The notes beneath the pieces were generated by a model. That model made no database searches. It saw only the letters and a program-made list of their open reading frames with translations, and was not told the origin of the DNA. A stretch of DNA of 64,000 nucleotides from Chiloscyllium plagiosum (Eukaryota): assembly GCF_004010195.1 (NCBI RefSeq), contig NC_057759.1, positions 1,409,212-1,473,211 on the forward strand, given 5' to 3'. Position 1 is the first letter of the stretch; each line of letters begins with the position of its first letter. The position numbers and the translations under genes are program-made. This document shows, piece by piece, positions 1 to 64,000 of this stretch.

Positions 1-760
1 CAGATGGTGCGTGTATGGAATGAGCTGCCAGAGGGAGTGGTGGAGTCTGGTGCAGTTACAACGTTTAATAGCCATTTTGATATGAGTATGAATAAGAAGA
101 GTTTAGAGGTATATGGTCAAGATGCTGACAAATGGGACTAAATTAGGTTAGGATACCTGGTCGGCATGGACGAGTTGGCTATGTTGCAGTTGTAAAGGAC
201 GTTGGTGAGGCCGTACTTGTAGTACTGTGTTCAGTTTTGGTCACGTTGCTATGGGAAGGATGTTATTAAACTGGAAAGCGTGTAGAAGAAACTAACAAGG
301 ATATTGGAATAACTCAACATTCTGAGTTATAGGGAGAGGTTGAACAATCAATAACTATTTTGTTTCGAGCGTAGGAGACTGAGGTAGGATCGCACAGAGG
401 TATATATAACTGTGAGAGGCATTGAAAGGGTGAATGCACTCAGTATTTTCCCCAAGGTTGGGGAACTGAGAACTGGCAGGCATCTGTTTAATGTTAGCAT
501 GGAAAGAATAAAAGTGAACTCGAGGAGGATTTTTTTTACACAAAGTATGGTACATATGTGGAATGATCTGCTGGCAGAATTGATTAGGTGATTACATTAA
601 CAATATTTAAAGGCATTTGGACAAATATATGGAGATGGAAGTTCGGGAAGGATAAGGGACAAGTGCAGGGAAATGTGCTTAGCGTTGAAGGATATTTCAG
701 TCAGCATGAAAGAGTTTGGGGCAAAGGGCCTGTCTCCGTGCTGCAGGACTCTGTGACTCT
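1..760 (+). mobile_element. Two adjacent CR1/HER1 LINE 3' fragments
   Basis: CR1 ORF2 C-terminal motif (ttggtgaggccgtacttgtagtactgtgttcagttttgg, about LVRPxLxYCVQFW) and CR1 3' UTR (gggcctgtctccgtgctg...ctctgtgactct). Confidence 0.85.
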
Positions 761-1227
761 TCGACTCCTTGACTCGATGATATCAGCAGTCATTCTTCGA
801 AGGTTTGCAGATTCTAGACTTAGCTTTCACAATGTCTTCTCGTATGATTGCCTCACTAACTTAAAGAACAATCTGGCGAACAACTGTTTAAGTGAATCAA
901 ATCTATCCTTTGTTGAATATTAAGAGAAAAAAATGTTAATCCAAATAATCTTTCACTGCAGTTCTATAAAAATGGCTCAAGGTATTGTTAATCTTGTCAC
1001 TCAAACCATCTTTTGGTTTTCTTTGGCAATTAGTTGAGTAATTGAGTTCCTTTGTATTTCATCATGCTTTGGAGTTGATCTCTGAACTTCGATTGTATAC
1101 AAGGTAAATAAATGTCTTCGTGTAGGAACTTAAATTCATCAGGATGCATTCGGATTGTTGAAGGATATATTCAGTATCACTGTAATCTGTCGGAGTTATA
1201 TTATAATAAACAAATTCAATAAAATAC

Positions 1228-1894
1228 TGTTAAGACACGGGGTAAACTCTCTTGCATGTTTTAAAGCAGCAACACAGAAGAGATTTATCCCGTGCAGTAA
1301 TCTGCGAAATTTTGATAGGCCATAACTAGTTAAAGTAAGACTTAACGACTTTAACAGAGAATAATTAACTAGCAATTATTTATAACTCATTTCTCGAACC
1401 TATCCTTTACCTTCCTATTCTGCAATACTAGTCTGACGAAACTCCTGATTAAGTTTTACAAAATACAACTTCTTATCTCAAAACCAGGCAGCTTTCTGTT
1501 CTTCTCTGTATTCCGGTTTTCTTTTCTTTGGAGATTTTACATCACAGGTTATTGATCGATAAAGGTACCTTTAAGATAATTTTTTTTGGGCTGGCAATTC
1601 TCCTCCAACTGTTCAACTTTCTCTGGTCTAATGCCCCAAAGCATCGGATTGTGTCATTGCCTTTTAAGATTGTCAATATACTAAATTAAAATTGGATTGG
1701 AGTTTGGCATTTTTGGAGTTATAATTTAACTGATTGGCCTAATTAAAATCTGTTTTTGTCTGCAAACAAAGAGTTACCGTAGCTATTCCAGTAACGGGAC
1801 AACACGTTATGTTGTATCATATTGAGAACGCTTGGTGTTTTCACTGCTAGATTTTAACGCTCTTAAAGTAACAGTAACCCCAATCTTCATAACA
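1228..1894 (-). mobile_element. LTR (Gypsy-like), probably a 3' LTR with its polypurine tract
   Basis: TGTTA...TAACA inverted termini (667 bp). On the minus strand a G-rich purine tract (1895-1908) immediately precedes TGTTATGAAG. Confidence 0.7.
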
Positions 1895-1917
1895 CCACCC
1901 CCCCCCTTAAGAAAGGC

Positions 1918-2216
1918 CTGGCACGGTGGCTCAGTAGATAGCACTGCTGCCTCACATCACTAGGGACCCGGGTCGAATTCTAGCCTCAAATGACCGTCTG
2001 AGTGGAGTCTGAACATTCTCCCCATGTTTATGTGGGTTTTGTCTGGGTGCTCTGGTCTCCTCACAAAATGCAAAGATTTGCAGGTTAGGTAAACTGGCCA
2101 TTCTAAATTGTCCATATTTTTCAGGGATGTGTAGGTTAGGTGCAATAGTCAGGGGTAAATATAGGATAATAAAGTAGGAGAATAGGCCTGGGTAAGTTAC
2201 TCTTCTGAGTGTCAGT
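1918..2216 (+). mobile_element. HE1-type tRNA-derived SINE
   Basis: ggcacggtggctcagt A-box-like head, gggtcgaattc B-box-like motif, HE1 body (gtggagtctgaacattctcccc...ggttaggtaaactggcc). Confidence 0.85.
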
Positions 2217-3205
2217 TGAATTGAATTGAATATATTATCATGTGTACCGTGGCTTAGTGAAAAGCTTTGTCTTGCGAGCAATGCAGACAGATCACTTAGT
2301 TAAATAGCATCGTTAAGTAAATAATAGGTAAACAGCGGCCAAAAACAAAAGACAGTTGCAGGCGAATGTTAAGAGTTTGTGAGTCCATTCAGTATTCTAA
2401 AAACAGTAGGGTAGACATTGTTTTCAAACTGGCTGGTCCGTGTGTTCAGGGTTCTGTACCTTCTCCCCGATTGTAGAGATTGCAGAAAAGCATTGCTATG
2501 GCAGGATGGATCTATAAGAATGCTGGCAGACTTTCCTTGACAGCCGGCCTGGTAGATGGATTCGATAGATGATAGGTTGACCTTTGTGATTTGCTGGGCC
2601 TGTGCACTACTCTCCGTAACTGTCTCCGATCTTGAATGGCACAGTTTCCATACCAGGTCGTGATATATCTAGACAGAATGCTTTCGATGGCACACCGATA
2701 AAGGTTGGCAAGGGTATTCGCCGTTATTCTAAATTTCCACAGATGCCTGAGGAAAAAGAGACGTTGTGGGGACTTTGTAACCAGTGCATCCACATGAAGA
2801 GCCCAAGAAAGCTTGTTGTTGATGACCACCCCCAGAAGCTTGATACTCTGCACACGTTCCACCGCTGAGCTGTTAATCTATGGGGGAGGCATGAGTAACA
2901 CCCTGTCCAAAGTGAGTAATGAGTTCCTTGGGTTTGGCAGCATTGAGAGCAAGGTTGTTCTGAGTGCAACATTTTTCCAGGTCTGCCACCTCCCGTCTGT
3001 AGTCTGTTTCGTCGCCATCTGAGATTCGACCGCTATGGTGGTGTCTTCAGTGAACTTGTAAATGGCATTAGTCTGGTATTTCACGACGCAGTCCTGGGTG
3101 TACAGTAGGGGGCTGTGTAAGCACCCCGTGGGGCTCCAGTGTTGAGTGTTAGTGAGGATGAAATATTTTCCATAATCTTCACTGATTGTAGCCTATGGAT
3201 CAGGC
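2217..3205 (-). mobile_element. Rex1/Babar-type LINE 3' fragment (RT C-terminus)
   Basis: Minus ORFs KLLGVVINNKLSW...RLFFLRHL...YRCAIESIL and IYKFTEDTT; (TTCAA)n tail at 2217-2230. Confidence 0.85.
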
Positions 3206-3254
3206 CAGACAGGATCAGGCAATACCTCTGAGGGTGATTTATTGACTCGCAACG

Positions 3255-3960
3255 CAACGTTTATTGCCCACATCATCCCCCAGTTGCTCGTTTGAGAAGG
3301 TGGCAGTGAGCTGCTGTCTCAAACCAATACAGTCAATTTGCTGTCGGTCTTCTGGAGCTCTTCTGGAGGGAATTCCAGGATATTGTCCCAGCAACACTGA
3401 AGGAACAGCCCATGTATTTCCAAGTCAGGGTGGTGATTTGCTTAGAGGGAAACTATAGCGGGTGGAGCTCCCCTGTATCTGCTGCCCTTCACCTTCTAGA
3501 TGGATACGGTCATGTGTTTGGAAGTTAGTGTCTGAGAATCCTTTGTGAATTTTTGTAATGTATTGTGTAGATGGAAAATATTGCTGCTGCAGAGCATCAG
3601 TGGTGAAGGGAATGAATGTTTCTGTGGTTGGGGCCAATCAACCGGAGCTTCCTTTGTCCCTGTATGATGTTGAGCCACTCAAGTGTTGTTGGAGCTGCAC
3701 CCCTCCAGAGGAATATTCCATCCTGATTTTTGCTTTGTCAATGATGGACAGGTATTCTAGAAAAACGATGTGAATTTCTCTCTGCAAGATACCCAGTATC
3801 TGACCTGCTGTCACTGCAACAGTATTTATTTAGTTCGGCCAGTTTAATTTGTGGGCAATGATAGATCCCAGGTTGTTGACAGTGGTGAGGTTTCAGTAAC
3901 AATAGCGCCATTGAACACCAAGTGGGCGAAGGCTTGTTTTTGTCTCTCAATCGTAACTCC
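3255..3960 (-). mobile_element. Degenerate 3' end of a CR1/L2-group LINE
   Basis: Recurrent motif ttattgccca...ttgagaaggtggcagtgagctgc, also at about 13515, 17310 and 48885. Confidence 0.6.
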
Positions 3961-4014
3961 CAAGTTGTTGATAGTTATCAGCATTGATCATCAATGGCAG
4001 TTTTTTTTTTAGAT

Positions 4015-4510
4015 TCTACAGTTTTGTGTGCATTTCTGGTTGCCTCACTAAAGGAAAGATGTGAAAGTAATATAGGGTTTATAGAGGAGGTTCACTAGCA
4101 TGTTGACTTGGATGGAGCAACTGAGCTATGAGGAGAGACTGGATGGGCCTGGATTATTTTCTTTCGAGGAGAGAAGACTGAGGCGGGGACCTAATAATGG
4201 TGAAAAAGATTATGAGTGGAATGGGCATGGTGAACACAAAGCAGTTGCTCCCCTCTGTTGAGTGGTCAATCAAAAGCAGGCATAGTTTTAGGACAAGGGA
4301 CAAAAGATTTGGAGAGGATTTGGGAAAAATCTTTTTCGCTTGGTGCGTCGAAGGTAGTAGAGTGTGGAAACCTTACAAACACTCTGATGTATTTGGATGA
4401 AAACATTCAACAACATGAGACAAGTACAGGAAATTGGGATTAACATACCTTTAATGGTAGTCGCTGCTGGCGCATAATCAATGTGCCAAAATGTTGTATG
4501 GCTCTATTAC
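4015..4510 (+). mobile_element. CR1 3' fragment
   Basis: Similar to other CR1 3' ends (gaggaggttcactag..., gagaagactgagg). Confidence 0.7.
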
Positions 4511-4861
4511 TCTCAGAATGGTAACCCTTCCCAAGGATGTTAAAGTGTGAGATTCAGTGATAAGCAACACCATTGAACATAAAGAAGGTATTGGTTAGAT
4601 TCTCTCTTAATGTTAATCTTCAGGATTTTGACAGTGAGAAAATTGAGTGATGGTAACACAATTGATCATCAGGGAGTAGTGGTTAGATTGTACCTCAATG
4701 ATAATCGTCAGGTGTTGACAGTTATAGCGAAATAAAATTCTACATTAGTTTTGACCGCATCGAATTCTTTTTAAAATCATTACATCAAACTGTTTCCAAC
4801 TGATATTCCCAACCAATGGACGAACTGCGTGGTTTTTAATCTCGGTGTGTATCCTCCGCAG

Positions 4862-5177
4862 TTCCTGTCACAGATGCTGTGCTGATTTTCTGCACTAATG
4901 GGACAGAGTTACATTCTAGAGAGATACATTCTGGAGAGAGCCTGGTTCTCCAGTGATTAGTGAAGGAAGGCACTGAGCCCCAGTTCCTTTGGTAACATGA
5001 CAATGTGCTGCAAAGAAACGGCAGTGCAAACTACCATGTGACTGCTGTTGGTGCTGAGCTGGTTACTCATTCATTCCAGAGAGACAATGTCGAGAGTATC
5101 ACTGTGCAGCAAAAAACAGGGAACCAAAAACACAATTTGTAACGTGACCCGCGACAATGTCGACTTCACGCTGCAAG
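4862..5177 (+). pseudogene. Fc receptor-like Ig-domain pseudo-exon (membrane-proximal type)
   Basis: ccgcag acceptor and G|gtaag donor, phase 1. Reads VPVTDAVLIFCTNGTELHSREIHSGESLVLQ*LVKEGTEPQFLW*HDNVLQRNGSANYHVTAVGAELVTHSFQRDNV..YHCAAKN..NVTRDNVDFTLQ. Stops at 4954-56 (Cys position) and 4993-95, frameshifts, and a 15-bp internal duplication. Confidence 0.85.
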
Positions 5178-5276
5178 GTAAGAGTGACAGTTAGATCATA
5201 AATGGACAGAGGACAGAGAAACACCAACCGCTCTATGCAGTCTGTGCCAGTTAGAAACAGTTAGCCATCTCAGTTT

Positions 5277-5405
5277 GGGAGGTGATGGCTGGGTAGTATC
5301 ATCATGAGGTTATTAATCCAGCAACATGGCTCGTGCTTGCAGGATCCCAGTTCAAATCCCACCCATACGAGATGATGGAATTTTCAATAATTAAAATCTA
5401 GAATG
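5277..5405 (+). mobile_element. Second tRNA-derived SINE family, 5' fragment
   Basis: gggaggtgatggc...ttattaatccag...ccagttcaaatcccac head; an antisense copy lies at about 38220-38500. Confidence 0.55.
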
Positions 5406-5414
5406 GAAAGTCTT

Positions 5415-5825
5415 ATGGAGAGAGGAATGCAGTGGAGATTCACTAGGATGTTGCTTGGGATGGGACCTCAAAGAGATGTTTAAGATTCTGAGGGTCCTGG
5501 ATGGGGCGACAGGAAGCAGCTCTTCTCCTTCGTTGAAGAGTTAATAACAAATGGGGCATCATTTTAAAGTGAAGAGCAGGCGGGTTAGAGAGATTGTAGG
5601 ATTGCTTCATTCAGATGATGGGGGCCTGGGAGTGTTATTGAGGAGTGAAACCGCCCAACTTTCATAATATACTTTGACGAGCACTCGAAGTGTCATAACA
5701 TTCAAGAGTATGGATGGTTAGAGCGAAAAAGTAGGGAAGAGTGCGTGTATTGGTGGAATTTTCGGTGTACAGTCCGAATGGACGAAAGGACGTCCTCTGT
5801 ACTGCAAAATTCAATGATTCTGACT
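5415..5825 (+). mobile_element. CR1 3' fragment
   Basis: ggagattcactaggatgttg...ctctgtactg 3' end motifs. Confidence 0.65.
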
Positions 5826-5934
5826 CAATCCATATAACTTGACATTAGTTTCGTTTTAAAAAAGTTCTGTTTATTCAATATTGTCACAGTTTGCCCCATA
5901 GCCCTGAGTATCACAATGATCTTAATCGAGTGAT

Positions 5935-6200
5935 TTGACAGCTCAGTGGTTAGCACTACTACCTCACAATGCTTGACATCCACGTTCGAAATCTGAATTA
6001 GCTGATTGTCTGCATGTGTCTGTACCTTCTCCCCGTTTCTAATAGTGTTACTTCCCACAGTCAGAAAGTGTGCAGGTTAGGTGGATTGACCACGCTAAAT
6101 TGCTCACAGTTTCCAGAGATGTGCAAGCTAGATGGCTTAGTCATAGGAAATGCAAGCTTACAAGGATAGGATGGAGGATAGGTTGGATAGTCTTTGGACT
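5935..6200 (+). mobile_element. HE1-type SINE (degenerate)
   Basis: gctcagtggttagcactact...gtgcaggttaggtggattgacc. Confidence 0.75.
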
Positions 6201-6249
6201 ACTATTTTCTAAAGGCTCCTGGTTCTTGTAAAGTGGTGCTTGTAAAGTA

Positions 6250-7210
6250 TGCACCGATATCTTGAATGTTTCATGGTATTCCTTTTTACTCAGGCAATCC
6301 AGAGTAGCACTTACACATTTAAAAGTAGGTTCCTTGGGACTGTTTGCTTGCTGAGCTGGAAGGTTTATTTTCAGATGCTTCGTCACCATACGAGGTAGCA
6401 TCACCAGTGAGCCTCCAGTAAAGTGTTGGTGTTATGTCCCACTTTCTATTTATGTGTCTTGGTCTCTTAAGGTGGGTGATGTCATTTCCAGGTTTTGTTT
6501 TCTCAGAGGTTGGTAAATGGGGCCCAAATCAATGTGTCTATACATGGAGTACGGGTTTGAATGCCAGGTCTCTCTGAATACCTGTCCGTGCCTCTGTTTA
6601 GCCTGTCTTAGGATGGATGTGTTGTCCCAGTCGACGTTGTGCGCTTCTTTGTCTGTATGTAAGGATACTAATGATAGTGCATCATGTCTTTTGGTAGCTA
6701 GTTGATGTTCATGTATCCTATTGACTAGTGTTTTGCCTGTTTGTCCGCCATAGTGTTTGTTGTAACCCTTGCATGGTCTCTTGCAAATAACATTCGTTTT
6801 GTTGGTTGTTTATATCAGGTAGTTTAGGTTCATCTGCCGCTGTTTCAGTGTGTTGGTAGATTGGTTAACATGATGCAAAGGGGTAGAAGTAGTCAGATGG
6901 TAATTTCAGATATGTCCTTGATGTATGGTACTGTGGCTAGAGTTTCTGGGCGCATTGTGTCTACTTCTTTAGGATAGTTGTTCTGGAATCGGCGGACCGT
7001 GTTTATTGGGTATCTGTTCATCTTGAATATGCTGTACAGGGTTTTTTTTTCTGATGTTCCTGGTTGCTGCAGTGTATTGTGTCCAGTTTCAACAATGTCC
7101 TGATGCAGCTCCATTTGTTGGGGTTGGTATGATTGCTTCTGCAGTTAACTAATTGCTCCGAGTGTGTTACTTTCCTGTATAGGCTTGCCTGAAATTCTCC
7201 ATTAACTGTT
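6250..7210 (-). mobile_element. Penelope-like element 3' part (RT thumb plus GIY-YIG endonuclease)
   Basis: Minus translation LYSIFKMNRYPINTVRRF...ATVPYIKDISE and KHYGGQTGK...RIHEHQLATKRHD; degenerate hammerhead motif at about 6370-6410. Confidence 0.8.
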
Positions 7211-7237
7211 CATAGAATTCTAGAACCACAATATCCC

Positions 7238-7525
7238 TACTGTGTGGAAACAAGCCATTTGGCCCAACAAAACCACAACGATCCTCCGAAGAGTATCCCA
7301 TCCAGACCTATTCCTCCTACCCCCTGCATTTCTCCTGACTAATGCACCAAACATACATATCCCTGAACACTATGGGCAATTTAGCACGGCCAATTCACCT
7401 AATCTCCACATATTTGAACTGCGGGAGGAAACTCACACAGAGACAGAGAGAATGAGCAAACTCCACACAGTCCCCCGACGTTGGAATCAAACCAAGTTCC
7501 CTGGAGTTATGAGGCAGCAGTGCTA
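7238..7525 (-). mobile_element. HE1-type SINE
   Basis: Reverse complement of the HE1 body (gggcaatttagcacggccaattcacctaa...caaactccacacag). Confidence 0.85.
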
Positions 7526-7544
7526 ATCCCTGAGCAGTTAATGT

Positions 7545-8200
7545 GGATAGAGTCACAGAGGCACAGCCACAGAACAAGACATCCCAATCTGACCTTGCCC
7601 CAATTGCCAGCATTGGGGCCCTATCCCTCTAAAGCCTTCCTGTTCACCTACCCATCAGATGCCTTTCAAATGTTGTTATTGGACCTGCCTGCACCACCTC
7701 CTCTGGCAGCTCATTCCATACACGCACCATCCTTTGCAATAAAATATTTTATAATGTTTCCTCTCTCAACTTAAACTTATGCGGTCTAGTTTTGTATTCT
7801 CCATCCCAACTTCATTGTTTATGCTATCCATCCCCCTCATGATTTGATAAACTCCTATACGCTCACCCTTCAGCCTCTAGCACTGCAGGGAAAGAAAGCC
7901 CCTGCCTATTAGCATCTCCCTATAACTCAATCCGTCTTGACCTGTTATCACGTATTTTTCATTCTAAAAGTTGGAAATCTTGTCTGCACCCATTCAAGTT
8001 TAACAAAATCTTTCCTATAGAAGGGTGATTAGAATTGTACTCTGTATTCTAAGAGTGGCCTCAACAAAGTGCCGTACAGCAGAAACATACATCCCAAAGC
8101 CTGTACTCAATGTTGTGTCCAATTAAGACAATCAAGCGAAAGTCTTTCTTCACCACCCTATCGACCTGCGACTCCACTTTCAAGGAACTATGCACCTGCC
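7545..8200 (-). mobile_element. CR1 3' fragment
   Basis: Antisense CR1 end (ccctatccctctaaagccttcc...caccacctcctctggcagctcattcca). Confidence 0.8.
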
Positions 8201-8589
8201 ACGCGAGTTATCTTCTCTAAAATACATAAAGGGACTGCTATCCTCTATGTTAAACAACACATGTGGTGACCGCCCTTCTCTGTGATACATCTGCGTAACC
8301 CTCAAGAAAAATGATCCAGAAAATCATCCCGGTGAAAATGATGCAGAATATCTCACAAGGTGGCAAAGAAATTTCAGAGATGTTGCGACAAGTAAAAAGG
8401 ATTAGTAAGTGATAGCTAATATAAAAGTATTGGGCACTGTCCTTCTCTATAATGCACACAGGGACTGCTATTCAGTAATATATTAATAACGAGCGATTAC
8501 ACAGTTTATGTGAAGACACAATTATCAAGTCAGCATTACTATGCAGAGTGTGTACAAAATGTTTTCCTGGCCTAGTGCGTTGAGGCGCC

Positions 8590-9650
8590 AATCTGGGATT
8601 AGACTGGGTTGGACGTAATATTTTAGGGTTAATTAGTAACTGATCTTTAAATATGCTTATGAGATGTTGTGACCATGACGTAGTAGAATTCTGTGAAGTG
8701 GTTACAATAATATTACAGAATTTCATTTCAAGTTTGAATGTTACATCATTTATCTTAAAGCTGAACAAAGGAAATATGGATATGGAAGGGATAGATAATC
8801 GGGAGTAATTTTTGCAAATAGGAGATTGGAATCTTCATAAGGAAACACTTCAAGTTCGACAACAGATGCAAATTCCTTGAAAGAACAAAGATCCAAATGG
8901 AATTGTGCATCTAGCAAGATTCTTAATAGATACCTAAATTTCATCATTCAAAAGCAGACAAATTGTAAGACTGCCAGAAACACCGGGAAGCCTGAAGATT
9001 GGGAGTAATTGAGGACCCAGCATAAGAAGACCAAAACATTGTTGTCGAAAGGAAATCAATACAAATTCAAGCAAGTGATGACTACAAAGATGGATGGTAA
9101 AGATTTTTTTTAATGATACAGTGAAAGAAAAACAACTTAGACAACATAAATGTGGACCCATCACTGATGAGGGTAGCAAAATTTCATTATCAAGAGAACA
9201 ATGTAGTTCACAGATTTGCAGAAGGTCATTGGACCATACAAAGCAGGCCTTTCGACCCTCCAGCCTGCTCCACCATTCAGCAGGATCATGCCTGATCCGA
9301 CATTCCTCACATTTATTTTCCCATCCTCTCCCCGATGAGGCTTAATTCCACTATGAAACAAAGCCTTAAACATACAAACGGACTCAGCGCCCCCCTTCCC
9401 CCCGCCCATCACCCCACCCCACCATTCACACACACAGCTCATTTCAGCTAGGAGTTGTAAAGACTCAGGATTCTCTGAGAAAATAAATTCCTCCGCACCT
9501 CAGTCTTCAATTGGTACTATTTTGATTTAAACTCCGTTTTGTCCTCTCAGCATCGACCCCATTAATCCCCTTTGGAATCCTACCTGTTTCAATGACATCA
9601 TCCCTCATTCTTCTAAACTCTAGTAAGGAGTGTGCCAAACTGTTAACTCG
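8590..9650. mobile_element. Decayed CR1 ORF2 fragment (+) followed by a CR1 3' end (-)
   Basis: Endonuclease/tether-like remnants (gtgaccatgacgtagtagaatt), then antisense 3' UTR (gcctgctccaccattcagcaggatcatg). Confidence 0.55.
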
Positions 9651-10049
9651 CAAGCAAAATGATCCAGGAAATCATCCAGGTTTAAGTGAAGCAAATAAAT
9701 ATATAAGGCACCAAACAAATTTCAGAGAGGCTATGGCAAATAAAAAGTGACAGTTGATCTAAAATTACTGAGAGTGCTGGTTGATAAATACCTTCAACTG
9801 ATTTGAAGTTAATGACAGGGTGGTGAAGAAACGGCAAAATCAATTGCCATTGTTGGCTATCTTCATTATATCTATAGTTTCTACAACTGGTCATGCTGAC
9901 TCGAAGATATTTAACATAAAAGCTTACATAGCAAGGAAAAAAGGTCTTTGTGAATATGTGACCATGTGAGAATCTAATAGGGAGAATCTAGAAAGAGAAT
10001 GGAGCAAAGAAAATGGTAAAATTGCCTAGAGCCAACATTGTTGTGTTAA

Positions 10050-11160
10050 TAGAACATAGAACATTACAGCGCAGTACAGGCCCTTCAGCCCTCGATGTTG
10101 TGCTGAACTATGGAACTGATCTGAAGCCCTACAGTCTCACCTACACTATTCTATTCTCGCCCATATGCCTATCCAAATACTAGTTAAATTTCCTTAAAAT
10201 GGAATCATGCTTGACAAAACTGATGGAGCGTTTTGAACATATTCCTTGCAGCATCTGTAAATGAGAAAGAGAGAAGGTAATAAGTTCTCAGAAGGCTTTT
10301 CATAAGATCCCACACAGGCTGTCAACAAAAGTAAGTACAGGCCATGGGACTGGTTAAATTGAATAATATGGTTTGCAAATTGCTGAGTATGGAGAAAGCC
10401 GAAAGGAGGAATGAATGAATCATTCTGAGGAGGCAAGCTTTTCTCGTAGGGCGTCACAAACATGAGACATTATGAGTCTAGTGTTTCCTGAAGGTGTTAG
10501 CACAGTCAGCCAGGGTTGTGAAGAACGCATACGGGCGACAACCTGGTTATACAATATAGGAGCAGGAAAATCCTGTTGCAAGTTTACAGACCATTGGTTA
10601 GAACACAGATGGAATACTGTGTGCAGTTCTGCTTGCCACACTATCGTAAGGACATGATAACACTGGAGAGGGTGCAGAGGAGATTCACTAGGATGCTGTC
10701 TTGGTTGGAATTTTTCAGTTTTTTGAGGAGAGGTTGGATAGGCTGAGTTTGTCTTTCCTGGGAAAAAAGAGGCTGCGAAGGGTGGAGGAAAGTAGGGGGA
10801 TCTGTTTGAAGAATACAAAATAATGAGGCAGAAACAGAGGGGATTGTTCAAATCCTTTCCCCATGGCAGACCAGTCTAAGACCAGAGTGCATAAGCTTAA
10901 GGTGAGGAATAAGTGCCTTTAGGGGATCAGGATTTTTTTTTCTCCCAGACGGTGGAAGAAAGATGGACTGTCCTGGCTCAGAGGATGGTGGAGGCAGATA
11001 CTTTCACAACATTTGACCAGCATCTGGACAAGCACTTCAAATAGCAGGGCGTTGTGGGCTATGGACCAAGTATAAGAAAATAGAATCCGCTTGTTGGTCA
11101 GAATAGACATGGAGGGACAAAGGGCCTGTTTCTATGCTGTATAACTCTATGACTCTGACT
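10050..11160. mobile_element. CR1 fragments (minus 3' end 10050-10200; plus RT/3' end 10200-11160)
   Basis: agaacatagaaca tail; LEYCVQF-like motif at about 10610; ctctatgactct 3' end. Confidence 0.75.
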
Positions 11161-12479
11161 TTATGAAAAAGATTAAATCCACAGCTCGACAACTTTTACA
11201 ATGATTTGGCTGACATTGTTGAAGGAGTAGGCCATTCGGCCCCTCGAGCCTGTTCCACATTCAATAGAATCATGGCAAATCTAATACTCTTAAAGTGATA
11301 TTGCTGCAAATGCAGGAATATGAATACATCAGAAAAGTTGTCAATTATTGTACCATCATCTCACATCCCCTTTCCCTCCAACAAATATTCCGAAAACTGT
11401 CTGCCTCAATTTAAATATATTTAGTCATGCCAATACAATATCTCCACCACTGAGAAGTTTCTAGAAGTCCAATTTGCTTCAGTCTACCATATGGTAACAT
11501 TCACTCCTATTCTGCCCTCAATTTGAGTCAGTTTATCTTTCCCTTCACCACACATTAGCATGCAGTTTCCTCTTCAGTCATTTAATTAATTTCTCTGATT
11601 AAAGTTGCACAATTTGCAGACACCTCACTGTGATCTACCTCTTCGTAAAAAATCAAACCAACACTAGTTTTACCTAAGTAAGTTCATCCATCAGCTAGAA
11701 TTTCATCATGTTTATAAAGGCATCTCTCTCCCCTTTCTCTATGTTATTGAATCTGGTCTTGTTCACATTACACTCAGTCACGATTACAAAAGTATTTCTG
11801 TATCCCTTATCATTGTCTTTTCTTTTACATTGGTCAAATTTGATGAATACACCTTTTCTCCTCCTTCATCTTTAAAAAGGTTGTAACGAGCTTTGTTGGA
11901 ATTTAAGAAGACAAGGTCGATCAATGGATTAAACACAATAATGTTTCACTTTAAAAAAAATACTGAGCTGTAATAATTGAAAGTGTTTGTTAAAAAAATA
12001 CAGCGAGCTAAACTCTTTTGATGAACTTCCACAACTGACCAGTTCCTGATTTATGCAAAATAACTTATTACTTCGAGTCATCTTCGAAGTGTTAAAAGAC
12101 CTGAAACTCACCAATTGCCAGAAGCATTGAAAAAGCAAACATTTTCTGATGAAATTCCCACCCAATATTTTGAATGGAGAGATCAGTGTGTTGGTGCCAT
12201 TTTTTGCTTGACTTTCTGACTAGTCTGAATATAACAGTCTGTCTTGAGGAAGTTCCTTCCGGAACTGAGATGACAACATAAGATGTCATGTGGTTTCCCA
12301 AAGCTATTTCGATTACCCATACTCGTGTGAGTCAAGTTATTGCTACACATCAAAAATACAACATTGTTTAGCTGTCGCCACAGAAGCAGTGTGTAGAAGT
12401 GAGGCCCTAAGGCCTCTCAGGCAGATTACACACAGGAGTTAACTGTACCTCAGTTGGCTGGACAGCTGGCTTGTGATGC

Positions 12480-13255
12480 ACATTCGGAAAAATAGAGGCA
12501 TGGACTATTTTCTGAATGGGAAGAAAATTCAGAAATTGAAGTGCAAAGGGTGTTGGGAGTCCTAGTCCAGGTTTCTCTGAAGGTAAACTTGTAGGTTGAG
12601 TTTGTAGTTAGGAAGGTTAATAAAACGTTGTCATTCGCCTCAACAGCACTAGAATATAAAAGCAGGAATGTACTTTGGAGGCTTTATAATGCTCTGGTCA
12701 GAACATATTTAGAGAATTGTGAGCAAATTGAGTCCCATACCTCAGGAAGGATGCATTTACCCTGGAGAAGGTCCAGACGATGTTGACGAGAATGGTGTCA
12801 GGAAAGAAAGACTTAACATATGAGGAAAGTTTGTTGACTCTGAGACTATACTCGACGGAGTTTAGAAGGATGGGGGGGGGGGAGGGGGGAATTATTGAAA
12901 CTTTCAAAATATTGGAAAACGTGGACAGAATGGACATTGGGAAGATGTTTTCAATGACCGGAGAGAATAGGACCCGAAGGAAAAGCCTATTGGTAAAGGG
13001 AAGGCCTTTTAGAACAGAGATAAGAAGAAACTTCTTTAACCAGAGAATGGTGAACCCGTGAATTCATTGCCAAGGAAGGCTTTCGAGGTCATTTTTTGAG
13101 TATATCAAAAACAGAGTTCTTGATTGGGTGGGGATAAAAGGTTACTGAGAGAAAGAGGAAGAATAGGGTTGTAAAACCTAATCAGCCATGATTGAATGAC
13201 AGAGCAAACTCGATGGACCGAATCGCCTTATCTCTGCTCTTACGTTATATGGTCT
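12480..13255 (+). mobile_element. CR1 3' fragment
   Basis: ORF 12780-13061 (..LTYEESL..LYSTEFRRM..FRTEIRRNFFNQRMVN) is the CR1 ORF2 C-terminus. Confidence 0.85.
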
Positions 13256-13929
13256 AAGATCACAAATAAAGACTGGAAATGAAAATGGAATATTTAATGT
13301 GCTTGGATGTGTCTGAATCCCATTCAAAGGCCGATACTGAGTTTACACCATTGCAATTTGTCAAATTTGAAATGTTGTATAATATGCTATTATACATTTG
13401 AGGAACAAACTTGAAGAAGAAAAGCTGATTGCACATTCCCCATGTTACTATGTCTTTAGCCACTTCCCTGAGACATCTAGATTTTTTTTTTAATGTACAC
13501 ATGGCCAGCAATTATTACCCATTCTCAGTTGCCCTTGAGAGGTTGGTTGTGTGCTGCCTTGTTGAATTGCAGTTAAGCTGATATGTACAATGTGAAGCGT
13601 ATTGGAAAATGACATTCTCCAAGCTCCGTCTTGATGTTCAATGTCTATTGAAGATGTTTATTTCGGCGTTAATGGCCAGAATGTGGAGTACTGAAAATAG
13701 AACTGCAGTTGTCTAAAGGAGCTCCGAGGTAGTCGAAGATTCATTCTGTTCTAACTCATGTTAAATATAATCTGAATATATTTTGTTATATATCATCCAT
13801 ATTGATCTTATTTTAATAACAATTTACCTTCAAAACATTTCATCTGAATAAAGTAGCCCCCTTTTACCTTTCAATTCAATGATCAGAACACCAGCTAAAT
13901 TATTCATGTTGCAGGTTTGTCCAAGACAT

Positions 13930-14100
13930 TCGGTTCAGCAGTTTCACCCTTGCCCTTCCCTCCAGCATAAGGTCAGGAGTGGGATGTTTGCTGATGATTG
14001 CACAATGTTCAACACCATTAACCGCTGCTCAGATACTGAGACAGACCATGTTCAAATGCAAAGAGATCTCGACAATATCCAGGCGTAGGCTGACAAGCAG
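13930..14100 (+). mobile_element. LINE RT fragment
   Basis: GMFADDCTMF...MQRDLDNIQA, the RT catalytic motif region. Confidence 0.75.
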
Positions 14101-15249
14101 CATGGCAAGCACTGATCATCCCTCTCCACATATGTTGTGAGATCTGCTAACTTCCTCTAGTATTTTACGTGTGAAAGGACAAAACTTGTAGAATGGAGAT
14201 TAGCAGGCATTTCTTTGGCCGGATGTGCGTTATTCTGTGAAATATTTTTGCTGCAGAGAGCCGTGCGGGTCAGGATGTTGAGTGTCTTTAAGACAGAGCA
14301 AGAAAAGCTCTTGATTGGTGAGGGGATCAAGGGTTACAGGGAGAAGGCAGAAGACTGGAGTTGAGAAACATTTCAACCATGAGCAAGTGGTGGAGCAGGC
14401 CTGATGGGTTGTATGGCCTCATTCTGCTCCGATATATAGTGGCCTGTATCTGCTAGACCAAGGAAGGACCATAAATTTTCATCCCTGAAGAGCATTAATG
14501 AAACAGGTGGGACGATCTCCAGGGCCAATAATTTGAAGAAAATGAAAATGATGAACTCCCTTATGGGACTGCTGAATAAATAAAGTACAAATGGTGGTGC
14601 ATCAGCAACATGTCGCAGGAAATCAGTTTGTCCAATCCCAATGCCATTTGCTTCCATATGATTATTCTCTTCGGCAACTTGTTTATTTCACTGTTGAGAG
14701 CCACAAGTGAATATTATATTTATACGAAAGGACAACATTCCACTTCTTAACCTCTTGCAGAGTGAAAAAAATCTTAGTCACTTCTATCTTCTACACTCAG
14801 TTTGCAATCATAATTCGAGCAATTGCACCAAATGGAAAATATGCACCTTTCTCTACTTTTCTTAGAACAGTTGAGGAATTGAGTAGCTCCGACCAACATC
14901 CTGTCAAAATGGATTTCTGCAAAAAGGCAAATGCCATCACCTCGCATCTCTCCAACTTCAGGAATGTTATTTGTCCTTTGAAGTAGCTTTATGCCTGACT
15001 CTGTCTTGTCAGTGGGACAGAACCTACCAGAGACGATAGCGATGTTACTTGGGACATAGTCCTGTTCTCGTAACAGGACAGGCAATGCTTTATGGACAAT
15101 GTCTGACTGTTGCTTGATTAGCCTGTGAGAAATATATCGGAGGTCACTTTACATTTTGTACAATGGACAGTTAATATCACTTCATTTCTTAGATATTTTA
15201 AAATAAACCAGATATTATTGGTTTTCAGTTGAAAACAATTGAACAAACG

Positions 15250-16020
15250 TCAAAGAACAAAGAAAATAACGGCACAGGAACAATGCCTTCGGCCCTCCAA
15301 ACCTGCGTCAATCCAGATCCTCTATCTAAACCTCCTATTTTCTAAAACCTGTATCCCTTTCTCACTGCCCATTCATGTATCTGTCTGGATAAATCTTTAA
15401 TGACGCTATCGTTCCCACCTCTACCAACTCCACAGGCAACACGTTCCAGGCCCACACCACCTTCTACATAACAAACTTTCCACTCATATCTCCCCTAAAT
15501 ATTTCCCAATCACTTTGAAATTGTGACCCCTAGTAATTGAGTTCTGCACTCTGGGAAAACTTTTCTTGCTATCAACCCTGTCTATACCTCTCATGATTTT
15601 ATACACATCAATCAGGTCCGACCACAATAAGGTCCGCCCTCAACCTCCGTCTTTCTAATGAAAATTCTAATTTATTGAACTTCATAGCGAGCGCCCTCCA
15701 TACCACGCAAGTTCCTGGTGAACCTCAACTGCACCCTTTCCAAAACATCCACATTATTTTGCCAATATGCTGACCAAACTGTATGCAATATTCCAAATGC
15801 AGCCAAACCAAAGTCCTATACAACCGTAACATGATGCCAACCCTTGCACTCAATATCCCGTTCAATGAAGGTAAGCATGCCGTATGCATTTTTGAACACT
15901 TTACTGACTTTCGTTGTCACCTTCATGGAACAAGGAACCTGAACACCCAGATTTTTCTGTACGTCAATTTTCCCCAGGACTTTTCCATTTGCTGTATAGT
16001 TCGCATTTGAATTGGATTTG
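15250..16020 (-). mobile_element. CR1 3' fragment
   Basis: Antisense CR1 3' end with aaagaacaaagaa tail. Confidence 0.8.
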
Positions 16021-16171
16021 ACTGTACAGTTCTCTCTTGAAACGTCTTTTATTGTGCAGTTCGCTCTTGAATCGGATTCTCTCTTGAAATAAATAATAAT
16101 TAAATTACCAGAGCAAGCAACTAACTCTTAAACAATTCAGTGACTGCAGTAAACAGCTGATTAATTTTCAG

Positions 16172-16660
16172 ATCAGTGAACACACCATCTTGGTATCAGT
16201 AAAGCTGTTGAAAATGACTTTGCAAAAAAAAACTGAATTTAGATATAGTGCTACTGGGTCTCACAACCACCTCGAAAACACTGCCCATCTCCAAAATCTG
16301 CGCAGAGACTTTCCAAACTGGAGCTGGACAGGTATTCACACAATTCTTTACAACAGATCAGTTAGAGATATATATGTACAGCAGCAAAATGCGTGGTCAA
16401 AAGACTAGCATGGGGCTTCGTGCTGGTCCAAACACAGTTCAACATTTGAAAAACTCAAGTGACAGCAAGCATGTCTTGTAAGTTTATCTCTTTTCGTGTG
16501 CCACCGAAATCCAATAATTCTGCAGCTTGGACCCAATCCTGAATGAAGCTGTTATAAAAGTGATGGATTCCTGCAGCACATGGCGTTTTACATTGAATCC
16601 CTCATAAAACATATCCAGTCTACGTCAGTTCCACAACGTCAGTATCCAAATAGAATTGTC
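16172..16660 (+). pseudogene. Possible degenerate TIR-domain exon
   Basis: ttaattttcag acceptor. Fragments across frames: AVENDFA, YWVSQ, LENTAHL, KICAE, RDF/FQTG, KCVV, SCWSKH, PIILQL, LQHMAFY, in TIR order. Needs several frameshifts. Confidence 0.3.
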
Positions 16661-17269
16661 CAGCCAAATTGCATGATCCCAGCCCAACATCTTTGTGTTA
16701 CTTGAGTTGGAAATGTCTGTGTAAATATTTGCAGCATTGTTCTAACTATTAACAACAAAGTCTATTTGCTGAAGGTTCGACATCATTTGATAATACCCAC
16801 TTTTCGGTTGTCAAATAAGCACAACATTCACTTATTTATTCAGTTCTATGACAACAATATGATGAAAACAGTGAACAACTCACAATAAGGGGCTTTGTAT
16901 AGATGAGTCTCGTTACCACACTTTGAAATTATAGTTCTTTTCTCCCTTGTACAAATACTGTGTGCTGATATTCGCACACAATCATTTTCATGGCAACAAT
17001 ATTACTGGCTGTCTAAACATTCTCCAGTCACGTATGAGTACATTTTCAATTGCTTCTGTCCATCTCATAGGTCAGTGGCATGTGAATGTCAGTGTCTGTG
17101 CGATGCTAGGTATGTAGGCCAGGTCTCTGAAATACTGACAGATTGTTTGAAACATCACGTTCCCTCATCTGTTCACAGCAAAAAAGGTACAGACTGAACC
17201 TAACCAGCCTACCCTCACAAAACCCAAAACTCAATGTGCAACATTCCTCGTGTTTGGACAATACTTTTC

Positions 17270-19560
17270 ATTGTAATTTATTCATGGAATTTTATTGGGC
17301 CACTATTTATTGCCCATCCCTTGTTGCCTTTGAGAAGGTGGTGGTGAGCTGCCATATTGAAGCACTGCCGTCCGTGTGCTGTAGGTAAACTTACAATGAC
17401 ATTGGCGAGGGAACTTGAAACAGTGAAATTGAATTAAAAAAAATACACTTCCAAATCAGGGTAGTGGTTGGCTTGGAACATAAGTTCAGCATGCATCTGC
17501 TGCCATTGGCCGTCTTGATGGTTGCCATTTCAGAGGAACATTGTAAGGAGCCTTGGCAAATTTCTGCAGAGCACTGTGTAGATAGCAGTCATTGCTGCTA
17601 CTGTGTTTCAGTGGATAAGGAGTAAAGCTGCACTCAACAAGGTAAATGGGGAGTATTTCATCACACACACACATTCAACGTGTGTCTTCTAGGTGGTGGG
17701 CAGGCTTTCGGAAATAATGAGATGAGTTATTATTCCTAGCCCCTGACATCTTCTTGTAGCCAATGAATTTATAAGTGTCGAAAGGTGTAGCGCTGTTATA
17801 GCACAACAGGCCATGCCGTATCTGAGGCACAGAAGAGTCGACACTTTTTCATAAGCCCTTCACAGGAATGGGTAATGAGTTCATGTGACTATTCCAGTTC
17901 TGGTGAATGGTTAGCCCCGAGATGGTGGCATCTGGGAGTTCGTTGGTGGTGATGGAATTGACTGTTAGTGATGTGGTTCAATTCTGTATTGTTAGATGTG
18001 ATCGTTGTCTGGCACATGTGCAATTCAAATGTTACTTGTTGCTTAAGCATATGCCTGAATAGTTTGCTTATCTAACTAATCATAATGGTATTGAACATTG
18101 TCCAATCATTGACAAACACCCGCACTTGTGATGTTACGGTGGATGGATGGTAAACTATGAAGCAGCTGAAGACTGTTGGGCCTCGGACAGAGAACACTCT
18201 TGCAACCTACTTCTAGTGTCTCTCACTCTGAGCTATGAAGCTTACTTCATGTTCGTTCTTCTCCAGAGTTGTGTAACAATATATCAGAACAGATGAATAT
18301 AAAAAACACCTGATCTATGGAGCTGAGCAAGGGCATGGTTAGCCTAAGCAGTTGGATGGCTAGTTGAAGCCATTCAATTGCTGATGAAGGAATAGCGCTT
18401 CGCCAGCTTGTTCCTCCGAATTAGCCTGTTGGACTATGACCTGGTGTAGTGTGATTTTTTTTTAACTTTGTCCACTCCAGTCCAATGCCGGCTCCTTCAA
18501 ACCATGAATCAAATAAGCCGAAGCCTGCCATCTGAGGGAGAGTAAAGTAAATCCATACTTCTGTCTGAAAGTTCTTCTGAATGTTTCAGTTTTATCTTTT
18601 CTATTGTTGTATTGAGCTCTTGCATTATTGAGGAAGGAGATATTTGTGGACGTTCCTCCTCCAATAAGTTGTTCGATGACCCAGCATCACTCACGCTGAC
18701 TGGATGTGACAGGATTTCACAGGTTATGTCTCATTAGTTGGTTATGGTTTCACTTAGATCTGTGAATCACTTGCTGTTATGCTATTTGGTGAATAAGTGG
18801 CCCTGTTTGGGAACTTCACCTCAGTTTTAAATGTACCTGGTTTTGCTGTTGGCAAGCACCCCTGCATTATTCATTGAACAAGGGCTTAACCCCTGGTTTG
18901 ATGGACAGGGTAAAATGGAGCATATGTCAAGCAGTGACAGTCAAAATTGGAGTACAATTCTGCTGCTATTGGTAATGTACCGAATCACTTCACATACCCC
19001 AGTGCTAGGCTACTAGATCTATTCTAAATCTGTCCTGTTTGGCACAGTTGTAGTTTTTTCCAAGAGGGTATTCACAATGTAAAAGTCGGTCGTTGTCTTC
19101 AGAAATACTGTATGCAGTAGTCACTGTTACGTATATGGTGTGAATGAGGTCCAATATGTTTCTTTCTCTTAGTCGATCCTCCCCACCCGCCGCATACACA
19201 GTCTAGCAGCTATATCCTTTTGGACCCAAACATTTCGATCAGTAACGTTGCTGCCTAACATTCATGGTGGTTTTGAAATGGCCCACCCAGTATACATGCT
19301 GCAACTTTGCCACTCTCTCAGTCCTTCCTCCAAGTATTGTTCAATGTGCAGAACACTGATCGATTAGCTGAAGGAAGGGAGTCAGCAGGAGGTTTCCGTG
19401 TCAGTGTAAGGCCAGACACCATGAGGCTTTGTTATATCACATTGTTACTTGCGCTATCTATAGGATAACTCTCCCAATTCTGGTGCTAGCTCCCGGACGT
19501 TAGGAAGGAGGGATTTGCAGTGTCAATAGAGCATTTTATTTTTGTCACTTTCAATTATGC
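17270..19560 (-). mobile_element. Highly decayed CR1/L2-group LINE with inserted Penelope end fragments
   Basis: 3' end at about 17300 and endonuclease-region similarity near 19000-19500 to 57164-57583; pLTR-like pieces at about 17780-17870 and 18380-18510. Confidence 0.55.
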
Positions 19561-19599
19561 TGTATGATTCTGATCATTTGATTCTTGTGATTGGACTCT

Positions 19600-22460
19600 C
19601 TTAAGTCTCGCTCCTGCAGTTCCTCTCAGTGCCTTGTCTATTCCACGGATTTCTCCATTTGTTTTCTCAAATAAATCATTGTACAATTCTGTTTTTAAAC
19701 TACCCACCTGTCTCTCTGTAAATTTTCCTGTCACCTCCTCCAGACGCTACATCGGTCTCTGTCTCAGTAACCCATCTTAACTCAATAACCTTCATCAACT
19801 GGCCTCCGACTGTAAATTCCTTCAGAATATTTACTACCTTTATTTCTCTAACCTCCTCCAAACTCTACACCCCTTCCTTATTATTCTAACCACCAGCAAA
19901 CCCAACATCTCTCTTTATCTCTCTAACCACCCCCAGGCCTTTCCCCTCCTGATCTCTCTAACCTCCTCCAGCATTTACAGATCTCCCTTTACCTGTAACT
20001 TCCTCCAACTCGTACACCATTCCCTATCTTTGGAACTTACTCCAGACAGTGCAAACCCTACACATCTCTCTAACGTGCTCTTGAATACACAACCCACCCT
20101 ATCATGATATCTTCGTCCAGCATCTACATATGACCCCACTTCTGTAAATTACCCCAGCCCCTGCACGATTTCCTATCTCTGTAAATTAGTCCAACCCCTG
20201 CACCAAAGCTATCTCTGTAAAGTATTCCAACCCCTAAATCCCTAATCTGCTCTGAAGGTACCATCCATCCTAATGCTCTAATGTCCTCCAGCATCCACAC
20301 TTCTCCCTGTCTTGGGAATATCCTTCAGCATCGACATCCCCGCCAATCCCTGCAATTTGTTTAGCACCTCCACACCTCCCAATCTGTATAATCTCCACCA
20401 TCCAGTCGACCTCTCCCGGCCTTTGTAAACCTAATCGAACCCTAACGTTCCTCCTGATCTCTGTAGCTCCCTCCAGCCTCCATTTCCCTCCCTATATCTC
20501 TGGTGTCTTCCAGCACCTATACCCATTCCTATGTTTATAACCTCTACCAACATTTAAATTTTTCTCCATCGCAGTAAGCGCACCCAGCCCTTCCCAGTTA
20601 TCTCTATGATCACCTCCAGCCACTATACCTTTCCATATCTGTGCAAACTTCTCCAGCCGGTCAATCCAGAAACCTCTGTAAACCTTGTTGATCTTCTATG
20701 TTATTCCTGGCGTAAATAACCTCCTCAAGCCTCTACATTCCTCCCTATATCTCTGGCAACCTTCAGCATCTACACCCTTTCTTATATGTGTAACCTCCGC
20801 CAACACTTGCATCTTTCCCCATCGCTGTAATCACAGCCAGCTGTATGACTCTCCCTGTCTCTGTGACCTCCTTCGGCTTCTGCACTCCACCCTACCTCTG
20901 TAGTCTCCTCCACCTATTACATTCCTCCCTATCTCTGTGACGTCCTCCTCCTACTGCACCTGAAGCAGCTATACCAGCCTTTTTTTTATCGGTGTGAACT
21001 TCTCGAATACCCACAGTCCGTCTGATCTCTGTAATCTCCCCCAGCCAATGCTCCCCTCCATATCTGTCTCCTCTTCCATCATCTCCAAACTTTGGTGTCC
21101 CAGTAGCCACCTACAGATACTACTCCCATCGTCATCTCTGTAATCTCCTTCAGCATCTGCAATACTCTCTATTCCTGAAACCTCATCCACCTCCATCCAC
21201 CCTACACAACATTGCAGCATCCTCCAGCCAGACATCATTTATTATCTCAGTAATGCCTCCCAAACCTAGACACCTCCTTATTTTTGTAATCTCCATCACC
21301 TATTACTGCCCTTCATTTCACTGTAACCATATACATCCCACACTACCTCCGTAACGTCCAACACCTGCACTCCTCCTAATCACGTTGAACTCCAACAGTC
21401 CTTACATATTTATTGATCTCAGTACCCTCATGCAGCCCCCTATAAACCCGGCTTTCTCTGTACTCTTCTCAAACAGGTACATCCCTCCATATTTCCATAA
21501 GTTTCTCTGGCATCCACATACATCCCCATTTCTACACTCCTTCCTGTTTCTGTAACCTCCACCAGCCCTGACATCCCTCCCTATCTCTGGAACTTGCTCC
21601 TGCCCCAACAAACTTCTCACTGGAACCTCCACCAGCTATTCCGTTTTCCCTATCACTGTGACCTCCTGCTGTATGTATCGTTTTATATCTTTGCGATCTC
21701 CTCCAGCTCCTACACTGTTCCTTACCTCTGTAAGGAGGAGTCAGCCCTCACATTCTGTGTAACCTTCTTCAGTGGAACCTTCCTATCTCTGAAGCATCGG
21801 CTAGCCCCTTCACCTCTACTTATTACTGCAATACTCATTAATCATGCCAGCAAACCCTAATGTTATAACCTCAACTAGCAATTACATCATTTCGTATTTC
21901 TCAAAACCCCACCAGCCCCAACTCCCTTCCTTTTCTCTGTACCTTCCACCAGCTCCTTAGTCCACTCCTTCTTATCACTGTAACGTCCTCTACCACCTAC
22001 GCCTATTCTATCTCTGCAGACTCCTCCTGCATTTCCACTCATCAATTTCTTGTGGACTCCACCAGCACTTAAACGCCTTCCAATCCCTGGAAGCAACTCC
22101 AGCACCTACGCCCTTCCCTATCGCTATAAACTTCTCAAGCCACTACATCCCTTCCCACCTTGGTAAACCCCTTCCCTCCTATCGCTGTACCGTTGGCCAG
22201 CTCCTACACCACCCCATATTTCTGTCACGTTCTCCAGTCGCAAAATACCATCGTATTTCTACATCCTTCTCTAGCACTGACAACTCTCAGAATTTCTATC
22301 GTCATCTCCAGCGTATTTCCATTCCTATCACTGTAACCTCTTCTAGCATTTCTTCACTCCAATCCATGTACTCTCCTCCAGCACCTGCACTACATGTCAT
22401 CTTTGTATTCTCTACCAACACTGACACATCACCCTCTTGCTAAAACCTCCTCCAGCTATA
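19600..22460 (+). repeat. Degenerate ~37-bp pyrimidine-rich minisatellite (~2.9 kb)
   Basis: Approximate consensus CCCTATCTCTGTAACCTCCTCCAGCCCCTACA(A)CCCT; e.g. tctgtaac at 21549 and tctggaac at 21586 (37 bp apart). Confidence 0.85.
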
Positions 22461-22489
22461 TATCTCACCATCCCAAAATATGTCCCCTT

Positions 22490-25400
22490 AAATCAGCAGT
22501 CTCCATTGCAGCTCTGGGAGTCCAGTGAGGCCGAACAGAGTGCAGCCAGGATAATAAATGAAAACAAAAAATACTTAATTCGTGGAAGTGAAGTGAAGGC
22601 TGAACTGCAATAGAAGCAGACGCTGGGGCTGTTGGGTAAGTGAACGAAAATATTGGGGCAGTGGCTAAACACAAAACACTGCACATGCACTTTCTCTAAT
22701 ACGTCCTACTCATCTAGCAAAAAAAAACACTCCGTTTGAAGGGTTGGTAAGGTAAGGATTTCTTTTAAATCTATTTTCGCAATTTAGAGCAGAGCGAATG
22801 GAGGCTAGAGAAGTAGCATGCTCTTCTTGCAATATGTGGGAGATAACGGTCATCACTGGTGTCACTGCTGACTTCACCTGTGAGAAGTGCACCCAACCCC
22901 AGCTGCTCACAGACCGTGTTAGGGAACGGGATTGGAGCTGGAGCTAGATGAACTTCAGATCATTCTGGAGGGTGATAGAGATGAGTTAGAGTGAGGTAGT
23001 TACGCCAAAGTTACAGAACAAAGGTAGCTGGACGACCATCAGGAGTGGGGAAGGCAATACGCAGATGGTGCAGGGACCCGCTGTGGCTGTCCCCTTCAAT
23101 AACAAGTATAACGCTTTGGATATTATTGGGAGTTAGACCTATCGGAGAAAGCCACATTGAGCACGTCTCTGGCACTGAGCCTGTCTGTATGGCTAAGTAG
23201 AGAGGGGTGGGGAATAAGAGAGCAATAAGAGATTCAATGGTGAGAAGAACAGATAGGAGTTTCTGTTGTCGCGAGCAAGACTCTGGATGGTATGTTGCCT
23301 CCCAGATGCCAGGGTCAGGAATATCTCAGATTGAGTTGAAAGGGTGAACAGCCAGAAGTCGTGGTACATATCAGGCCAGTGATATTGCAAGGACATGGGT
23401 TGAGGACATTAAAGTTGAATATTGGGTGTTAGTTTTGAAGCTGAAAGGCAGTTTGAGCAGAGTAGTAATCTCAGGACTGCTTCGGGTGCCACGGGTTAGT
23501 GAGACGAACAACAGGCAGCGATTGCAGCTGAACACGTGGCTGCAAGTCTGGTGCAGGAGGAAGGGATTCTGATATGTACATCACTGGGATACATTTTGGG
23601 GAAGGTGTGACCTGTACAAACAGGACGGATTGTACCTGAACTTGAGGGGCATTAATGTCCGGGGCGGGTGGTGTACTAGAGGTTTTCGGGAAAGTTTAAA
23701 TTAGGCAGGGGTGGGAAACAGAACAACGGATCAGAGGGTAGAGTAGCTGGTGAACAGGCAGATAAAGCGTGCAGAGAATCTGTGAGCAAGGGTAGATAGT
23801 TGATCGGGCAAAGTTGCAGTTGGTTTGAATTCTGGCTATTTTAATGCAAGGAATGTCAGGAATAACAGTGGCGAACTCAGAGCATGGATCAATGTTTGGA
23901 GATACAATGTTGCAGCTATTATAGAGACTTGCATTTCATAGTGGCAGCAATGGATGTTAGATGTTTCGTTGTTTAGAAGTTTCAGCAGGAATAGGGAGGA
24001 AGGTAAAAGAGGTGGGGGAATGGCACTGCCAATCAGCGATAGCATCCCACCTGCAGAAATGTAGATTGACGAAAAGGGTTTGTCAACAGAGTCAGTATGG
24101 GTAGAAGTCAGAAACAGGCAAGGAGAAGTCACTCTATTAGGAGATTTCTGTAGACCCCCAATGGCAACAAAGAAACGTGGTATGAAATTGGAAGGCAGTT
24201 TTTGGAAATGTGCAGAAATAAGACGGTTGTTGTCATGGAAGACTTCAACTACACAAATATTGATTCGAACCTCCTTAGTGCAACTAGCTTGGATGGAGCA
24301 GATTTTATCAAGTGTGTCCAGGAAATATTCCAGGTAAATATGTAGATAGGTCGACTAAGGTCGGCTATGTTGGATTTGTTGCTTGGCAATAAACCAGGTC
24401 AGGTGTCAGACCTCTCCCTTGGAAAGCATTTCGATGACAGTGAACCGAACTCACTGCACTTTACTGTCGTCATGGAGAGGCATAGGAACAGACGGTATGG
24501 GAAAGTATTTATTGGTGGGAGAAGTGGGAATTACAATGCTATTAGGCAGGAACTGGGACGCCTAAATTAGGAACAGATGTTCTCAGGGAAATGCATGACA
24601 TATATTTGAAGGGGTTTTTTTTGGTGCGAGTGCAGGTTTGTGCCACTGAGGCAAGCAAGCGATGGTAGTGTGAAATAACCTTGAAAGATAAGAGATGTGG
24701 AACATTTAGTCAAGAGGACGAAGGAAGCTCAAATAAGTTTGTGGAAGCAAGGATTTATAGGCCTCAAGAGCGTTACAAGGTAGTCTGGTAGGAGCTGGAG
24801 AATAGACTTGGGAGAGCTGGAAGGGGCATGCGAAAGCCTTGGTAAGTAGGATTAAGGAAAAGCCCAAGACGATCTACACTTATGTGAGGAAAAAGACCAT
24901 GACCATACTGAGGGTATGAACGATTAGAAATAGTGAGGGGAACTTATACCTGGAGACAGAGGAGGTAGAAGAGGTCCTTAATGAATACTTTGTTTCATTG
25001 TTCACTAGTGAGAGGGACCGTTCTGTTTGTGAAGACAGAGTGAAACAGGATGACATACTCTATCAGGTGGGTATTAAGAAGGAGGTTGCGCTGGAAATTT
25101 TGAAATACATTCGGATAGATAAGTCCCCTGTGCTGGATAGCATATATCCAAGGTCACTACGGGAAGCGGGACGAAAGGTTGCTCTGCCATTGGCGATGAT
25201 CTTCTCGTCCTCTCTGTCCACTGGAATAATAAGGCGCCAGGAAGATGACGAATGCTATCCCTTGTTCAAGAAAGGGAATAGGATAACGCTGGGAATTACA
25301 GGCCAGTCAGCGATGAGCAAATTATTTGAGAGGATTCTGAGAGACAGGAATTATGGTTATTTGGAAAAGCAGTTTGATTAGATAGAATGAGCATGGATTT

Positions 25401-25697
25401 GTGAGGAGCAAGTCATGCCTCACAAACCTTATTGAATTCTTTTTGGATGTAAAAAGAAATGTTCATAAATGAAAAACAGTGGACATGGTGTAAATGGATT
25501 TTAGTAAGGCTTTTGATAAGGTTCCCCATAGTAGCCTCATTCAGAAAGCAAGAACACATGCCATGTAATGAAATTTTGCTAGCTAGATACCGAACGGGTT
25601 GGCTAATAGAAGACAGAGGATGGTGGTAGTTGGAAAGTATTCAGTCTGTAGCTCCGTGACCAGTGGTGATTCTTGGGGATCTGTGCTAGGACCTCTA
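22490..25697 (+). mobile_element. CR1 LINE: 5' UTR, ORF1 (zinc finger plus esterase-like) and ORF2 (APE plus RT), 3'-truncated and mutated
   Basis: ORF1 VACSSCNMWE...DFTCEKCTQ and CLPDARV; ORF2 STESVWVEVRN, EDFNY, LDLLLGN, DKSP..DSIYPR, DFSKAFDKVPH, GSVLGPL. Confidence 0.92.
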
Positions 25698-25999
25698 TAG
25701 ATATGACAGACAGCTGTGAGGGCCACTGTTCCTGAATTCAGGTCTTTTGGAATCCAATATTAATGTAGGTCGTGATGGTAAGTGATAGTTTCGCTATCCA
25801 AACAATGATGAGATATCTGATCTATTTTGTGAGTTGGGGAATAATAAAATGTGAAGTCTGGCTATTTCACGGAACTACACTTGCAATATCTCTCAGACCA
25901 ACTACGCTGTTACTATATTAATGGAAGTTAAGTGTAAAGTCATGACAACCTTTTATGGTACAAAAATCAGGAACATATTTTTTATTTTATACTGAACAG

Positions 26000-26110
26000 A
26001 GAATACGTTGTCTGATTGTTGTGGTCATTACAATTACATATTCAATATCAGTACTAAAATTGTCACTCTAACATTTCAAATGTTGGCCTCTGAACCATTA
26101 CAATTTCATG
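26000..26110 (+). other. Orphan candidate exon (open, phase 1-1)
   Basis: tttattttatactgaacag acceptor, G|gtgagt donor, 111 bp: (E)NTLSDCCGHYNYIFNISTKIVTLTFQMLASEPLQFH(G). Confidence 0.3.
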
Positions 26111-26489
26111 GTGAGTAAACGATTGAACAATAGTTTGTGCATTTGAATATAATTAACCAATTTAGTTTCTCACTGAAATGTACGAGCTTTAGCTATTTAT
26201 GAATAACTTAGAAATAACAATAATTCGATACGAACTTTGAATATAAATCTTAATAAATGATTCGTGTAATTAAATTGCATTTGTTACGAAGTCAAAGCCT
26301 GTATGTTCACTTTAAAATAGAGATTGCTTTCTGAATATTGAAGTAAACTAAAGTGCAATGTCAGGTGCACGAATGGAAAGGCTGCAAAATGGCTGTTCCA
26401 AAATACATATAAGTAACAATTGGCTGTTAATTGGATACCTGAATTTTGTTCGCTGTTTTGGCAACAATTCAAGTTTAACTAATTTGTTC

Positions 26490-27640
26490 AAATTATGCTC
26501 GGGATATTAAAACGCAATCGAGTTTAAATTCATTGTTTTGCCACTATCGGAACAATGATAGGAATGATTTGGGAGGTGGTTCGGTGGTATATAATTTGAG
26601 GGCATTTTGAAAACTGGTCAAAGCAAATGCCACTGAACAAAAGAGCAACTGTTGTTTAGCCGAAGAGCTAACCGCCCATCTAAAATCTTGCCCTCAAAGA
26701 AATGAGAAAGTACTCCATCAAAAATGTCCTTTTTCCTTAAAACAAACTCGCAGTAAAATGAAAGAATAGAACCCAGGGAGATCAGCAGACAGAGTACTGA
26801 AGAGAATGGAGAAGGCAGAAACTGTATGGATATGAGATTAAGTTAGTGTAATGTTTAATGTGTGTTTTATTGGAACAACATGCCAATAGGACTGTGTTCA
26901 GTTAGGGGAAGGAGTGTTCAGTTTGTTAATAGTTTTGTTTCATGCTGTATTAGGAAACAGATTGTTACTTTTCTTTATGTAATGCAAATTAGGAGTTCCC
27001 TTTCACTTCCTCACATGTTTAACCGATTACGAGGCAAGGCGAGCTTATCTGAGCGCTTGGTTTGAATTAAAAGAGAGGTTCAACCTCTACGTTGTAACAG
27101 GTTAGGACTCGTCTGGAATTTGGTACGAAAGATACCAGCAGTTTTAAACCCTGTTGATTAGTGTCCTAGACATTCCAATGAAATATAGGTGAAAAAATGT
27201 TTAATTTCGGTTACTTGTGGTTGGTTAAATTAAAAGTGACGGAAATAGCTGTTAACATTGCTGAAGTTATTTTGGGGATTGAAGACGCTTCCTAAATTTG
27301 CTAAGGAAGTTTAGAAAGAGGAAGGATTTTTTTTTAGAGTTAACAAACAGTTTTAGAATCAGTTTAAAACTGATGAAAGGACCTTTGAAAATACAATGGA
27401 CTTGATCTGACACTTAGTTATATGAAAGAAGCAGAAACGTTCAGAGGAGTTAGAAAAAAATTAAATTCTAATGACACAACTAGATATGGAAGGAAAAGAA
27501 ACGAAAATAAGGTTCTTAACTGAGCAAAAAGACAGAGCGAGATAACTTGAACTTCAGAAGGTGCGAATTAGTCAGGAAAGTCACGTTAACAGGATGGAGA
27601 TGAAGGGAGAATGTAGGGATTTATGCAATTTTGTTAAAAG
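26490..27640 (+). mobile_element. Gypsy-like 5' LTR, degenerate PBS and gag remnant
   Basis: LTR ends tgtaaca (27099), then taggactcgtctggaat resembling the tRNA-Pro PBS TGGGGGCTCGTCCGGGAT, then purine-rich coiled-coil-like gag remnant; LTR start uncertain. Confidence 0.55.
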
Positions 27641-27644
27641 TTTT

Positions 27645-28215
27645 GAGAAGTTTTGTAGCTCAGGTTGAGGTTCAGGATGTACGTTTGTTCGATCAGCTAA
27701 AAGGTACTTTTTTCAAATGTTTTCCCACCATATTAGGTATCATCATAAGCAAGCCTCCAATACAGTGCTAGTGTTCTATCCTGCTTTCTATTTATGTGTC
27801 TATGTTTCATTGGATTGGTGATGTCATTTTCTGTGTTGGTTATATCATTTCCAGTTTCTTTCTCTCAGAGGGTGGTAGATGGGGTCCACATTGACCCCAT
27901 CGAAGTTTCAGACAAAAGGCCTTCATCAAGAATGAGGCGGGGAGCCTCGGGGTGGAGAGATAAATGGGAGGGGAGTGGGTCTGGGAGGAAGGTAGCTGAG
28001 AGTGCAATAGGTGGGTGGAGGTTGGGGTAATGGTGATAGGTCGGAGAGGAAGGGGGAGTAGATAGGTGGAAAGGGAGATGGACATGTAGGACAGGCGGTG
28101 CTGAGCTGGAAGGTTGGAAATGGGATAAGATGGGGAGGGAAAATGAGGAAACTGATGAAATACACGTTATGCCATGGGTTGGAGGGCCCCGAGGTGGAAG
28201 ATGAGGCTTTCCTGA
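27645..28215 (-). mobile_element. Two Penelope-like terminal fragments
   Basis: 27645-27890 resembles 6330-6520; 27900-28215 has a degenerate HHR motif and purine-rich Penelope 3' region. Confidence 0.65.
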
Positions 28216-28921
28216 GTGTGGTTAGGTTCCGTGATCGTTAGCACAGCAGCAAAGCATGGATCGGGTAACAGGCCATTGTTGTGGGAACAGAATGCAGACA
28301 GATTGACAAGCAATTGGACCTTATATTTTGTTGTGAGAGTCCAATTCTGCTGGTAGGTTCAGGTGCAACTTTATAATACTATAACTTTGTTACAGCCTCA
28401 GATTTTGGTAGCAATATTTGAGGGGGCTTGTTCAATCTCATAGTTTCCAGTGAGGATCCATGTTCCTGCGGGATTGGGGGGGTGGCGGGGTGGGGATGGG
28501 GTTCAGCTCACCTTTATTGCAGCTTTATTTTTTGCACACCGTCGTTTCTCCAGAACGGGCAATCCCCTCGTGGAACTGACCCTTCCCGATTCTCCCCCAG
28601 CCCAATTCTAGTACAGTGTATGGGGCAAGGGACATTGTGTAAACGTTTTTCCCTTCATTCCCCTCTTCTGTCTCAGAGATGAGCTCATTGACACCTGCAC
28701 ATTACTGAAAGGGATAGATAGGCTGGTAGCAGCGCAGGTGTTCCACTCTGGTTGGGAGGTCTAGTCTAGGTAGTGTTATGGGATGGGGGATGGGGTGTTG
28801 CCATTTAGAAAAAACAAAATAAAATAAAGAACTGCTGATGCTGAAAGTCTGAAGCAACATGGAAAGTTTTGGGAATGTGTCGAGAAAAGGCAGTGTTTTC
28901 TTTCATCTAGGGACGGTTCTT

Positions 28922-29560
28922 TGTTAACTTAGAGGAAGTTCAGTCACACAGTCATATGGATACAACAAGGAAATTGAAACTTCTGCCTTACTCATGTACA
29001 CTGATTGGTTGGGGGTGGAATGATCAAATGCTTTACATAACACCCAGAAGTTCACTTCACTCATCAAATATTTTACTGCAACTACACCGGAGGGGAGAAA
29101 CCCTCTCCAAGTCCAGAGAGGTGAGCCTGAACAAAGAAAAACATCCATTTTTATATATTTGTTTCCTCTCACCTGTCGAGCACATTGATAATTGCGTGAT
29201 TAAGCTACAGCACAACAAGGGCTGCAGTTACAAATGCTGTTGCAAAGACCTGACTTGCAAAGGCGATTGAAAATTGTTTTGGAGCTCACATGAGACACAT
29301 ATGCGATAAACAGCCTTTTGCTTAGACCTTGGGCCTGATTAGTTTCCCTCATTTGAGGAAGAGCTTGCGAGTAAGTAGACAAACAGAATACACTGACTGC
29401 TTTTTGCGGTTTCTTGGAGGATCAAGGAAAACAAATGTGTAATTAAAGCTATTGCTGCAGAGGTCTCAACTTGCAGGTATGTAGTCTATATATAAGAAGA
29501 AATAAAGCCGAATTTCTTAAAAGATCGCAGGCTCATTCTTTCGTTCGAAGGAACCCAACA
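28922..29560 (+). mobile_element. 5' LTR of an ERV-like element
   Basis: TGTT...AACA termini, TATA-like and AATAAA motifs near the 3' end, PBS 3 bp downstream; 5' boundary less certain. Confidence 0.7.
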
Positions 29561-29563
29561 ATT

Positions 29564-29576
29564 TGGCGTAGTCGGC
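29564..29576 (+). promoter_or_regulatory. Primer-binding site complementary to tRNA-Ser
   Basis: TGGCGTAGTCGGC equals the first 13 nt of the reverse complement of the vertebrate tRNA-Ser 3' end (...GCCGACTACGCCA). Confidence 0.8.
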
Positions 29577-30230
29577 TGTTTAAATGTCTTCAGGTGATAG
29601 TGAAAACCCAGATCCACTACGTCTGACACAGTTTGTAACTTGTCCACGATCTCGCACTTGAACCCATTTTACTTACAAACATCTGTACTTGTCGGACCAA
29701 ACATCAAATCTGTACCTACCCCGACTCGAGGGATATGACTAGCCAATGACCCAAGACCCATTGATGAGTGGAATACGGCTCGTGGTCTCCTAACTGACAT
29801 CAGAAACCTGCAAAGTGTGTGAACTCTGGCCTGTGGCTCATTGAGTCCATGCAACTTTCCAGATACAATGTCTCAATCTAAATTACCGACAGCAGATAAA
29901 ATAGGGTAGGCTTTCACCTGATATTTCTAAAGGAAGTTCTCCAAAAATTAAAGGAATACATTGCACAACAACTTGATCTTCCAAAAGCTTTATCATAAGT
30001 CTATGAGAAGAATGAAATCCCCAAGCACTAATGGTCCCTGGATGATATTTGGGGTAAAACCATCTGATAAAAAATGCATTCGCTGATAATGCAACAAATT
30101 GGACAGTGACAAGAGATCATAGCCAAATACAGTCATGATCAGGAAATTAATATTCTAAAGGAAGAATTGAAAATTGTTTGCGAAGACCTTAAAATGATAA
30201 AACAAACATTGACTGAAAAGGGAAAGTTCT

Positions 30231-31035
30231 AGTAATGAAAAATCCTTCACCCTTACCATATCTGAGTACTCGATTACCTACAGACTCTGGGACACTGCAA
30301 GACCTGGATAAGGTGTGGGTCTTGGGAAATGAGGGAAACTAATCAGGTCCTAGTTCGAGTGAGTCTGGAGAAGATTACTGGCCATTTATTTAACGCCAGT
30401 ACAGTGCAGAAGCCAAAAGGAAAAGAAAAACAGAGGGCAAGAAGGGTTGTGTTAAATATGAAAAAAAAAAAAGGCAAACCATAATCCTCCCAAACCTCAA
30501 ACTGGTGGAAAGATGATCCCTCATCCTAAAGGTACATTGCCAAAAATGCAATGAGATAATCAACAAGATAAGTCATAACAAGGAAAAAAACAGAGCTGAA
30601 AGGCCAATCAAATGTTGTTTGCGAGATATTCTCAAGTAATGAAAAATCCTTCATGCTTACCATATCTGAGTACTCGATTACCTACAAACTCTGGGACACT
30701 GCAAGACCTGGATAAGGTGTGGGTCCTGGGAAATGAGGGAAACTAATCAGGTCCTAGTTCCAGTGAGTCTGGAGAAGATTACTGGCCATTTATTTAACGC
30801 CAGTACAGTGCAGAAGCCAAAAGGAAAAGAAAAACAGAGGGCAAGAAGGGTTGTGTTAAATATGAAAAAAAAAAAAGGCAAACCATAATCCTCCCAAACC
30901 TCAAACTGGTGGAAAGATGATCCCTCATCCTAAAGGTACATTGCCAAAAATGCAATGAGATAATCAACAAGATAAGTCATAACAAGGAAAAAAACAGAGC
31001 TGAAAGGCCAATCAAATGTTGTTTGCGAGATATTC
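30231..31035 (+). repeat. Near-perfect 404-bp tandem duplication
   Basis: 30231-30634 is repeated at 30635-31035 with only a few differences. Confidence 0.95.
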
Positions 31036-31274
31036 AAATGAACCAAAAAGAGGCAGGATAAACCAGAAGAAATCCCCCCCACAAAAGAATCGAGATTCCC
31101 CAAGCAGCCGCTCCTAACTCTGCCATCCAGGATCCTAGTTGAAGACCTCAGTACTCTTCACTAAGCTAGTTAGAAAGTGAAATACGAGACAGAGAGAGAG
31201 AAAACTGAATCCTCCACTGAATTCAGAGATGACGAGGAGCCCTGATCAGTCCCCTTACTGGCCAAGCAACACAA

Positions 31275-33530
31275 AACACTAATGGTTTCAAGGCCCATCT
31301 TCCTAGCTTACTCCTCGCATTTGTGCAATCACTGGAAAACAAGATGGACTAACTCAGAACACGGTTCAGGTTCCAGTGTAAGGTGCAGGACTGCTGCGCA
31401 CTCTGCTTCACAGAAACCTGGTAAACCCATCCATTACCGACTGTGCACTTCAGGCTGATGGTTTTTCAATGCATCCTATGGACCGTACAGAGTCAAGTAC
31501 GACAAAAGTTAGAGGGGTTTGCTTTTAAATCAATAAGTTGTGGTGCACAGACATTGCAACCCTGGGCACCCACTGCTCCCCAAACCTTGAATTCCTTACC
31601 ATGAAATGCCACCCCTTCTACCAACCACGGTAATTTACCGCCGCCATACTTACTGCTGTGTACATACCGCCACAAGCAAAGGTTGAGGAAGCTCTCGATG
31701 TGCTGTACTCCATCACTAACGCCCTGGAGACGGAATACCCCGAGGCCCTGTTTATTGTAACTGGCGACTTCAATCAAGCCAATCTCAGGAAGGTGTTGCC
31801 CAATTAATATTAGAACATTACCGCCCACTCACCAGGAACCGAACATTTTAGACCACTGGTACACCTCTGTGAAAGATGCCTAACTCTGTCCCCCACCAAC
31901 ATTTCTGGAACTCCTTACACAATGCTATGTTTCATCTCCTGGCTTACAGGCAAAAGCTCAAGCAGAAGACCCTCTCACGGATGCAGCTCTAGTGCTGATC
32001 AGAGGAGGCATAGGATCAACTGCGGTGCAATCTGAAATCGACTGATTGGGATATGTTCAGGTACTTGGCACCAGTACGCCACCACTGTCACAGACTTTAT
32101 CAGCAAATGTAAGGAGGGCTGCATACCAAGGAAGTCAATTTGGGTGTTCCCTAACAGGAAACCCTGAGTGAATCAGGGCATACAGAACCTGCTAAAAACC
32201 AGGCGTGAGTCTTCAGATCAGGAGACACACTCAAATATAAGGAATCCAAGCATGGCATTCGCAGAACCCTTAAGACAGCCAAGGACCAATACTGGTCCAA
32301 ACTAGGGGACCCAACAGACATTTGGAGACTATGTCAAGGACTGAATGACATCCCAGGTTCTAAAGAGAGACAGTGCTAGGTAGCAGACGATGACACATCT
32401 TTCCAAAGATCGTCTCAATGCTCGCTTTGAGCAGAATTTCGGCAGAGTGGTAACACCTATACTGACAAGTCCTGACGAACGTATCTCAACAGCAACTTCT
32501 TCAGAGGTCAAATCAGAAAGCGATGGGACCAGATGGAGTACCAGCACGTGCACTCTGAGCATGCGCAGATCAACTGGCAGCGGTCTTCATGGACATCTTT
32601 AACCTCTCCCTGCAGCAAACCACTGTTCCTGCCTGTTTCAAGAGGGCCATCATAATCCTGTGCCTAAGGCTCATGCAATATTCCTCAATGTCTACTGCCT
32701 ACTGGCCCTAACTTCAGCGGTCATGAAATGCTTTGAAAGGCTGGTCATGGCACTAATCAACTCCAGCCTCCCCACTACTCTTGACCCACTCCAATTTGCC
32801 TATCAGATCAAAACAGCCCCGTTAGAAGACTCCTCCCTAGAACATCATGACACCAAGAATAGCTATGTAAGAATGTTACTCATTGACTACAGTTAAGCAT
32901 TCAACACTTTTATTCCTTCAAAACCGATTACTGATCTAGGTGACCACAGACGAAGCCCCCTTTCTGCAACTTGATCCTTAGCTTCCTGACCCACAGGCTA
33001 TAATCAGTGAACAATTGGAAACATTATTTCATCCTCACTACACTCAGAATTCTGTCTGTATATATAACATTATCTCGTATGGCAACTGCACCATTCAAGA
33101 TCAGAGAGGAGTTCAGAGAGTGGTGAACTCGGCCTGGACAGTCACAAACGCAAAACTCTCATCCATAGAATCCATCTACCAGTTCCGCGAACAAGGAAAT
33201 ACAGCCACCATACTCAAAAGTCCATCTAACGCTGACAGTGCTTTTCTACAACCTTTGCCATTGGGGAGAAGTTACAGGAGCCTGAACACACGCACAAGCT
33301 GGTTTCAAATCAGCTTCTATCTTTCTGTTGTTTGAATACTTAATGGACTCACAAACTCTTAGCATTCGCCTGTACCTGTGTTTTTGTTTTGCCGCCATTT
33401 ACCTATTATAGGGTATTTAATTATCTATGTTGTTCAACTATGTGATCTTCCCGTATTGCTCGCAAGACAAAGCTTTTCACTGTGCCTTGGTACACGTGAA
33501 AATAAATTCAACTCAATTTAATTCAATTCA
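31275..33530 (+). mobile_element. Rex1/Babar LINE with internal deletions
   Basis: LPSLLLAFVQSLENK, EALFIVTGDFNQANL (APE), [13 protein letters not shown]...LDPLQFAY, YVRMLLIDYS (RT), (TTCAA)n tail. Confidence 0.9.
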
Positions 33531-33819
33531 AATCCAGTCCCAGCAAAACAAAAAATAAAAATTGGAGGAGGGATGAATACAGATACAAACGACCCAGACG
33601 ATATGGACATGACCTCGCGCTGTCAAAGATGGGAGATAAATAGTCCAAGGAATTAACCCTCCCCATGACGAAAGCGGAGGCTTAAGTACCTGGGAGAAAT
33701 TGGAATGGTTGCAAAGTCAAAATAATCCGAAAGAGAGAGACCAACTTTCTGAGATGCAATCCTGAAAAACAAAAGTTTTCGCACAGTTATTGTTGTGCAG
33801 GTGGAAACACAGAAACATG

Positions 33820-34910
33820 GAAGAGCAGCCTACCCAGCTAGGTATCATGATCCTGGCTGATCGTCAAATTCTAACGCCAAATCTTGCTTTCTCCTCACAA
33901 CCTTTGATCTCATTCACCTTAATTGCTCTATGTTGCCGACTCTTCAATGCATTCAATGTTTTGGCGTCAACTGCATCCTTTAGTAATAAATTCTAGTCTC
34001 ACCACGCTTTTGTTGGATAAATAGCTCCTCATCTCTTTCTTAAATCGTCCACCCAGAATCCTCAGACTGTAACTCCTGGTTCTGGATGCTCCCACCATTA
34101 GAAACATTCTCCCTGCATCTACTCTGTCTCGGAAGTGTCTTTAAGATCACCTTCCCCAACTCGTCTGAATTAAAGTGGAAACAATTCTAACCTATTCAGT
34201 CTCTTCTCATGCATCAGTTCCGCCTTCCCCAGAATCAGTCTGGTAAACCCTAGCTGCACTGCTTTGAGGGCAAGAGCATTCTTCCTCAGAAAAGGAGATC
34301 AAAACTACCCACAATATTTTAGGTGTGGCCTTACATTGCCCCTCTATAATTGCAACAACACATCCCTGCTCCTGTACTTGAAATCTCTCGCAATGAAGGC
34401 CAACATACCATTTGGCCTTCTCCGCTACATATGAACCTCAACCCCGTCTATTTCAGTAGCCTGTATCTCAATTTTCTCCTCGACAAAAATGTATTTTTCC
34501 ATTGTGAATACTGACGAAATATACTCACTTAGCGCTTCTCCCATCTCCTCTGAAACCACACGCAACTTCCCACTACTGTCCTTGATTGGTCCTAATCTTA
34601 CTGTGGTCATCCTTTTATTCCTGACTTAGTTATGAAATCTTCAGGGTTTTCCTTGATCCTAGCTGCTAACCAATTCTCGTGTATCATCCTGGCTCTTCTG
34701 AGCTCTCTTTTTAGATCAGTTCTGGCTAAATTGTAACTCTCAAGTGCCCTAACTGCGCCTTCACGTCTCATCCTTACATATGACGTCTTCTTTCTCTTGA
34801 CATGAGATTCAACTTCTTTAGTAAACCACGGCTCCCTCACTCGACCACTTTCTCCCTGCCTGACAGGTACATACTTGCCAGGGAGACGCAGCAGCAGTTC
34901 TTTGAATAAG
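33820..34910 (-). mobile_element. CR1 fragments (3' end 33820-34425; ORF2 tether region 34426-34910)
   Basis: Minus ORFs REPWFTKEVE...RIKENP and GPIKDSSGKL...EYISSVFT. Confidence 0.85.
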
Positions 34911-36145
34911 GTAAAAACAAGGACTGCAGATGCTGGAAATCAGAGTCTAGATTAGAGTGGTGCTGGAAAAGCACAGTAGGTCAGACGTCATGAAGTTGGT
35001 GAAGTTGCTGATTTGCTCAACCTCCTCGCAGGAGCACGAGTTGGCCTCAATGCAGTCATCAACGAAGCAGAGGAAGAGGTGGGGAGTGGTGCTGATGTAA
35101 CGACAGAAGATGGACTGTTCTATGTAGCCAACAAAGAGACAGGCATAGCTGGGCCCCATACGGGTGCCCATGGCTACCCCTTTGGTCTGGAGGAAGTGGG
35201 AGGATTCGAAGGAAAAATTGTTAAGGGTGAGGACAATTTCAGCAAAACGAATGAGAGTGTCGGTGGAAGGGTACTGCTGGGGACGTCAGGAGAGGAAGAA
35301 ACGGAGGGCTTGGAGGCCCTGGTCATGGCGGATGGAGATGTAGAGGGAGTGGATATTCATGGTGAAAATGAGGCGTTAGGGGCTGGGGAAACGGAAGCCT
35401 TGGAGGAGATGGAGGGCGTGGGTGGTGTTTCTAACGTATGTAGGGAGTTTCTGGACTAGGGGGATAGGACAGTGTCAAGGTATGTATAGATGAGTTGAGT
35501 GGGGCAGGAGCATGCTGAGACAATGGGTCGGCCGGGGTGGTCAGGCTTGTGGATCTTGTGAATGAGGTAGTATCAGGTGGTGTGGGATTCCCGGACAGGT
35601 TGGAAACTGTGGGTGGGAGATCTCCTGAGGTGATGAAGTTCTGTATGGTCTGGGAGATGATGGTTTGGTGATGGGGGGGTGAGGTCATGGTCGAGGGTGC
35701 GGTCGGTGGAGGTGCCTTCGGGTTGGCGTCGGGATTCAGCTATGTAAAGGTCAGTGCGCCAAACTACCACTGCACCCCCTTTATCTGCTGGTTTTATGGT
35801 GAGGTTGGGATTGGAGCAGAGGGAGTGGAGGGCTGCGCGTTGTGAGGGTGAGAAGTTGGAGTAGGGGGGTGTAGACAGGTTGAGGTGGTTAATATCTCGG
35901 CAGTAGTTGGAAATGAAGAGATCGAGGGCAGGTAATAGGCCAGCGCGGGGTGTCCAGGTGGATAGAGTGCGTTCAAGGCAGGCAAAGGGTCCTCGGAAAG
36001 TGGGCGGGAGTCTTGATTGTAAAAGTAAGCACGGAGGCAGAGGCGGCGGAAGAAGTGTTCAACGTCACGGTGTGTATTAAATTCATTGATGTGTGGACGG
36101 AGGGGGATAAAGGTGAGGCCATTGCTGAGGATGATCGTTCATCAG
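34911..36145 (-). mobile_element. Penelope-like element (RT region) nested in CR1
   Basis: MGTRMGPSYACLFVGYIEQ...FVDDCI (Penelope RT) and AVVVWRTDLYIAE; terminal repeat at 34911-34985; candidate TAAG target duplication. Confidence 0.88.
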
Positions 36146-36305
36146 TAAGCTCCACATTTCAAGCGTGCCCATCTCTTCCAGTTTCCTTCCCCATCTAATA
36201 CATCCTAAATTTTGCCTAATCGTATCATAATTGCTTTTCCCCCAGCTGTAACTCTTGCCCTACGATATATTCCTATCACTTCCCATCGCTCAAGTAAACA
36301 TAACG
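36146..36305 (-). mobile_element. CR1 continuation beyond the Penelope insertion
   Basis: taagctccacatttc continues gaataag at 34904-34910. Confidence 0.75.
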
Positions 36306-36689
36306 ATCAGTGACTTTTAACTTATCCCTGGGAATTTGGAGACAGGCAATAAATCTTGCTCCCTCCAGTGACACCCATATCCCATGAATGGAAACAAATC
36401 TCAGTCAACACCCCATGCAAATCATAACTGATGGCTCATTTTTACTGTCTTCTTGAGTACTCTCATTTTCCACATTTTAAATCTGTTCTTTTCTTACCCA
36501 TTTATTTAATCTATCTCCAACTTATTGAACCAACTTTGTGAACTCCCCGTAATTAGTTGCCTCCACCAAGTTTGTAAAGAACAAAGCTTTTTACAATGCA
36601 CAAAGTTCATTTATCCAGCTCATAACATTAATTCTATTCATTACTTATCCTTGTGGCAGGCCACTTTGTACAGCTTGTCAATCTGATAA

Positions 36690-37350
36690 AGACCTAGATA
36701 GCCAATCATCATTCACATGGAAGAAAAGAGTCAAGACAGGTAACGGACTGCTGGCCTTTATATTGAGAGAACTGTAGTACAAGGCTGAGGAAGTTATGGT
36801 GCAGTTATACAACACCCTGGTTGGAACACACTTGGAGTAGATCCGGACAACACTTCTTGTGAAGGACAGATTGGCTTCGGGGTGGGGGTGTTGGAAGTAG
36901 AACATAGATTCACAAGAACGATTCTTGGATTTCAGGGTTTAAGGTATGATGAGAGATTAGAGAAATTGTGTATATTATCTCTAGAATAGCGAACGTTAAG
37001 GGATGACCTGTTTGAAGTCGTCAAAATATTAACAAGAAAAAAAAAGGATGGATTATTAGAAATTATTTCAATTGTTTGGAGATTCGTGAACTAAGGAGAA
37101 CATAGTCTGAGAATGAGCTCCAGACCATTCAGGGGAGATGTTAGATTGCCCTTCTCCACATAAATGGTAGTGCAGGTTTCGAACTCTCTTCCACAAACAG
37201 CAGTGGATGCTGGATCAGTTATTCGTTTTCAATCAGAGAGATATATTTTTGTTAGACATTTCCCATATGGAGTTATGCTACAGATCAGCCAAGATCTCAT
37301 TGAATGGTAGAAGGTTCAAGGGGCTGAATGGTCTACTCCTGTCTTCCACA
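36690..37350 (+). mobile_element. CR1 3' fragment
   Basis: LYNTLVGTHLE-like motif and 3' UTR gggctgaatggtctactcctg. Confidence 0.75.
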
Positions 37351-37459
37351 TTTCCTGATTCCTAAATAACGGTTTGGGCATTAGGGGAGAGAGAAAGAGA
37401 TGCTAAAGACGTAGAGATGCTAAAAAAAGACAAGGAGCTTTGGATAACAGAAAATTGAT

Positions 37460-37930
37460 CCAAAATCAGAAAGTGCTGGGAAACCTCTGCAAGTCTAGCA
37501 GCGTCTATAGAAATCGAAAGCAGAGTTAACATTTCCAGTCGAGTAGCCCTCCTTCAGAACGGAAGATTTAAAGACAGTGCCAAATAAAATAACGAGCAAA
37601 GCAAAGGAATCGTTAACAGTTGTTGACAGGAAATGTTAAACCCCACCCGCAACACCTACAACAGTTATCTTCAGCACTGCCAATCCATTATTACCTCCTC
37701 CTTCTCCAGCCTATCCTCTTCTCTGGTTTCCTACTAACCAGCTGCTTGTCTGCCCATGCCATTTTCTCTCTTTCTGGGATCTCTCTCCATCGATTTTTCA
37801 CAAACTCCATTCCCCATTATGAGACACTTCTAGTTCTGTGGAAGGGTCATTCGATTTGAAACGTTAAAGCTTTCTGTCTCTCTACAGATCCTGCCAGAGT
37901 ATGAATTTCACAAGTCGAACTCCGATTTCT
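37460..37930. mobile_element. Short Penelope-derived element with inverted termini
   Basis: 37465-37560 and 37832-37915 are degenerate inverted copies, each with an HHR-like core. Confidence 0.55.
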
Positions 37931-38219
37931 GGACTATTAAAATTCTTAGCTTTACTTCAACCGACATCAAAGGTCTCTGTCTCTCTTTCCTTTTTAATGA
38001 TTCCTTTCAACTATTTCTATGTTTTTGTTATTTTAGTGTCCTGTACAATAAAAATAGATAGAAGAGGTCCACGCAGTTTGTCTTTCACTAATTTCATTAA
38101 TTCTTCATTAATTCCACAGATTCTCACATTACGGGGCAGAGTCTAAAAGTTAGAGTCAAACCATTCAGGGGAGATGTTGAGAAACATTTAATATAAAAAG
38201 AATGCTCATGGAATGTCGG

Positions 38220-38500
38220 TATTATGGCTGAGGCAACATTTACTTCCCAGCCCATGGTCAACCACATCACTGTTGTTCTGGGGTCACGTGTAGGCTTTAC
38301 AAATAAGGACAATAGATTTTCGTCCCTCAAGGGCATTCGTGAACCAGATCGATTTTTCCTGACAATCAGCATTAGTTTCATGATCACCATTGCACTCTTA
38401 ATTCCAGGTTATCACTGAATTCAATTTCTGCTGTCTGCCATGGAAGATTTGAACCCAGCTCCCCAGGATATTACCTGGGTCTCTGGATTAATAGTGTACC
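38220..38500 (-). mobile_element. tRNA-derived SINE (second family)
   Basis: Antisense of the 5277-type head (ctggattaatag, ttgaacccag) plus body. Confidence 0.6.
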
Positions 38501-39539
38501 TCAAATACGCATCATAATAAGTGTGGGAGAGATGTGAAACTGTCTTCCGCTAACCACAGTGGATACTGCATGAATTATTTGACTTACATCTGAGAGAGAG
38601 ACGTCTTTGTTAAGCAGACCTATTAAGGAGTGAGGCGCTAAAGGTAGGTCTATGGAGTTAGTTGACAGATTAGCCACAATTTCAATGACATCCCGCCTCG
38701 AGGCGTTGAATGAACTACTTTCATTCGCTGGCATTCTAACCTCTTCTGTTTATTTATATATTTGTTTAGGATGACATTGGTCTGTTTTACCGTATATTTC
38801 TTGTGTATCTTACATGGTTTTCACTTGTTCTGAACCCTTTCTGGTGTTTAATAGTTCCCAATTCTCTGGCATACATAAATCTTCGCCGCATTTGACTTTG
38901 TTGGAACAGATTTGATTTTTTAAAAAGATTGATATGAAAACCTTCACAAACAACTCTTTAAGCATAAACGAATATCTCAATGATATCTCTCTCGTACTCT
39001 AGCATAGTCTATCCTTTGAATGGACTCTAAACGGCTTGGGTGGGAAACGTTTGTAGTATTTCTAATCCTGACAATGCTCCTAATTGACATTGAGATTCAG
39101 TGAACCAGGAGCAAATTTCCACCACATGAGTTGACAGAGAAGGGAAATGGTGTGGTTGAATTAATTCACCGGTTGAGCTTCAGCAAAGAACATAGGAGAA
39201 GCAAACTTCAGTGGTGCAGTGCAGTTGAGGTGCAAAAGTAACGTTTTCACGTCTCTTCTCTGATGACTGAGGCATAGCCACTTTGATTCAAACTAAGGCA
39301 GCGCAAGTAACCCCCTCACCGTGGTCGTCGTGCACATCGGAATGCTTACCCTCCACATTGAGCAACATGGAAAGTGATTTTTTTTCAAGTGTACGCTGAT
39401 ATCTGTCCTGTTCGCCCTCTCGAAAGTTTTTTTTTTGTCTGTCTATCATAACCTCTTGCTTCCTGTCAATCCCTTTCTCATCAACTCCACACTTTTTTTT
39501 TTCTTTTGTCTATTCAGTCTCTCAATTTAAAGGAGAATG

Positions 39540-40415
39540 CAGACGGTATGGGTAGTATGTTTGCGGGTGCAAAATTAGCGGTATTTGTGAAGATTATCCA
39601 AGATGGGCCACTGGGCCAAGGAATGGCAGATGGATTTTAAATGCAGGATATTGCATTTTGGTAACGCAAACTAGGGGTAGGACTTAGACAGTTGATGGTA
39701 CGTTCCTGTGGAGTGTTGTCAACGAGAGGGACCTACGGGTGCATTTACATGGCTCCCTGTAAGTGTCCTTGCAGGTAGACAGGGTGGTGATCGTATTTGC
39801 CACGATTGTCTTCATTTGACAAAGCATTGAGTATAGGAATTGGAACGTCATGTTGCAGCTGTACAAGACATTGATAAGGCAATTTTTTTTAGAATATTGC
39901 GTTTAATTCTGGTCGCACTGCGATAGGAAAGTTGTTTTTAAGGTAGAAAGGATACGGAAAAATAAAAGAATGTTACTGGGATTAGAGGGTTGAGTTAAAG
40001 CAGAGGTTGGGACACTTTTCCCTGGAGCATTGGAGGCTGAGGGGTAAACATATAGTGGTTTACAAAATCATGACGGTTAGAGATGAGGAGAATACCAAGG
40101 TTTTTCCCCCCAGTTTTAGGGAGTCCAAAGTGTAGGGCAGAAAATAATGTGAGAGGGGAAAGATTTAAAATGGAGCTGAGGAGCAACATTTTCCAGATAA
40201 AGGATGGTTCATATATGGAATGATGTGCCAGAGGAAACGGGTAGAGATGGTTATAATTACAACATTTAAAAGACATTTGGACAGGTGCATGAATAGGCAA
40301 GATTTAGAGGTATATGGATTAAACACAGGTCAATGGTACTATTTCAGTTTACGAAACTTCTTCGGCATGGACGAAGGGTCCATGGAGGGTCTGTTCCCAA
40401 GTTCTACGACTCTAT
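39540..40415 (+). mobile_element. CR1 3' fragment
   Basis: RT C-terminal motifs and ctctatg 3' end. Confidence 0.85.
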
Positions 40416-42744
40416 GTCTGTTTCACTTTTCAATGTGCTTCCTATGTTTGCGTCTACCTCCGTATTTCATTGCCGTTCCCCCCAACCTCGCCACCACCTG
40501 CCCATTTGTCCCTCTTTTTGCGTTTATGTTCTGCAACCTTCTCCATAACACTCTTTCTGTTAATTAATCCATACTTGCCTTAATATTCCTCATCTTCCAA
40601 GCATATTCTTTATCCGAGGATGTTCTCTCTACAAGAGGATCTATCCAGGCTTTGCATAACAAGGAAATAAGTGATTTGAGTTTGATTAAGAATCGCTTGC
40701 CTACCGTGATGATGTGATAAATCAAATTGACGTTGTCACCTGGGATAAAAGAAGGGCAGAAATTGAGATTTTCTCTACATTTCTTTTAGCAGTGTGACTC
40801 AGTGGTTTACTTTTGACAATTGTTTCTGTGTACGAAACCTTGGTGCCGATTGAAACACAAACCTAAAATGTTTTAAGAAACTGCAGCCCCACTCTTACTT
40901 TGGAGAGAGACTTCTGGTGGTTCAACCACAATTCACAGGAGGGATGTATGAAATGGAGAAAGCTCAAACTGAGTGGCAAATAGCCATTACGGCAAACCAC
41001 CATTATCACTCCTGCAGTCTATTAAATGATGACAAATAAAGATCATTAAATCTATAACCTGTCGACCAGAATGATCACTGGGATGAATGGACTGTCTTAT
41101 GAGTTAAGTCTGGATTAGAGTGGTGCTGGAAAAGCACAGCAGGTCAGGAACCATCCAAGGAGCAGGAAAATCGAAGTTTCGGGCAAATGCACTTCATCAG
41201 GGTTCAATGCTGAGAGAATGTTTACCCTAAAGGGCGAGTCTAGGACCAGAAGATATTCTCAGAAGAAACGGGCATCAATGGATGACTGAGATCAAAAAGA
41301 ATTTCTCCACTCGGAGTGTTGAGTGTCTTTGTAATTGCTACAGAGAAATGTGTGGGTGAGTGGAGTCATTGTATATATTTAGGACTGCGACAGATGGATT
41401 TTTGATCTGTGAATTAAGGGTTACAAGAAAAGTGAACTTGATGGATGTCAGATCAACCACGATCCTATTGAATGGTGGAGTATGCTCGAGGGGCCAAATG
41501 GTCTACTGCTGTTTCTACTTCTTTTTGTCATATGGAATGTGCCCAATCGAGGATTCTGTGCAAGTTTCAAACATGTTCTATAAGCTGCATCTTTATCCAG
41601 TCGGTGCAAGACAGTTTCCCGATGGAGACTGAAAAGCAACATGACGTGCACAGATTTTCTCCTTTTATATGGAGAGGAAAATACACCACACAGCACTCAT
41701 TCCATGATACTGGGCTTTTCAATGAGATAGTTCTTTTCTCCGACACACTGATGCAGTATTGGAAAATCAGGCTGTAAGAATGGGTTATAGCTTTGTCATT
41801 GACATTTCAGACTTATTTTGAGGATACAACTGGATAAAGTTGAATGCAATGGTATCATCTCAAATGGTTGCTTTTACATGATATTTTTTACTTCACTTGA
41901 AGGGAGTCTCCAGCATGATATACACAGTGCCCCAAATATAGCGTCTTGTGTTTTTCCTGTCAGCTTGTTAGGTAGCCGTTCTGACGAAGGGTCACTGGAG
42001 TAGAAACATTAACACACTCTCTCTCTCCACAGATGTTACCAGACCTACTGTTTCTCCTGCACTTTCTGGTGTTATTTTCTTTTGCTCTTTGATCTCAGCA
42101 GTACCCACCACACCAGCATTAAAGTTATTTCAATGCTTGTTTCAAGTTTGTGGCTCTGTCTTTACAGAAAGTGTACAATCATACTGAGAACAGGAATGGT
42201 GTTTAGAATTTTTCCACTAAAACCATACACGTGTATGACTTTCAGAATCACAACGAAAAATGTTATAACCTCATTAACATTAGTGGTATACTTACAAATG
42301 CCATCAATGTCTTTGCTAAGCGTACTTTGAATTGCAGAGGGTGCAGTCCTGAAAATAAAGACATATATTGGCTCAAATGTGCTCCAGATATGATGTGAAT
42401 TCACGACACAAAAATCAATAAGGAACAAATACTCGAAATAACGATGTGTTAATATATAACTGTATATGTTGCATAATGTCAAATATCAGATTTACACTAA
42501 TCATATAACATTCTCACCTCTGAACAGTTAGATGTTAATTTCGACCTGCGGGATATAATACAATAATGCAATGGTGAAGTGTTTCAAACATGATGGGCAA
42601 AGTCAATAATTGTAAAAAAAAACACAAAGAGCTGCAGGGTTGTTCAACATCACAATCGATAACAGAGAATATGAAAGAAACACAGCAGGTGTGACAATAC
42701 CTGTATAGAGGGAACAGACAGAAATCTGAAGCACAAATAAATTC

Positions 42745-43610
42745 TCTTCAGCTTAACAAACAGGTTCAGTTGGCAGTTAGGAAGGCAAATGCAACGTTAG
42801 CTTTCATTTTGAGTGTTAGAATGCAAAAGCAGGGATGTACTGTTATGGCTTTATAAGACTCTGGTCAGACTACATCTGTAATATTGTGAGCGGTTATGGG
42901 CCTTCATCTAAAGAAAGATGTGTTGCCTTGGAGGGGGTCTACAAGAACGAATCTGGGGGGTGAAGGCCTTTTCATTTCAGAAGCGAATAAGGACTCTGGG
43001 TTTGCACTTCGTGGAGTTCAGAAGAATCAGGCGGGGGATCTGATTGAATTTAGGGAATGCTAACAGCCCTGGATACAGCGGCCATGGAGATGTTTGCGCA
43101 AGCATGAGAGACTGGAACTCAAGGGCACAGTCTCAGAATTAAAGACGACCATTTAGATCTGAGATGAGGATTTCCTCAGTTAGACTGTGGCGAATCTGTG
43201 GAACTCATTGCTGCAGAGGTCGTGAAATATCTTTAAAAAATTATTGTATTTAGATAGGTTATTGATTGGTAAGGGGATCAAGGATACATGGAATGGGGTT
43301 GAGAAACATATCAGCCATTATCGAATGGTGGGGCATTATGGATGGGCTGAATGGCCTAATTCTGGTCCAATACCTTATGGTCTTATTATCTTTTAAGCTG
43401 CTTGACAGAGTCAATGTTGAGAGGACTTTCCTTCTCACTGTTTGGTCTACGACCAGAGGGAACAGTGTCAGAGTAAAGAGGCGCTAAATGATGACTGAGT
43501 TGAGGAGGAATTTCTTCTCTCAGAGGGTTGAGAGTCTGTAGAGCTCTTTGCCAAAGGGAGCTGTGTGTGGGATCAGTGTCCTTGCGTAAATCCAAGGCTG
43601 AGATATTGCA
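42745..43610 (+). mobile_element. CR1 3' fragments
   Basis: KANATLAFI and LYKTLVRLHL motifs, 3' UTR. Confidence 0.8.
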
Positions 43611-43957
43611 CTTATATTACATCACACTCGAATCTATGGAGTATAGGTAGTTCATTAAATGAATTATTGGACCATAGCTAACACCTGGTATCAGGTTCTA
43701 TAAAATGATGTCTCATTGAAGTATATAATTTATATAATTGAAGTATACAATTTATAAGGTGCATCTGTGTATGTTTCGATATTCTCCAGTTTGCGATTAC
43801 AATATTTTGCAGAACAAAAACATTTCTGTAAGGTGGAGGCATGGTATATCCTGTAATTTATCAGATAGAGCTAATTTACTACGCCGTTCTGGCAGCAGTT
43901 GGTATTCCAAGTTAGTTACTGAAACAAAGCAAGAAAAATTGCAAAGTAATCGCTTAC

Positions 43958-44049
43958 CTTGTATTCATTTTTTCTGTCCTGTTATATCAGTGTCATAAAT
44001 ATTTGTTCTTTATTTTCAATCTTCAACGCTGTTTTTGTGGAAACTGTCC
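43958..44049 (-). pseudogene. Candidate cytoplasmic exon of the FcR-like pseudogene
   Basis: tttctcatattgcag|G acceptor and AAG|gtaagc donor; (G)TVSTKTALKIENKEQIFMTLI*QDRKNEYK. Confidence 0.4.
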
Positions 44050-44148
44050 CTGCAATATGAGAAATCAGAAATAATTGAGATTAAGGAATGACCAACTGTC
44101 GTTCGTTGAGTTTCATGTGTAGTTTAAAACTTTTTTTTATTACACATA

Positions 44149-44221
44149 ATGTCTTATTTCAGTCTGATTTTTTTTTCTTCAAGGTACTCGATCATTCCTC
44201 TTAGCTGTAATGGTCTTTCTG
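44149..44221 (+). pseudogene. Candidate exon 1 of the GPR139-like pseudogene
   Basis: ATG, 24 codons ending ...NGLS, and a phase-1 G|gtagct donor compatible with the phase-1 acceptor at 44941. Confidence 0.3.
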
Positions 44222-44940
44222 GTAGCTGTGAGTGTTTGTGAAATTTAACTTCATTCTTTGATCTGAATGTAGTCAACCCGTTTGTAGTTTAATGTCATGC
44301 CCTTTCAGAAAATCAGAAACTCAGATATGATTATATAACACTTGATTGAAAATGTACGTAAGCTTGCAGGCACATTTCCTATTTCTAGATGCTCCAGATA
44401 TATTCATGATCAAATGTTCAAATGGCATTCCAGCATTATGTGATATGCAGATCAGTTGATATCAAATCTTTAGCTGTGAATACCTTGCTCCTAAAAGATG
44501 CATTGTCACAAAAACAACAAATTTAACCTCATTGTGAGCTGCAACACTCAAAAGATCATTCTTACTGTTGTTTAACGTACAATGAACTTTGCAAAGTAAT
44601 TCAAAATTTCTAGATGCATACAGTATAACCAGAAAGAACAGACCGTTTGCACATAAAGGGATCTCGTTATGTTCTATGTACTGAAAGTGTTGCACGCTTT
44701 TATTTTGATCATGAAAATTGTTGATACAATTCAAAATTAAATTTAAATAATTTTATCTGTTAATTTGTTCCAGTCATCAACACAATCATGAAATGTATCT
44801 AAATTCAACTTTATATTACAAATAGATCCAGAAATATCATAGTTTAATCCATTAAGAAGCAAATTCATTTGATTCTTTGAAAGTACAAAAGAGTCTATGA
44901 TACCCTCAGAGTATTTTTTTACATTTCTGTTTTCTTACAG

Positions 44941-45836
44941 TTAATTTATCAGCAATTGTGATCTTAGCACGAGGCAAGTGTGGTCTCTCCAAATGCATTA
45001 CTACATACCTTCTGGCAATGGCACTCGTGGACCTTGCTGTGGTTGTACTCCATGTGATATTATACAGGATTAATATCATGCATATGTCCATTAGTTTCCT
45101 TTTTTAACGCTAGTGTGCACCGTAAACCTAATCACCTATATTGTATGTGTTGGTTGTTCTGTATGATTTACTGTGGAATTCACTTTTGATTGCTTTGTTG
45201 CAATTTGCTTTCAGAAGTTTCAGTCAAAATCCTGCACGAGGAGAAATGCAATTGCAGTTGTTGTCACTTTATTTGTGTTGAGCTGCCTGAGGACCATCCC
45301 CTTTTATTTTATGTTTGCACCAGCTTTAATCATTGTTAATGTGCAGTGGCATTGCGTTCAGACGCATGATTATCTCATCTCGCCTTTATGGGCAGCATTT
45401 GAATGCATTCACAGCGCCATAACACCACTATTACCAATCCTGTTTATCTTGTCTTTCAACTGTCAGACATATATTAACAGCAAATCGAGCCCACAAGATA
45501 CTTCTAAAAAGTACTGAGTGTCAGAATGATTCAGAGATCAAAAATCACAGAAAATCTATGATTTTGCTTTTCACTACTTCTGCTAATTTCATAATCCTGC
45601 GGATGGTATATGTTATGTATTCGATCAAATGGCCAGTCGTAAATGCTTTTTACAAAGACAAATATTACAGCAGTCCCATATATATTGCGCAACAGTTTGT
45701 TTTTATATTGCAGCTTCTTAGTTCCTGCACAACCATTTGTATTTATGGATTGACACAGAGGAAATTCAGAGAGGAGTTGAAGAATGGTTTCAAATTCCTG
45801 TTCACAATCAACGGGAAGTTATGTCAACAACAATAA
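44941..45836 (+). pseudogene. GPR139-like class A GPCR pseudogene (main exon)
   Basis: ttcttacag| VNLSAIVILARGKCGLSKCITTYLLAMALVDL, CSV*FTVEFTFDCFVAIC, RKSMILLF, QLLSSCTTICIYGLTQRKFREELK. Frameshift at about 45105, TGA at 45164-66, deletion at about 45460. Confidence 0.9.
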
Positions 45837-47729
45837 ATAGCTTTGATTGTGGATAAACATGTAGATTGACAATTTACATGCAATTACATTCGTGCAACTC
45901 AATTGGATCGAAACATATGAATTACGTGTAAAAGTACACGTTTTGATACATGAAGGCTGCTGTAACACTCAATGTGATCAGATCTCGTTTCTGATTGTTG
46001 TTCAGTCCTGGCTTTCATTCTCAGAATCTCGATATCACCGGCAAGGCCAGTATTTATTGCTCACCTCAGAGGATAAGCAATGAGCAGGTCCCAGGCTAAT
46101 CTGCTGGCCCAGATCGCAGCCTGAGATATGATCCCAGGCCTATGGCTAGTCCAAGGTGCAGGATGGCAATTTTTATACCAGTGCAGACCATGTGAACTCA
46201 ACATCAGCTGCATTAGCCAGGTTGGCCCTGCATGTGCTCATAACAGTGACAACGTTAGTGGAGGCGAATTGACACAACGGAGTAGCGCCTCTATGTAACA
46301 GAAGCAGCAGCGTGTTGAACTGCAGTTGCAGCTGTATTTTTGGTTTAGCTGCAGGGACTCTAGGCATCACAGTGGAGAAGCCCAGATCCAGGCCTGTTGC
46401 TAAGCTCCAAGGAGGAGCTGTTCCAAATGCCACCTAAATTGATTGTTAAAAAAAGACTATAATATGAACATTATTGTTTTATTTTTCTGGTTTCGTGTTC
46501 TTTGTTTTGGTTTATTTTCTGTGTATTAAGATGGTGTCAAGAGTGTCAACACTAAACAACATTTTTCACTGTATTTGTAAAAAAAATGCAAGTAACAATA
46601 ATTTAAAAAGTCAGCTAAGAGTCAACCATACTTTCATCGATCTAGAGTCCAGCCCAGATAAGAATAGCAGTTTCCTTCCCAAATGAGCATTAATGTTACT
46701 GTTGACTACACTTCTGCATTAAACGTAAACTTTAAGTGCCTAACATTATACTTCACTTTGCAATAGAATTATTAATCCTGAACTAGCATTACTAGATCAG
46801 AAGCTTCTTAATGATAATCAAATTCCTATCCATTTGAGATGACACTCAGAATGACCAGATAGTATTGCAGAATGGGTAAGCAATATATTGCAGATGCTGG
46901 AAACCAGCTAACAAAAACTAGAAAAATCTAATGCCGAGAAACCCATTGAGTCTAGTATCATCTGTATATGAAGAAAAATAGTCCACTTTCTAAATCATCT
47001 GTAAATCACCTTCAAAACTGAAAGGGAATGGAATTGACTTTTTTCATGTTGCTGATAGGGACAGAGATAGAAAATATAGCCCAGAGAAAACGGCAAACCT
47101 GTATGTTTGCATTAATCATATAAATGCGCAATCCACAGTCCAACATCGAAGCAAAAGCTAAATGTTAAAATATATAAAGGGGTCTGTTGTGTTGAGAGAA
47201 AAAACATCAACCCACAATGAAAACACCGAATCGAGGCGAGGGCAATAGTTAATGTAATAACCTACAGGACAATATACTTAGGTTGGAGTTTTTGAACTCA
47301 ATGTTAGATGTTCGTCATTACAAAGTAACTAAGGAGACTAATATTTTATTTTGTACCAATTTGGAGCGAGTTCACTGGAACATTGCTATAAGCATAAACT
47401 GGAAATTTGATCATAGGCGGAAAATGTTGTATTAAATGGCAAGTAACTGGGAACTCAAGAACAGTTTTGCAGACAAAAGCGAAGGTGAGCCACAAAGAGG
47501 ACTCATATTCTGCAGGTGGTTTTGCTGATATAAAAGAAAATGCAGTGCTTAGTTTTAATACTTTTATACGGAGATATATTTATAAAATTATGAAGAGAAA
47601 TAAGGACAGGTCCAGCATGCAGATATTCAACCTTTACAACCTAGTTCTATAAGTATTTCTGCATTTTAAAAAATTCTTAATTCACACCTGGGACATAGAC
47701 TTCACTGAATAGGTCAGCATTTATTTTCT

Positions 47730-48310
47730 ATTTCCAGCTGCAGTTGTGGAAGGTGGGGGAGGGATTTTCCACCGACTCACAACCTCTCCACATTGGAGAG
47801 AATTCCTTTCTTATCTCTATTTTGAAACTGCCTCACCCCGTTCAACTGAAACGATCACCTCTTGTTCTCGACTTCCCACATGAGAAAACATCCTCTCTCC
47901 ATCTCCTTTGTCAATTCCCCCTTTAGCGTCTAATATTCCTCACTTCGATCTCCTCCCGCACAACACCAGAAAACCTGCTCTATATCTGATCTAAAACAAA
48001 AACTTCAGCTCTGGAAATGAACGAATCTCCTCTGAACTCCCTCCAATTCAATTGCATCGCTCCTCAAGTCAGGGGACAAAAATTGTACGCAGTTCTCCGG
48101 ATGAGGAAATCCCTATACCATGTACAGTGACAATAACACTTCAATACTTGCATACCCCATTCCTTTCGCAATAAATACTTTCTTATTACTTGTTGTAGCT
48201 GTGTACTATTTTCTGAACTTCATGCAGAAGGACACCCGGATTCCTCTGCACCGGCACATTTTGAAAATTCTCTCCCATTCACAAGAAAACAAATGCCTTT
48301 TTCAATTCTT
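47730..48310 (-). mobile_element. CR1 fragment (decayed)
   Basis: Antisense CR1 3' region motifs. Confidence 0.6.
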
Positions 48311-48331
48311 CCATACAATGTATAGCCTCAC

Positions 48332-48415
48332 CACTGTTGGGACTGACCCACGCATAGTTCAGTCTCAAACAGAAATCTAAAGAGTGTCCTTGATATGAAC
48401 TGTTGGGCTTGAGAT
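48332..48415 (-). pseudogene. FcR-like cytoplasmic exon with ITIM-like LNYAWV
   Basis: ...SSYQGHSLDFCLRLNYAWVSPNS G|gtgagg; acceptor not intact. Confidence 0.45.
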
Positions 48416-48561
48416 TTGCAAAACACTCAGACACAAACGTCCATTTGCCCCAACTCGTCTTACAAATACAAAGTGGCTGGGTTTACACCCCAGAGGGATT
48501 CTCAGCCCAATTGGACTGTGTTTGAATGATGTTAGAAGATTCTTCGACCTCACTAACTTGC

Positions 48562-48592
48562 CTGCATCGTCGGGAACTGCTGGAAGAATGAG
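48562..48592 (-). pseudogene. Candidate short juxtamembrane exon
   Basis: aattttctccag| (A)HSSSSSRRC AG|gcaagt (GC donor). Confidence 0.35.
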
Positions 48593-49295
48593 CTGGAGAA
48601 AATTAGAGATAAAAATATGGGAATATTTTTCTACAAGTATTCCCTGTCACGTGCTTGCAAATAAATCTAGTATTTTTTTGACTGATGTGAAAGCAACAAT
48701 TATTCGAATGATCATCTTTCATTTATGTCTGTGCTGACCAATCCACTGACCACAGCAATTTACTTTGTACGTCAGCACTTTTAATTTGGTCTGCCAACCA
48801 TTCGCCCTGCCCACATCCTCACAAAATACCTTTCTACACAGTGTTTCATAATTTGTCTTTTTCATTCACAACAACAGACGTGTTTATTGACCCCCATCCC
48901 AAGTTGCCCCCGTGAGAAGATAATGGGGAGCTGCATTCTGGAACTGCTGCAGTCCATGTGATGTAGGTAGATCCAAAATACTTTTATGGCGGGAATTCCA
49001 GCATGTTGACCGCAGGAACAGACGATATATTTCCAGGTCAGGACAGTGCGTGGCTCGTAATGGTGGCGTCCCAAATATCTGCTGCCCTTACCCTTCCAGA
49101 TAAAAGTGGTCGTGGGTTTTAAAGGGGTTTCCTGAGGATCTTTGGTGAACTTATGCAGTGCATCGTGTTGACAGCCCACACTGTTGCTTCAGAGTGTTGG
49201 TGGTGGAGGGAGGAAGGAGAAGGATATGGCAACACATACACACACACACACACAGAGCATTTCAAATAAACATTACACGAGTGATATTAGTTTGA

Positions 49296-49424
49296 GGAGA
49301 AAGTGAGGTCTGCAGATGCTGGAGATCACAGATGGAAATGTGTTGCTGGAAAAGCGCAGCAGGTCAGGCAGCATCTAGGGAACAGGAGAATCGACGTTTC
49401 CGGCATTAGCCCTTCTTCAGGAAG
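49296..49424 (-). mobile_element. Solo Penelope-type terminal repeat with hammerhead ribozyme motif
   Basis: Minus strand CTGAAGA-agGGC-taat-GCCg-GAAAC-GTC (49393-49420), flanked by the 13-bp direct repeat gatattagtttga (49283-95 and 49425-37). Confidence 0.8.
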
Positions 49425-49501
49425 GATATTAGTTTGAAACTCACATTGGGTCCCGATTGGAGAATGATCACTGGCATTACCTGCCAAAGTGTCTCACACA
49501 C

Positions 49502-49602
49502 CTTTACTCCTTTTCTGGAGTTTAATGGGAAACAATGCGAGGAGAGAAATATCAGAAACAGTGGGACAATGAGTACTGCCATCTCAGCGCTGTGTGTCTG
49601 TG
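49502..49602 (-). pseudogene. FcR-like transmembrane exon
   Basis: QTHSAEMAVLIVPLFLIF, frameshift, LLALFPIKLQKRSK G|gtgtgt; acceptor reads AA instead of AG. Confidence 0.65.
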
Positions 49603-49999
49603 TTGGATTCAGAGAAGGATTTCCTATCAATAAAATCATTCTTTCAGCAAACGCCAATCCCAGTGTTCCCTTTTCCCTTTTGTCCCGATCCCTTGCCAAC
49701 ACCAGTCCATTTGTAGGGAAATGTTCGTGTCTGTAAAATTCACTCTGAACTCTTACCATCGCAGTGACATCACTATTTCGGTGCAGCCTCTCTCATTAAC
49801 AACATCCCACCAATCCAACCCAGACTAATTGGTGCTAAACTCAAAAGATTGCTCAAAACCCAATCTCTCCAAATTGTCGACGAGAAATTATTGTCCCTCA
49901 TTTTCACTGCTGGCATGTATTAAGATAAAACTTCAATTTGTCCTCAATTTGTCAGCGGCAACTGGGCCATTCCCAGAGAAACATCGAAAATAGCATCAG

Positions 50000-50600
50000 C
50001 AGGAAGCTAATAGGCGCCACCAGCCTGCTCCACCCATTGAATGAGATCACGGATAAGCATCCAGCTTGATCCTGTGTCTCCCCACGCTCTCAGTTCAACC
50101 CTTGAGAGCTCTATCCAACTGCTTCCTGAACAACATTGAGTATTCTGGCCCTGACTGCTTTCTGTGGCAGAGAATTCCACATTCTCCTCACTGTCTAGTT
50201 GAAGACATTACCCCCCATCTCACTCCTACTCTGTCTACGTTAGACTGTCACTCCCTGGTTCTGGACTTTCCATCCATTCATCAGGAACACCCTCCCTGTG
50301 TGTACTCTGCCCCGTCCATATTCGAATTCTTTAGATTTCTATGAGATTTCCCTCCTCGATCTTCTAAACTCCAGTTGATATACTCCTAATTTTAACCAAT
50401 CCAATGTCTCTCCACCTGTCCGCCCTGCCATCTCAGGAATCAATCTGAGAAATGTTTGTCTCATTTCCTCTGTAGCCAGAATATTATTTATCGCATGCAG
50501 AGACCCCAAACTGCATGCAGAGTTCTTCAGGGCGTGGTCTCACCCTTTTCAATATTAGCGACAGATCCCTGTTCCTGGACTTGAATCCTCTTACTAAAAG
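50000..50600 (-). mobile_element. CR1 3' fragment
   Basis: Antisense CR1 end (ctgtggcagagaattccaca...cttctaaactcca). Confidence 0.7.
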
Positions 50601-50847
50601 GTCTCATTTATCGAAGAAAGGATGTTACGCTCTCTCTCTCTCTCTCTCTAAAGATGCTGCCAGAACTACTGATTTTCTCCAGCACTTTGTGTTTATAACA
50701 TGTAATGTCAACTGTTTCTCATGCTGTCTCCATAGATGCTGCCCGATCTGCTGAGTCTTTCCCGCAATTTTTTACACTGGTCATATCACGTCTTCAGCTG
50801 GAGTCCAGTGAAGAATAAACACGGATCACAGATGAAGAATGGATTAC

Positions 50848-51124
50848 CTGGCACTGTGAGGTCTATGGCATTGCTGGTTAGATTAGATATTGTTCCACTG
50901 GGACCCTTTTTGATTGCAACAGTCTTGGTGTTGAGACTGGACGGATTCAATGGCCAGATCTTTCCTGTCTGAGCTGAGGTTGTAATTTCCGCTGGCACTG
51001 TTTAGGGCTTTCTGAAAGTAGGGTCCTGTATGTTGGCTCAATACATACTCTAGAAGGAGACGATTTCCAATCGGATCCTCCGTTTTATTGCCTTTGTGAG
51101 TGAGACAAATCCCAGCAACGGCAA
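50848..51124 (-). pseudogene. FcR-like Ig exon D4 (membrane-proximal), paralog of 4862-5177
   Basis: tcttttgttccag| AVAGICLTHKGNKTEDPIGNRLLLEY..GNYNLSSDRKDLAIESVQSQH../..NLTSNAIDLTVP G|gtaatc; first Cys replaced by Tyr, deletion and frameshift. Confidence 0.75.
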
Positions 51125-51289
51125 CTGGAACAAAAGAAGACAAAGAGGATATAAAAGATCAGGTGCTGAAATTGTCTTTTTTCTGGATGTTATCTCCGTC
51201 TCTTGTAAAATAAAACACAATTTGAAAGATTTATTTTAACTATGTATGGCCAAACGGTACATCAGCCAACCATTGCTCACTTGACTTTC

Positions 51290-51730
51290 AATACACCCCC
51301 CATGCGACTCTCAACATCCTGGGGGGTACCATCACTATCCCCACCCCACCACACTATTCACATCCTGGGAGTTAACGTCACTGTCCCCACACCCACCTCA
51401 GTATCAACATCATGGGGGTTAATGTCACCCTCCCCACCCCCACCCTACTATTAACATCCTGGGGTTTACTGTCACTGTCCCCACATCCATCCCACCATTA
51501 CCATCCTGGGAGTTACAGTCACTGTCCCCACCCTCATCCCACTGTTAAAATCCAGGGACATACCATCACTGACCCCACATCCACCCCACTATCAACATCG
51601 TAGGGGTTACTGTCATGTCCCCACCCAAACCCGACTACCAACTGTTGGTCACCGTGACCTACCACCCTCACCCAACAATCAAGATCCTGCGGGTTATCAT
51701 TGCTGTCCCCAGCCCCCCGCACTATTTACT
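51290..51730. repeat. ~46-47-bp minisatellite, about 9 copies
   Basis: acatcctggg-like motif at 51314, 51360, 51407, 51454...; unit approx. ccccaccccaccctactatcaacatcctggggttactgtcactgt. Confidence 0.85.
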
Positions 51731-51809
51731 TCCTCGTGTTGACCATCAGCCTTATCCAACTCTTATTGTCAAAGCTTCTAACTTTTTTTGATGAATTGAT
51801 TAACATGGA

Positions 51810-52240
51810 ATCGTGGAGTCAGAGGTCTACAGTATAGAAAAAAGTCCCTTCAGCCGATTGAATCCATACCGTTCAAAAGCAAACGTATCCCAACTCTCTA
51901 ATTTCATTTTCCCAGTGCTTGGATTCAAAGAATCATGTAGCACCGAAACAGACCCTTCAACCCAACTTGTCAATCCGGAACAGGTCTTACAAACTGAACT
52001 AGTCCACTTGCCTGCGTTTGGACCATATCCCTCTAAACCTTTCCTATCCATGCATCTGCTCAAATATCTTTTAATGTTGCATTTGTTCCCTCTTCAACCA
52101 GTTCCTCTGGTAGGTCATTCCATATACACACCACCTTTTTGTGTGAAAAAGTTGCCCATTATGTCTCCTTTAAAACTTACCCTTCTCACCTTAAACCAAT
52201 GTCATGTAATTTTAGACTACCTGCCCTGCGGAAAAGACCT
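51810..52240 (-). mobile_element. CR1 3' ends
   Basis: MDRKGLEGYGPNAGKW, the CR1 terminal peptide. Confidence 0.85.
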
Positions 52241-52491
52241 TAGCCCGATTTCTGCAGAAAATAGAAGTGAAATGTCGACGGCCATTTAATCTGACTATAG
52301 CCTTGGCATCAGAAGTGCACATCTAAATCGGTTTCTGATTCTCCTATTCTTACACGCAGTGAATTCCAGATTCCCACCGCCCTCTGGATGAAAATCTTCC
52401 AGATTTCCATTGCCCTCTGGATGATTAACCCTTACATTTCCAACGGTTTGAATAACAGAGAAAAAATGAAAGAAAAGGAAATGTAGCTTAT

Positions 52492-52769
52492 GCTTGATTG
52501 AACTGGGAACCATGTCGCTCTTTTTAATTGGTTTACTGTCGCGAGTGGCAACTTTACATTGGTAAGTCCTGGAATGGGGTGGATTATTTCCTCTGTTGTA
52601 TAAATGCTCTTCTCTGAAGGCAAATTGAGAGATTCTCTTTTTTTTGTAAAATATGCAAAACGGGGGTGATCATCGTGAAAGAGTTCAGCCAAACAGAAAG
52701 TGTTAAAGTGTTCACCAATGAATACTTCCACGTCGGGGTCATCTTGCAGCTTTGGGTCAGAGCAGAGAT
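52492..52769 (-). pseudogene. FcR-like Ig exon D3
   Basis: DLCSDPKLQDDPDVEVFIGEHFNTFC...FAYFTKKRESLN...(-1 shift) HSRTYQCKVATRDSKPIKKSDMVPSSIK; 278 bp; both splice sites mutated. Confidence 0.7.
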
Positions 52770-53191
52770 CGAGAACAGAGCAAATTGCATAGAAACCGAA
52801 ACACAACGAATGCTGGAGATCTGAGACAAAGCACAGGAAGTGACGGAGAAACTCAGTAAGTCTGGCAGCATCCTTGGACAAAGACACAGAGAGAAAAACA
52901 CTTAATGTTACAGGTTATAAACACTTAAAGTGCTGGAGAAACTCAGCAGATCTGGTATCATCTGTGGAGACAGAAACAGAATTAACGTCCGTGGTCCCAA
53001 CCTTCAGAATAGCCATGCTGCCAAATCATAAAAATAAGGGTACTGTATCTATTTTTACACATCACACTGTGATACATTTGCGAAATTTCTAGTGCACAAT
53101 CACAAAATTCCTGGGAAAACTGATGACAATGTTCTTTGAAGCAACATTGACATCTTTGCCTTTGAGCCATCTAACACAAGATGCATACATC

Positions 53192-53376
53192 GTGTGATTT
53201 GGAGACGTTGATGTTGGACGGGGGTGCACACAGTTAAAAATCATGCAACACCAGATTATAGACCAAAAGGTTTATTTGGAAGATTGGGCCGATGAAGGAG
53301 TAGCCTCCGAAAACCAGTGCTTCCAAATAAACCTGTTGGATTATAACCTGGATTTGTGTGATTTGTAACTTTGTAC
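53192..53376. mobile_element. Penelope-derived inverted-terminal fragment inserted into an Ig exon
   Basis: 53225-53282 and 53318-53376 are inverted copies; degenerate HHR ccgatga-aGGAG-tagc-CTCC-gaaa at about 53289-53313. Confidence 0.75.
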
Positions 53377-53593
53377 GTTTGTGTGAGGTCCATTTCGTGA
53401 AATACATTTTTGTTCACATTGATAATTTGCTCCATCTGAAAATCTCACCCTTGCTATCGTGTAGTCCAGTTCTTGTTCTTCTTCAATTAAGGAATTGTTT
53501 AGATACCAAAGGAAAGTGTAATCTCTTTCAGATCCCCAGGAGCATTTCAGAACAAAGGTTTCACTAAGCATCAGGGTTCTGTCACTTCCGATG
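53377..53593 (-). pseudogene. FcR-like Ig exon D2, 3' end interrupted
   Basis: ttttcttcttgcag acceptor; LSETFVLKCSWGSERDYTFLWYLNNSLIEEEQELDYTIARVRFSDGANYQCEQKC (C..W..DxxxYxC). Confidence 0.85.
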
Positions 53594-53949
53594 CTGCAAG
53601 AAGAAAACATAACTTGAAAGATTGCAGCATAAGGGTAGGGGAGTCTTAGTGCATTTGTATGATTTAATTGGAGGTAGTTGACATAACGTTCACCGGGATT
53701 ATCCTCGTGATTGAGGGGCCATCTTGTCAGCAAACACTACAGAAGTTGGGATTCTACTCACTAGAGTTTAGAAGAATGAGAGGTGATCTAATTGAAACAT
53801 GTTAGGACTTGACAGAGTCAATGCTAAGAGGTCAAATCCAACCATGGCGGGGGGTGGAGTTTGAGATCAGTGAACATACAGCCCCAAAACACCTAAAAAT
53901 GTAATGGGATGGAATGTCAAGGCAACAAGTTAATCATCCATTTTAACAA

Positions 53950-54830
53950 AATGCAAACGATAATACAGAAGGTATGAAGACTGGCCAGGTGGTTGACCGT
54001 GAGTGGGAAGGTGTTAGGTTAGAGGTGAATCGGTCAGATGGGCACATCAGTGACACATGGAGTTGAAATCTGGTTAATGGGAGCTGATCCATTTTGGAAA
54101 AAGGGTGTACTCACTGAATGGAAGGTCATTAGGAAGCTCATGAGCAAAAGAGAGATCTTGGGGTGTTTGTCCCTGGATCGCTGAAGGTTTCAGGACAGAT
54201 TGATAGGGCAGTTAAGAAGGCATTAGGGACACTTGTCTTTATCAGTGAATGTGGAGGTTATAGAAGTGGTGAGGTAATGGTGGAGCAAGACAGGACTTTT
54301 TTCAGGACACAGCTGGAGCACTGTGTGCAGTTACATTCTTCGCTCTATAGGAAGGATGTGATTATACTAAAGGGAATGCAGAGAGGATTCACCAGGCTGC
54401 TGTCTCGGTTAGCGCATTTCAGCGATGAAGAGAGGCTGCATAGGCTCAGGTTGTTTACTTAGGAGCAGAGAAGCCTGAGGAGCAATCTGATAAAAATGTG
54501 TAAGAATAAGAAGGACATGTATAGGAAGCATCTGTTTCCTTTAGTCGCAGGGTCAGTAATAAGGAGGAGAGGCATTATCTTTAAGTTAAAGGCAGGAGGT
54601 TCAGGGAGGGATTTGAGGATAGTTTCATCCAGAGCGTGAGAGGGTTTGGAATGCACTACCAGTGAGGATATTGGAGGCGGGATACTGCCTAACCATTAAA
54701 ATGTACGCAGGCACCCATTTGTAAAGTCATAACATTCAAGGCTGTGAGCTTAGTGCAGGAAAGTGTGAGTAGTATAGGCAGATCAATGCAGAGACGATGG
54801 GCTGAAGGATCCCTTCTGTACTTTACGTGG
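53950..54830 (+). mobile_element. CR1 3' fragment
   Basis: AVKKALGTLVFI...QLEHCVQL...QRGFTRLL. Confidence 0.85.
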
Positions 54831-54999
54831 CTTTAGTGAGTGACTCGATGATTCACTCACTAAAGCAAATAAAGCAAATTAACTTGGAAGTGAAAAGGGT
54901 TGATTGATTCAGTTCAATAGGAATTTCCTCTCTGTATTGTAACTGGGAACCATGAGTAAACCGTGGGAGATGGTGAAACTGGTTTGATACTGCTTCCAT

Positions 55000-55830
55000 A
55001 ATCAGCTGGGCCCTCAGCAATGTTTAGGATGCGACAGAGTGTACAATGCAGCCCTATAAATGACACAACGTGACACAGTGTAACATGGAAAGGACATGCT
55101 CCAATGCAGGATGAGGCCCAGTGAAGGGTGAGGGACAGGGTACGTTGAGGCCCAGTGTAGGGTGAGGTACAGTATAGGATGTGCTCCAGTGTATGATGAA
55201 ACATAGTTTCTTATGACACTCAGTTTGCACTGTGGAACACTGTAGGATCTCTCCTGATTTGGCATGTGGACCAGTGTAGGATGTTTCCCAGCGTAGAAAA
55301 TTGTCCAGTTTTGGATGAGGGCCAATTTAGGACATGACCCAGTTTATAATGCGGCCCAGTTGAGGATGAGGCCTAGTTTGAATATTTCAAAGTTTAGATT
55401 ATATCACAGTTTAGAATCAGTTTAGGGTGAGGCCTAATTTATAAGAAGGCCCAGTTTATGATGAGACCCAGTTCAGGATGTGGACAGTTTAGGACGAGGA
55501 ACAGTTTTAGATGTAGCAACGTTTACTATTCGTCCCAGTTTAGGGTGGATTCCACTCTAGGACGTCGTCCAGTTTAGGATAAGGGCCAGTTTGGGATGAG
55601 GTCAAGTTTAGGATGTGGCACAATTTAGGGATGTAGCCCAGTGCAGGATGTGGCCCAGTTTGGGGTGTGTTTCAGTTTGGGATGTAGCCCAGTTTCAAAA
55701 GTGGCCAATTTGGATTGTGGAAAGCTTAATGGTGAATCCTAACTTTGGATGGGACCCAATTTAGTGTGAGGCCCAGTTTAGGATCAGGCCCAGTTTGCGA
55801 TGGGGTTCAGTTTACAATGGGGCCCAGCAA
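55000..55830. repeat. Degenerate 17-bp minisatellite
   Basis: Unit approx. CCCAGTTTAGGATGAGG, e.g. cccaatttagtgtgagg cccagtttaggatcagg at 55755-55788. Confidence 0.85.
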
Positions 55831-56145
55831 TTGGTAAAACCTCTGAGGAACAGCTTGGTTCCAAAACCAGTCTCCAGATCAGTCATGTATCTGAAGGAAG
55901 GGCAGAGCAGGGTCGAATGGCCGAACGGCCAATCTGTTTTGATTTCTTCTGGTCCTGACGGTCAACATTAAATTCGGGGAGCACGAGAATTCACTCCCTT
56001 GGGAAGAGGGATGGAAAGCCTCCATGTATCGCCTTGGGACTCAATAAATGGAACAGCATGCAGAACGATACATTCTCGGTTCTCTCTACAAAAAGGAGTG
56101 TTGTTCGACACAGAGTTCATGCATCAACACTCAATGTTTACATAG

Positions 56146-56388
56146 CAATAGTCACCACTTGCAAAGGTTCACTGTGTGAAAGTATGTTCCCAATTTGACA
56201 CTGGTAAGAGCCTCCATTTTTATTGTCAGCGCTTCTTCAAAAGTAGTTAACATCAACCTTGTAATAGTTATTCTTGTATCAGCCAACCTTGAGAAATCTG
56301 CTGTTGTACCGACACTTCAGAGTGAATTGCACCTTTTTTTGGATGACACCATCCCTGGGATTAGATATGAGAATCTCTGGGGATTGGC
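56146..56388 (-). pseudogene. FcR-like Ig exon D1
   Basis: tttttctacag acceptor, 243 bp, phase 1: QSPEILISNPRDGVIQKKVQFTLKCRYNSRFLKVG*YKNNYYKVDVNYF*RSADNKNGGSYQCQIGNILSHSEPLQVVTI; stops at 56279-81 (core Trp) and 56237-39; donor reads CT. Confidence 0.85.
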
Positions 56389-56479
56389 CTGTAGAAAAAC
56401 AATATCAGTATTTCTAATAAGTAAAACTTCTGGCAAAATCTTTCACTCTTCACCGCAGTGCATGAATTTGCTGTTTCTG

Positions 56480-57030
56480 CCCAATGCAAAAACTGCTCTT
56501 GGCAAATTAATCAGTTTTTCCTCTCGCCAACGACTGTCCACCATCGACAAGGCACAAGTCAGGAGTGTGAGAGAATACTCCTCATTTGTCTGGATGGGTG
56601 CAGCTGCAATGAGATTCGAGAAGCCTTCCAGGGATTGAAACTACATTCACAAAACTCTACTCCCTTACCATCAATGATCGTTAGCAGCAGTGTCACCATC
56701 TACAAGATGCTTTGCAGAATTTCACAAAAGATCCTCAGGCAGCACCTTCCAAACCTACAACCACTTCCATCTGTTAGGGCACGGTAGGCAAATATATGGG
56801 AACACCACCCACTGCAAGTTCCCCTCCAAACCACTAACCATCCTGACTTGCAAGATATCGGCCATTCCTTCAATGTTACGAATGCTAAAGGGCATTGTGA
56901 GTATACCTATAGCATGTGGACTGCAGTGATTCATGAAGGCAGCTCAACATCACATTTGCAAGGCGGCAACGGGAACAATAAATGATAGGCCAGCCAATGA
57001 CGCCCATGTCCAACAGGCAGAAATGAACTT
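56480..57030 (+). mobile_element. CR1/L2-group LINE 3' end
   Basis: KAQVRSVREYSSFVWMGAA and IYKMLCRIS..LRQHLPN. Confidence 0.75.
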
Positions 57031-57039
57031 TAATGGGTG

Positions 57040-57800
57040 TCTATCTCCACAAGAACTGTACAGGGGTCAATCTTACAGATGCGGTCATGGGCAGATGCAT
57101 CTGCAGCTGGCAGGTTGGTAAGGATGATGTCGTATCATCAAGAGGTTTTCCCTCTTGTTGGTGCTAACTCCATATGTACAGGCCCACGCTAACAGCAATG
57201 TCGTTTAGGGCCCGACCAACTCGATTAGGAGGGCTGCCGCTGAGCCACTCTTGGTGGTGGACAATGAAATTCCCCACCCAGATTAGATCTTGTGCCTTGG
57301 CCATCCTCAGTTCTCCCCCAAAGTGTTGTTTGAAATGGAGGATTAGCGATCTATCAGCTGAGGAGGGATGGTATGTGGTAATCAGCAGGAGGTTTCCTTG
57401 CCCATGTTTAACCTGAAGCCATAAGACCGCAAAGCTGTCTGGAGATAATGTTAAAGTCTCGCAGGGTAACTCCCTCTGGAGTGTATCCCACTGTACAACC
57501 ACCTCTGCTGTTTCTGTCCTGCTGTGTAACAAGACATATCCAGCGATGGTGTTGATGGTGTCTGGGACATTGTCTGTGCGCATGATTCAGTGACTATGAT
57601 GATGACCTCCCAATTTTGGCACTAGCTCCCAGATGTTAGTGAAGAGGTATTTTCAGTGTTGACAGGGCTGTTTCCGCAATTGTCTTTTTTGGTTCCTTCG
57701 TTGATACCAGGTGATCCATCCAGTTTCGTTTCTTTGTTGAGATTTCATAGCAATAGAAACAACTGACTGACTTGCTCGGCCATTTCAATGGACAGTTAAG
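57040..57800 (-). mobile_element. LINE AP-endonuclease fragment
   Basis: QVKHGQGNLLLITTYHP...WVGNFIVHHQEWL. Confidence 0.8.
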
Positions 57801-59199
57801 TGTCAACCGTGATACAGGGTCACTGGACTCGACATGTTAACGCAGTTCCTCTCTTCCATAGATGCTGCTAGACTGGTTGAATTTCTCCAATAATTTATGT
57901 GCTTATAACCAGCAATGTTAACTCTGTCCATCACTCTCGCTCTCGCTCTCTCCCTCTCCCTACCCCCCTACCCCCCACCACCATCTTCCTCCGCAGACCG
58001 ACTAAGATGTTGAATTTTTGCATTCTTGTTTTCCTGTCCTGATTGGTATGAGACGAGAAACCTCTAACACAGTCAGTTTATTTTTCGGATGCAGCACTGC
58101 CAAATGAATATCGGCAAAGGTTCCCCACTTCTCAAAGTGGCCGGGATCGCATCAGGGCAGGGCGGGGGTGTCAACAACAATGACATCCACGTTCACGATA
58201 ATGGCTGGTACACATTACAGTTTTCTATGGATTTTGAACGTTTAAAAAGTAACATGTCATTGAAAAATTGGTGTCACTTACAGGTCACAGTAATTTCACC
58301 ACAGTTTTACCAGACCTTTAGGCTGCTCTCGCTTTACAGAGAAATGATTAGGGGGTCGTTTAACCTGAGGGTCACCACTCCTCAGGCGATGGGAGAAGTT
58401 GAGAAGGAGAGTCCTTCAAGGTGACCTCAGCTGGTGTGGGAACTGAAACTAGTGTCTTACAAAGCAGATATCCAAGCTACACCACCCCATCACAACCCTC
58501 CATCTGAGGCAAGAATGAGAGCCTACTTGGAGCAGGGGTAATTATGATTCAAATTGCCTTAACGTACACCCCAACCCAACATCATTGAAGTCAAAGACAC
58601 TGATTGTTTCCAAAGATTTATCTTAGGAAGAGTGATTGTGCAGTTTAGACCAATACTCTCTGAAGTTTAGAAGGATGAGAAATCATCTAACTCAGGGATA
58701 TAGGACGCTAAAGGGGGAATTGACAACGGAAACAGAGAAAGGTTGTTGACTCATGTGGGACAATCTAAAACCAGAGGTGATCGTTTCAGGATCGGGCGTA
58801 GGACAGAGTGAGAACAGAGATGGGGAGGAATGGATTCTCTCAAAGGCGGAGTGTGAATCTGTGGTAATATCACCACCCCCTTCCAAGAGTGTATGGGGGA
58901 TATTGGGATACTGACTAAATTGTAGGAGGAGAATGATTTTTAATCAGTGACAGGTTAAAGGAAGCGAGGGGAGGAAAGTGGAGTTGAGGTCGAGATGGGA
59001 TCATCTGCGATTGTATGGAATGAGAGAACAGTCTCCCAAGGGGCTTAATGCCTCCTGTTTCTAGCCTTTATGTATTTATGACGTACCTCGGAAAACAGCA
59101 GAGAATCTCCACACGGTGTGAGTACTGAGGGACAATGAAAGTAGCAAACACAATCAATCCTCAACACTGAGGATCCATTGGAACACACAATCCCAGCAG

Positions 59200-59465
59200 T
59201 GTAGAAGCAAGCCATTTGGGCCATCCCACACCAACCCGCTGAATTGCATCCTACACAGAACAAATTTCCTTCGCTATCCCTGTAACCCTGCATTTCCAAT
59301 GGCTAATCCACCTGACCTGCACATCTTTGGATTATGTGAGGAAACCCACTCAGGCACGGGGAAAATGTGCAAATTCCACACATCCCACACCCAAGGCTGG
59401 GATTGAACTTGGGTCCTTGGAGATGTGAAACAGCAGTGATAACGACTGAGCCAATGTGCCACCCT
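59200..59465 (-). mobile_element. HE1-type SINE
   Basis: Antisense HE1 body and head. Confidence 0.8.
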
Positions 59466-60501
59466 CAAATCTGACCTGTCTTTCAATGGCTGACCTGCGG
59501 CCTAACTCCATAGACTCGCCTTTAGCCCCATCCCGTTAATACCTTAGCAAACGCAATCTCTCTCAGTTTGAAAATTAAACATCTGATCCAGCCTCCACTA
59601 AGGTTTGTTGGCCAGAGTTCTAAACCTCTCCCTCTCTTTGTGTGTAAGTCATTCAACGTACCGTGTCCCTCCAAATGTGAAACCTTTCTTACTGTTAAAA
59701 GAAATGAGAGAGACGTCGCCGTCACGTCTACAAAAGTCCTCATTTTCAGTTGTAAACTCTGTGTGGTGATACCACACCGGTGCGATCTGAGACCAGAATG
59801 TCAGAATGGAGCCGGGGAGTACTTTACAATGGAGAATAGAAGAGGAAGTGGGAGAGTATAACCGAGATGTGATAGGGAAGGGTCCTGCTGACACTGCTTC
59901 TTTGACTGGAGATGTCTGTTCAATCTGCTCAGATGGATAGCTGAGGGCATCACACAATAGACACTTAGGGTCATCCAGCACAGAAACAGACCCTTCAGCC
60001 CAACTTGTCCATGCCAACCAGATTTCCCAAATTAAAGTAGCACGACTTGCCTGTAGTTTGGCCCTATCCCTCTAAATCTTTCCAATCCAAGTCCCTGTCC
60101 AAATATCTTTTAAATTTTAATTGTACCCGTCTCTACCACTTCCGCTGGCAGTTTGTTCCTTATACGTACCAACCTCTGTTTTAAAAAGTAACATCTCAGG
60201 GACCTTTTAACCCTTGGTCTTTTTACCGTAAACTGATGCCCTCTAGTTATTGACAAAGGTAATATAGAAATATGGGTGGCAGTACGTGATAAGGAATGTA
60301 CATTTTAATATGATAGACTCTGACAGGACAGAGGGGCCCTTTGAACCATCCAGACTGTACCTACCAACACTAAAGGATGTTGCCAATCACTGGGTAGTGG
60401 TAACCAGAACCAGGAGGGTCACAGTCTAAAGGAGACAGGGTAGCACTGAGATGTGGAGAAATGTCTTCACCAAGGAAGTTGAGAGCCTGTAGAATTCTCT
60501 G

Positions 60502-60728
60502 CCACGGTGACACAGTGGTTAGCGCTGCTGCCTCACAGCGCCAGAGACCCGGGTTCAATTCCCGCCTCAGGCGACTGACTGTGTGGAGTTTGCACGTTCT
60601 CCCCGTGTCTGCGTGGGTTTCCTCCGGGTGCTCCGGTTTCCTCCCACAGTCCAAAAATGTACAGGTCATCAGGTGAATTGACCATGCTAAATTGCCCGTA
60701 GTGTTAGGTCAGGGGTAAATGTAGGGGC
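60502..60728 (+). mobile_element. HE1-type SINE, well conserved, tail missing
   Basis: A box (ggtgacacagtgg), B box (gggttcaattccc), canonical body. Confidence 0.9.
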
Positions 60729-61011
60729 AATCTTTCTCTCCCTCAATTCTACACTCATCTCTCTCCTCCTCAATCCTGCCCCATCTCTCCCCCTCTCTAA
60801 ATCCTGCCCCTCTCTCTCTTTCCCTGTCCCTCAATCCAGACACTCTCTCTCTCTTTATATCTGTCTCACTCCACAATCCCCCTCAAAAACATTTTAACTG
60901 CAAGCTCCAACACACACACCAATTTGAATAATTTAACTCCTCCTGAAAGCATGACGCTCACAACTCATTAATCCTAGAGATAAACACACAATGTTTCATT
61001 TAGCTATAAAC

Positions 61012-61184
61012 CTGTAGCAACCACTTAGAGAAAACAAGCAGGCAAAATACCTTCCCATGCACGATCTAATGGAATCCAAACATAAAGTCAACCTGTCTCC
61101 CTCTCTCACTCTCTCTCTCTCTCCATCTATCTATCTATCTACCTAGGAAAGTAAGTACTTCAGGCAGGTGAATAATTTCTCCTT
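61012..61184 (-). pseudogene. Candidate split leader (61143-61184 and 12-bp mini-exon 61012-61023) of the FcR-like pseudogene
   Basis: ..EKLFTCL/VLTFL G|gtagat and ttttctctaag|TGGTTGCTACAG|gtttat splice to VLTFLVVATG-QSPE; ATG absent (AAG). Confidence 0.3.
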
Positions 61185-61394
61185 CTGCCTTTCTGAAAAA
61201 GGAAATGAATTCGTGTGTGGCTTCATTGAGCAGAGAATGAGGCCACTAGGTCCATCTACCAAGTGGTGGATACTTGTAATCAGTGAATATCTGTCTCCCT
61301 GAGTGAATTACGAACAGGTGTCTCCCCACCTCCCCCTTTTTCCCTAATTTTCTCCCTTTTACTGCAGTGAGTAAATGGAGCTCAGCAAACGTCG

Positions 61395-61905
61395 AGTCGT
61401 ACAGCACGGAAATAGGCTCTTCGGCTCTTTTCGTCCATGCTGACCAGGTTTCCCAAACTGAACTAGCCCCATTTGCCTGCGATTGGGCCCTATCCTGCTC
61501 AATCTGTCTAATCGAATCCAATACAACCCAGTACCAATATCTTTTAAATGTTGCAATTTTAGCTATCACTATCACTTTATCTGGCAGCTCATTCCAAAAA
61601 TGCATCATCATGTTTGAGAAAATGTTACCCCACAGATTCCTTTTAAATCTTTCCCAGCTCACCTTAACCCTGTGCCCTCTGGCTTTGGACTCCCCTCCCC
61701 TGGGGAAAATATTTTGGCTATTCACCCTATCGATGTCCCTCATGATCTTAGAAACATTTATACATTTAAAAGGTTACTCTTCAGCCTCCTATACTCCAGT
61801 GTTAGAAATTCCGACCCAATCCAGCCTCTACCTACAACTCAAATCATCTAGTCCTTGTCAATCTTTTCTGCACATTTTACAGTTTAATAACATCTTTCCT
61901 GTAGT
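61395..61905 (-). mobile_element. CR1 3' fragment
   Basis: MRDIDRVNSQNIFPRGGESKARGHRVKV. Confidence 0.85.
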
Positions 61906-62779
61906 ATCTCAGGCATTGTTATTTCATTAATTGGAGGACTTCTCACCAGGATCAACCTCTCCAATTGATTCTTCAAAGAGAGTGAATTGCCCCCAGTTTT
62001 CCCTCCCCTTTCTCTCACATCAATAAGCCGTACAAACATGTCTGACGTGTGCACAATCTTTCCAATGGGTACATGACCGTGAAGGAATTGAGTGCCACAT
62101 CTCCCACCACAGGAACCAGGGAGACAATCTAAAGGGGGAGATCAGGATCTGGCTTCTGCCGATCAGTCTGCAGCTCTGAATCATCAGCTGTGGGGTTAAA
62201 GGGAAATTCTAGCGGCGTCTGTGGAATGACCTTGGGTTCGAGAGAACAGGAAGTGATATTAATCACGCAGAGACAAGTCTAATGGACTGCCTGCAACTGA
62301 TACACAAAGTAAAGGGAAGTAAGCCTCAGCAGTTGACACAGCGAGCTCCTTATCTGACAGAAACACTTGCCAACAAGGCAAGCGGATTGATGTGAGTCAA
62401 CGGACTCAAAATAAAATTCTCTCTCTCTGCACAAATGTTGCCAGATCTTTTATAAACTATGATATAACTCTGTTTTCTCTCTCCCTCCTTCTCTCCCCCT
62501 CTCTCCTCAGAGATGCCACCAGAGCTGCTGAGTTTCTCCAGTGCTCTCTGTGTTGGTTTCAGATCTCGAGAATCCGGCAATATGTTGCTTTTGGAACCTG
62601 AAAAAAAATGTGTATTCTTTGTATCTGACGACAATGGCCCCACTCCTGGTGAAAGTGTGTCCGCTGATGTTCAAGCAAAGAAGAAAGACACGGGTGACAC
62701 ATTTCAAAATAACTTTGCGTTTCTCTGGCAGAATGGAAACACAGGATTATGTAATTACACTTATGGGAATGGGGTCCAT

Positions 62780-63480
62780 GCAACTATAGGACTAGGAATA
62801 GGCCATTCAGCCCATCGAGTCTGTTCTGCCATTCAAAGAGATTGTGACTGATATGATCACCCTCAACTCCACTTCGCCACCTTTCTCCTATAACCCTCGA
62901 TTCCCTTTTTGATTAAAAACCTCTCTATCTCAGCTTTGAATATCCTGAAAGACCCAGCATTGACAGCCCTCTGTGGTAAAGAATTTCACAGATTCAATCC
63001 CTATAAACGAACAAATTCCTCTTTATCTCTGTCTTCAATGGGCGACCACTTCCTTATTCTTAGATGATATCGCTCTGGTCCCATGCTCACTCCCACTAGG
63101 GGAAACAACCTCTTTCCACATCTCCCCTGTCAAATCCCTCTAACAACTTTCAATAAGGTCACCTCTCATTCTTCTAAACTCCAATGAGGACAGGCCTAAT
63201 CTACCCAACCTCTCCTCGTCAGACAGTCCCTCCATACTCCGGAACAGCTGAGTGAAACTTCTCTGGACTGCCTCCAATGCCCAGGTCTATCTTTCAGATA
63301 GGAATCCCCAAAACTATTCACAGTCTCCTAGCTGTGGTCTGACTAGTGTCTTGTATAGTCTTTAAACAAAACGTCCGAATGTTTATCCACCATTCCCTTT
63401 GAAATAAAGACTGCTTGGCCTCCCTATGACCAGCTGAACAGTTGTGCTCTTGTTTGTTGTTCACTGACAATGTCTTCCCG
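62780..63480 (-). mobile_element. CR1 3' fragment
   Basis: Antisense CR1 3' UTR (ggccattcagcccatcgag...). Confidence 0.85.
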
Positions 63481-63509
63481 ATCCCTCTGATAAGGACATT
63501 CTCAATGGG

Positions 63510-63780
63510 AGTGTGTTCCATTCGGCCCAACATGGCCACACCGACCCTTCGAAGAGCTACCCACCCAGACCCATTCCCCTGCATTTACCCCTTCACCTAA
63601 CATCACGGGCAATTTAGCATGACCAATTCACCTAACCTGCACATCTTTGAACTGTGGGCGGAAACCAGTGCAAGCAGAGGAAACCCACGCAGACACGAGG
63701 AGAATATGCAAACTCCACACAGACAGTTATCCGAGGCGGGAATTGAACCTCGGTTCCTGGTGCTCTAAGGCTGCACTGCT
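63510..63780 (-). mobile_element. HE1-type SINE
   Basis: Antisense HE1 with CR1-like tail. Confidence 0.85.
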
Positions 63781-64000
63781 GACCTCTGTGTCACTGTGAA
63801 GCTGCTCCAGCCTCTGGAATGCAGCCAATACCTGGATCGTAAGAACTAGTCTTCTCAACTGCTTGAGGACCTCAAAGAATCTCCGTAACTTTGCAAAGTG
63901 CAGTTGGTGTTTTTGAAGGTGTTCCTCATGTACCACAACATCAGACAGCATTGCAGATTGTCACGGTATGATTTGGGATCTCCAGTGGGCAGATCTTATG

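Follow-up and report, generated by a model that had tools for sequence, protein, structure and literature searches.

Are the damaged immunoglobulin (Ig) exons scattered along the minus strand of this window (the whole stretch of 64,000 nucleotides analysed) the remains of a single receptor gene, and to which family did this gene belong? The earlier note proposed a dead Fc receptor-like (FCRL) family member in which each Ig domain is encoded by a single phase-1 exon. A search for an intact paralog with the same exon order supports this reading, since one was found on the same contig (C50) at 2,502,959-2,531,147, 1.03 Mb from the window copy. This paralog A (P0008; RefSeq XP_043539736-43, named 'platelet endothelial cell adhesion molecule-like') comprises 14 exons: two leader exons of 40 and 30 nt for a split signal peptide, five Ig exons, all in phase 1, a transmembrane (TM) exon and six tail exons, which carry five tyrosine motifs including two consensus ITIMs (LLYSVV and IIYATL). 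Four Ig exons and the TM exon of the window copy align colinearly with it, splice site to splice site, with 74-84% local nucleotide identity, and the projected exons share ~63% of their amino acids. The window copy thus agrees with paralog A (XP_043539736) in its series of exons, their phases and the intron flanks; Ig exon 4 and tail exons C2-C6 are missing from it, however, and every large exon is broken. The locus is therefore very probably an unprocessed pseudogene, derived from the gene of a shark surface receptor with five Ig domains that was likely an FCRL family member. The window copy cannot make such a receptor, having lost its start codon, six splice sites, one Ig exon and each of the five tail exons that bear a tyrosine.

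The five large exons proposed previously are real and lie on the minus strand in the order seen in paralog A, and none is free of stops, frameshifts or inactivated splice sites, as had been claimed. The list was incomplete and three minus-strand exons were added, two of them leader exons. Leader exon 1 (61029-61068, 40 nt) has GTG as start codon and CT as donor. In copy B, a sister pseudogene located 1.5 Mb away within a ~35-kb inverted duplicate block common to both copies, the ATG is retained while the donor is dead as well. Leader mini-exon 2 (59662-59691, 30 nt) is open with both splice sites intact. Ig exon 1 (56146-56388) contains two in-frame TGA codons (56279-81 and 56237-39) and a CT donor. 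Ig exon 2 (53377-53593) has suffered deletions of 22, 9 and 1 nt, and a dispersed repeat replaces its 3′ end and donor. Ig exon 3, of the FCRL D3 type (52492-52769), has CG as acceptor, AT as donor and frameshifting indels. Ig exon 4 was removed by a ~1.3-kb deletion, at whose junction (52397-52421) 25 nt of filler imperfectly repeat the neighbouring flank. Four Ig exons are thus present as described, except for the numbering of the last one: the 'D4' of the earlier note (50848-51124) is the fifth, membrane-proximal Ig exon, because paralog A has five Ig exons and the window copy is devoid of the fourth. In this exon, a deletion of 15 nt has removed the core Trp strand, Tyr stands in place of the first Cys and 11 nt are missing at the second Cys. 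The TM exon, of the uncharged type (49502-49602), has an AA acceptor and a 1-nt deletion, and is followed by the third added exon, the first cytoplasmic exon C1 (48562-48592, 31 nt), which has no tyrosine and a GC donor. The suggested Ig-domain HMM check was positive in part: Pfam Ig_2 was above cut-off for Ig exon 2 (E 4.6e-7) and weak for Ig exon 1 (E 0.012), while the single-frame pieces of Ig exons 3 and 5 gave no Ig match.

An ITIM tail does exist in the living family, as the earlier note expected, but none is left in the window copy. The proposed ITIM exon at 48332-48415, with its LNYAWV hexamer, was rejected: it aligns with the intron between C1 and C2 of paralog A, within a minus-strand remnant of this intron (47766-48561). 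Its intronic nature also follows from the absence of the tyrosine in every other aligned copy, the position reading LNGAWV, LNCVWV or LNCAWI in three of six copies, while the segment is deleted in one and could not be credibly aligned in two. When the segment was joined after the real C1 with the boundaries proposed, LNYAWV was not in frame. Across the six frames of the window there are 134 matches to the ITIM consensus, with 4 on the minus strand of 43958-49501, which corresponds to the chance rate. Family homology stops at ~47766. Local DNA alignment of C2-C6 with the whole window gave scores of 30-37, compared to 155-202 where exons exist, and tblastn with 15 family tails as queries returned the TM region and noise only. 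With C2-C6 absent, no consensus ITIM occurs in a spliced cytoplasmic exon of the window copy; these exons are absent from copy B too. Further small tail exons had been proposed at 43958-47700. They were also rejected, since this unrelated segment shows no homology to any of the 15 family tails. In place of the tail exons it carries, on the plus strand, an unrelated GPR139-like GPCR pseudogene with deletions of 1 and 8 nt (44940-45836), whose counterpart in block B has an open frame of 309 codons. The flank 45840-47770 has a full-length match solely in block B. The donor site of the GPCR segment was not found; its closest GPCR relatives (60-65%) lie on contig C37.

At least eight lesions are common to the window copy and copy B: the dead donor of leader exon 1, the second stop in Ig exon 1, the 22-nt deletion and the repeat insertion in Ig exon 2, a 1-nt deletion in Ig exon 3, the 15-nt deletion with Cys loss in Ig exon 5, the 1-nt deletion in the TM exon and loss of the tail at the same breakpoint. 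The two copies are sisters in the tree (support 100/100), separated by distances of 0.09-0.11 compared to 0.27-0.28 between the window copy and paralog A, and none of the 9 proteins in this tree is an intact member of their lineage. Consistent with the birth-and-death turnover previously suggested, exon-by-exon examination of seven copies showed six to be dead, and the contig holds 38 family places. The dN/dS of the window copy was 0.89-0.99 against A, D and E.

Could the gene nevertheless be alive, its lesions being assembly errors? The region is rich in repeats, no single contig from other sequencing runs spans it, and leader exons 1 and 2 and Ig exon 1 are outside the coverage. However, contigs from other runs repeat the lesions that they cover: for Ig exon 2, a run X2 contig covers 53322-53678 with 1 difference and no gap; for Ig exon 3, X2, X3 and X4 contigs match 52455-52651, 52638-52740 and 52712-52800, respectively, with 0 differences; and one X4 contig bridges the D4-deletion junction (52364-52476, 3 differences, no gap). 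Moreover, splice-killing substitutions and multi-base deletions are atypical of consensus errors, and the common lesions recur in a copy ~10% diverged and 1.5 Mb off. Assembly error was therefore rejected for the covered lesions and we regard a living gene as extremely unlikely; the gene was dead before the block duplication. Some X3 and X5 contigs end at the D4 junction and continue into other sequence, and an undeleted D4 allele may exist alongside the deleted one. A dead receptor gene might still be transcribed, giving a regulatory RNA or a short decoy that is secreted, as leader exon 2, the acceptors of Ig exons 1 and 2 and both splice sites of Ig exon 5 survive. The dN/dS between the window copy and B, 0.68 in a small sample of 356 codons, points in the same direction: it is nominally lower than the 1.0 that two copies dead throughout should show, and would count against our preferred explanation. 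On the other hand, neither the start codon nor the first donor survives, Ig exon 1 has two stops, and any Ig product would be devoid of conserved Trp or Cys residues, which makes a decoy or RNA function very improbable. One RNA run, of which ~2% was read and which is too shallow to count, gave reads on repeats only.

For the pseudogene, the following history can be proposed. A carpet-shark receptor gene would have been duplicated and, in one lineage, a rearrangement in intron C1-C2 would have removed the tail and brought in the segment with the GPR139-like gene, decay following. The already dead gene would then have been copied again as a passenger of the block, and the window copy may later have lost Ig exon 4 through end-joining repair. 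The living relatives presumably act as inhibitory receptors of leukocytes: upon binding of a putative ligand, the ITIMs in their tails would recruit phosphatases with SH2 domains (SHP-1/2, SHIP).

Family membership was assessed with the intact paralogs, each best match to FCRL or FcR being obtained with a single shark query. Among PDB entries, P0008 matched FCRL5 (1.9e-49), FCRL4 (2.9e-19) and FcγRI (6.8e-19), colinearly from the N-terminus, and neither CD22 nor PECAM1 was among the best 60 of 80 matches. Among protein models, tetrapod FCRLs scored 1e-69 to 1e-26, CD22 2e-20 and PECAM1 2e-14. A profile search reaching FCRL5 at 6e-154 was discounted as circular, since 5 of its 20 profile rows were tetrapod FCRL-type proteins, and a PDB search with D1 alone was uninformative. 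The Pfam Ig_CD22 model, used as a test for the N-terminal sialic-acid V-set domain of CD22/Siglec proteins, matched turtle CD22 and not P0008 or P0050.

The main competing reading is that the pseudogene derives from a PECAM1/Allergin-1-related or otherwise separate shark C2-set Ig family, merely resembling FCRL. The RefSeq label of paralog A is PECAM-like, and PECAM1 (CD31) has D3-like and membrane-proximal domain types and a multi-exon ITIM tail in common with it. Six small exons encode the shark tail, compared to a reported one to five in Xenopus FCRLs (PMC2413239). In a domain tree of 73 rows and 90 columns, where medaka PECAM1 was the only PECAM1 used, its domains interleave with shark ones: one falls inside the D3 clade (support 95/91), and another adjoins the clade in which the membrane-proximal shark domain is sister to a sauropsid/caecilian FCRL domain (98/77). 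Medaka PECAM1 also has its best genome match in a domain of the shark cluster (E 1.5e-5 in a strict, incomplete search). Against this, the match to PECAM1 is far weaker and not colinear: in pairwise alignment with the paralog, squirrel FCRL3 reached 117 bits, colinear from residue 2, compared to 69 bits from residue 168 for medaka PECAM1. The best reference was an FCRL domain for all five P0008 domains (at the matching position for domains 1, 3, 4 and 5), a second shark subfamily matches FCRL5 at 9.4e-77, and the shark N-terminal domains group apart from those of medaka PECAM1. We therefore consider the PECAM1-like origin unlikely and retain an FCRL origin.

FCRL ectodomains are assembled from subtypes D1-D6 (PMC2413239). 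The shark receptors share with tetrapod FCRL1-6 and Xenopus XFL (PDB 9loc for FCRL5, 9mbz for FCRL4; PMC2413239) a leader split over two exons, C2-type domains each encoded by one phase-1 exon, a probable D3-type domain, an uncharged TM with an ITIM tail, and organisation as a large lineage-specific tandem cluster of mixed domain architectures. The paralog A subfamily differs by two D1-like N-terminal domains, by leader exons of 40/30 nt instead of 30/21 nt and by Ig binding that is putative; in the FcR/FCRL family, a proportion of the members bind immunoglobulin Fc. The 30/21-nt rule applies to mammalian FCRL1-6 and just a fraction of Xenopus genes, and is not universal in the family (PMC2413239). 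In the domain tree, shark domains 1 and 2 were both near FCRL D1 with weak support (51/62), domain 4 was unplaced and no D2-type domain was seen in the paralog A subfamily. Residues 60-283 of P0008 are colinear with D1-D3 of FcγRI (the 6.8e-19 match). Unlike classical FcγRI, FcγRII and FcεRI, the shark receptor has extra membrane-proximal domains, an ITIM tail and no sign of D2, the domain carrying the Fc contact of the classical receptors. Of 22 shark family proteins that have a TM, 21 carry a consensus ITIM, and visual inspection of the same 22 revealed no activating TM.

Cartilaginous fish have been said to lack FCRL genes in a 2014 study (PMC4016189) and in reviews of 2017 (PMC5742104) and 2026 (PMC13337447), while bamboo-shark B cells are reported to contain transcripts of fcrl3, fcrl5 and fcgr1a-like genes in a single-cell paper of 2024 (PMC11372145). 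A shark IgM Fc receptor figures in the title of a 1988 paper, and no gene is tied to it in the papers searched. The results above favour, with some confidence, a cluster that is a true elasmobranch FCRL branch, an FCRL gene in the ancestor of all jawed vertebrates, and an apparently all-inhibitory set with block-duplication turnover whose intact members offer the first candidates that could be cloned as the IgM Fc receptor of sharks. If so, P0008 and P0049, the latter just upstream of the window, are candidate genes for the receptor of 1988, and the intact paralogs open the origin of antibody receptors to testing. The window pseudogene is ordinary in itself, interest resting with its intact relatives, which are likely true FCRL genes; it provides a clear record of cluster turnover by tail loss, decay and re-duplication of a dead gene beside a live GPCR gene.

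Linkage to markers of human 1q21-23 was also examined. None of 36 Ets matches fell on contig C50, NDUFS2 was on an unplaced contig, PRCC was not found in the marker search, and one zeta/gamma-type TM occurred on contig C12; these four marker searches were uninformative and showed no conserved synteny. In 20 samples of 10 kb from 7.08-8.04 Mb of C50, family exons were seen in one and exons of a large RCC1-repeat gene, probably HERC1, in four; the placement of the contig does not follow from this. For P0008, AlphaFold gave a model with a pLDDT of 72.5 and a pTM of 0.44, for which Foldseek put PirB/LILR ahead of FcγRI (the rmsd to the latter being 17-18 Å), so that Ig families were not discriminated. 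The family, called poorly characterised in the earlier note, is indeed little studied in print, yet RefSeq gene models name it Fc receptor-like: relatives in the carpet sharks Hemiscyllium, Stegostoma and C. punctatum are labelled FCRL3/4/5/6-like, and such names occur across sharks and rays.

Every exon of the intact paralog A (C50:2,502,959-2,531,147, C50 being contig NC_057759.1; identical to the RefSeq protein XP_043539736, P0008) was aligned to the window, and the map of the window copy was fixed from these alignments. Paralog A has 14 coding exons: two leaders of 40 and 30 nt (L1 and L2), five phase-1 Ig exons (Ig1 to Ig5), a transmembrane exon (TM) and six tail exons (C1 to C6). L1 (61068-61029), L2 (59691-59662) and C1 (48592-48562), all on the minus strand, were recovered in this way, as were Ig1, Ig2, Ig3, Ig5 and TM. 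Ig4 and C2 to C6 are missing from the window, as judged by alignment scores of 30–37 versus 155–536 where such exons exist. The earlier note had proposed a dead multi-exon FcR-like receptor here; the translations of its five large exons were reproduced and the assignment to a shark FcR-like family was judged correct. However, the exon it took for a fourth domain is the fifth, since Ig4 is absent; both its domain count and its ITIM exon had to be revised.

The segment proposed as this ITIM exon, LNYAWV, was rejected as spurious. It sits about 150 nt inside the intron between C1 and C2, which is conserved at 74–77%, similar to other flanks, and is out of frame when placed after C1. Its tyrosine codon is private to the window copy: three of the six other copies carry Gly or Cys, one lacks the segment and two gave no alignment. 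Across the six frames of the window, the ITIM consensus occurs 134 times. The true tyrosine motifs of paralog A (FDYAEI, AVYSSV, LLYSVV, IIYATL and NVYANV) are located in C2, C3, C4 and C6, and the window copy has lost every one of these exons, family homology ending at about 47766.

The lesions of this minus-strand copy are as follows. In L1 neither the ATG nor the donor survives; Ig1 contains two TGA stops, and its donor is dead; Ig2 has deletions of 22, 9 and 1 nt and a dispersed repeat in place of the exon end; Ig3 has frameshifts and neither a live acceptor nor a live donor. Ig4 was removed through a deletion of about 1.3 kb, and the imperfect 25-nt flank copy at the junction points to probable end-joining repair. 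In Ig5, 15 nt including the core Trp are missing, the first Cys is changed to Tyr and 11 nt are missing at the second Cys. TM lacks 1 nt and its acceptor is dead, and the C1 donor is GC.

These lesions are real and not assembly indels, since many are shared with a sister copy and those covered by contigs of other runs are reproduced there. Positions 29.6-63.5 kb of the window have an inverted duplicate at C50:2.963-3.001 Mb (block B), mostly at 85–90% identity; the distance between the window copy and the sister pseudogene B in this block is 0.09–0.11 versus 0.27–0.28 to paralog A. The two copies share a dead donor in L1, one of the Ig1 stops, the 22-nt deletion and the repeat of Ig2, a 1-nt deletion in Ig3, the loss of 15 nt and of the Cys in Ig5, the deletion in TM and the point at which the tail breaks off. 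The contigs from other sequencing runs, which come from one study and at most two samples, extend over Ig2, Ig3 and the Ig4 junction. They span the whole of Ig2 with one difference and no gap and overlap over Ig3 without any difference, and one of them runs across the Ig4 junction. Nevertheless, some end at this junction and continue into different sequence, which counts against the deletion and may reflect repeat copies, paralog copies or an undeleted allele. The dN/dS of the window copy is 0.89–0.99 against paralog A and two other copies, D and E; against B it is 0.68, which, on a small sample, counts against the two having been dead from the start. As a dead gene the window copy is real but ordinary; it adds a new pseudogene to a family that RefSeq already names. 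A 404-bp tandem duplication (98% identity, 30231-31035) is single-copy in block B and is therefore either recent or an assembly artefact.

Beyond about 47766, where the tail exons should be, the segment matches over its length only in block B. It includes, on the plus strand at 44940-45836, a GPR139-like GPCR pseudogene (best PDB match GPR139, E 7.7e-7), frameshifted in the window and present as a 309-codon open frame in block B (C50:~2,983.5-2,984.4 kb). For this family the genome search scored at least 150 relatives, the closest of those listed being on another contig, C37.

As for family identity, we consider it probable that the shark cluster belongs to the FCRL family. PDB searches with single shark queries returned FCRL5, FCRL4 and FcγRI at the top, and frog, turtle and squirrel FCRL models rank over CD22 and PECAM1 among database matches. 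Twenty representatives picked for naming among the 150 listed comprised 13 from sharks and rays (Heptranchias, Heterodontus, Scyliorhinus, Mustelus, Cetorhinus, Carcharodon, Hemitrygon and Narcine), six from amphibians, one unnamed and none from chimaeras. In a domain tree, shark domains group with those of tetrapod FCRLs in a D3 clade (support 95/91) and in a membrane-proximal one (98/77); PECAM1 domains fall inside or beside these clades, and the N-terminal shark domains are weakly placed. The split leader and phase-1 Ig exons agree with the FCRL description in PMC2413239, whereas its 30/21-nt leader rule is not followed.

A transmembrane segment is present in 22 of 23 shark family proteins, with no charged residue by eye, and 21 of these 22 carry a consensus ITIM. 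Read through established ITIM biology, these features make it likely that the living cluster genes act as inhibitory receptors. A genome search, which gives a lower bound, found a single zeta/gamma-type adaptor transmembrane segment (C12:49,769,721-807), presumably closer to CD247 than to FcRγ, which would be in keeping with a family whose members are all inhibitory.

While the pseudogene itself is ordinary, the claim of true shark FCRL genes is the broader point. FCRL genes are said to be absent from cartilaginous fish in PMC4016189, PMC5742104 and PMC13337447. PMC11372145 mentions that bamboo-shark B cells express fcrl3, fcrl5 and fcgr1a-like, with no analysis of the family in the passages covered; it also reports high 'pecam1' in these cells, which could be a cluster gene, since several of these are named 'PECAM-like' in RefSeq. 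PMC6795676 has among its references a paper of 1988, 'Fc receptor for shark IgM', and the NDUFS2 linkage marker comes from PMC4536121. No published description of the C50 cluster was found in the literature covered, from which subscription journals were mostly lacking.

In the 3.56-Gb assembly that holds the window (C50:1,409,212-1,473,211), searches with the first two large exons gave 11 and 7 matches, all except one on C50. The fifth domain gave at least 69, of which 44 on C50 and 25 elsewhere (24 on small contigs); the former reduce, after merging by hand, to at least 38 places spanning 0.23-7.06 Mb. Exon-by-exon inspection of seven copies of the five-domain subfamily found one intact and six broken. 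In a protein tree, the window copy and B stand as a lineage of their own within a carpet-shark radiation whose branching order is not resolved; none of the nine proteins included is an intact member of this lineage. Intron minisatellites at 51307-51637 (47-bp) and 55108-55826 (17-bp) are retained in all or most paralogs and serve as family markers; many sites that have no front exons still carry the 47-bp array together with the fifth Ig exon.

A second subfamily is represented by P0049 (RefSeq name 'Fc receptor-like protein 6'; C50:1,478,268-1,503,933; loci L029 and L033-L035), an intact minus-strand gene that ends 5 kb past the window and some 8 kb upstream of L1. Genes of this type recur 20–30 kb upstream of several five-domain copies, which suggests a two-gene duplication module. 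The RefSeq isoform of P0049 skips an open sixth Ig exon at ~1,486,830-1,487,130. Within the window, a lone membrane-proximal Ig exon of this subfamily (4862-5178, plus strand), broken by two stops and a frameshift, was the only one of its exons found. At the contig end, C50 7.88-8.04 Mb (L069-L072) carries exons that match Pfam RCC1 and belong to a large RCC1-repeat gene, probably HERC1, whose presence on C50 may be either true linkage or a scaffolding join.
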